Part shown: one piece after another, positions 1-35,460 of the stretch
How the letters are laid out: each line of letters opens with the position of its first letter
Numbering within the stretch: position 1 is the first letter of the stretch
Source of the DNA: an uncultured virus (IMG/VR IMGVR_UViG_2061766007_000680)
Taxonomy: Duplodnaviria > Heunggongvirae > Uroviricota > Caudoviricetes
Direction: 5' to 3' (one strand)
Length of the DNA stretch: 35,460 nucleotides
Virus record (IMG/VR): IMGVR_UViG_2061766007_000680
Translations under genes and position numbers: made by a program
Notes under the pieces: model-generated
Told to the model about the DNA's origin: nothing
Database searches by the model: none
The model's input: only the letters and a program-made list of their open reading frames with translations

Positions 1-36
1 AGCCCCCCTGCGTTACCGCTAGACCACGCCTATTAA
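1..36 (-). tRNA. Possible 5' half of a tRNA gene, truncated by the window edge (anticodon outside the window)
   Basis: The reverse complement reads ATAGGCGTGGTCTAGCGGTAACGCAGGGGGGCT. This has a tRNA-like D-loop (AGCGGTA), a G-rich anticodon-stem 5' strand and CT at the expected 32-33 positions. D-stem pairing is irregular and the 3' half is not visible. Confidence 0.4.
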
Positions 37-74
37 ATACGGCCAGGCTGTTGGCTGTTTAACTCCTCCAGGTA

Positions 75-125
75 AAAATTGGATTTTTTCATAGGGGGTG
101 CCCCTTTTTTAGAAAATCCAATTTT
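75..125. repeat. Inverted repeat / cruciform with GC core, followed by A/T tracts
   Basis: AAAATTGGATTTT (75-87) pairs perfectly with AAAATCCAATTTT (113-125). Inner AGGGG-gtg-CCCCT (93-105). A/T homopolymer tracts run to about 160. Confidence 0.75.
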
Positions 126-158
126 CAAAAAAATTTTCCAAAATTTTTTTTCATTTTT

Positions 159-312
159 TTATAAACTACTCCCCATAATTACTATTTGTATATCTTCCTT
201 TCGGATAATATTCATAGAGCAAACCATATCAATTTTCGAATAATCAAATTTTCCGTTGTACTTTTTAATTGCTTTCTCGATAAATCTTTTTTTGTTTTTC
301 TTCTTTAGTCAT
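159..312 (-). pseudogene. Frameshifted remnant of a DUF723-like (homing endonuclease-associated) protein
   Basis: ATG at 312 gives MTKEEKQK. Removing one A from a 7-A run continues as RFIEKAIKKYNGKFDYSKID, which matches the 'FIEKA...GxKYDYS' repeat. No nuclease domain follows. Confidence 0.55.
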
Positions 313-460
313 AATTTAAAATGTTTTATATACTATGAATATACAAAAGATAATTAAAAAGAGTAGGCTTACATATTTTTTAATAAAAATATTTGTCATA
401 CACCACTGTTTTTCATATGAAATTTACAAGATTTTTTTCCACAAGGCCCTATGCATAAAA

Positions 461-486
461 AACGGATATCATTTCTGATACCCGTT
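461..486 (-). terminator. Rho-independent terminator downstream of 510..1199
   Basis: AACGGATATC-atttct-GATACCCGTT hairpin (1 mismatch) flanked by A-runs on +, i.e. a U-tail on -. Confidence 0.6.
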
Positions 487-509
487 AAAAAGTAAATATA
501 CTTTTAAAA

Positions 510-1199
510 TTATTTTTTAGTATTTATCATTCCGTTTAAAGTTTCTCTAATAATTTCTCTTAATTTTGATTCGTTAAGTTTAAGAGGTTTTTTAGATTCG
601 TCTACAGAAGCGCCGCCTCTTAGTGTAGGTATTGTATTGTATACGGTTGCTTGTTCGCCTTTTCCGAAACTTTGTTCTTGGTTTTCTTTGCTTCTATAGT
701 CTTCGGTCCATTCTTTTTCTTCTTCCCATATTTCTTGGAAGTTAGGCACGTGTTTATAGAGTAGGACTTTAATTTGTTTTGCTACGCCTTTCATTGATTG
801 GAATGGTGATATATTCATATTATCGTCGGTGGTCCAATTATCATTTGCGTCTCGTTCACCAGTTATTTGTTTCCATGCGTCTTCGTCCCATGCTTCTGCA
901 CCTTCCATGAATTCATTTCCGTGGTGATAGAAGTAGGCATGTACTCCGCCTTGTTCATCTATATTAGCATAGATAGCATGGTATGTCATGAATGCGTTTT
1001 TAAGTGCTTCTGGGTTTCTGAATTTTCCGTTTTTAATTTTTGATGAGTCTGGTACATATATTTCCATTCCAGGTACTTGTCTATAGTCTTCTATTTCCCA
1101 GTAACTAGGTTTAATTCTTGGTCTACCCTCGTCCATCATTTCGTTTAGGGTTTGTTTGACTAATTGTCTTAATTGGTTTTCATTTATTTTAATTTTCAT
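510..1199 (-). CDS. Phage protein with 'NExxLRxxxxxTLNE' motifs at both termini; possible internal head protein
   Basis: 229-aa ORF. N-terminal INENQLRQLVKQTLNE and C-terminal LNESKLREIIRETLN. Confidence 0.75.
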   Translation of the reverse strand: MKIKINENQLRQLVKQTLNEMMDEGRPRIKPSYWEIEDYRQVPGMEIYVPDSSKIKNGKFRNPEALKNAFMTYHAIYANIDEQGGVHAYFYHHGNEFMEGAEAWDEDAWKQITGERDANDNWTTDDNMNISPFQSMKGVAKQIKVLLYKHVPNFQEIWEEEKEWTEDYRSKENQEQSFGKGEQATVYNTIPTLRGGASVDESKKPLKLNESKLREIIRETLNGMINTKK

Positions 1200-1250
1200 A
1201 ACGTTATTTTGTTTTGTTATTATGGTTTTTATTATTCATATGTTTTATAT

Positions 1251-1308
1251 ATAAATATGTTTATATTTTAGAAAAAGTGTTATTATTTTATTTTTTCTTT
1301 GTATTTAT
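1251..1308. promoter_or_regulatory. Divergent pair of TATTTAT motifs (putative phage late promoters)
   Basis: TATTTAT on - at 1251-1257 and on + at 1302-1308, each upstream of one of the divergent genes. The motif recurs upstream of other genes. Confidence 0.5.
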
Positions 1309-1337
1309 ATACATATAATAATAGTATATATAAAGAT

Positions 1338-1799
1338 ATGGAAAAAGTAGTTAAGATAAGTGAGTCACAATTAAGGTCTGTAATAAGAGAAGTTTTGAAT
1401 GAAGTGATATTAAGTGAAGCGAAATACACGCCTATTAGGGGTTATGCTTCATATTGTCCAGGTGAGAGGGATTTAGGTTTTGAATGGGATGATAATACCA
1501 GTAGTGAATTAGATGGGTTAATGTATACTGATTATAGATTAACGTTCACTGCTAGTTTATGTGAATATCGGGGCGATTATTATCAACCGTCGGAAGAATA
1601 TCTTGAGGGTATTAAATTAGTAGATGATAGTGGTATTAAAGATGTTATTATGAGGATAAAACGAATCAATCCAGAGTTAGGTTCGGTTGTTGAACGTGAT
1701 TTTAGTAATTATATAAATGATGCTTTTGATGAGAGGGCGGTTATTGATGGCGTTGTAGAGTGGGATTTCAACAATCCAGATTATAGTGATTACGATTAA
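1338..1799 (+). CDS. Acidic phage protein with N-terminal 'ISESQLRSVIREVLNE' motif
   Basis: ATG at 1338 (MEKVVKISESQLR) is preferred over TTG at 1299, which overlaps the promoter motif. Confidence 0.75.
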   Translation: MEKVVKISESQLRSVIREVLNEVILSEAKYTPIRGYASYCPGERDLGFEWDDNTSSELDGLMYTDYRLTFTASLCEYRGDYYQPSEEYLEGIKLVDDSGIKDVIMRIKRINPELGSVVERDFSNYINDAFDERAVIDGVVEWDFNNPDYSDYD

Positions 1800-1804
1800 G
1801 AAAT

Positions 1805-1832
1805 AAATGGGAGAGTATTTAACTCTCCATTT
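1805..1832. terminator. Bidirectional terminator between convergent genes
   Basis: AAATGG-GAGAGT-attta-ACTCTC-CATTT hairpin between stops at 1799 and 1833. Confidence 0.75.
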
Positions 1833-2774
1833 TTAATCGTTCCATTGTCCTAACATTTCGTTTTTACATTCTGGGAATTTTTTAGCCCTTTCATGGTCCT
1901 GTTCATCTGGGAATATTGTGTATATAAGTTTATTTGAAATACTATCAACACCTATATTACATGGTGCGAAGAAATCTTTCATTACCTTATAATTTCTCCA
2001 TTTAGGTTCTAATGGCGTTCCGACAATTATCATTCTACCGTTTTCTATTAGTGTACTTCTAAGGTCATTTTCAGTCTTTAATGGAATTGTAAATGAAACC
2101 ATATCATCCACGATAATTAAATCGAACTTTTTACTTACTAAAAATCTTGACGAAATTTCACCTCTAATTTCGTGATATGTTAGGTTGGTTACCTTTCTTA
2201 ATTGTGGTTCGCATTGTCCATATCCAAGATATAAAACTTTCTTTCCGTTTAATGCTTCTATATAGGCGATTATTTTACAAATTGTAGAAACGCCTTTTTG
2301 TCTTGGTTTTTGGATTAACAACGTATCTTTTTCGTTATTTAGTTTTTTATATTGATGAATAATATCTTTTTGTATCTTTGTTAAGCATGAATCTTCTGGT
2401 AACCAAGGATTAAGTCTGGTAAATAAATCTTCAGCATACCTAATATTTAAAACAACTTCCCCAGTTAATGATGCATCAAACTCAGCCTGTACTCTGTGCA
2501 GTTCTTCTTTGCTAAAATACCCATTTTTAACCAAGAATGTACCAAATAATTCTGTATGTTTTTTGTAACCTTCGATGTAACAGGTTTTGCCGTGATCTAC
2601 CACATCTCTACGTAAGTCTTTAAATGAAAATAATTTGGATGAGGTGTCATAAGCATTTCTTTCAATGTCGATAGGAGACCAATTTCCTTTATAAAAAAAT
2701 CCGATTGGAGTTTCGTCGCATTCTCCGTGTACATCTACATCATTGTGTTTTTCTGTCGTAATCATAAAATTCAC
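1833..2774 (-). CDS. Terminase-large-subunit-like P-loop ATPase domain protein (no nuclease domain)
   Basis: LLIQKPRQKGVST (Walker A-like), FDLIIVDD (Walker B) and MIIVGTP (motif III-like). Start is GTG 2774 or ATG 2765. Confidence 0.7.
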   Translation of the reverse strand: MNFMITTEKHNDVDVHGECDETPIGFFYKGNWSPIDIERNAYDTSSKLFSFKDLRRDVVDHGKTCYIEGYKKHTELFGTFLVKNGYFSKEELHRVQAEFDASLTGEVVLNIRYAEDLFTRLNPWLPEDSCLTKIQKDIIHQYKKLNNEKDTLLIQKPRQKGVSTICKIIAYIEALNGKKVLYLGYGQCEPQLRKVTNLTYHEIRGEISSRFLVSKKFDLIIVDDMVSFTIPLKTENDLRSTLIENGRMIIVGTPLEPKWRNYKVMKDFFAPCNIGVDSISNKLIYTIFPDEQDHERAKKFPECKNEMLGQWND

Positions 2775-2859
2775 TCCCTAATATGTGTCGGGCACAACTT
2801 TTTTATTTAATTATTTGTATAAAACATAGTGAAAATTATGATAAGGTAAATAGAAAAAA

Positions 2860-2888
2860 AATAGGTAACCAATTTATGATTACCTATT
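2860..2888 (-). terminator. Rho-independent terminator
   Basis: AATAGGTAA / TTACCTATT stem with an adjacent A-run (U-tail on -) at the end of 2880..3200. Confidence 0.65.
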
Positions 2889-3200
2889 ATTGTGTGTTTC
2901 CCATGTTTCGAGCCCAGTTAAATAACTATGATATCTTTGTTTTATATAGTCAGGTGTTATGTTTGACTTGAAATAGAATAAATAATCTTGATATTTGATT
3001 TTCTTAAGTCTTTCGAAGAAACAAGCAATTTCTTCGTCTGTGGCATAAGCAAATTTTTTTATACCAGGCGAGGAGTCACCATAAGCAGATACCCACGTCT
3101 CTTTGCAATCAGATTCTTTTTCTATTTTAGTATTGTCGGTTATTGCGTAGTACGATCTTGCAACAAAGTCTGATTCATAGTCGAAAGTATTTATAATCAT
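2880..3200 (-). CDS. Hypothetical protein, probably the 3' part of a longer gene starting at 3301
   Basis: The frame stays open 27 codons upstream of ATG 3200, up to a TAG at 3282-3284. C-terminal 'YATDEEI..FFERL' motif. Confidence 0.6.
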   Translation of the reverse strand: MIINTFDYESDFVARSYYAITDNTKIEKESDCKETWVSAYGDSSPGIKKFAYATDEEIACFFERLKKIKYQDYLFYFKSNITPDYIKQRYHSYLTGLETWETHNNR

Positions 3201-3303
3201 GAAACCTTCTATTGTTCCTTCTTTGCCAGGTAGAAAACTTTTGCAAATAATATCTTCGTAATTATATGGTTCGCCAGTTTCCTAAGTTCTTCGTTTAACA
3301 TAA

Positions 3304-3450
3304 TTAATAATCGTTTGCAATATCTTCCATTAAATCCATCGCAGAACACATGTCCTCATCGATTAATTTGCTGCATAGCCATGCTGCAACCTCTTTGAAA
3401 TTTTTGCCAAAGATTTTTTCTCCTTGTTTGTAAAGTTCTTTTTTATCCAT
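3304..3450 (-). CDS. Small hypothetical protein (48 aa)
   Basis: MDKKELYKQGEKSFGKNFKEVAAWLCSKLIDEDMCSAMDLMEDIANDY; fills the gap in the operon. Confidence 0.6.
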   Translation of the reverse strand: MDKKELYKQGEKIFGKNFKEVAAWLCSKLIDEDMCSAMDLMEDIANDY

Positions 3451-3461
3451 AACTCTATATT

Positions 3462-3824
3462 TTATTTGTTTGTATCATCTAAGTAAAATACTGGTTTAAA
3501 TCCTAATAGTGATACGATGTTAACCATAGCCTCATATTCGTCGTATGTCAGGCTAAAATTTTGTGTCGGCTTATCTCCTTGATTAACTGAGTATAGTTCG
3601 GCATCAAACCCCTCTTGGTTAGCCCACTCGGTTACTTCTAGGTAGTCACCATCTTTTGCAAAGGGTGATATCATAGCCAAATCAACAGATGCTGACTTTC
3701 GTGGCACAATATCGCTGATTGCTAGTCTTGTTTTGGCGCATGACGGGCATGTTTTATCGTCGAATGATTCTAGTTCAAAATCTTCTGGTGTATCACAACA
3801 ATATTTACATTTTTTCGTTTCCAT
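3462..3824 (-). CDS. Hypothetical protein with N-terminal CxxC...CxxC zinc-finger
   Basis: CKYC ... CPSC. Confidence 0.7.
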   Translation of the reverse strand: METKKCKYCCDTPEDFELESFDDKTCPSCAKTRLAISDIVPRKSASVDLAMISPFAKDGDYLEVTEWANQEGFDAELYSVNQGDKPTQNFSLTYDEYEAMVNIVSLLGFKPVFYLDDTNK

Positions 3825-4020
3825 TTTTAGTTTTGGCTATCGTCTCGCCTATTTTGATTATTGTTTCTAATAGTTCTTTTTCTACTTTATACCAATTTTC
3901 AAATTCTTCGTATAGCGGGTAAAAAAGTAAATAAGAAAATGCACCGCCAAGCGCTATACCAGCAAGTATTGAAAGTAGTATTTCCCACCACGCTAAACCT
4001 GTAAACATATAACAAAACAT
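3805..4020 (-). CDS. Small membrane protein
   Basis: Hydrophobic N-terminal helix (WWEILLSILAGIALGGAFSYLLFYPL). Confidence 0.65.
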   Translation of the reverse strand: MFCYMFTGLAWWEILLSILAGIALGGAFSYLLFYPLYEEFENWYKVEKELLETIIKIGETIAKTKNGNEKM

Positions 4021-4179
4021 TTAGATATTATGTATTCTTATACCACAACATGGGCATATCCAATATCTGTATTGGAGAGCACCGAAATCATCAACTTTGA
4101 TATCTTTTAGCTATAATTCAACTACGGCGCCACAATACATGCAAGTTCTTTTAAAATCTCCTAGTTTAATAATTTTCAT
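4021..4179 (-). CDS. Small zinc-ribbon protein interrupted by an in-frame TAG (pseudogene or read-through)
   Basis: MKIIKLGDFKRTCMYCGAVVEL[TAG 4111-4113]LKDIKVDDFGALQYRYWICPCCGIRIHNI. The two Cys knuckles lie on either side of the TAG. Confidence 0.7.
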
Positions 4180-4182
4180 GTC

Positions 4183-4737
4183 TTACCTCCATTCCCAATG
4201 ACAATCTTGGCATTCGAACCGATCGACACTCATTCCAGCATGACAGTGTACGTTTCTAGAGCCACAGTGTGGGCACACATACTCGTTCGATGGTTGCACT
4301 GGTTGTACACCTTCAAAAGCATAGTCATGCTCTGGGATTTCAATGTTGTTCTCTTTTCGATATGCAATCTCGGCTAATATCTCAATGTTAGCTAATTTAT
4401 TTTGTTTCTCATTGTTATATTCGATTATTGCTTGCAGGTGATCATTTGACAATTTAGACAAAGGAACCCAAACTCGATTTCCTTCACGATCAAATGTACC
4501 GCGAAGACGATATTGGCGTTGAACACCCCAATCTTCATCGCCGTAAATCGAAGCATCCTTGGCTTTTTCTACGTTATCAGATACGCGACGGTATAAATCA
4601 TTACCACCATCAAGCATATATCGTTCGCCATTTGCATCTTCGTAAAACACACAATCGTGGGTGAAACGAGACCATAGGATTGTTCCGTCTGGTGTTTGTA
4701 TTCGATTTGCTATAATTTTTTTATCTTGTTTTACCAT
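4183..4737 (-). CDS. Phage hypothetical protein with C-terminal zinc ribbon
   Basis: IQTPDGTILWSRFTHD...YMLDGG N-terminal domain; C-terminal CPHCGS...CQDC. Start ATG 4737. Confidence 0.75.
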   Translation of the reverse strand: MVKQDKKIIANRIQTPDGTILWSRFTHDCVFYEDANGERYMLDGGNDLYRRVSDNVEKAKDASIYGDEDWGVQRQYRLRGTFDREGNRVWVPLSKLSNDHLQAIIEYNNEKQNKLANIEILAEIAYRKENNIEIPEHDYAFEGVQPVQPSNEYVCPHCGSRNVHCHAGMSVDRFECQDCHWEWR

Positions 4738-4753
4738 GTTGTAAATATACAAT

Positions 4754-5557
4754 TTATTTTTTACTTTCTAAGTATTGTTTAATCTTTTCTTGAATTGTTT
4801 TATCAAAGAATTCTGTTTGTTTTACAATCCAAGTTAGATAATCAGGATTTGTTTTATAAACCTCATCAATAGTTTGCCCTTTATATTTTCCAAATGTAAA
4901 AGTAAATGTATCCTCTGTTTTTTTGCAACTATTTTCAGTGACTATTGGCTGGTCCTCGACAACTTCCAATGATAGTGCTGTAATAAGAGGCAACAATTTA
5001 TCATCAATAGTAAATTCCATACTAATTTCTTTTCTACTTGCATTATAATCAGCAATATGCAAAAGTTTTTCAGCATCAGTAGTCGGTTTTCTCTCACCAT
5101 CTTTGACACCCCAAACGCCCATGTGCGTAGAAATAGCGTCGGCAATATACTGAGCCTCTTCTTTTGGCAGTAATTCTGGGTGCTCTGTTTGTGTTTGCAT
5201 TACGAGGTCATATGCTGCTCTCGCATGTTTTTGAATATAGCCACCATCCGCAGTATGTTTCCTTATATCATGCAAAATTGCTGCTGCAGCAAGCAGTTCA
5301 CCCTGTCTCTCAGTTACATCAAATAACTCTGTCCTATATAGTTCTCGTGCCCAATAAGCAACTGCTCTTGTGTGCCGCATAAGGCCACCATCACCTAAAG
5401 CATATTTAGGATGATATTTACCACTGGTTGATGCAGGATCGTGATAGAACCAATCTCCAGTTCCTTCCAGGATAATCTCAACAAATTTTCGTAATTTCTT
5501 ATCTTTGAACTGTCCCAACTCAAATAAGAAACATGCAATTTTTTCTTCGTTTGTCAT
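4754..5557 (-). CDS. HD-domain phosphohydrolase with C-terminal 'FGKYKG' (exonuclease X C-terminal / DUF3820-like) domain
   Basis: H...LHD...H...H...AD motif series; FTFGKYKGQTIDEV...YLTW tail. Confidence 0.85.
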   Translation of the reverse strand: MTNEEKIACFLFELGQFKDKKLRKFVEIILEGTGDWFYHDPASTSGKYHPKYALGDGGLMRHTRAVAYWARELYRTELFDVTERQGELLAAAAILHDIRKHTADGGYIQKHARAAYDLVMQTQTEHPELLPKEEAQYIADAISTHMGVWGVKDGERKPTTDAEKLLHIADYNASRKEISMEFTIDDKLLPLITALSLEVVEDQPIVTENSCKKTEDTFTFTFGKYKGQTIDEVYKTNPDYLTWIVKQTEFFDKTIQEKIKQYLESKK

Positions 5558-5567
5558 GTGTTTATTA

Positions 5568-6152
5568 TTATTTAAAACTATTATTATATTCCATTAGTAA
5601 TGACTCAATGTTAGATGGTAAACCACTGCATTTTAATCTCCACTTATACATGAGTTCCATGTTCAATCTAAGTGGGCTTATAACCTTTTCATTTTTTAGC
5701 ACTTGTATTGCAAGGAATACGGTTCTATCTGACAGACCATACCATCCATCGGTTTGTACAAAATGAAATAGTTGCTCTTCGAGCATATCGATATCATCGT
5801 CTATAATGACGTATGATTCTACCTCGTCTTCGTGTGCATCAAGCCATCTTTGTATTTCGTCGCCTCTCGCTGAACCCATGTGGTCAGTAACGTCGATAAT
5901 AGATTTAATGAAAAGCGAATCTTCGGTTATTTCTTTGGTTTTGCGCTCGAAGAATCCTCTGAAATCTCTTTCAATGAACTCTTCGGCGTTTCTACAGCCA
6001 ACGGACCAAGATGAGGACACAACAATTTTAGCATCAGTTGCTTTTATTATATCCTCCAGTAGTTTCACCTTTTGAGGGTCTACGTTGTAATGAGAGTACG
6101 TAGTTGCAAGGACCCCATCTATGTCAAGAAAAATTATTCTATTTTTTTCCAT
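5568..6152 (-). CDS. HAD-superfamily phosphatase, Swiss-Army-Knife RNA-repair type (HAD_SAK_2-like)
   Basis: IIFLDIDGVL, KIVVSSSW, RGDEIQRWL, YVIIDDDIDM. Confidence 0.85.
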   Translation of the reverse strand: MEKNRIIFLDIDGVLATTYSHYNVDPQKVKLLEDIIKATDAKIVVSSSWSVGCRNAEEFIERDFRGFFERKTKEITEDSLFIKSIIDVTDHMGSARGDEIQRWLDAHEDEVESYVIIDDDIDMLEEQLFHFVQTDGWYGLSDRTVFLAIQVLKNEKVISPLRLNMELMYKWRLKCSGLPSNIESLLMEYNNSFK

Positions 6153-7132
6153 ATATAATTGTTAAAAAATATTTCGTTATTGTTTTTTTTAAATTTTCCA
6201 TATAGAGTAGTTACTGGCAAATTAATATATTCCGATAATGACTTGACACCATAAAAAACATTAACAATTGCGCCGTTACTATCTATTTGTTGTATGACAT
6301 GATTCCTTTTCCTTGAAGGGAGTTTGTCCTTATATTCTGAATACATGTTATATTTTCGACTCAAATAAATGTTTTTATCACCATTGTATATATAATTTAA
6401 AATTTTTATGGAGTCAAATGTACCCCAATACACCTTATAAACATTTTTTTTATTCAGAGATATCCTTATTAATGCCTTATGGGGTATATTAAATTTATTT
6501 AAAAAATATTCTTGTATGAAAGTTAAAACTTCTTTTGTTGATATTAAATTGCATTTTAAATAACTATTCGTAACATCCAGGTATACAGAACCGTCACCAT
6601 CAAATAATCCAGCGATAAAATATGAAAAATATTTCTCATCAATATTCGGAAATACAAATATATCTGTTTTGTTTTCGTTTATACCCCATTTTAATAAATT
6701 GTTAACAAAATAAGTATTGGTTATTTGGATTGAATATCTGCAATATTTTTTGTTTGTTCTTTTGTCACTAATTGTTACTTTACTAATTTTGTGTTCTGCT
6801 TGTGTAGCATTTTTGAATTTTAATATAACTTCTTCGTCTTTACTACTTAACGTCACTTTATTTTTTTCTTTTGTTGTGCAACCATCAGCAACAAGATAAC
6901 CAAGCCAATAAGCCTTTTCTCCACTATCAATATTCTTAAAATATTCTTCGTTAACTCTTTTTTTTATTAGCGTTTTACACCCTTTTTTTGTTGTGGTAAC
7001 ATTATATTTCCTTTTAATTTGTGAAATTCGTGACTGTGAAACTTGAAATTCTTCAGCAATTTCTCTTTGTAATTTAAACTTTAGTAAGTTTACAATAGTC
7101 TTTTCTTGTTCGGTTGTTAGTTTTTCATTCAT
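6134..7132 (-). CDS. Free-standing double-motif LAGLIDADG homing endonuclease with N-terminal HTH
   Basis: AYWLGYLVADG and FIAGLFDGDG motifs; QREIAEEFQVSQSRIS HTH; NUMOD1-like C-terminus. More AT-rich than its neighbours. Confidence 0.9.
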   Translation of the reverse strand: MNEKLTTEQEKTIVNLLKFKLQREIAEEFQVSQSRISQIKRKYNVTTTKKGCKTLIKKRVNEEYFKNIDSGEKAYWLGYLVADGCTTKEKNKVTLSSKDEEVILKFKNATQAEHKISKVTISDKRTNKKYCRYSIQITNTYFVNNLLKWGINENKTDIFVFPNIDEKYFSYFIAGLFDGDGSVYLDVTNSYLKCNLISTKEVLTFIQEYFLNKFNIPHKALIRISLNKKNVYKVYWGTFDSIKILNYIYNGDKNIYLSRKYNMYSEYKDKLPSRKRNHVIQQIDSNGAIVNVFYGVKSLSEYINLPVTTLYGKFKKNNNEIFFNNYIWKKIE

Positions 7133-7208
7133 AATAATTTACTTTTTTATTATAAATATATTCAAACTAATATTTTAAGACTATATCAGTGTGTTAAATA
7201 CACTTTTT

Positions 7209-7625
7209 TTATTTTCCATTGTCATCAAATGTCCAATAGCCATACACACACCTATCTGGTCCTGGTTCAAAGGTATCGTTTACAACTCCGTCAATAACTG
7301 TAGTTAAATGGTGCCCCATCTGACACACAAGTTTGCCCCTTACTGGAAGTTCTCCTTCTCTTAGGTGAGTTGTGCATCCAGTGCCAATACCCATTGTCGG
7401 GTGCCATTCTCCACCTAAATTTTTGAGGGCTACTTTTGAATATTTCTTTTTTACACCATTTCGCGGCGTTTCTCCAGTTAACTCCTTTAGGTAGTTATAA
7501 ACTTCCTTGTAGTCTTTTCCTGTTACAATACTTATTGCCCTGGTTACGCAATCTCTAACGTCTTTAGCCTTGTAGTATTGCGAACGGCCTCCGTCGTTAT
7601 ATTTAAATGGTAATGGTTTATTCAT
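7209..7625 (-). CDS. Conserved phage protein, possible Cys-His-Asp papain-like fold
   Basis: YNDGGR...DCVTRAI...HLTTVIDG...DTF. Confidence 0.65.
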   Translation of the reverse strand: MNKPLPFKYNDGGRSQYYKAKDVRDCVTRAISIVTGKDYKEVYNYLKELTGETPRNGVKKKYSKVALKNLGGEWHPTMGIGTGCTTHLREGELPVRGKLVCQMGHHLTTVIDGVVNDTFEPGPDRCVYGYWTFDDNGK

Positions 7626-8074
7626 TATGCTAAATTTTTAGATACTACTTGTGCAACTAACTTACCATCTGCACTAGGAAGAGAACTCTTTATCATTTTG
7701 ATAATGATACCCATATTTTTTTTAACAGGTTCAATACCATCTTGTCCAATTACATCGTTGAAACACTTCAAAATATCTTCCTCCGTTGCTTCTTCTGGCA
7801 AAAACTCTTTGATAATTGTGATTTGATCTGCTTCTGCATATGCCAAATCATCTCGTTTAGCAGCAAAATACTGTTCCATCGATTCTTGGCGTTGTTTAAC
7901 CATTTTCTTTAGGACATTAATCTCATCAGTCTCTGTCATCTCTTTACCAGCATTCTCTTTTGCTGTTTGCCAATTCATAAATGCGGTTTTAATTGCACGA
8001 TATGTTTCTGTTCGTACAGAATTATGGGCCTTCATGGACTCCATAATCAAGTTATTTAAAATGTCTTTAATCAT
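7625..8074 (-). CDS. yqeY: GatB/YqeY domain protein
   Basis: MKA...RAIK...KMVKQRQESMEQY...RDDL...E...FLP...K.MG...ADGKLVA signature. Confidence 0.9.
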   Translation of the reverse strand: MIKDILNNLIMESMKAHNSVRTETYRAIKTAFMNWQTAKENAGKEMTETDEINVLKKMVKQRQESMEQYFAAKRDDLAYAEADQITIIKEFLPEEATEEDILKCFNDVIGQDGIEPVKKNMGIIIKMIKSSLPSADGKLVAQVVSKNLA

Positions 8075-8077
8075 AAT

Positions 8078-8524
8078 TTACAAATTGTCTTTAAATATTT
8101 TCATATAATCAATAGATGGATCAAAATTACTCTCATAGAACGCATCTATTACTTTTTGACAAGCAGAGATTGCTACTTTTTTTTCGTGTTGTACTCCAGC
8201 GTAGAATCCACTTTCCTTAAAATCCTTTCGGCCAATCTCTTCGAGTGTCATAGATGGCTTAAAATCTGCGTCTTTAGCAAAAACCTCTAAGTAGTTTTTA
8301 CTCATGTTAGCGATGGCACTATCTTCGCAATTCTCGAACGCCTCGGCAATTTCGGTTCTTCTAACTTCAAGCCAACATTTATCTGGCGCATGGAAACAAA
8401 AACAATCTTTCTCTTTGTAGTAGGGTTTGTCATCTAAAACCCAATCTTGCTCTAACTGTTCACGAGTTAACTCATAGTGAAAATCAGCAAGATACTTCTC
8501 AATGTATTTCTCTGTTAGTTTCAT
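8078..8524 (-). CDS. Hypothetical protein
   Basis: 148-aa ORF tightly packed in the operon. Confidence 0.75.
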   Translation of the reverse strand: MKLTEKYIEKYLADFHYELTREQLEQDWVLDDKPYYKEKDCFCFHAPDKCWLEVRRTEIAEAFENCEDSAIANMSKNYLEVFAKDADFKPSMTLEEIGRKDFKESGFYAGVQHEKKVAISACQKVIDAFYESNFDPSIDYMKIFKDNL

Positions 8525-8528
8525 AACT

Positions 8529-8538
8529 CAAATATACA
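8529..8538 (-). promoter_or_regulatory. Bacteroidota -7 promoter element (TGTATATTTG)
   Basis: Matches TAnnTTTG; 4 nt before the ATG at 8524. Confidence 0.55.
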
Positions 8539-8543
8539 TTTTT

Positions 8544-8960
8544 TTACAATATTATTTCTTTATCAATTTCAAATTCTTTTAAAAGGTGTTGTAATTTATG
8601 CACGTAGCCTACATCAGTAAGCCAATCAGAAGTATAACCACAGTCACCACCATCGCTACAGTTATCCACTAATTCAAACCCATTTTTGCATACTTCGATC
8701 TGAAATCCATCGCCGATAGCATATGTAGTTACATATCCTACGCGTTTATCCCACGTCCATTTCTTAAAACCGTTCTTCTCTAACAACTTAACAGTAATTG
8801 GGATTGGTTCAATGTCTTCAATACTAATCTCTTCTGATTCGTATTCAGCCTCTTTGGTAAAAATACTATGGCCAAGAATACCATCAATTTGAACATTATT
8901 AAGATATTCTGAGTTTTTTACATGTACCCAATCACCTCTCATTAATTCACTCGTCTTCAT
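8544..8960 (-). CDS. YopX-like Bacteroidota phage family protein (paralog 1)
   Basis: MKTSELMRGDWV...IEPIPIT.KLLEKNGF...YVHKLQH. True start is probably 8960. Confidence 0.75.
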   Translation of the reverse strand: MKTSELMRGDWVHVKNSEYLNNVQIDGILGHSIFTKEAEYESEEISIEDIEPIPITVKLLEKNGFKKWTWDKRVGYVTTYAIGDGFQIEVCKNGFELVDNCSDGGDCGYTSDWLTDVGYVHKLQHLLKEFEIDKEIIL

Positions 8961-8979
8961 AATCTTTATTGTGTCATAA

Positions 8980-9648
8980 TCAAAATTCATTTTTAGTCCA
9001 TGTTTCTCTCCAATGTTTATCTGTCTGCACATGATTTGCACGGACAAATTTTGCAACATTTTTTTGAAAATCCTTATAATAAAAACCTTTTACATTACGA
9101 ACGACAAAGCCTTCAATATCCTGTCCTTGTTTTGACAGTTCCTCTTTCTTTTCTTCAAACGCCTTCATTATTTTATCTTTGTCATATATACCTCTGTATA
9201 TAACAGGAACATGTTTCAACCCAAAGGCTTCACACAAATTAACAACTCCATCCCATGAAGAAAATACATTATATACATTATCTTCATCTTCTTCCTTATA
9301 TGCATATGCAAATACTTGGAAAGTATCTTCTATGTTGTCAAACTTGTATCCTATAGAATGTTTTGCATAAAGATTCTCCCCTATAATTCTTTCATCATCT
9401 TGAAGTAGATAACAAAAATCCCACACTTTTGATTTCAACCAATTCTGCCATTCATAACTATTTCCATCCAATGAACGTGCATGAATATAACCGTCAGGAT
9501 AGATAGTTGTATTTTCACCATCCATTTTAATAGTTACCACGACTTCCATTCCGTCAAACTGTGAATCGTCTGGTAGTGTCTTATCATCATCTGTTTTAGA
9601 TAGTGAATAAGGCAAGTGATATGTTCTTGGATATTTAATTCGTTCCAT
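8980..9648 (-). CDS. ATP-dependent RNA ligase (Rnl2-like)
   Basis: KYPRTYHLP, motif I TIKMDGEN, HARS, IGEN, EGFVVR, AKFVRANHVQTDKHW. Confidence 0.9.
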   Translation of the reverse strand: MERIKYPRTYHLPYSLSKTDDDKTLPDDSQFDGMEVVVTIKMDGENTTIYPDGYIHARSLDGNSYEWQNWLKSKVWDFCYLLQDDERIIGENLYAKHSIGYKFDNIEDTFQVFAYAYKEEDEDNVYNVFSSWDGVVNLCEAFGLKHVPVIYRGIYDKDKIMKAFEEKKEELSKQGQDIEGFVVRNVKGFYYKDFQKNVAKFVRANHVQTDKHWRETWTKNEF

Positions 9649-9649
9649 A

Positions 9650-9994
9650 TTACACAAACTCTCCAAAGGCGTTTAATTCATCGTTAAATAAAAACTCTAA
9701 GTATTCCTTTCGTGTCATAAATTCGCCATATTCCAACTCATCTGGTTTTTTAAGTCTATCTTTAGGGATACCCATGTATTCTATACATTGTCTTGGTGTT
9801 ATAATACCTTTCTCGGCATCTAAATGGTGTTTAGAACAGAGGGCGGCTCCGTTTGAAAGATCATATCCTCCGTCAGACCATAAGTGTCTATTCATGATGT
9901 GATGTGCATCAACAGCATCACAATTACACCCAGGTACACAACACTTACCATTAGTAACGCCAAAAACCGCTTTTTTAAATTCTTCTCGCGTCAT
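9650..9994 (-). CDS. HNH endonuclease-like protein coupled to the RNA ligase
   Basis: CCVPGC...DAHHI...NGAALCSKHH. Confidence 0.8.
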   Translation of the reverse strand: MTREEFKKAVFGVTNGKCCVPGCNCDAVDAHHIMNRHLWSDGGYDLSNGAALCSKHHLDAEKGIITPRQCIEYMGIPKDRLKKPDELEYGEFMTRKEYLEFLFNDELNAFGEFV

Positions 9995-10293
9995 TATTTC
10001 GGTTCTCCGTATTTTTCGATTGATCTTTGTTTATCTCTTACCCAACGTTCTTGAGCAAGTTTATCAAGTTCTTCCAAATCTAATTCTTTTACGAACTCAG
10101 GATTTTGGTTTTTTAGGGCATGCAATCTAATCTGATTATCGAACTCTTCACCAACAAAGGTTCCGTCCATGTTGGATTCTTCCACATCATAATAACTATA
10201 TTCCTCTTTTAATGCAAAGAACTGGGCCTTTTCTAGAATATACCTATCCTTGAATTCGTTAATATCGTCGTATTTAAAAGGTGCTGTTTCCAT
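9994..10293 (-). CDS. Hypothetical protein
   Basis: 99-aa acidic ORF whose stop overlaps the next start. Confidence 0.7.
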   Translation of the reverse strand: METAPFKYDDINEFKDRYILEKAQFFALKEEYSYYDVEESNMDGTFVGEEFDNQIRLHALKNQNPEFVKELDLEELDKLAQERWVRDKQRSIEKYGEPK

Positions 10294-10297
10294 AGTA

Positions 10298-10585
10298 TTA
10301 AAGTTTTAAAAACGTTATTTCATTATTTTTGAATGGTACAATATTTCCAGGGATTAACTCAGCACCAAATATATTCATCAAGTGGTGTAACTCGGTTTCG
10401 AATACATCGCCCTCTTTATAAGAAGTTGGGAAATATGTCTCATCCCATTCTTTAGCCTTTTCTGTTACTCCAAAATGGTATTGGTGGAAATACTTGTTTA
10501 GAACTTCGGCACCTTTCTTTGTTAGAATAACTCTCGAATAAACGTTAATATTTACAGTCTGTGGATATTCCATGTTACTAACCAT
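10298..10585 (-). CDS. Hypothetical phage protein
   Basis: INVYSRVILTKKG...ELHHLMNIFG...PF..NEI pattern. Start 10585 or 10573. Confidence 0.7.
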   Translation of the reverse strand: MVSNMEYPQTVNINVYSRVILTKKGAEVLNKYFHQYHFGVTEKAKEWDETYFPTSYKEGDVFETELHHLMNIFGAELIPGNIVPFKNNEITFLKL

Positions 10586-10820
10586 TATTTTTTTCTTCCA
10601 TTTCGAAGATTTTTTTCACCATTCTAAATATCCATACAAAAACCCAAATTACAAAGGCATACAGTGGACACTCAAACATTAAAAACCAACCCAAACTGAA
10701 TTCAGTGGTTCCGTGAAAACCTATAATGGCACAAATTATACCAAATATTGCAACTCCTATTATAACCTCAATAATGCAGGTCATTGGGTGGTCTTTTATG
10801 TAGTCTAAAAAGTCTCTCAT
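10578..10820 (-). CDS. Small two-TM membrane protein
   Basis: Two hydrophobic segments; ends TAG-TAA. Confidence 0.7.
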   Translation of the reverse strand: MRDFLDYIKDHPMTCIIEVIIGVAIFGIICAIIGFHGTTEFSLGWFLMFECPLYAFVIWVFVWIFRMVKKIFEMEEKNNG

Positions 10821-10846
10821 TTCAAGTCCTATGATTTTAAAATATG

Positions 10847-11110
10847 TTATCGTGTCTCAACAAAAATTACTGTACTCTCCATTACACCCCAAGAAGAACT
10901 CTCTTGAAAAGTTTTCTTAACTGGAATGTAATCTGGGGCCATCGGGCGTGTGAGATAGAAAAGATTGTCCTCTTTCCACGTTGCTTCCATTAACTCCTGT
11001 CCAGCAGGCAAATTGATTGTCATAGAACCACCGAATTCACGGGTTAATTGTTGCTGTGTGCAACCGCAAAGGCAAATAAACATGCCAATAAATAAAATTA
11101 GTTTTTTCAT
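10847..11110 (-). CDS. Phage lipoprotein
   Basis: MKK + hydrophobic stretch + LCGC lipobox; FGGSMTINLP...TWK...YLTRPM. Confidence 0.8.
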   Translation of the reverse strand: MKKLILFIGMFICLCGCTQQQLTREFGGSMTINLPAGQELMEATWKEDNLFYLTRPMAPDYIPVKKTFQESSSWGVMESTVIFVETR

Positions 11111-11132
11111 GAGTTTTAATTTTTTAAAATCT

Positions 11133-11172
11133 GTTGCAAAGATACAACATTTTTTTCATATATAAAAATTTT
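11133..11172 (-). promoter_or_regulatory. Host-RNAP (Bacteroidota) promoter cassette, copy 1
   Basis: On -: AAAATTTTTATATATGAAAAAAATGTTGTATCTTTGCAAC, containing TATCTTTG. Identical to 12814-12853. Confidence 0.8.
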
Positions 11173-11179
11173 GGGGAAA

Positions 11180-11359
11180 TTATTTTTCCTTTCCCCTTAA
11201 TTGAACTGTAGCACTACCGTCGGATGTATCTAGCCTTCCAATTGCGTGATCAACTTTTTCATACATCGTATTGTCATCTTCCATGAAACTTGGAAAATAC
11301 ATTTCCGCTTCTAATAAGTTGTTTTTTTCAGCAAATTCGTACAAATCTCTTACTTTCAT
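11180..11359 (-). CDS. Small hypothetical protein (59 aa)
   Basis: MKVRDLYEFAEKNNLLEAEMYFPSF...QLRGKEK; a GGGGAAA/TTTCCCC hairpin (11173-11197) overlaps its 3' end. Confidence 0.65.
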   Translation of the reverse strand: MKVRDLYEFAEKNNLLEAEMYFPSFMEDDNTMYEKVDHAIGRLDTSDGSATVQLRGKEK

Positions 11360-11729
11360 ATCATTTATTAATAGTTTATGGGTATAGAAATGAGAATGTT
11401 GGGATTTCAGGGTGGACAGTCGATTGTTCTTTTAACCACTTAAACATTCCTTAGTAGTATAATTTCAATTTGCCAGAGAATGAAGAGAAGGTATTAAAAG
11501 TACTGAACGAATTTGTCTTGTACGCCCATTTACGATTATGTTATCTGCAATTTTACATATATCATTATCAGTAAGTTTCATACAAAATCCATCTTTACCC
11601 CGATGCTTACAAATAATTGTATAATCACTACAATATCTATTCATTTTCTACTTAACCAGTTTGATAATTGTTGCTTGTCAAAAATTCCGAAGGCTTTGTT
11701 AATTCTTTGTATTAGTTTCAATTTCTGTG

Positions 11730-12176
11730 TCATACTATAATCTCCTTTTCAATTTTACATGATTTTATTGCATGTTGTAACTCATGGACATAATATTCTT
11801 TTCCACCGATTGTGGACTGTGATGAGGAAAGTACCTCTTTTTTAGTTACGTGCTCAACGTTGAATCTTAGAATAGCACCTTTTTTCTCTTCCGCAAACTC
11901 AACTTTAATGCTGTAGAAGTCGTGCTCGTTTTCATCGACGAAGCAAGAGAAATAGTTTTCTTGTTGATGTAGACCGTTCTTCAGCAAGATTTCAGGTGTA
12001 ATAGGAATTGGGGTGATAAATTCCTCCAACCAATCCGTATTGAACTCAACTTCGTGAATTCCGTGTTCTGTTTGGTCATACAACTTAATAACACCTTTCT
12101 TTTTAAGGACTGAAACCTGATAATTTGAGCCGTTTATACTAACCCAATCATCAATCATTAATTCACTCGTCTTCAT
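11730..12176 (-). CDS. YopX-like Bacteroidota phage family protein (paralog 2)
   Basis: MKTSELMIDDWV...ITPIPITPEILLKNG...YVHELQH. True start is probably 12176. Confidence 0.75.
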   Translation of the reverse strand: MKTSELMIDDWVSINGSNYQVSVLKKKGVIKLYDQTEHGIHEVEFNTDWLEEFITPIPITPEILLKNGLHQQENYFSCFVDENEHDFYSIKVEFAEEKKGAILRFNVEHVTKKEVLSSSQSTIGGKEYYVHELQHAIKSCKIEKEIIV

Positions 12177-12190
12177 AATTTTTATTGTGT

Positions 12191-12307
12191 CTAATTTTGC
12201 GATTTGCATTTTTCAATTGGGCCTTCTCCCATGCGCTTTACTTGCTCTCTGGTCTCTTGAGTAACATACTTGTCGAAGACCTCCTGCATAAAATTAGGTT
12301 TACTCAT
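12191..12307 (-). CDS. Small hypothetical protein (38 aa)
   Basis: MSKPNFMQEVFDKYVTQETREQVKRMGEGPIEKCKSQN; ends TAG ACA CAA TAA. Confidence 0.45.
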   Translation of the reverse strand: MSKPNFMQEVFDKYVTQETREQVKRMGEGPIEKCKSQN

Positions 12308-12309
12308 AC

Positions 12310-12792
12310 TCAATCAGAGTTGTTAGTTGTTCCTACAAGATGTTCGTTGCCCTCATATGGAATTATTGCCGAAATAAGGTAATAGCTGTGAGTTACAAGT
12401 TGAGCATATAATTTTCCCTTAATCCATGTGTATTCAAGAAATATGTCTGGATGCCATTTTTCATTTACTTTTACTAGCACCTTGTCAAACGGCTTGAACT
12501 CATGCTTTGGTGTTTCTTCTGGGAGTTCGATAAAAAGATAACTGTTTGTATATGTGGATGGGCAATTTCCAATTTGTCCATTTTCTTGTACAGGGTGTAT
12601 CTGTTCGCATCCAAGTGCCTGGTCATAAATAATGGCAGCAATAGGGTATAATGTATTATTTATATCAAATGATAAAATATTCGCTTTCCACCCGTTCTTT
12701 GTTACAATCCTACCTTCAATCTCTCCTGCTTGGATTTTCTTTGCCAGTTCAATATCGAACGGCACGCGTTTCCATTGTTTATTTGTTTCCAT
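12310..12792 (-). CDS. Bacteroidota phage family hypothetical protein
   Basis: PFDIELAKKI..GRIVT and FKPFDKVLV...IPYEGNEHLVGTT modules. Start METNKQ at 12792, downstream of the promoter. Confidence 0.8.
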   Translation of the reverse strand: METNKQWKRVPFDIELAKKIQAGEIEGRIVTKNGWKANILSFDINNTLYPIAAIIYDQALGCEQIHPVQENGQIGNCPSTYTNSYLFIELPEETPKHEFKPFDKVLVKVNEKWHPDIFLEYTWIKGKLYAQLVTHSYYLISAIIPYEGNEHLVGTTNNSD

Positions 12793-12813
12793 AATAACAT
12801 TATTTTTAATTCC

Positions 12814-12853
12814 GTTGCAAAGATACAACATTTTTTTCATATATAAAAATTTT
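12814..12853 (-). promoter_or_regulatory. Host-RNAP promoter cassette, copy 2
   Basis: 40-bp perfect repeat of 11133-11172. Confidence 0.8.
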
Positions 12854-12897
12854 CGGGACAAAAATGTGATTTTTCTTCATTTTTTAGACCCGAAAAT
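12850..12897 (-). terminator. Imperfect hairpin, probable terminator of the purA-like operon
   Basis: TTTTCGGG...CCCGAAAA outer stem with inner AAAAATG/CATTTTT. Confidence 0.5.
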
Positions 12898-12903
12898 GTA
12901 ATC

Positions 12904-13983
12904 TTATTTAATTAACGGCGAATCATAGATGTTAACTTTACCGAACATTTCCTTAAACGCCACTTCTCGATCCATTTCATCACAGTGCGTTAATTCTATC
13001 TCAAACTTTGCACCTTTTGCATCTTCAAGTATTCTGTTTTTTAACCAATTAATATCTAATAGTCCATATCTAAAATTACCCTGAAATTCATTATAATGGT
13101 TTGTTCTGTCTTCTTTAACATCTTTTGATAAACTTCCCCAACTTATTAATTGGTGTTGTAAGTGCCCATCACCATGTCTAGTAAGATATGGTCTTGTTAC
13201 GTAATGGGCCGTAACATCATCTATTTTTAAATCTTTTAGTAATAGTAGAGAATATAAAATACCAGTATTAGAAGGAGTAGCGTCATATGTATCCTTTCCT
13301 GTATCGCAAAGCAATAAGCCTTGTCCATTTTCAAAAATTAAATTATCATGCGTAAGTTCTGACAGTTCTTTTACTTCAGTATGTTCAGCCATGAACTTAC
13401 AGTCTTCGATAAAATGAAGTTTCAATATATCAGAATCCCATATGTCAATAAACTCGCTTGGGATGCTGATCATATTCTCATAATATTTTTTTACTTTATC
13501 AAGATAAACTTGATTGTGTGGGTATCCCATTTTAACAAAATCGTCAAATGGTAACGCCGTATCTGTAGTGGCCCATCGTCTTACTGTGTTCCAGATTCCC
13601 ATTCCACATGATGCGTGTCTCCCTTTTGCTTGTTCCATTAGCATATTAGCCATAGAGTCATAAGGCGTTGACCATCTGCAGATCTTATCTCTATAAATGT
13701 GTTTAGGTTTGATAATTAGAGTATTATACTCTTTGACAAACTGCATTGGGTTAAGGATAAAAAAGCGAGAATAATAACTATCCGCGCCATGATAAGTTCC
13801 TGAACCAAAATGCTGAAAGGTCATACTCCCGTCTTCCGTCAGAATGGAGTGCCCTCGCTGGGCACCACCATTCGTCAGGATATTAAGGACAGAACCATCG
13901 GCATGTTTAGTTTGGGTTGCAACTACAGTTCCCTTACCTTCATCACCATAGTTGGCACCAATTACTATACTCGCTTTTCTCAT
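12904..13983 (-). CDS. Divergent adenylosuccinate synthetase-like ligase (short form)
   Basis: GANYGDEGKG, GGAQRGHS, FENGQGLLL, TPSNTG, YLTRHGDG, LTHCD. The aspartate-binding TTGR loop is absent. Confidence 0.88.
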   Translation of the reverse strand: MRKASIVIGANYGDEGKGTVVATQTKHADGSVLNILTNGGAQRGHSILTEDGSMTFQHFGSGTYHGADSYYSRFFILNPMQFVKEYNTLIIKPKHIYRDKICRWSTPYDSMANMLMEQAKGRHASCGMGIWNTVRRWATTDTALPFDDFVKMGYPHNQVYLDKVKKYYENMISIPSEFIDIWDSDILKLHFIEDCKFMAEHTEVKELSELTHDNLIFENGQGLLLCDTGKDTYDATPSNTGILYSLLLLKDLKIDDVTAHYVTRPYLTRHGDGHLQHQLISWGSLSKDVKEDRTNHYNEFQGNFRYGLLDINWLKNRILEDAKGAKFEIELTHCDEMDREVAFKEMFGKVNIYDSPLIK

Positions 13984-13985
13984 TT

Positions 13986-14858
13986 TTACCAGGTAATGTC
14001 TCCATCCTCGGTAATAAGCGTTGCAGCCTCAGGTGCTACTGGACTTCCTTGAATGGATTCTGTAATACAATCCTCAATCGTTTGAGCAAGATTGTTGATA
14101 GTAGAAACCTTCAATCTTTCTCCCAAAATTTGACCAAAACTCTTCTCGATATCATGTTCATAACTGCGATAGCAATCACGAGGACTATCCACTGCAATAT
14201 GGAAAATATCAAATTTTTCAGAGGCTTGGCGATACAATTCTGGTGTCTCAACATTTGCTTGCTCTGTTACATTAGCCGACTCGTTTAGACGTTTGAATGG
14301 GAGGTATGGATTAAGAGGCTCGTCACCCATTGTGATAATGATACCCTTTCTACCTTGTTTATCAAAACAGTCCAACTTAGTGTGCTTTAGACCCATATAC
14401 CATGCAGCAGTATAACTCTCGAAAGTGTTTCCACCGCCACCATGCTCCATATAAATCTTATCGAGTGCTTCGGCAATACGCACGTCACTCTCGAATTGAC
14501 TCATTTGGATTGGTGCTTCATCATAGGCGAGATCACCAATACCCATTACGCAGAACTCAATATCCTTGAATTTCTTGTAAAGGTTTGTCATGATAACGCC
14601 CAACGCTGCAGCAGTTTCGCTACAAGCCTCACCCATAGACCCAGTGACGTCTAATGCGAGAATCACTGGGATTGTGTTTGGGTGTTCGTCGCTGTTTGCG
14701 CATTCACGAATGGTGAACTTTTGTGGGTCCAAAGATTCATCTAGACGTCTAGAGACAAATGTTTGTCCCGATACACGACCAGTCGAATAATCATAATCTC
14801 TACCAAGAGATTTACTGTATGTGCAATAACTTGCTGTCGTAAATGAACCTGCTCCCAT
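13986..14858 (-). CDS. vWA domain protein
   Basis: MIDAS-like ILALDVTGSMG, GIGD, GGGGNTFESY, IITMGDE. Confidence 0.88.
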   Translation of the reverse strand: MGAGSFTTASYCTYSKSLGRDYDYSTGRVSGQTFVSRRLDESLDPQKFTIRECANSDEHPNTIPVILALDVTGSMGEACSETAAALGVIMTNLYKKFKDIEFCVMGIGDLAYDEAPIQMSQFESDVRIAEALDKIYMEHGGGGNTFESYTAAWYMGLKHTKLDCFDKQGRKGIIITMGDEPLNPYLPFKRLNESANVTEQANVETPELYRQASEKFDIFHIAVDSPRDCYRSYEHDIEKSFGQILGERLKVSTINNLAQTIEDCITESIQGSPVAPEAATLITEDGDITW

Positions 14859-14860
14859 AA

Positions 14861-15469
14861 TTACTTGCCCTCCTCGTTTTCAGTTTCAGCATTTTCACCT
14901 TCATCAATCTCGAAGTCAAACATGCCATCGAATGGGTTAAAAGACTTGTCGCCGCCGAAGAATAGAGAGTAAGCCATCATCTGGCCGAGGCCGTTATTGC
15001 TTCCGTTGTTACCGCCACCCAAAAACTGAGACATCATCATCATCTTCATGATGTTACCAAGACCCTTTCCCTTCTTGAAGGAATTTCCAAACATGGAAAT
15101 GATCTTTCCGTAGAAGTAAGTGCTACCCATGAATACGTGACGCTCAGGAACGATAGTCTTCTCTTCGGCACTCTCGTAGTCGATAACAGTGATCTTCTTC
15201 TTGTCAACCTTTGTTACACATTTTGGCTTACTGCCAACCAACAGAATGTCTCCAACCTCAGCCTTAGTGGTTGGGATTACGAAGAACATTTCGTCACCGA
15301 TATTGAAGCAGAAATTCGTTACATTGGTGAGAGTTTCCTTCTCAACATTGTAAGTCTTGTAACTACTTCCACACTTTACGGCAATGTTGCCGTTTGCTGT
15401 AAGACGGCACATACCTGGGCCTACCTTACCAAATAACCCGTTAAGGGAATTCTGTACATTCTCAAACAT
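14861..15469 (-). CDS. Conserved phage protein with Met/Gly-rich C-terminal tail
   Basis: Beta-rich N-terminal part; IMKMMMMSQFLGGGNNG...QMMAYSLF tail. 2-nt spacing to the vWA gene. Confidence 0.85.
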   Translation of the reverse strand: MFENVQNSLNGLFGKVGPGMCRLTANGNIAVKCGSSYKTYNVEKETLTNVTNFCFNIGDEMFFVIPTTKAEVGDILLVGSKPKCVTKVDKKKITVIDYESAEEKTIVPERHVFMGSTYFYGKIISMFGNSFKKGKGLGNIMKMMMMSQFLGGGNNGSNNGLGQMMAYSLFFGGDKSFNPFDGMFDFEIDEGENAETENEEGK

Positions 15470-15496
15470 AATTATAAAACAATTTTAATTATTAAT

Positions 15497-16126
15497 TTAT
15501 TTATTAAACTTTTCGAGTTTATCTATGAAATCTTTCGGGTTAATACCCGCATGTATTGTTGTATTTCCGTCGTACATCCACGCAACTGCTTGCTTGTTTA
15601 CGTCTTCAACTGAAAATGGTGAATTATATCCATAATCCCAAGGGAATCGGCAGTCGGCATCGAAAATTAGTGTCAGAATCTCAATCTTATGTGATTTAGT
15701 AACAAAACGAAGACCATCCTTTTCTTGTACCTCGTCTGTTATATCATCATAAGGAGCACCTGCGTTGCAGTCCAGCGGTGCGTCGTTCCAATCATCACCC
15801 CATTGTTCTGATAGTTGGAGTGGAGTAAAGTACGCCTTATATCCCCCTTTCTCTAACTCTGGGTTCGGATAGTCAACCATTTTCATTCTGTCCCAGAATG
15901 GATTGTCATGTGCTGGATTGTATGAGTAATAATGGTTTTCTTTCACGCATTTTTCTCTATAGGTCTCGTATTCCTCGTGCCATTTTTTATACTCATCGCT
16001 ATCAAGAAGTTTTTTTGTTTCCTCATCCCAATCACATAGTGTTTGCGAAACAGTGTCGATATAACACAACTTGTAATTTGAGTAATCGTTACTCAAAATA
16101 TCTTCTTTTGTAATTTCCTTATACAT
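15497..16126 (-). CDS. Conserved phage hypothetical protein
   Basis: AYFT..L.EQWGDDWNDAP..CNAG.PY...NSPFSVEDVN..AVAW. Confidence 0.8.
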   Translation of the reverse strand: MYKEITKEDILSNDYSNYKLCYIDTVSQTLCDWDEETKKLLDSDEYKKWHEEYETYREKCVKENHYYSYNPAHDNPFWDRMKMVDYPNPELEKGGYKAYFTPLQLSEQWGDDWNDAPLDCNAGAPYDDITDEVQEKDGLRFVTKSHKIEILTLIFDADCRFPWDYGYNSPFSVEDVNKQAVAWMYDGNTTIHAGINPKDFIDKLEKFNK

Positions 16127-16322
16127 GTAGATTCTTTAATAAGTCTTCAATGTTATTTTCTGGTTCTATTTGCCAAGTCTTTAGCCCATAATGAGGGATA
16201 AACCATTGTAATTCTACTATACAATGTTTTTCATTTGCATATTGCCATGCTTCCCATACTTCATTTTCATTTGGGTGACGGTCTTCTTTTAACCGTAATG
16301 TTCTTACTTCGATTAAATTCAT
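16119..16322 (-). CDS. Small hypothetical protein
   Basis: MNLIEVRTLR...; ATG 16322 preferred. Confidence 0.65.
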   Translation of the reverse strand: MNLIEVRTLRLKEDRHPNENEVWEAWQYANEKHCIVELQWFIPHYGLKTWQIEPENNIEDLLKNLHV

Positions 16323-16326
16323 AAAA

Positions 16327-16506
16327 TTACCAAACAATTTCGTTATTTGCTATTGAGTTTTCTTTTAATAGAGACTCTAAATGATTACAATAACCAACTT
16401 CAATATTGTTTTCATCACCTATAGCCTCATAATACATAATGCACGTTTGTAGTATCTTGTGCAGCATGTCAACATCTTGACCTTTTAATGTTACTTCACT
16501 TACCAT
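16327..16506 (-). CDS. Small hypothetical protein (59 aa)
   Basis: MVSEVTLKGQDVDMLHKILQTCIMYYE...NNEIVW; preceded by TGTATATTTG at 16519-16528. Confidence 0.6.
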   Translation of the reverse strand: MVSEVTLKGQDVDMLHKILQTCIMYYEAIGDENNIEVGYCNHLESLLKENSIANNEIVW

Positions 16507-16533
16507 ATTTGATCATTACAAATATACAAAAAA

Positions 16534-16902
16534 TTAGTTAATAATTACAGCAGTAGATAGGTATAAATCGCTTTTTTCGCCAACTATATGACCACCGACA
16601 AACTTTTCAACGGTTGATCCTTTCGGTATAATACATTCATGTATTACATTACGATATGGTTTACCATGTTCCTCTAATATTTTGTTGCTGTTAACAATAT
16701 TCAGAATTACATCTTTATTTGGGTATTTCGTATATATAGGGTAACGATTTTTTAACTCGCTGTCTTTCGCTACGGTATTTAACCCATCTGTGACAGGTAA
16801 CCTTTTACCATGAAGGCCTGTTGACGATGTAACCATAGTTCCACTACCTACGTAATCGTGGACCAAAATAATATAGCCTATTTTATCTTTTCTTACTTTC
16901 AT
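16534..16902 (-). CDS. Hypothetical phage protein
   Basis: 'IHECIIPKGS' motif; start MKVRKD at 16902. Confidence 0.7.
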   Translation of the reverse strand: MKVRKDKIGYIILVHDYVGSGTMVTSSTGLHGKRLPVTDGLNTVAKDSELKNRYPIYTKYPNKDVILNIVNSNKILEEHGKPYRNVIHECIIPKGSTVEKFVGGHIVGEKSDLYLSTAVIIN

Positions 16903-16909
16903 AATACTG

Positions 16910-17830
16910 TTATTTTTCGTGTACAAGAAGTCTTGTATGTAAACATTGTATGTTATAACCACCAGCGAAAATAGTGTCAATTCTAGCGGTTTTAAGTTTT
17001 CCTCTGATGATTCCGTTTACGTTTCCGTCTGCACCAAGATAAAGATCAGTACTGATAATGTCACCGAACTCGGTTTTAATTCGCTCTGCCATCAATTCGG
17101 ACTCACGAACTTTCCAATGCTCGACATCGTCTTTAATTTGTTCCTCCGTGCGTGTGTAAACCTTTGGCTTTGCGGCTATGGCTTCTTTTGACTTTACTTT
17201 ATATTCGTCATATTTACCTGTATTCCATAACTCACATACCTCACGGTTTAATTTGTAGTATTTATCCCACGCTTCTTTGATAGCGTTGTTGTGGTTAATA
17301 AGGAATGCGTATTGTGTTTTAGCAGACCTCTCAATGAACTCTTCCAGTTGAGGAACTTTCTTGAAAAGTTCTTTTACTGCATCACTTTTTGAGTTGGCAA
17401 GAGCCAACTCTGTTTTATATCCAGTTATGCGGTCTTTTAATTCTCTTAACTCAACGCGCTTGTTTACGATTAGTTTAGTTACTTCCTCGGCCTCGTACAA
17501 GAAAGAACTTACAGAATGAGAGGTAAAATAATCAGAATTATTTTTATCGCGCTCGGCAATGAAATATTTTACAGCCTCCTTATTGTGTATCGCATATATA
17601 TGTGTACTATAATCCTGCTCAAATTTAATTTCATCCGCCCACGTGTAATAAGTCTCTGTGTCGAACTTAACAAAAAGATCAAGTGGCAAAAGAGTGTGTA
17701 ACTCTTCTGCTTTTGCGTATTTTTTGTATATCTTCTGAAGTTTTACTAAATGTTTGGATATGGTGTTCTCCAACTTTGTGATTTTCTCTTCACCTTTTCT
17801 AATTTTTTCCTGTAATGCGTTTACTGTCAT
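16910..17830 (-). CDS. Coiled-coil protein with conserved phage C-terminal domain
   Basis: C-terminal NGIIRG...ARIDTIFAGGYNIQCLHTRLLVH; start MTVNALQ just downstream of the promoter. Confidence 0.8.
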   Translation of the reverse strand: MTVNALQEKIRKGEEKITKLENTISKHLVKLQKIYKKYAKAEELHTLLPLDLFVKFDTETYYTWADEIKFEQDYSTHIYAIHNKEAVKYFIAERDKNNSDYFTSHSVSSFLYEAEEVTKLIVNKRVELRELKDRITGYKTELALANSKSDAVKELFKKVPQLEEFIERSAKTQYAFLINHNNAIKEAWDKYYKLNREVCELWNTGKYDEYKVKSKEAIAAKPKVYTRTEEQIKDDVEHWKVRESELMAERIKTEFGDIISTDLYLGADGNVNGIIRGKLKTARIDTIFAGGYNIQCLHTRLLVHEK

Positions 17831-17840
17831 ATTCTCGTTA

Positions 17841-17894
17841 TTTTTAAAATCTGGTGCAAAGATAGTAATTTTTTTTGGAATATAAAAATTTTGG
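17841..17894 (-). promoter_or_regulatory. Host-RNAP promoter cassette, copy 3 (diverged)
   Basis: Contains TATCTTTGCA and aligns with 11121-11174. Confidence 0.75.
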
Positions 17895-17910
17895 AGAAGA
17901 AAAAACAAAA

Positions 17911-17935
17911 AAAAGTGTCATTTTCTGACACTTTT
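17911..17935 (-). terminator. Rho-independent terminator
   Basis: AAAAGTGTCA-ttttc-TGACACTTTT perfect stem with a long U-tail on -. Confidence 0.8.
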
Positions 17936-19095
17936 CATTGTATACTGAAACCGATTTTCTTTTTTTCTTTGGTTTCACTGCCATTATCCTTCTCGTAGTT
18001 AAATATATCAGCAAGTGTCATGCCAACTTCAGATTCGTAGTCAATCTTAAGAGCCTTGAACAGAGCATTGGTCTTTTCTATAGACAAATCCTTAAACTCA
18101 TAACGATAAACCAAACGGCCCTTCCTCAACAAAGCACTATCTACCTTAGCAATATCCTCGTTGAATGTTGCAATAATCTTAATATTAAAGATATCAGACA
18201 AAAGTCCATCGCACATATTAAGGATGTTGGAGATACCAGTTGATTGATTACCCTGATTTCGTGCAGCAACAAGGTTTTCGCAATCCTCGATTACAAGCAC
18301 ACAACCTTTAATCTCAGTCAAGAATGCAATAAAAGATGGGTCCGTCAGTGCTGACGCCATTTCTTTTGTGAGGTAAACAAATCTACGGCCACTGTTATTG
18401 ATCAAGTGACGTATGTAGGTTGTTTTACCAGTGCCTTTTACACCATTGAGAATAACAAGACCACTAGTATCTTCTTCGTCAATGAAATCTTTAATTATTT
18501 TGTCAGCATTTTTGAAGTCGTCATTATAATGTTTATCAATGTTAACCTTTATTTGTTTGATATCTGAATCCATCAATGTATAGCCACCTCCTGGTTTTGA
18601 TAAAATAAGAGAAATTTGTTTACGTTGTTCGGGTGGAGGTGTTTTTACAATACTTTTAATATATAATTTATACAACTCCTTACCTTTTTCCTCATCCTGG
18701 CAATATACAATAAGGCCAGTATCGCTAGAGGTATCAATATAAGCAATTACCTTTTGCTCTTCTAAAACTACAGTTAAATATATGCTGAATAGGTTTAAAT
18801 TCTCATCGCAGTGTTTATTTAGATTAAATGCTGCGTTTGGATAGGTATCCTTAACTAAATTAATGAATTTGTCTAAGTTCAGACCAACGGTATATTCGTT
18901 ATATTTCTTCTCAAACTTATCTGAGAAAGATGTAAAATTAAGTTTGTTCGGAAAACTTTGAAACATATATACGTATAACTTAAGCGGGTTAATACCCTCT
19001 GCGTCCGAATATGAACTAATATCATTCACATTGATCAATTTGTTTACATTGCGGTAAACGTTACTTGTAATTTTTTGTTTTTTGTTCACTCTCAT
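17935..19095 (-). CDS. AAA+ ATPase (single module)
   Basis: GVKGTGKT, LVIEDCE, LNMCDGL, ATFN, DSALLRKGRL; C-terminal KKIGF. Confidence 0.9.
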   Translation of the reverse strand: MRVNKKQKITSNVYRNVNKLINVNDISSYSDAEGINPLKLYVYMFQSFPNKLNFTSFSDKFEKKYNEYTVGLNLDKFINLVKDTYPNAAFNLNKHCDENLNLFSIYLTVVLEEQKVIAYIDTSSDTGLIVYCQDEEKGKELYKLYIKSIVKTPPPEQRKQISLILSKPGGGYTLMDSDIKQIKVNIDKHYNDDFKNADKIIKDFIDEEDTSGLVILNGVKGTGKTTYIRHLINNSGRRFVYLTKEMASALTDPSFIAFLTEIKGCVLVIEDCENLVAARNQGNQSTGISNILNMCDGLLSDIFNIKIIATFNEDIAKVDSALLRKGRLVYRYEFKDLSIEKTNALFKALKIDYESEVGMTLADIFNYEKDNGSETKEKKKIGFSIQ

Positions 19096-19124
19096 ATTTT
19101 ATATTAAGTTTAATATATCTGGAA

Positions 19125-19161
19125 CAAATATACATTTTTTAAAGAAATAAAATGTATTTAT
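19125..19161. promoter_or_regulatory. Back-to-back promoters: TGTATATTTG (-) and TATTTAT (+)
   Basis: 19125-19134 upstream of the AAA gene; 19155-19161 upstream of the holin. Confidence 0.55.
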
Positions 19162-19183
19162 AATAGTAAAATACTGAAAAAAT

Positions 19184-19669
19184 ATGAATGAATTTTTAGA
19201 TATATTAACTCTTGATAGATACAAATTAATTGCGTTTGTACTTGAATATTTGGTAATATTCGCGGCAATATGTGCAGACCTTTCTGCTGGTTTGAGAAAA
19301 GCAAAGAGAGATGGTAAAATTAGAACAAGTTTTGGCTTTAGAAAAACACTTGAAAAAATAAACCAATATTATAGTGTTGCAATATTTTTATCATTTATTG
19401 ACTTGTTGCAGATGTACCTTGTAAGTGGTTTAATGGAACAACTTGATTTGAAATTATTTGCATTTCCAATAGTTACATTTGTTGGTGCTATATATATGTG
19501 CATTATTGAATATAAGAGTATTAAAGAGAAACGAGATGTAAAGGAAAATGCAAGGGTAGAAGAAGTGACACGGTTGCTTTCGGAATTAATAAAAGACAAT
19601 AAAAACTTTGAGGCTGTAGATAATCTAATAAACACATTGAAAAAGATTAAAAATGTTAATGAAAGTTAA
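19184..19669 (+). CDS. Phage holin family protein (Bacteroidota type)
   Basis: DL.AG.RKAK..G..RTSFGFRKT..K..QYY...D...E..SI.E pattern; 3 hydrophobic segments. Confidence 0.8.
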   Translation: MNEFLDILTLDRYKLIAFVLEYLVIFAAICADLSAGLRKAKRDGKIRTSFGFRKTLEKINQYYSVAIFLSFIDLLQMYLVSGLMEQLDLKLFAFPIVTFVGAIYMCIIEYKSIKEKRDVKENARVEEVTRLLSELIKDNKNFEAVDNLINTLKKIKNVNES

Positions 19670-19673
19670 ATAA

Positions 19674-19702
19674 AAAACCGAGAATTAAACAATCTCGGTT
19701 TT
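19674..19702. terminator. Bidirectional terminator
   Basis: AAAACCGAGA / TCTCGGTTTT between convergent genes. Confidence 0.7.
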
Positions 19703-20272
19703 CTTTTTCAATTTTGTGCGCAAATATAACGAATATACTAAGGCCATAAATCCAAGGCATGTTAGACCGTTCCCTATTGGATCAAGTAATGGATCGTCTG
19801 GGTCTGTAGGAAATGACATTCCTTGTTTTTCAAACCAAGATCTTGCCTCAGATTCGTATTCTGGATAATCATTTAAAAATTCTTCCCAATAATCATCATC
19901 AATATATCCTGGCCAGTTTGAATCTGTTTTTATCCTCCACCAATCCGCTAAATCCTCTAAAAGGTTTCCGCTAAATGGCCTTTGTGCACTCATTTTTGGA
20001 TTACCAAATTTGTTTGAAATGCCACTTAAATCATATACATTTTGCCTGTTTTGATAAACACAATATGGTCTTATTCTTATAGAATAATTATTTATTGGGT
20101 TAATTTGTTGAGTATTATATACTTTTCCATAGTTTGTTGTATAACCAATCTTCCTCGGTTGAACCGTGGATTCATACTCATATTTGTTTGTTTGTGTATA
20201 ACGTTCATAAATTTGTGCTTTAACAAATATGCACGATAATAATAATATGTTTAATAATAATAGTTTTTTCAT
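19685..20272 (-). CDS. Secreted protein with C-terminal PIGxG-TM-basic sorting signal (PID-CTERM-like)
   Basis: Signal peptide ending VKA|Q; tail DPDDPLLDPIGNGLTCLGFMALVYSLYLRTKLKKK. Confidence 0.75.
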   Translation of the reverse strand: MKKLLLLNILLLSCIFVKAQIYERYTQTNKYEYESTVQPRKIGYTTNYGKVYNTQQINPINNYSIRIRPYCVYQNRQNVYDLSGISNKFGNPKMSAQRPFSGNLLEDLADWWRIKTDSNWPGYIDDDYWEEFLNDYPEYESEARSWFEKQGMSFPTDPDDPLLDPIGNGLTCLGFMALVYSLYLRTKLKKKTEIV

Positions 20273-20388
20273 TAAATTCCTATAATAAATATGTTGTAAA
20301 ACATAAATATACTAAAAATTTTTATTTTTTGTTTATATTTTTATGTATTTAACACTAATAATCAGTTATAATACTACCGTTTTGTATA

Positions 20389-23300
20389 TTAAAAGATTTT
20401 TTTTCCTAAAACATTTAAAATTGTTCCATTATTATTTATATATATACTATTACCATCAGTGAATTTAAATACATTATTTACAGGTATGATGTTTAAATCA
20501 GTTGTTATATTATCTTTTTTTCTTTTTGCTTGTAAAATAAAAGTACCATTATTAATGCTTATATTATCATCGTATAATAAATTGTACCACCTATCATTAT
20601 AATTCACGTAAATATATTCGAATTTTGTTTTATCAACTTTTTCGTCTAAATATAAATACCCACTTGGCGAGGTAACGGATATCCCATTCTCAATTATTGA
20701 GTCGTTAATTGCTGAATATAATAACTTATATCCATTAATTGTTTGATATATTGGATATTTTGATTCTAAGTCATCTCCAGGTTCATATTTTTCAGAAAAA
20801 CGATTCGATATAAAACATCCAGTTTTCCAATTGTCAACTTTTATTCTTAAAAATAGTTCATCGTCTTTTGCGTCTTGACATTGCATTCTTCTTATTATAC
20901 TATTGTATTTGTCTTTAGAACTATACTTGAATTCAATTCCTTGTTCTTCTTGTGGATTTATTCCGCCAATTTGCACAAAGAAGCAAGTAAATGGTTCTAG
21001 TTTTATATCATCAAGCACAACTGATTTATATCCGCCAGCATCTCTGTCTTCTGGCGCAGTACTAGGAATTACTGCATATCTTAGTTTTGATGTTGTTGTA
21101 TCAGATACAACCCATTGGCCATTCCATGAACCACTTGATTCGTTTTTACATAAATATCCACTTCTGATTGGTACTGCTAAATCAGTTTCAATATTATTTA
21201 AAAATGGGTTACCAACCATGTTCCACCCTTTGTGATTCGGGCGTAATGTTTCATTATCTGTGCCCCATGAATGTAAATTATTAACAGTTTTATTTGATTT
21301 TTCATTTGTTAAAGAATTTGTTATTTCAAACCTAAATTCTTTCTTTTTTAAATCATCTGATAATCCGATTATAAAGCCAGCGCCTGGTTGAAAAACAGTA
21401 TCATTTGGCGCTGTTTTCCAAGCCCCAGATTTATTTTCTGCCCTATATTTACCATCGTACCATCTAACCCAATAATCGATTCCATAAACTGGAGATTTAC
21501 CATTTGTAAATTTAACATCCGATAATTTATATTCTCCTGGTAATGCTATCCAATACCACTTACTGCAGTCGATAAACAGGTCAAAATAAAGTTTTGATGT
21601 TGATAATGTTCCAACCAAACCTAATGTCGATACTGTATCATTCTCTCTACGCAATGAAAGACTATTTATTGTATATTCTGTTCCTGTTGGTACAGACAAA
21701 TGTGCACCTCCATATAATTTCACGTCTCTGTTTGTTGATGTAGTACCTTCAACCGTTAATTTCTTGTCTTTTAATACAACAACATCACACTTATCACATT
21801 CTTTTTTATCGAAATATGTAGCATCAGTTGTAGTCGTATTTGTCTTAATCATTATAGGTATTTTAACAACTTTTTCTAATATACTATTTGTTATATCTTT
21901 TACTGATATTTTCAGATTAGTACAAGATAGTGTATCAAGTTGAGGTATATCAATTTTATAATAACCATCATCTTCTTGGCCAGGAATAGGTTTCTCTTCA
22001 TAAATAGTATCAAATGCAATATAATAAACCGTGTAATCATAATTACCAACATATGTAAAACCTTCACATGATTCTTGTTGTTCGTCTCCATCTACTGCGA
22101 CTTGCATTCCCCACCATTCACTACATAGTGTATTAAAATTAGTTATATTAGTTGCTACAGCATTTAATCCAGAATGAACTGTATTTTTTCTAACAAGTAA
22201 GCATCTATTCGTAGAAAGTTCCATTGGATTACCATTAATATCCTCACCATTTTCACACCACCATCCTTTACCATCATTCCAACTTTTTTGAACTACATTC
22301 TTATATGCTTCAGATGCATTCATTCCACCAATAACATCAATAGTATCACTACCTTGTATTAATAATAATCCATCATCACCTGAAATATTTGTGGTATTAT
22401 TTGTTTTAGAATTCCAATCATCAAAATTTGCATTACTATCTCTCGCACACTCAATTATAGCAGCATCAGTTGCATCATTACCTGGTGTATAAATAATAAT
22501 CTCTTCTCCTGGACAAATATATCCGCTTTTTATTCTTCCATAAGGCGATAATTCAGTCTTTGCGGCTGTGGCTTCTGGTGTAGGACCACTATATCCCCAA
22601 CCATTTCCATTACTACTTACAACAACTTTCACATTACTAAGCGATATGGTATCTTTTGTGCCATTATAAACGGCCCATAATTTAACATTACGGTATGCTT
22701 CGTAATACTTTGAGAAAAATAGTTTATCTGCATAGTTTTGTTTTATGTCTGCTTGTGTATTTTGATCTTCTAATGTAGCAGTCACTGCCACAAAGTTATC
22801 AATTCCAATTTTTAACCAATCTGGATTCCACTCTGCAACTTCAATATTAGGTTCGCCTAAAACTATAACAACACATTGTGCGTGTTTGTTTCCATCCTCT
22901 GTTACTACCATTACACCAGCAGTACCTTCAGCAACACCAGTAACAATACCATTTTCTACTGTGGCAATAGATGGCATTGTAGCAAGCCATAATATATTTT
23001 TATTTGTTGCATTTGATGGTATAATAGTTGGTGTTAATTCATATGTTTCTCCAATATGTATTTTTATTGTATCAACAGGCAATGTGGTGGTGTCCACTGG
23101 AACAGTTGCACATTTTGGGTTTATCTCGTATGTATATTTACCCTGTTTTTTATAAAAATAAACTGGGCTTTGGCCACCATTTTTATAAAATCTAAACATA
23201 TATCCAGTTGATGTTGAATTATAATGGAATATTGAACCTGTAGCATCTCCGCCTAAACACAAAGCAATGTTTTCAGAACTATTAAATGTAATAGTTATTG

Positions 23301-24540
23301 GATAATTTGCTGCTGTAGATTTGTTTGTTGATGTAGATAACCCATTGTTAGTATTATTAGTGTAGTAGTTATATGAATTATCTTGAGTTTTTAAAAGATA
23401 TGTATTACTTCCGCTTGATATTTCTTCTAATGTTACGTGATATGTATCACCCCATGTTAAATCAACTATCTTTCCAGATAAATTGGTAGATGGATTAACC
23501 GATGAACTTGCTGCACCAATGCCGTTTATTCCGCCAATACGCCCGTCAGCAAAAACAGTAGAAGAATAAGCAATTAAATAATCGCCACCCCAATTTAATC
23601 CTAAATCTTCTTCTACTAAAACATAACCACTATTTTCTCCATCGCTATTTCTATAAACAGCATATAATGTTGTTTCTTGTGTTGGTATATATGTGCCAGT
23701 TTTCAAATCAGAAAAATCGGTTTTACTTTCACTCCATCCAGCAAACCCCCATCCAAATGACGAACAAATAGATGTTGGTGATGGCGTTGGTAATGAAACT
23801 GACAATACATTTATTGAGTCAAAATAATGTTCATTCAAACTATCCTTAAAATGTACAGTATATGTTGGAATTGCTTCAAAGTTAATTGTAATTGTACAGT
23901 TAGAAGTTGGAGTTACTGAAAAAGTACCATCATCATTATTAGTAACTGTTGCAGTGCCAGATAATACTGTATATGGAGTTGATGTACTTATTCTGTAGCC
24001 GTCATTTGGTGTTGCTGTAATTGTTGTGCCTATTAAAGAAACATTACCATAAGAATTATTATTTGATTGTGCTGTGATAGTATAGGTAGTTATAACTTTA
24101 TATACATAAAACATATTTGTATATGTTGCAGTATAAAAACGATAATTACTACCATTTTTCTTTAGATTTCTACCATTACAAGTTAACAAACCATCACTTT
24201 CCACAGTACAAGCCCCGCCAGTCGTACCGTATTTAAATTCATTTCCACCTGGAGAAGCAATAAATTTATTAGCAGTTTCATCTTTTAATATAAAACTATC
24301 TGCACTTTTTGTTACATAATATAGTTTCCAATTTGATGACGTTGTAGAAACGGTTGCATCTTTATTACCATTATAGCCAGATACTCCTTCGCCATTTTGA
24401 TTAGAAAATAAGATAACATAATCTCCAGTTGATAAAGAAGATATGCTAGTTACTAATGAATAACCACTACCAGGCGTAGCACCAAACACATTACCAACGC
24501 TCATTAAAATAAAGAAGAGAAAGAGAATAATTTTTTTCAT
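20389..24540 (-). CDS. Large secreted multidomain surface protein (repeat domains, Big_2 Ig-like, lamin-tail-like domain, T9SS-type C-terminal tail)
   Basis: Signal peptide ending NVFG|A; two GYxLV...GDY.I domains; FAGWS repeat; LTPTIIPSNATNKNI.W...IATVENG.VTGVAEG (Big_2); LFFSKYYEA...VYNGT..I.LS (LTD); GWNMVGNPF; tail FKFTDGNSIYINNNGTILNVLGKKIF. Confidence 0.85.
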   Translation of the reverse strand: MKKIILFLFFILMSVGNVFGATPGSGYSLVTSISSLSTGDYVILFSNQNGEGVSGYNGNKDATVSTTSSNWKLYYVTKSADSFILKDETANKFIASPGGNEFKYGTTGGACTVESDGLLTCNGRNLKKNGSNYRFYTATYTNMFYVYKVITTYTITAQSNNNSYGNVSLIGTTITATPNDGYRISTSTPYTVLSGTATVTNNDDGTFSVTPTSNCTITINFEAIPTYTVHFKDSLNEHYFDSINVLSVSLPTPSPTSICSSFGWGFAGWSESKTDFSDLKTGTYIPTQETTLYAVYRNSDGENSGYVLVEEDLGLNWGGDYLIAYSSTVFADGRIGGINGIGAASSSVNPSTNLSGKIVDLTWGDTYHVTLEEISSGSNTYLLKTQDNSYNYYTNNTNNGLSTSTNKSTAANYPITITFNSSENIALCLGGDATGSIFHYNSTSTGYMFRFYKNGGQSPVYFYKKQGKYTYEINPKCATVPVDTTTLPVDTIKIHIGETYELTPTIIPSNATNKNILWLATMPSIATVENGIVTGVAEGTAGVMVVTEDGNKHAQCVVIVLGEPNIEVAEWNPDWLKIGIDNFVAVTATLEDQNTQADIKQNYADKLFFSKYYEAYRNVKLWAVYNGTKDTISLSNVKVVVSSNGNGWGYSGPTPEATAAKTELSPYGRIKSGYICPGEEIIIYTPGNDATDAAIIECARDSNANFDDWNSKTNNTTNISGDDGLLLIQGSDTIDVIGGMNASEAYKNVVQKSWNDGKGWWCENGEDINGNPMELSTNRCLLVRKNTVHSGLNAVATNITNFNTLCSEWWGMQVAVDGDEQQESCEGFTYVGNYDYTVYYIAFDTIYEEKPIPGQEDDGYYKIDIPQLDTLSCTNLKISVKDITNSILEKVVKIPIMIKTNTTTTDATYFDKKECDKCDVVVLKDKKLTVEGTTSTNRDVKLYGGAHLSVPTGTEYTINSLSLRRENDTVSTLGLVGTLSTSKLYFDLFIDCSKWYWIALPGEYKLSDVKFTNGKSPVYGIDYWVRWYDGKYRAENKSGAWKTAPNDTVFQPGAGFIIGLSDDLKKKEFRFEITNSLTNEKSNKTVNNLHSWGTDNETLRPNHKGWNMVGNPFLNNIETDLAVPIRSGYLCKNESSGSWNGQWVVSDTTTSKLRYAVIPSTAPEDRDAGGYKSVVLDDIKLEPFTCFFVQIGGINPQEEQGIEFKYSSKDKYNSIIRRMQCQDAKDDELFLRIKVDNWKTGCFISNRFSEKYEPGDDLESKYPIYQTINGYKLLYSAINDSIIENGISVTSPSGYLYLDEKVDKTKFEYIYVNYNDRWYNLLYDDNISINNGTFILQAKRKKDNITTDLNIIPVNNVFKFTDGNSIYINNNGTILNVLGKKIF

Positions 24541-24607
24541 AGTATTAATCTATTTTATATTGATAAATAGTTTTTCGGAATTCATTTATGATAAAAAACT
24601 TTATAAA

Positions 24608-24637
24608 AAAAGTTGGCATATGTTAGTACCAACTTTT
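24608..24637 (-). terminator. Rho-independent terminator after dut
   Basis: AAAAGTTGG / CCAACTTTT stem. Confidence 0.7.
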
Positions 24638-24642
24638 ACTTA

Positions 24643-25065
24643 TTATCTACCACTACTTCCAAATCCACCATCTTGCCTATCTGAATTAGTAAGTTCTTCT
24701 GACTCCTCTAATTCAATTTTTGGATAGGCCATAATGATCATTTGACCAATCCTGTCACCAACCTCATAATAGTTTGTAGAACCATTCTTTTTTTCAAATT
24801 TAAATAATATTTCGCCTCTAAAACCACTATCTATTACTCCAACACAGTTCGTTAGACGAAGACTATATTTACTCAATGAACTTCTTGGGAAGATAAGGCC
24901 TACATAACCATCAGGAATTTCAAACGCTAAACCAGTGTGGTAAACAATGTTACCGTATTCATCTTGATCAACGCTTGTTGCAACCAAATCCAGTCCAGCG
25001 TCTGTGTCATGTGCATACTGTGGTATTACAGCATTTTCTACTAACTTCTTAACCCTTACATTCAT
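24643..25065 (-). CDS. dut: Trimeric dUTPase
   Basis: All five motifs: AGLDL, PRSS, GVIDSGFRG, GDRIGQ, RQDGGFGSSG. Confidence 0.95.
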   Translation of the reverse strand: MNVRVKKLVENAVIPQYAHDTDAGLDLVATSVDQDEYGNIVYHTGLAFEIPDGYVGLIFPRSSLSKYSLRLTNCVGVIDSGFRGEILFKFEKKNGSTNYYEVGDRIGQMIIMAYPKIELEESEELTNSDRQDGGFGSSGR

Positions 25066-25066
25066 A

Positions 25067-25501
25067 TTATTCGTCAGTTTTTTCTACTACTTTAATACCT
25101 TGCTTTTCGAGTCGCTTATTCAAAGCCTCTTGCCTTTCTTTGTTTTCGTCCTCAATCCACTGTTTGATACGATCTGGTTCGAAGTTCAAAACGAAATCTC
25201 GTGCTGAGCGTGTCATGTGGCTTTTCTTTTGATTTACTTCCGCAATAACGTCCTCCAATACCTTGCCATTATTTTCAACTTCATTGTAAACTTGAAGAAA
25301 CATTGTTCTAAATTGTTTTTTAACCATTTTCTCGGCAATCTCCTTAGCCTTCTTTTTGGCTTCTTCAATCTTTTGCTGTTTGAGATCTTCTTCTCTTGCG
25401 GCCTTCTCCTCTGGGGATTCGCCAACTTCTTTTGATCCAATTGTTCTTACTTTTCCAACTACATCCTCAATTATTTGAGCATCTTCAATATTTTTCTGCA
25501 T
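25067..25501 (-). CDS. Hypothetical charged helical protein
   Basis: 144-aa E/K-rich ORF in the operon. Confidence 0.75.
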   Translation of the reverse strand: MQKNIEDAQIIEDVVGKVRTIGSKEVGESPEEKAAREEDLKQQKIEEAKKKAKEIAEKMVKKQFRTMFLQVYNEVENNGKVLEDVIAEVNQKKSHMTRSARDFVLNFEPDRIKQWIEDENKERQEALNKRLEKQGIKVVEKTDE

Positions 25502-25504
25502 AAT

Positions 25505-25771
25505 TTATATATTTATTTTTTCATTTATTTTGTTTATTAAATTACCTACAGTTTTAGTTGTAATTATCTCATCGTCATTAAATATTATTCCAAAAACATT
25601 TTCACATTCCATGAATATTTCGACAGTTTTTAGTGAATCTAATCCTAAATCCGCATAAAATTCAGCATTTACAAGATTTTTATATGTTTTAATATCTATT
25701 TTTCTATTAAGTTCTTTTAACTCATTACTGATTATTTCAATAACTTGTTTTCCGATTTCTTCTTTGTCCAT
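25505..25771 (-). CDS. acpP: Acyl carrier protein-like
   Basis: DLGLDSL.TVE..M..E..FGI...D.E.....TVG signature with the phosphopantetheine Ser. Confidence 0.82.
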   Translation of the reverse strand: MDKEEIGKQVIEIISNELKELNRKIDIKTYKNLVNAEFYADLGLDSLKTVEIFMECENVFGIIFNDDEIITTKTVGNLINKINEKINI

Positions 25772-25772
25772 G

Positions 25773-26306
25773 TTATACTACTGCTTGTACTGTTTTAATT
25801 TTAACACCAATTCTATTTTCCATTTTGGATACTTCATTGAGATTATCCTTATTATCGTCATAGAAGACAAAGTTCTTATATCCTCTAGCCGACAAGTGTT
25901 CAATTACTTGGCGTTTTCTATCACATATATGCCCCTTAAATTTTGTTTTTTTTCCTCCGATAGCAAATACCAAATATCTATTTATATCCATTCCGTTTTT
26001 TAGGAAGAATCGTATCAGCATTTCTTTGTCTTCTCTTGCTGTAACAATTCCCACATTGATACCTTTATTATAAGTTTCTTCTAATATTTTCCAAAACTTA
26101 GTTAATTTTGCATTATTTAAAATATCTTCATTCTCGAAGTCAGAATAATCAAAATATTCACCATCTTTTCGTTTATAATAATTGTACTGTGCTGGTGTTA
26201 AAGTTTTTATTACTTGGTTTTGATCATTTACTACATAAATTTTTGCTTTGCTCTTTATAAGTGTGTCATCAATGTCGAATAAAATTATTTTGTTGTCCTG
26301 TTTCAT
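25773..26306 (-). CDS. HAD-superfamily phosphatase
   Basis: ILFDIDDTL, IVTAR, K, FYDDNKDN. Confidence 0.85.
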   Translation of the reverse strand: MKQDNKIILFDIDDTLIKSKAKIYVVNDQNQVIKTLTPAQYNYYKRKDGEYFDYSDFENEDILNNAKLTKFWKILEETYNKGINVGIVTAREDKEMLIRFFLKNGMDINRYLVFAIGGKKTKFKGHICDRKRQVIEHLSARGYKNFVFYDDNKDNLNEVSKMENRIGVKIKTVQAVV

Positions 26307-26309
26307 ATT

Positions 26310-26825
26310 TTATTTACTTGACATTATACATATTTTGTGTGGTGCACGTGTGTTGCCTCCAAAGTATGGGCCTAATGTTAATGTAAACCATTTATTTGAT
26401 TTTAATTTAGTTTCCCCAATTTTCTTCCCATCAACCTTGAACCGCACATCAAAAACATGTTTCTTTTCTTCTTTTAAATAATATTGCCATGTGTCAATAT
26501 CATACGCGTGTGTTTCTCCAATGTTACATGAGAATATTTTTTCCTTGTCTAGTTTACCATCACAATACACATATTTCCAAATGAATATTTCGTTTAGTTC
26601 CTTATTGTATGTCCATCCGAAGCGTACAGAATTTTTATGTACACCAAATATACCAAAACTAAATCCAAATAATTTGTTTACGCATGATTTTTCTTCAATT
26701 TCATATCTACAACTATCAGTAAAAGTTATGTTGCCTCCTTGTTGTAAATGATTACAGTTAAGTATTAATTGTAATTTAGGTATGAAATTTGAATAGTGGC
26801 AGTATTTTGGTATGATATATTTCAT
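26310..26825 (-). CDS. Hypothetical beta-sandwich protein
   Basis: NKLFGFS...HKNSVRFGW...PYFGGN..APH. Confidence 0.75.
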   Translation of the reverse strand: MKYIIPKYCHYSNFIPKLQLILNCNHLQQGGNITFTDSCRYEIEEKSCVNKLFGFSFGIFGVHKNSVRFGWTYNKELNEIFIWKYVYCDGKLDKEKIFSCNIGETHAYDIDTWQYYLKEEKKHVFDVRFKVDGKKIGETKLKSNKWFTLTLGPYFGGNTRAPHKICIMSSK

Positions 26826-26833
26826 ATCTATTA

Positions 26834-27040
26834 TTATTTTTTATTCTTAATTAACAAAATAAGCCTTAATATACAATATGCTATGCCAAAAAGCATAAGC
26901 CACACTGTCCACAAATAAAATTCCTTGCATTTCCATGTTGTTTTTGATTTATCATTTTTCCATTCATAATGATAAATTCCTGTTCCTAAAAAATTAAATA
27001 GGACTACAACAAGTACTACACTAAAAGCCACCCAATTCAT
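26834..27040 (-). CDS. Small two-TM membrane protein
   Basis: Two hydrophobic helices and a basic C-terminus. Confidence 0.7.
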   Translation of the reverse strand: MNWVAFSVVLVVVLFNFLGTGIYHYEWKNDKSKTTWKCKEFYLWTVWLMLFGIAYCILRLILLIKNKK

Positions 27041-27057
27041 AATTTAATGTCTATTTA

Positions 27058-27738
27058 TCAATTTGTTATTTCAATATATGTTGGTTCGAATGATGTAATA
27101 TAATCCTCATCTTTAATCGAAACATTATAAAATATAGTGTTACATCCATCTAATTTAATACCGCCATGAGTTCCAGTATGTATATGCCCACAGAAGTTAT
27201 ATCGTATGTTTTTATTAATAATTTTCTGTTTTAATTCTTCACTGCCCCAATTTTCTTCATATGCCGTATTTGGATATGAACACCCAAGTTTTTCAATACG
27301 TGGTGGCTGGTGGGTTAATAAAATATCACAGTTCGGTATCAAATTATATTTTGAGCACGTCTCATCTACAAACGGCCAGCCATATGGGCCAGTACACCAT
27401 GGGCATCCATATATCTTTAAGCCATCTATTACAATTGAATTGTCTTCTAAATATATTAATTTATTTTTTAGTTTTGGATTATCTTTGATTTTATTTAGAA
27501 TTTTTATATACCCCATACGGTTAAGCCAATAACAATGGTTTCCAGCAATAAAAACTACTTTTTGGCAGGGTAATTTATCAACCCAATTAGTAAATATGGT
27601 ATCAAACCATAATTCGCACTCAGTACTAATCCGTTGTATTTCTAACGGAAATATATCACCACAAATAAAAAGCACGTTGCACTCCTTAATTATAGGGAGT
27701 GCCCCGTGTAAATCTGATATTGCACAAACTTTAATCAT
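27058..27738 (-). CDS. Calcineurin-like metallophosphoesterase
   Basis: SDLHG, CGD, GNH, THQPP, GHIH. Confidence 0.9.
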   Translation of the reverse strand: MIKVCAISDLHGALPIIKECNVLFICGDIFPLEIQRISTECELWFDTIFTNWVDKLPCQKVVFIAGNHCYWLNRMGYIKILNKIKDNPKLKNKLIYLEDNSIVIDGLKIYGCPWCTGPYGWPFVDETCSKYNLIPNCDILLTHQPPRIEKLGCSYPNTAYEENWGSEELKQKIINKNIRYNFCGHIHTGTHGGIKLDGCNTIFYNVSIKDEDYITSFEPTYIEITN

Positions 27739-28091
27739 TAATCTGTTAAAAGTTGCTTTTCAGTTTTCTTAACAAACCATGTATCAATCCACTTATGGAT
27801 GAACTCGATGTCATAAACACCGTTAGAAGAAAGTCCTACAACTACACAAAGAGCAACTACTCCGAGCCATACTGGGTCACCGAACTCAATTACCTTTATA
27901 CCCCAAGCGCCAACAGAAAGGCCAGCGCCAATTACCCATGCAATAAGTTGCTTAAGCCAACTGCGATGTTGTTCTGGAACGAACTTTTCTACGATGCCTT
28001 GGTTAAATAGACCAGCCACAAAAGTAGTAATCGTGACTAAAATTGGTGCTACATACCAAAATGCTTCACTAAAAATTCCTGTAATGTCCAT
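27738..28091 (-). CDS. Three-TM membrane protein, holin-like
   Basis: Three hydrophobic segments and GLSSNGVYD. Confidence 0.65.
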   Translation of the reverse strand: MDITGIFSEAFWYVAPILVTITTFVAGLFNQGIVEKFVPEQHRSWLKQLIAWVIGAGLSVGAWGIKVIEFGDPVWLGVVALCVVVGLSSNGVYDIEFIHKWIDTWFVKKTEKQLLTD

Positions 28092-28167
28092 TTTTTCTTT
28101 TTTTTTTATTTTATTATTTTTAATTGGTTTTAACCATTTTGATCAGTTTAAATATACAAATAATTTT

Positions 28168-28956
28168 TTAAAACTCAACAAGTTTATATGTTAAACCAAC
28201 TCCTATGTATCCGCCAGCACCAATAAACCATCCTGCACCAGTGTTTGCTGTTGATATATTGCTAAATGTAGTTCCGACTAAACCAACACCACCAACTACA
28301 CCTATACCACCTTGTATACCAATACTCCATCTCTTTGGCTTCGCCTTTTCAACATTAACCCCTTCAACACTTGTAAATATTATATGTGGATTTTCTGATG
28401 TAGCAAACCACTGATTGTCTGCAGTCGTTCCAACTTTTAATGGAACCTGTATTGTTAATGAATTTAAAATAGTATGACTTTGGAATGGGTTAAACTTAAA
28501 TGTTGTTTCTCCATCAAGTGCTGTCCAGTCGTCATAGTAATTAAAATGACTATGATATATACTATCATGTGTTATGCTATCTTGTGTTATATATATACTG
28601 TCGCGCATATGGATAGAATCTAGTCGGATTTGCTGTTCTAATTTTGAAATTGTTGCGACTTTAGACTTAAGAGTTTTTTCAAGTTCTTTAATTTCATTTT
28701 CTTTGACTCCGATAAAATCTTCTAGTTCACCTATTTTTGCAATATAACCTTGTTTAGTATATAGCAATTCACCGTTTTTAAGTTCGTAGGTATGCAAGGT
28801 ATCAGTTATTGCCTTCAGATTATTCTCTGCTACGTCTAACTTCCTATTTGCACAGGTCGTTGACATGATAAGTACTATAATCACAAAGAAGAATACAGTT
28901 AGCAATATATTCTTCCAGTTGTCCTTAAAAAATGTTTTAGTATTATTTGTTTCCAT
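28168..28956 (-). CDS. Membrane-anchored coiled-coil protein, spanin-like
   Basis: N-terminal TM, coiled coil, then KRWSIGIQGGIG...YIGVGLTYKLVEF beta-hairpin ending in Phe. Confidence 0.65.
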   Translation of the reverse strand: METNNTKTFFKDNWKNILLTVFFFVIIVLIMSTTCANRKLDVAENNLKAITDTLHTYELKNGELLYTKQGYIAKIGELEDFIGVKENEIKELEKTLKSKVATISKLEQQIRLDSIHMRDSIYITQDSITHDSIYHSHFNYYDDWTALDGETTFKFNPFQSHTILNSLTIQVPLKVGTTADNQWFATSENPHIIFTSVEGVNVEKAKPKRWSIGIQGGIGVVGGVGLVGTTFSNISTANTGAGWFIGAGGYIGVGLTYKLVEF

Positions 28957-29860
28957 TGGTGTTTGTGTACTTTATTAAATAATAATCATTCAATACATCA
29001 AAATTTTCATTTAATGTTGGTTTAGAATTATTATAAATATCTTGTTTGATTTTATAAGTTAATCTTGCTATTCTTCGTTCAAAACTTTTAATTCCATTTC
29101 TTGCTATATATAAAAAGTATTTGTAATTATAATAGTCTTTCAATTTTTTATATTTAGATATAGCATTTTGCATTTCCATATCATTATGCTGTTTTAAAAA
29201 AATATATGCAGTATATAAGTTTTTAATCCACCATCCACATTCGGAGTTTTCTATTGCTTTATCCAAGTAGTCTGGATTTATATTGCCATTAATAAATTCA
29301 CTATAAAAACCATTTATCATACCATCTTGTTCTGATTTTGTAGAAGCATATATTATATGTGCCAAACTTCTTTCGTATTGGTTCTTTGAGTTGATATTAG
29401 AAATGGCTACACTATAAATTAATTTATTACCATATGTCTTACCCATCAAAACATTTTGATAAGTATGTTCAAACTCGTGACCAATGCTATCATAAAAATC
29501 ATTATTCAATGGTTTTCCGTTAACATAAACAACGGTTATTTTAATCATTTTAAAGTCATACATTATATAGTTATGTAATGCATGTTGACTTCTGAAAGTT
29601 TGGTATTCTTGCATATTATCAAAATAGTAAACAATCCAAAATACTTTAAATTCAGTATTATTCTTATCTTTACAGTTAAACGAGAATTTACCATTTTTAC
29701 ATGATACTTTATAATTAGTATCGAAATCAGTATTTTTAATTTCGCTCTTTAACTGTGATAGAAATCTTGGAATAATATCATAGTGAAGAGTATTAGATAT
29801 GCCATACTCCTCACTTATCATTTTGTTTACTCGCTTCTTATAAATTTCTGTTAGCAACAT
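28943..29860 (-). CDS. HExxH-motif protein (putative zinc metallopeptidase)
   Basis: SIGHEFEHTYQ with downstream EQDG; TATTTAT upstream at 29878-29884. Confidence 0.7.
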   Translation of the reverse strand: MLLTEIYKKRVNKMISEEYGISNTLHYDIIPRFLSQLKSEIKNTDFDTNYKVSCKNGKFSFNCKDKNNTEFKVFWIVYYFDNMQEYQTFRSQHALHNYIMYDFKMIKITVVYVNGKPLNNDFYDSIGHEFEHTYQNVLMGKTYGNKLIYSVAISNINSKNQYERSLAHIIYASTKSEQDGMINGFYSEFINGNINPDYLDKAIENSECGWWIKNLYTAYIFLKQHNDMEMQNAISKYKKLKDYYNYKYFLYIARNGIKSFERRIARLTYKIKQDIYNNSKPTLNENFDVLNDYYLIKYTNTNGNK

Positions 29861-29896
29861 TTTTTATTCGTTTATCTATAAATATTAAGATAAAGT

Positions 29897-30223
29897 TTAT
29901 TTATGTGCCATTTTTGCATAATATTCATCATCTAATTTATCAATATAACTAAGTGGTGATTCACCAATACCTAATGTATGAATTTTATCAAACCCATTCT
30001 CTTCGGTAATTAATGATTCTTCTTGCTTAATGCTTCCTTTATATTTTTTCCCGTAATTACCACTAAACTTTTTAGTTACTGGATCGAGATCGCCCCATTG
30101 GTTTCTTTGATTTGTATCAATGGCTTCAACAAAATATGTTTTACCTGTTCTCAATGACTTGACAATAAATCTACCTGTTTCATCTGTGTTTGTTAAAAAC
30201 TTCTCTTTGAAATCTTTATCCAT
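29897..30223 (-). CDS. Conserved hypothetical protein
   Basis: DETGRFIVKSLRTGKTYFVE...WGDLDP...YGKKYKGSI...ITEENGF. Confidence 0.8.
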   Translation of the reverse strand: MDKDFKEKFLTNTDETGRFIVKSLRTGKTYFVEAIDTNQRNQWGDLDPVTKKFSGNYGKKYKGSIKQEESLITEENGFDKIHTLGIGESPLSYIDKLDDEYYAKMAHK

Positions 30224-30893
30224 TTTCTGTTTCTCCTATAATTAATTCTTTCGCGTATGGAAGTTCTTCTATGAATTTGCAAAAAGCACCCCAATCTTCC
30301 TTTAACTTATGATGTTTTCTTTGATGATAAATTGTTTGTAATTGTTTATAATTTGTTGACACACGCATGAACAATTGGATGCCCATTGGGCAATTGCTTA
30401 TGCACAACATATATGCATAGTATAATGCTTCGTTTTTATCATTTGTGCTAATCTCAGTGTTGTCCCTTAATATAAATGTTTGTTCTTTAAAACTATCATT
30501 ATTTAATATGTCATTATATATTCCGATATAATAATCTAATTCATGTATAACAACATCTGACACATACTTATTACAAGCCTTATCAATATCCATCTTAACC
30601 AATCTATGCATTTTACTTGAAGATGTGACAATATCAGCAAAATGGTATCTCTGAAATTCAGGTGTCCAATACTGTGGGTATGTTACATCAAACGATACTC
30701 GAATTCCTGTTAGGAAATTGTCATGGCATTTTACCTCACCATTTTTACTTGCCTGAACAAGTTTCTTTGCTCTATTCAATGATTTTTCAAATTCTTCATC
30801 TGTGTATTCTGGAATCTCAAGTCGCATTGCATTTCTGCAGGCAATTATTGATTCTTTGAGATCATATACCTTTACATTTTCAATCCTAAGCAT
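30216..30893 (-). CDS. ThyX-like (flavin-dependent thymidylate synthase fold) protein
   Basis: HDNFL..I.V.FD...EFQRYHF...SSSKMH...P.G......TNY..L..IY.QR..HKL..W. Confidence 0.7.
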   Translation of the reverse strand: MLRIENVKVYDLKESIIACRNAMRLEIPEYTDEEFEKSLNRAKKLVQASKNGEVKCHDNFLTGIRVSFDVTYPQYWTPEFQRYHFADIVTSSSKMHRLVKMDIDKACNKYVSDVVIHELDYYIGIYNDILNNDSFKEQTFILRDNTEISTNDKNEALYYAYMLCISNCPMGIQLFMRVSTNYKQLQTIYHQRKHHKLKEDWGAFCKFIEELPYAKELIIGETENG

Positions 30894-31017
30894 TCTATTA
30901 TTTCTTTTTTTTTCTTCTTTTTATATTCTATTACTGGTTCAAAACCATACCACAAATGTTTTGAAACTTCGTCAATAATTAAACGTGTTATTTCATGACC
31001 ATAATTTATCTACTCTA

Positions 31018-31905
31018 CTATTCATCCTTCAATTTATAAGTCCATTCTAGTGTTTCTCCATTTATTTCTAAACAAGCAGTTTCGGTTGCAAGACAGTCAA
31101 TTTGAATCATATCTGGGTTTTCGTTGTCGTTATATTTAGGACGGCATTTATTTTTACCGTCATTAATCCAATAATCAAGGCCGCACTTTAAATCGTCTTC
31201 GTCAAGAGGTGTTTTTTCTGTTCCAGTCGCAACAAGACGGCCTTCTAGATCTTTATACTCATCACTATAATGTTCAAACCTTGTATGTCCAACTACCTGT
31301 ATTTTACCGCTTGAGAAACCAAAAATATTATTTTGCCACAATGATGTTGGTCTGATCCATAATGGACTATGAGTTGTGCTTTCGCCATAATAATCACTCA
31401 TTTTCGTCACATTTGTTCTGAATAAAAATGCCTGTTTGTTCTCGTCCCACAATTTGTTAATTTGATCACAAATTTCCTGAAGTGTTAAATCTTCTTTCTT
31501 CTTACCAAACCATTTCTCGTACCATGGCAATGTCACACCAGCATGAGTTATGAGATATTTCTCTCCGATTTGGAATGCTGCTTTTGTTAGTGCGTCTTCA
31601 TACTCTTTAAATATTGAATTTATTTTTGGTGCATGAAAGACATCATAACGATTTGTTTCTCCTTCCATTAACATGTATTGAACGTCATGATTAGAAGCCA
31701 AAATTATTACATTATCTTTGTGTTCCTTCCAAAATTTAAATAGTAATTTCGTTTGCTCTAACATTTGGTTATATCCAATGTTTTCGTAATAATATGGATC
31801 TGTAAAATCACCAACAAAAACGTATGTTATATCGTTGCGAGTTTCATCAATTAATTTTTGCCAGTTTGTTCTTCCGTGTATATCACCAATTATTCTGTAA
31901 ATCAT
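31018..31905 (-). CDS. Calcineurin-like metallophosphoesterase
   Basis: GDIHG, GDFTD, SNHD, THAG, SPLWIRP, QVVGHT. Confidence 0.9.
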   Translation of the reverse strand: MIYRIIGDIHGRTNWQKLIDETRNDITYVFVGDFTDPYYYENIGYNQMLEQTKLLFKFWKEHKDNVIILASNHDVQYMLMEGETNRYDVFHAPKINSIFKEYEDALTKAAFQIGEKYLITHAGVTLPWYEKWFGKKKEDLTLQEICDQINKLWDENKQAFLFRTNVTKMSDYYGESTTHSPLWIRPTSLWQNNIFGFSSGKIQVVGHTRFEHYSDEYKDLEGRLVATGTEKTPLDEDDLKCGLDYWINDGKNKCRPKYNDNENPDMIQIDCLATETACLEINGETLEWTYKLKDE

Positions 31906-31926
31906 AGGTGTTTTATTGTTAATCTT

Positions 31927-32190
31927 TTATTTATTTCTTTTCCCCTTTAATTTCTTTGCTAATTCTAAATTTTGTTTTCGATTTTCTTTTACCTCTTCTT
32001 GGTGTTCAAGTTCCCATTGGATGTTTTCCCAAACAAAACTTGTGTACCCTATTTTCCATTGGTGATAGTGAGGGCACATTAGAAACCAATGGTTTTCTTT
32101 TCCATCTTCAATACATTTACCTTTTCTTATACAAGTTTTTTTGCACACGTCCTCTTGAAATTGTGGTATATCTTTTGGATCGTAAGTCAT
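31927..32190 (-). CDS. Small Cys-containing hypothetical protein
   Basis: C..C....C...CP pattern. Confidence 0.7.
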   Translation of the reverse strand: MTYDPKDIPQFQEDVCKKTCIRKGKCIEDGKENHWFLMCPHYHQWKIGYTSFVWENIQWELEHQEEVKENRKQNLELAKKLKGKRNK

Positions 32191-32774
32191 TACTTCTTGT
32201 GTTTATTAAAAAACATTTTTATTCTTTCAACAAATGAAGGCTTTGTGTGACAAACAACCTCAACATTTGGTTGCTTTAATTTTTCAAAAGCAGCCTTTGC
32301 TTCGTCAAGTTCCTTTCTCATTTCTTCTGCTTTTGATAGTCTTCTCTTTTCTAAGCAAGTCTCTTCAATGTATTTCTTAACATCTTCTCTTGCCGCAACA
32401 ACATATTTCTCAACAACAGCCTGGAAATCTTCATTCTTATATTTTGTATTAAGAGCAATATTTATGATTTTTGCATAATTACGTGGAATTATCGTTATCA
32501 TGTTTAGTGTGTCGTTCATAACTCTTTCTAAGTCTCTATTTTGCTCAGCGATAACACCATTCATAAGGTTCATAGCATCCGAAGTAGTCTTGTTATATAC
32601 ATTGTTTACTGCATCTTTATATGATGCCACCGATTTTACTATATATTTAGAATCATTTGTATTTGGCTCGGCGAGTGTTTCTGATAAAATTTGCCCAATT
32701 GATTTTCCGTTTTCTAATTCTGTTTCAATTCTTTTAACATCTTCTAATACCTTTTTTCGTTGTTCTTTTCCCAT
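32190..32774 (-). CDS. Hypothetical helical protein
   Basis: 194-aa ORF; its stop overlaps the next start. Confidence 0.75.
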   Translation of the reverse strand: MGKEQRKKVLEDVKRIETELENGKSIGQILSETLAEPNTNDSKYIVKSVASYKDAVNNVYNKTTSDAMNLMNGVIAEQNRDLERVMNDTLNMITIIPRNYAKIINIALNTKYKNEDFQAVVEKYVVAAREDVKKYIEETCLEKRRLSKAEEMRKELDEAKAAFEKLKQPNVEVVCHTKPSFVERIKMFFNKHKK

Positions 32775-32778
32775 AGTT

Positions 32779-35457
32779 TTATTGTATTTTTATCTCATTA
32801 TTTTCAACTGTTGCATTAAATGCATAACTATCATAACCGTTATCGATTAAGAAGTCTGTTATCTTGTTTTCAATATTATCTCTAATTGTCCTTATAACTG
32901 GTCTTGCACCATATTCTTTTTCTTTCTTAATAGAATCTAACATAGTCTCAATCACATCATTGTCGTAAGAAATGAAACAACCAATCTTTTTAAGCCTCTC
33001 TTGTAATTTGTTCATTTCTAACCTGACAATTTGCCTTAGGTTATCATCGTCGAGGTTGTTGAAGAATATTATCTCATCGAGACGGTTTAAGAACTCTGGT
33101 GGGAACTTATCTTTAATCTCTTTGTTGATGATATTACGTTTTACACTATCATCATCCTTTGATTCAAAACCAATAGCCTTGTGCTGGCCTGCGTTTTTTG
33201 TACCAACATTTGATGTTAGAATAATAATTGTATTCTTGAAATCAACCTTCTGGCCAGTGTTATCAGTTAAGAAACCTTCATCAAATACCTGAAGGAATAA
33301 GTTGTAGATCTCCTCAGTTGCTTTCTCAATTTCGTCAATAAGAAGCACGGCGTATTTATTGTTTTTAATAGACTCCGTTAAAAGACCACCCTCGTTATAT
33401 CCAACATAACCCGCAGAAGCACCGATTAATTTATTTACCGATGTTTTGTCATTATACTCTGACATATCGAAACGAATAAGGTATTTCTCATCACCAAAAA
33501 TTTCCTTTGCTAATGTTTTTGCCAGAAGCGTTTTACCAGTACCAGTTTGGCCAACAAACAAGAAGCAACCCATTGGCCTGTTGTTTTGGTGCAATCCAAT
33601 CTTGTTTCTCTTTATTGCGCGAGATACCACGTCAATAGCCTCGTCTTGACCGACAATGACATCCTTTAGTTTATTATCGATATCTTTTAACGCTCTTTTC
33701 TCTGTCGTTTTCAGTTTTCCGATTGGAATATTAGTATGTTGAGAAATTGTTGTATACAAATCTTCCTCGGTAACCTCAATTTTCTCTTTTGATCTAATTT
33801 CTTCTTCAAGTTGGGCCAGGTCAGTTCTTATGTCTCGCTCATGCATGCCATATTCCATAACTTTATCAAAGTCATCCTTCTTTGAGGCTTCTTCTATTTC
33901 CGTTTTAACTTCATTTAACAGTTTATAACGCCGTTTTATATTTTTCATTAGTTCGCTGTTCATTTTCTTGTATGAACCTAATTCATCCATTACATCAATT
34001 GCTGATGATGGAAGCGTCTTTTCTGTTATATATCTTTTTGCCAGATCAACACAAAGCCTAAGAATTGAGTCAGAGTAACTTACACAATGGAAATCTTCGT
34101 AGTATTTTCTGTTATTAACCAGAATGTCATAAGTTTCTTCATCGTTCAGAGGATCAACAGTAATTTTTTGAAGTTTCTTTGATATACTTGGATTGGAATC
34201 ACACATCGATTTGTAACCCTTAAAATTACTAGTAGCAACTACTTGCACATCACCGTTTGCAAATACTTCAGAAATTACACCACCAGCGTCAAAGTCATTC
34301 TTTGTCTTCTCTGCAAATAGACTATCGATGTCGTCAATGAATAATATAGCATTTTTATTCTCTTTTAATGCTTTGATCATCCCAACCATACGCTCCTCGA
34401 ACATGCCTCTAAGAGTCGTTCCAGCAAGCATTTCTGCTGAGTTGAATTTCCAAATTTCTTTATCTTTAAAATATAGTGGTGCTTCCCCTTTTAATATTTT
34501 TTGAAGTAGCCCAATGACAATTTGTGTCTTACCTACACCAATATCACCAACTAATATGGCATTATTGGTTTTTCTTCTTCCCAATATTCTAAATATTTCA
34601 TTTATTTCATTTTCTCTGCCAATTAATTCGTCGAATTTTCCGTTCTTGACTTGTTCATTTAAACTAGTGCAAAATGGTATACTTTTTGAATTTTGTTTTT
34701 GTACTTTTTGTTGTAGGCCTTGCTGTATACCTAATATATTTAGTATTTCATCTTGTGGTAATTTTCCACCACCAATAATTAAAGCATTAGTATTTCCATT
34801 TGACATTTTATCAATTATCTTGATATTTTTTTCCACAGAAGAAAAAGAAGAAAACATTTTATCAAAAGCCTCTTTAAGGTCGGATTTTTGATCATTTTTA
34901 TTTTCGTCAATTTTTGTTTTTTGGCCGATATTCTCTTTTTCAGTAGAATTAATTGCTTCTCTAATATTTTTTGAAATTGATAGCAGAACTTTATATGTTA
35001 CGCCATATTCTCTAAATAAATCTGATATTTCTGAATGATTACCAGTGTTTTCAGCATCTCTTAAAATAGACAATAATACATGATCGGTGTTAATTAATGA
35101 CGAGTTTGTTTCTCTAACTTCATTTAATGCTTCTTTAAAATAATCTCTTAATTCTTTTGAAATTTCTGGCTTCCCAATTGGTGTAGATATTGGTTCATTA
35201 ATTGTTTTTTCGTTTTCCAATTCAACAAGCCTGTCGTGTATTTTATATATCATTTCCGATATAAGATAACTACTAAGAGCTGTATATAGCATTGATTCTT
35301 GTTTTTCTAATGCACTATATAAAAAAATGTATGGAGATATTTCACTAAATTTCATATCCTCATGTACACTATCAATGATATAATCTATGATATATGTAAG
35401 TTCTTTTGAAAAATATTTATCTATTACTTCTGAAAACCCCCACTTAGCATTTTCCAT
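32779..35457 (-). CDS. clpC: ClpC-like ATP-dependent Clp ATPase
   Basis: Clp N-domain (TDHVLLSIL), NBD1 GDIGVGKT, coiled-coil middle domain, NBD2 GQTGTGKT / RFDMSEY / GYVGY / IDEIEKA, IGF loop, PEFLNRLD, GARP. The start is 3 nt from the window edge. Confidence 0.93.
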   Translation of the reverse strand: MENAKWGFSEVIDKYFSKELTYIIDYIIDSVHEDMKFSEISPYIFLYSALEKQESMLYTALSSYLISEMIYKIHDRLVELENEKTINEPISTPIGKPEISKELRDYFKEALNEVRETNSSLINTDHVLLSILRDAENTGNHSEISDLFREYGVTYKVLLSISKNIREAINSTEKENIGQKTKIDENKNDQKSDLKEAFDKMFSSFSSVEKNIKIIDKMSNGNTNALIIGGGKLPQDEILNILGIQQGLQQKVQKQNSKSIPFCTSLNEQVKNGKFDELIGRENEINEIFRILGRRKTNNAILVGDIGVGKTQIVIGLLQKILKGEAPLYFKDKEIWKFNSAEMLAGTTLRGMFEERMVGMIKALKENKNAILFIDDIDSLFAEKTKNDFDAGGVISEVFANGDVQVVATSNFKGYKSMCDSNPSISKKLQKITVDPLNDEETYDILVNNRKYYEDFHCVSYSDSILRLCVDLAKRYITEKTLPSSAIDVMDELGSYKKMNSELMKNIKRRYKLLNEVKTEIEEASKKDDFDKVMEYGMHERDIRTDLAQLEEEIRSKEKIEVTEEDLYTTISQHTNIPIGKLKTTEKRALKDIDNKLKDVIVGQDEAIDVVSRAIKRNKIGLHQNNRPMGCFLFVGQTGTGKTLLAKTLAKEIFGDEKYLIRFDMSEYNDKTSVNKLIGASAGYVGYNEGGLLTESIKNNKYAVLLIDEIEKATEEIYNLFLQVFDEGFLTDNTGQKVDFKNTIIILTSNVGTKNAGQHKAIGFESKDDDSVKRNIINKEIKDKFPPEFLNRLDEIIFFNNLDDDNLRQIVRLEMNKLQERLKKIGCFISYDNDVIETMLDSIKKEKEYGARPVIRTIRDNIENKITDFLIDNGYDSYAFNATVENNEIKIQ

Positions 35458-35460
35458 TTT

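Follow-up and report, generated by a model that had tools for sequence, protein, structure and literature searches.

Adenylosuccinate synthetase (PurA; EC 6.3.4.4; PF00709, TIGR00184; structures 1ADE, 3HID and 4M9D) is the best-described member of the superfamily to which the enzyme considered here belongs, and its TTGRxRR loop holds the carboxylates of aspartate. The same superfamily includes PurZ and PurZ0, the succino-amino-deoxyadenylate synthases of Z-genome phages (NF038379; 6FM1, 7ODX, 7VF6). The vWA/MIDAS adaptors, such as the integrin beta I domain, BchD/CobT-type chelatase subunits, BatB and TFIIH p44, form a separate body of described proteins, usually partnered with an AAA+ ATPase or a kinase/phosphatase pair. 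NARP1 and NARP2 are the names attached to phage NAD+ reconstitution. The occurrence of NadV/NadM NAD+ salvage genes in phages is described in PMC9503650.

The window, a 35,460-nt stretch of DNA from an uncultured virus (IMGVR_UViG_2061766007_000680), carries on its minus strand three ORFs in which every stop codon is separated by 2 nt from the next ATG, exactly as the earlier note had described (Table 1). With a probability of about one half, we read this triad as a purine-nucleotide ligase complex that would use an amine other than aspartate and yield a non-canonical, N6-substituted adenine-type product. It is not a chance arrangement of ORFs, since each of the three proteins has thousands of homologues. 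We found no description of the triad in print.

Table 1. Features of the three-gene cassette and its 3' boundary (positions in the window).
Feature	Position	Strand	Source
Gene 1, Met/Gly-rich protein, 202 aa	14861..15469	-	ORF scan
Gene 2, vWA-fold protein, 290 aa, predicted MIDAS-like site	13986..14858	-	ORF scan and AF2
Gene 3, PurA-superfamily ligase, vWA-associated third clade, 359 aa	12904..13983	-	ORF scan and PF00709
Hairpin, 7 nt past the gene 3 stop codon	12849..12897	-	RNA folding

The hairpin that had been proposed to close the cassette has a 9-bp outer stem (AUUUUCGGG / CCCGAAAAU) around a 7-bp A/U stem and is followed by UUUUUAUAU. It folds at -14.4 kcal/mol (z -2.24; 5 of 200 shuffled sequences did equally well) and a U-run follows it, but the site is missing from the output of a consensus terminator scan, so that the hairpin is confirmed in part only. 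This weak hairpin with its U-run is probably where the transcription unit ends. We read the triad as a single transcription unit in a large rumen phage; the closest relatives of the cassette come from contigs measuring 91 to 381 kb. The order of the three genes is kept in all seven close viral loci, while flanking genes are shared with only one of them (L005). In the window the triad is surrounded by RNA-repair and nucleotide genes; the PurA-like gene itself has the vWA gene on one side and a gene without annotation on the other, and there is an HD-domain gene at a distance of 8 kb.

The AF2 model of the PurA-like protein (pLDDT 95.3) has the PurA fold, and PF00709 matches the protein at 67.2 bits (cut-off 27; E 1.5e-18), the match covering positions 1-312 of the 416 in the profile. 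Bacterial PurA is the best Foldseek counterpart of the model (TM 0.70-0.74), with PurZ0 at 0.67 and PurZ at 0.53-0.68. The family profile finds E. coli-type PurA at ~1e-30, along residues 5-285 only, and PurZ0 (7vf6) at 4e-4; PurZ gives no match. The family shares with PurA the GDEGKG motif, the catalytic His, the Gln of FE(G/N)xQG and the TR.G motif, and in the window enzyme the GDEGKG P-loop, GGAQRGH and FENGQG are kept. Residues D14, H45 and Q221 are invariant in 89 family sequences; going by the literature on E. coli PurA, D14 and H45 are the catalytic residues and Q221 is the 6-oxo Gln. Some family members carry inteins within the catalytic GGAQAGH motif, which marks it as a conserved site.

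The remaining motifs of the 89 sequences, compared with five canonical PurA, are rebuilt: NAGH becomes Q(R/A)GH, GTTGRGI becomes GSCGxGI, TRVG becomes TRHG and TKLD becomes TH.D. In the window enzyme GGAQRGH occupies the site of GGxNAGH, ASCGMGI that of GTTGRGI, and THCD that of the guanine-specific TKLD, where the family replaces Lys with His or Cys. The TTGRxRR loop is replaced by TNHYNEFQGNFRY; the window reads EFQGNFR in this region, which belongs to a family-invariant consensus N..N..QG..R, and one Arg of the aspartate loop is kept in most members. The window enzyme stops ~27 residues past THCD, whereas the five canonical PurA go on from that motif for about 90, including S.GP.R. Throughout the clade some 90 C-terminal residues, and with them the segment that binds the base, are lacking. 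All of the motif readings in the earlier note, including the altered aspartate loop and the lack of a C-terminal STGP segment, are thus found in the sequence.

The proposed chemistry draws on this pattern of motif conservation and on the residues with which E. coli PurA binds IMP, aspartate and GTP. The enzyme would still spend an NTP, which need not be GTP, on phosphorylating an IMP-like purine mononucleotide at its C6 carbonyl, and an amine would then displace the C6 phosphate. This amine would not be free aspartate and is probably neutral or cationic, for example ammonia or the amine of an amino acid, a peptide or a protein. It may nevertheless be acidic, given the single Arg that most members keep in the aspartate loop. 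The product, free or linked to protein, would be made during infection for takeover or counter-defence.

The statement that the enzyme is neither PurA nor PurZ is supported: it scores below the PurA cut-offs, has no match to the PurZ model and falls in a clade of its own. The equivalog models TIGR00184 and NF002223 gave 34.6 bits (cut-off 395.55) and 45.9 bits (cut-off 402), so both failed. In a quick ML tree of 40 rows, among which PurZ0 and archaeal PurA are not represented, 30 module enzymes including that of the window form a single clade (SH-aLRT 96) next to bacterial PurA, with canonical PurA (5 rows, SH-aLRT 99) and PurZ (5 rows, SH-aLRT 99) each standing apart. A canonical purA is also encoded, at 498-599 bits, in all five bacterial genomes examined that carry the module, where the module enzyme itself reaches 105-128 bits against the cut-off of 395.55. 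In these five genomes the module enzyme is therefore not the housekeeping enzyme of the AMP branch. Together with the altered or absent aspartate loop, TKLD Lys and C-terminal segment, and with the obligate adjacency and even fusion to a vWA protein described below, these results make it very unlikely that we are dealing with a true adenylosuccinate synthetase, that is, an auxiliary metabolic gene boosting AMP in infection, with upstream genes that are unrelated or regulatory. What speaks for such an enzyme is the PurA fold with its intact P-loop and catalytic Asp, His and Gln, the position of the clade beside bacterial PurA, and the label of adenylosuccinate synthetase that depositors gave to its relatives.

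A PurZ-type enzyme, making the precursor of 2-aminoadenine (Z) for a Z-base genome, is suggested by the match of the window protein to phrog_1211 (1e-34), labelled '2-aminooxy adenylosuccinate synthetase', a label that also appears on database records of relatives. PurZ and PurZ0 resemble the window family in being phage-borne, in their similar short length and in sharing this PHROG label. We nevertheless hold this explanation to be extremely improbable. The NCBIfam PurZ model NF038379 (cut-off 300 bits) gave no match to the window protein at E <= 0.01, and on its bacterial relatives it reached 44-45 bits, at the N-terminus only. The P-loop Asp of GDEGKG, present in the window, is Ser in all five fetched PurZ sequences (GS(T/E)(G/A)KG), in agreement with what had been said of the Asp13 position, and the PurZ clade is separate. 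Record sets retrieved by tblastn differ in composition, judged by genus counts: the window protein found 219 records (Mycobacterium 201, Rhizobium 10, Vibrio 6, others 2), and phiVC8 PurZ found 204, the most frequent genera being Arthrobacter (105), Vibrio (38), Microbacterium (18) and Acinetobacter (10). The surroundings differ too: a DNA polymerase I gene adjoins PurZ in 3 of 5 loci, phiVC8 has a gene for a dATP triphosphohydrolase nearby and the Ochrobactrum phage one for an NTP pyrophosphohydrolase, and no feature in the five loci is annotated as vWA (as judged by annotation only).

The second protein matches phrog_2971 at 2.1e-49, a family without functional annotation. Its AF2 model has a pLDDT of 93.1, falling to 57-68 over the last 20 residues; model residues 60-271 align with an integrin beta chain by VIA-align (Z 15.2, rmsd 2.9, 191 residues), and Foldseek gave a probability of 1.00 and 297 matches at E <= 0.001, those listed being vWA-type domains. 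Sequence profiles do not see this relationship, as Pfam VWA models matched none of 82 family members at E <= 0.01 and a PDB sequence search with the protein gave no match. A MIDAS-like D70-x-T72-x-S74 with D179 is invariant across the 82 sequences, the invariant positions being D70, T72, G73, S74, M75, D109, Q118, Q121, E123, D125, G141, G142, N144, E147, S148, Y149, W153, D163, D179 and H220. Of the MIDAS pattern DxSxS ... T ... D, these residues account for the opening triad, with Thr at its middle position, and for the final Asp. Gene 2 is, on the strength of its model, an integrin-betaI-like vWA protein with a predicted MIDAS-type metal site; the earlier call of a vWA protein therefore holds for the modelled fold, but not at the level of Pfam or PDB sequence matches, and a MIDAS is predicted from the invariant residues. 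The protein shares with the vWA/MIDAS adaptors the Rossmann-like fold (Z 12-15), has the invariant MIDAS-like motif DxTxS...D, and differs from them in escaping the Pfam VWA models, in its own N-terminal extension of ~57 residues that begins with MGxGx(W/F), in the conserved peptides at its ends, with a flexible C-terminal tail running to ...I(S/T)W, and in having a PurA-type ligase as a partner. It should be noted that the invariance of G2 is partly due to a start-picking pattern that required it, and that two of 167 loci (L028, L034) start with MSKG.

The association between the two genes is very regular. Of 160 loci retrieved by means of the vWA protein alone, 157 have a PurA-like gene further downstream in the same orientation (with a gap of at most 300 nt in 150 of these), and in the three others the sequence ends 21-186 nt past the vWA gene. 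At 75% identity the vWA proteins of the loci fall into 83 clusters, although many of the 160 loci are close relatives and hence not independent. A metagenomic protein of 652 aa (P0393) consists of a vWA part (37% identity to that of the window over 273 residues) followed by a PurA-like part; this fusion is known from a single cluster on one contig. The vWA protein is an obligate genomic partner of the PurA-like enzyme, and the window family, unlike PurA, always lies beside a vWA gene. We suggest that the vWA protein would be a stoichiometric subunit of the enzyme, and that its metal site and conserved terminal peptides would present or gate the second substrate or a protein target.

The role of the third gene is more variable. 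In the Met/Gly-rich protein a conserved N-terminal domain of ~125 aa is followed by low-complexity sequence rich in G and M, by the motif (M/L)F(D/E)GMFDF and by an acidic tail; it matches no Pfam, PHROG, NCBIfam or PADLOC family, and no solved relative of it was found. Among 2351 candidates, 2264 are its relatives at E <= 0.001. The hhalign comparison with CDS0142 of Vibrio phage pv27 gave a probability of 95.2% (E 2.6e-8, 168 columns), and that with gp016 of a Rhizobium phage gave 85% (E 6e-6, 36 columns). Upstream of the vWA gene, its HMM finds a match in 117 of 122 phage-type loci but in 0 of 45 bacterial-type loci, so that the co-occurrence expected for all three families stands for the phage-type loci and not for the bacterial ones. 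There, and in mycobacteriophages, a J-domain pseudokinase replaces it: in 29 of 45 bacterial-type loci a J-domain (consensus wHPDr, HPD intact) is fused to a kinase-like domain, in which the HRD Asp is absent throughout and the DFG Asp is absent from the bacterial consensus. The Met-rich protein is a lineage-specific accessory of large-phage lineages, and it may link the complex to chaperones or regulate it.

These accessories invite a bolder version of the chemistry, in which no free metabolite would be made and the C6 of a purine nucleotide would instead be joined to an amine of a protein, either the vWA N-terminus after removal of Met or a MIDAS-held Lys of a host or phage target, with Hsp70-linked accessories and, in part of the family, an ADP-ribose switch. 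If true, proteins would here be nucleotidylated in a way that is new, and the Hsp70-linked accessory would be the J-domain pseudokinase for bacteria and the Met/Gly-rich protein for large phages. No direct evidence speaks for it, G2 is not universal in view of the two MSKG starts, and to our knowledge no PurA-family enzyme acts on proteins, which counts against it as well. Conservation of the MGxGx(W/F) N-terminus and of the aromatic C-terminal end of the vWA protein, the intact HPD of the bacterial J-domain and the natural vWA-PurA-like fusion would be consistent with protein nucleotidylation, and PMC9503650 describes the vWA domain in conflict systems as a Mg2+-dependent peptide-binding chaperone. 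On balance, we consider it quite unlikely.

Some of the loci point to NAD metabolism. Of 167 loci, 37 have a gene for a Nudix and NrtR_WHD regulator, 14 an isochorismatase gene, 9 NAPRTase/NAMPT genes and 8 a Pribosyltran gene. Seven loci share the palindrome TGTTATT-N-AATAACA upstream of their pseudokinase gene. Rhizobium phage RHph_Y65 has phosphoribosyltransferase-like and NMN adenylyltransferase/NUDIX genes within a few genes of the module, and in G007 and G009, the two relatives with the most complete genomes, a NAPRTase-family protein is encoded elsewhere in the genome. The window itself has no NAD-salvage or NrtR-like Pfam family among the 42 ORFs scanned and no match to the palindrome. 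The NAD link is limited to a minority of loci: phage NAD+ salvage and NrtR-regulated operons are neighbours of part of the family, not of the window, and none of the three triad proteins is a member of a NAD+ salvage family. In part of the family the cassette may be wired to ADP-ribose/NAD+ stress.

A direct aminase would fit this neighbourhood too: with ammonia and an NTP it would turn IMP, or a nucleotide bearing hypoxanthine or another carbonyl, such as a deaminated or deamidated NAD precursor, into the amino form in one step, and so restore adenylate or NAD+ destroyed by host defences. The catalytic core is retained while most of the basic residues that bind carboxylates are lost, and NAD-salvage genes with NrtR-like regulators adjoin the module in part of the loci, as the neighbours in RHph_Y65 and the NAPRTase-family proteins of the two relatives also illustrate. 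We find an aminase unlikely all the same, because it leaves the obligatory vWA protein and the third protein unexplained; moreover, neither an ammonia channel nor a partner with glutaminase activity was seen, and the association with NAD genes is confined to a minority of loci and does not extend to the surroundings of the triad in the window. We know of no NAD-related reaction of a PurA-type enzyme.

It should also be considered that the cassette, described earlier as a phage module, is indeed common in phages, but the vWA/PurA-like pair is also frequent on bacterial contigs, with 588 confirmed relatives in a species genome collection. The stand-alone three-gene operons in varied bacterial contexts, together with an adjacent Nudix-wHTH regulator gene and a shared palindrome in some loci, could suggest a bacterial immune or abortive-infection module switched on by ADP-ribose-sensing NrtR-like repressors, whose PurA-like effector would produce a toxic or signalling nucleotide and which large phages would carry for competition with other phages or as a decoy; PMC9503650 describes Nudix-HTH factors as ADP-ribose sensors of conflict systems. 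Such a module seems unlikely, as no PADLOC defence model matched, the bacterial loci inspected have housekeeping-like neighbours rather than defence islands, and large lytic phages carry the module very commonly. The pair of PurA-like and vWA genes is thus widespread in phages and bacteria alike; the complete triad is present in Vibrio and Rhizobium phages too, and the pair is found in 201 Mycobacterium phage records.

As the earlier note had proposed, the enzyme encoded by the third gene of the triad is neither PurA nor PurZ. Its scores with the NCBI curated PurA models, 45.9 and 34.6 bits, lie below the cut-offs of 402 and 395.55, the NCBI PurZ model does not match it, and a rapid maximum-likelihood tree with 40 rows, which left out PurZ0 and archaeal PurA, resolves three groups, each split off by one branch, with SH-aLRT values of 96 for the module enzymes (30 rows), 99 for canonical PurA (5 rows) and 99 for PurZ (5 rows). 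The superfamily itself is readily recognized: the protein is hit by Pfam Adenylsucc_synt (E 1.5e-18, over positions 1–312 of the 416 in the profile) and by phrog_1211 ('2-aminooxy adenylosuccinate synthetase', 1e-34). Foldseek with its AF2 model (pLDDT 95.3, 89-sequence alignment as input) puts bacterial PurA on top (TM 0.70–0.74), with PurZ0 (7vf6) at 0.67 and PurZ (7odx, 6fm1 and others) at 0.53–0.68. A profile of the vWA-associated family to which the enzyme belongs reaches E. coli-type PurA at about 1e-30, over residues 5–285 only; for archaeal PurA the value is 4e-14, for PurZ0 it is 4e-4, and PurZ was not matched in this search. Canonical purA genes (498–599 bits) are also present in all five of the module-bearing bacterial genomes examined, whose module enzymes score 105–128 bits; the module enzyme is not the housekeeping PurA.

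The motif changes previously quoted for the ligase hold up in an alignment, drawn from the fetched loci, of 89 family members with five canonical PurA and five PurZ proteins. The family retains GDEGKG, with Ser at the Asp position in 5/5 PurZ, and also the catalytic His, FE(G/N)xQG and TR.G. Relative to PurA, NAGH has become Q(R/A)GH, GTTGRGI has become GSCGxGI, TRVG is read as TRHG and TKLD as TH.D, the loop TTGRxRR is replaced by an invariant N..N..QG..R, and the clade of the window is without about 90 C-terminal residues. We take the altered motifs to have the roles in IMP, aspartate and GTP binding that the E. coli PurA literature assigns to them. The alignment thus compared shows a predicted catalytic core that is intact and putative aspartate and guanine determinants that are altered.

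The partner of the enzyme is a vWA protein, and this is settled by its predicted fold. Pfam matched none of 82 family members as VWA, a PDB profile search with the family gave nothing relevant, and the only PHROG match of gene 2 is phrog_2971, a family of unknown function. The AF2 model of gene 2 (pLDDT 93.1, low confidence in the last 20 residues) aligns in VIA-align to an integrin beta chain with Z 15.2; the next rows are vWA domains at Z 11–15, covering model residues 58–272, and Foldseek is in agreement. D70-x-T72-x-S74 and D179 are invariant in the family, as are a GGGGN..ESY motif and several other acidic positions. A family-specific N-terminal extension of about 57 residues opens with MGxGx(W/F), where the apparent invariance of G2 comes partly from the start-picking pattern used (the proteins of two loci, L028 and L034, start MSKG). 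The C-terminal end is conserved as ...I(S/T)W in phage-type and ...V.RF in bacterial-type proteins.

Co-occurrence of the genes had been set as a check on the module, and the neighbourhood search confirms it. Loci were fetched by vWA alignment alone, with 340 of 586 candidate stretches confirmed in viral contigs and 588 of 599 in one-genome-per-species bacterial contigs, and the best 80 of each kept. A same-strand PurA-like ORF lies downstream of the vWA gene in 157 of these 160 loci, which are not all independent (83 vWA clusters at 75% identity, and a few repeat contigs of the close-loci set). The gap is at most 300 nt in 150 of the 157, and the three loci without the ORF stop 21, 47 and 186 nt past the vWA gene. 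A search for longer proteins of the family found intein forms plus one vWA fusion only. The fusion is P0393, a natural metagenomic vWA-PurA-like protein of 652 aa with the order of the cassette (4 member sequences, 1 contig). The inteins, in members P0391, P0392 and P0394, match PF14890, two of the three also PF14528, and in P0394, the one intein member read, the catalytic GGAQAGH motif is interrupted. A vWA protein with a putative MIDAS-type site is the obligate partner of the enzyme in genomes, and the two are joined by a third gene that differs between lineages.

The pair is found in the isolates Rhizobium phage RHph_Y65, Vibrio phage pv27 and Mycobacterium phage I3, and tblastn with the ligase returned 219 phage records (Mycobacterium 201, Rhizobium 10, Vibrio 6, others 2). 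At E ≤ 1e-30 the PurA-like protein counts 1125 representative clusters (50% identity), and the family occurs in jumbo phages of gut and rumen, in phages of Vibrio, Rhizobium and Mycobacterium (about 200 of the last), and in many bacterial phyla.

In the window itself the three genes do form the head-to-tail array that had been described, each stop lying 2 nt from the next ATG (see the table). The order Met-rich, vWA, PurA-like is kept in 7/7 close viral loci fetched via the ligase, and among these seven only L005 has flanking genes in common with the window. The hairpin said to close the array fares less well: a stem-loop can form 7 bases past the stop of gene 3 (–14.4 kcal/mol, z –2.24, with 5 of 200 shuffles folding equally well), and UUUUUAUAU stands directly 3' of it, but we regard it as plausible and weak, because the consensus terminator scan of the window did not list it. 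Directly past the hairpin is the 16-mer GTTGTATCTTTGCAAC, of which the window holds an exact second copy, both immediately 5' of a gene start. The 16-mer includes TAxxTTTG, which we take to be the Bacteroidota –7 promoter element, and the gene downstream of the triad therefore seems to have a candidate promoter of its own. Many unrelated contigs in four runs match the window at about 12816–12853 alone, with both flanks diverging, so that the promoter-box element is evidently widespread.

Features of the triad and of other parts of the window
Feature	Coordinates	Strand	Basis
Gene 1, Met-rich, 202 aa	15469-14861	minus	ORF call
Gene 2, vWA, 290 aa	14858-13986	minus	ORF call
Gene 3, PurA-like, 359 aa	13983-12904	minus	ORF call
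Possible stem-loop	12897-12849
16-mer GTTGTATCTTTGCAAC	12829-12814	minus
16-mer, exact second copy	11148-11133	minus
HAD_SAK_2 (HAD 'Swiss-army-knife') RNA-repair phosphatase	5568-6152		Pfam
LAGLIDADG homing endonuclease	6134-7132	minus	PF14528
YqeY	7625-8074		Pfam
phrog_10066 paralogue	8544-9059	minus	PHROG
RNA ligase, two overlapping ORFs	8980-9994	minus	phrog_24030
phrog_10066 paralogue	11730-12209	minus	PHROG
Classical AAA ATPase, 386 aa	17935-19095	minus	PF00004 4.7e-11
ClpB/Hsp104-like double AAA+ protein, 892 aa	32779-35457	minus	AAA_2 1.8e-58, ClpB_D2-small

The third gene depends on the lineage. We call phage-type the 122 loci (L004–L125) whose vWA protein shares 44% identity or more with that of the window; of these, L091–L125 are MAG contigs with a bacterial label that may represent phage DNA caught in the binning. 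The Met-rich HMM finds its match in 117 of all 122 phage-type loci; four of the five misses do not extend far enough upstream, and in L118 a different gene occupies the position. The Met-rich gene occurs in 0 of 45 more distant, bacterial-type loci (L126–L170); 29 of these have, upstream and in its place, a gene of about 350 aa. The protein of this gene gives weak DnaJ matches in Pfam (E 1.5e-4 to 2.2e-3), with wHPDr in its consensus, and its body is kinase-like (Pkinase is matched by Mycobacterium phage I3 gp270 at 8.7e-9) but without the HRD Asp and the DFG Asp in the bacterial consensus and without the HRD Asp only in I3 gp270; we therefore read it as a J-domain pseudokinase.

The Met-rich protein opens with a domain of about 125 aa, which is followed by a stretch rich in G and M, the motif (M/L)F(D/E)GMFDF and, last, an acidic tail. 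A PDB search with it gave no match better than E 0.33, and ESM Atlas returned viral hypothetical clusters only. By hhalign it is a homologue of Vibrio pv27 CDS0142 (95.2%, E 2.6e-8, 168 columns) and probably also of Rhizobium gp016 (85%, E 6e-6, 36 N-terminal columns), so that the full triad spans phages of very different hosts. It should be noted that these links were obtained with a broader alignment than the narrow HMM of close Met-rich relatives, which gave a best E of 0.043 against the Vibrio and Rhizobium proteins, not significant in a small ORF set. The Met/Gly/Phe-rich tail with FDGMFDF presumably resembles the G/F region of J-proteins.

Genes of NAD and ADP-ribose metabolism recur around the module. 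Across 167 loci (neighbour clusters, with 1 to 5 members of each annotated with Pfam), a Nudix + NrtR winged-helix protein is near the module in 37 (19 phage-type, 18 bacterial-type), isochorismatase in 14, NAPRTase/NAMPT in 9 and Pribosyltran in 8. A palindrome, TGTTATT-N(1-8)-AATAACA, lies between adjoining Nudix regulator and pseudokinase genes; it matches 8 of 185 loci, in 7 of them immediately upstream of the pseudokinase gene, on contigs both proteobacterial and Ruminococcus. In the window, none of the 42 ORFs belongs to an NAD-related Pfam family and the NrtR-type palindrome is absent. A NAPRTase-family protein and a full-length Hsp70 are encoded tens of kb from the triad in two related viral records, G007 (76% CheckV) and G009 (100%), and neither was matched in three other, less complete related records. 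In passages of one article, Nudix-HTH factors are described as ADP-ribose sensors of conflict systems and vWA as a Mg2+-dependent peptide-binding chaperone, and PurA has 0 occurrences there (PMC9503650). PADLOC matched no defence model in the triad; a Cas6b match at E 0.0015 was taken as chance. A single Competibacter locus (L137, 7201–8400) has a gene for a PLP-dependent Orn/DAP/Arg decarboxylase directly 3' of the PurA-like gene, and this family is absent from the 22 largest neighbour clusters (at least 7 genes each).

In the working that we propose, the PurA-like enzyme would activate the purine C6 carbonyl with NTP and then join a non-aspartate amine, the vWA protein would be a subunit presenting or gating the second substrate or a protein target, the third protein would tie the complex to chaperones or regulation, and the phage would use the product for takeover or counter-defence. 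We give this reading as a whole a probability of about 0.5. Any specific product is much less probable: direct amination with ammonia appears unlikely, and a protein-linked nucleotide slightly more so. The nearest known families are PurA, which is alike in fold and predicted chemistry but differs from the module enzyme in four defining features, and PurZ/PurZ0, of whose four tested features the module enzyme has none. A search of the open literature found the module described nowhere, only genome announcements with the label 'PurA-like'; in the tables of a paper on Vi01-like phages, an adenylosuccinate synthase and a vWA protein appear as two genes listed separately.

In size the family is very large, and thousands of annotations that at present say 'adenylosuccinate synthetase' or 'PurZ' would be corrected if its function were solved. 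A PurA-type enzyme that no longer takes aspartate but has an obligate vWA partner would imply a non-textbook purine-nucleotide reaction or a protein modification, and its function could expose a new branch of the phage–host conflict over nucleotides or NAD. Direct tests are possible in culturable carriers, for instance cluster C mycobacteriophages, Vibrio phage pv27 and its relatives, and Rhizobium phage RHph_Y65.

Among the runs compared, the full-length stretch was matched only in those of bovine gut metagenomes, which may be its source. Short contigs in two bovine gut metatranscriptomes (X19, X20) resemble portions of the vWA gene and of the Met-rich gene at less than 99%, mostly less than 95%, and one of 215 nt bridges the junction of the two. 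These contigs come from relatives, may be DNA carry-over and cannot show transcription, and gaps in the cover by these runs carry no meaning. The window is AT-rich and phage-like, with GC of 0.24–0.43 and the triad as its richest part. At 14001–16000 (vWA, Met-rich and the next gene) GC is 0.40–0.43 versus about 0.24–0.38 elsewhere, which amino-acid composition or foreign origin could cause. The classical AAA ATPase, 2.5 kb upstream of the triad, is kept in L005 alone of the seven close loci and is therefore placed outside the cassette. HD and calcineurin-type phosphoesterases, a dUTPase and a 1383-aa Ig-domain protein are also encoded, and the two paralogues in the table belong to phrog_10066, a family of unknown function. 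The RNA ligase is divided between ORF 9650–9994 (phrog_24030 positions 4–83) and ORF 8980–9666 (positions 132–332), and this could reflect a frameshift, a split gene or an assembly error. The LAGLIDADG endonuclease gene is flanked by the RNA-repair genes HAD_SAK_2 and YqeY.
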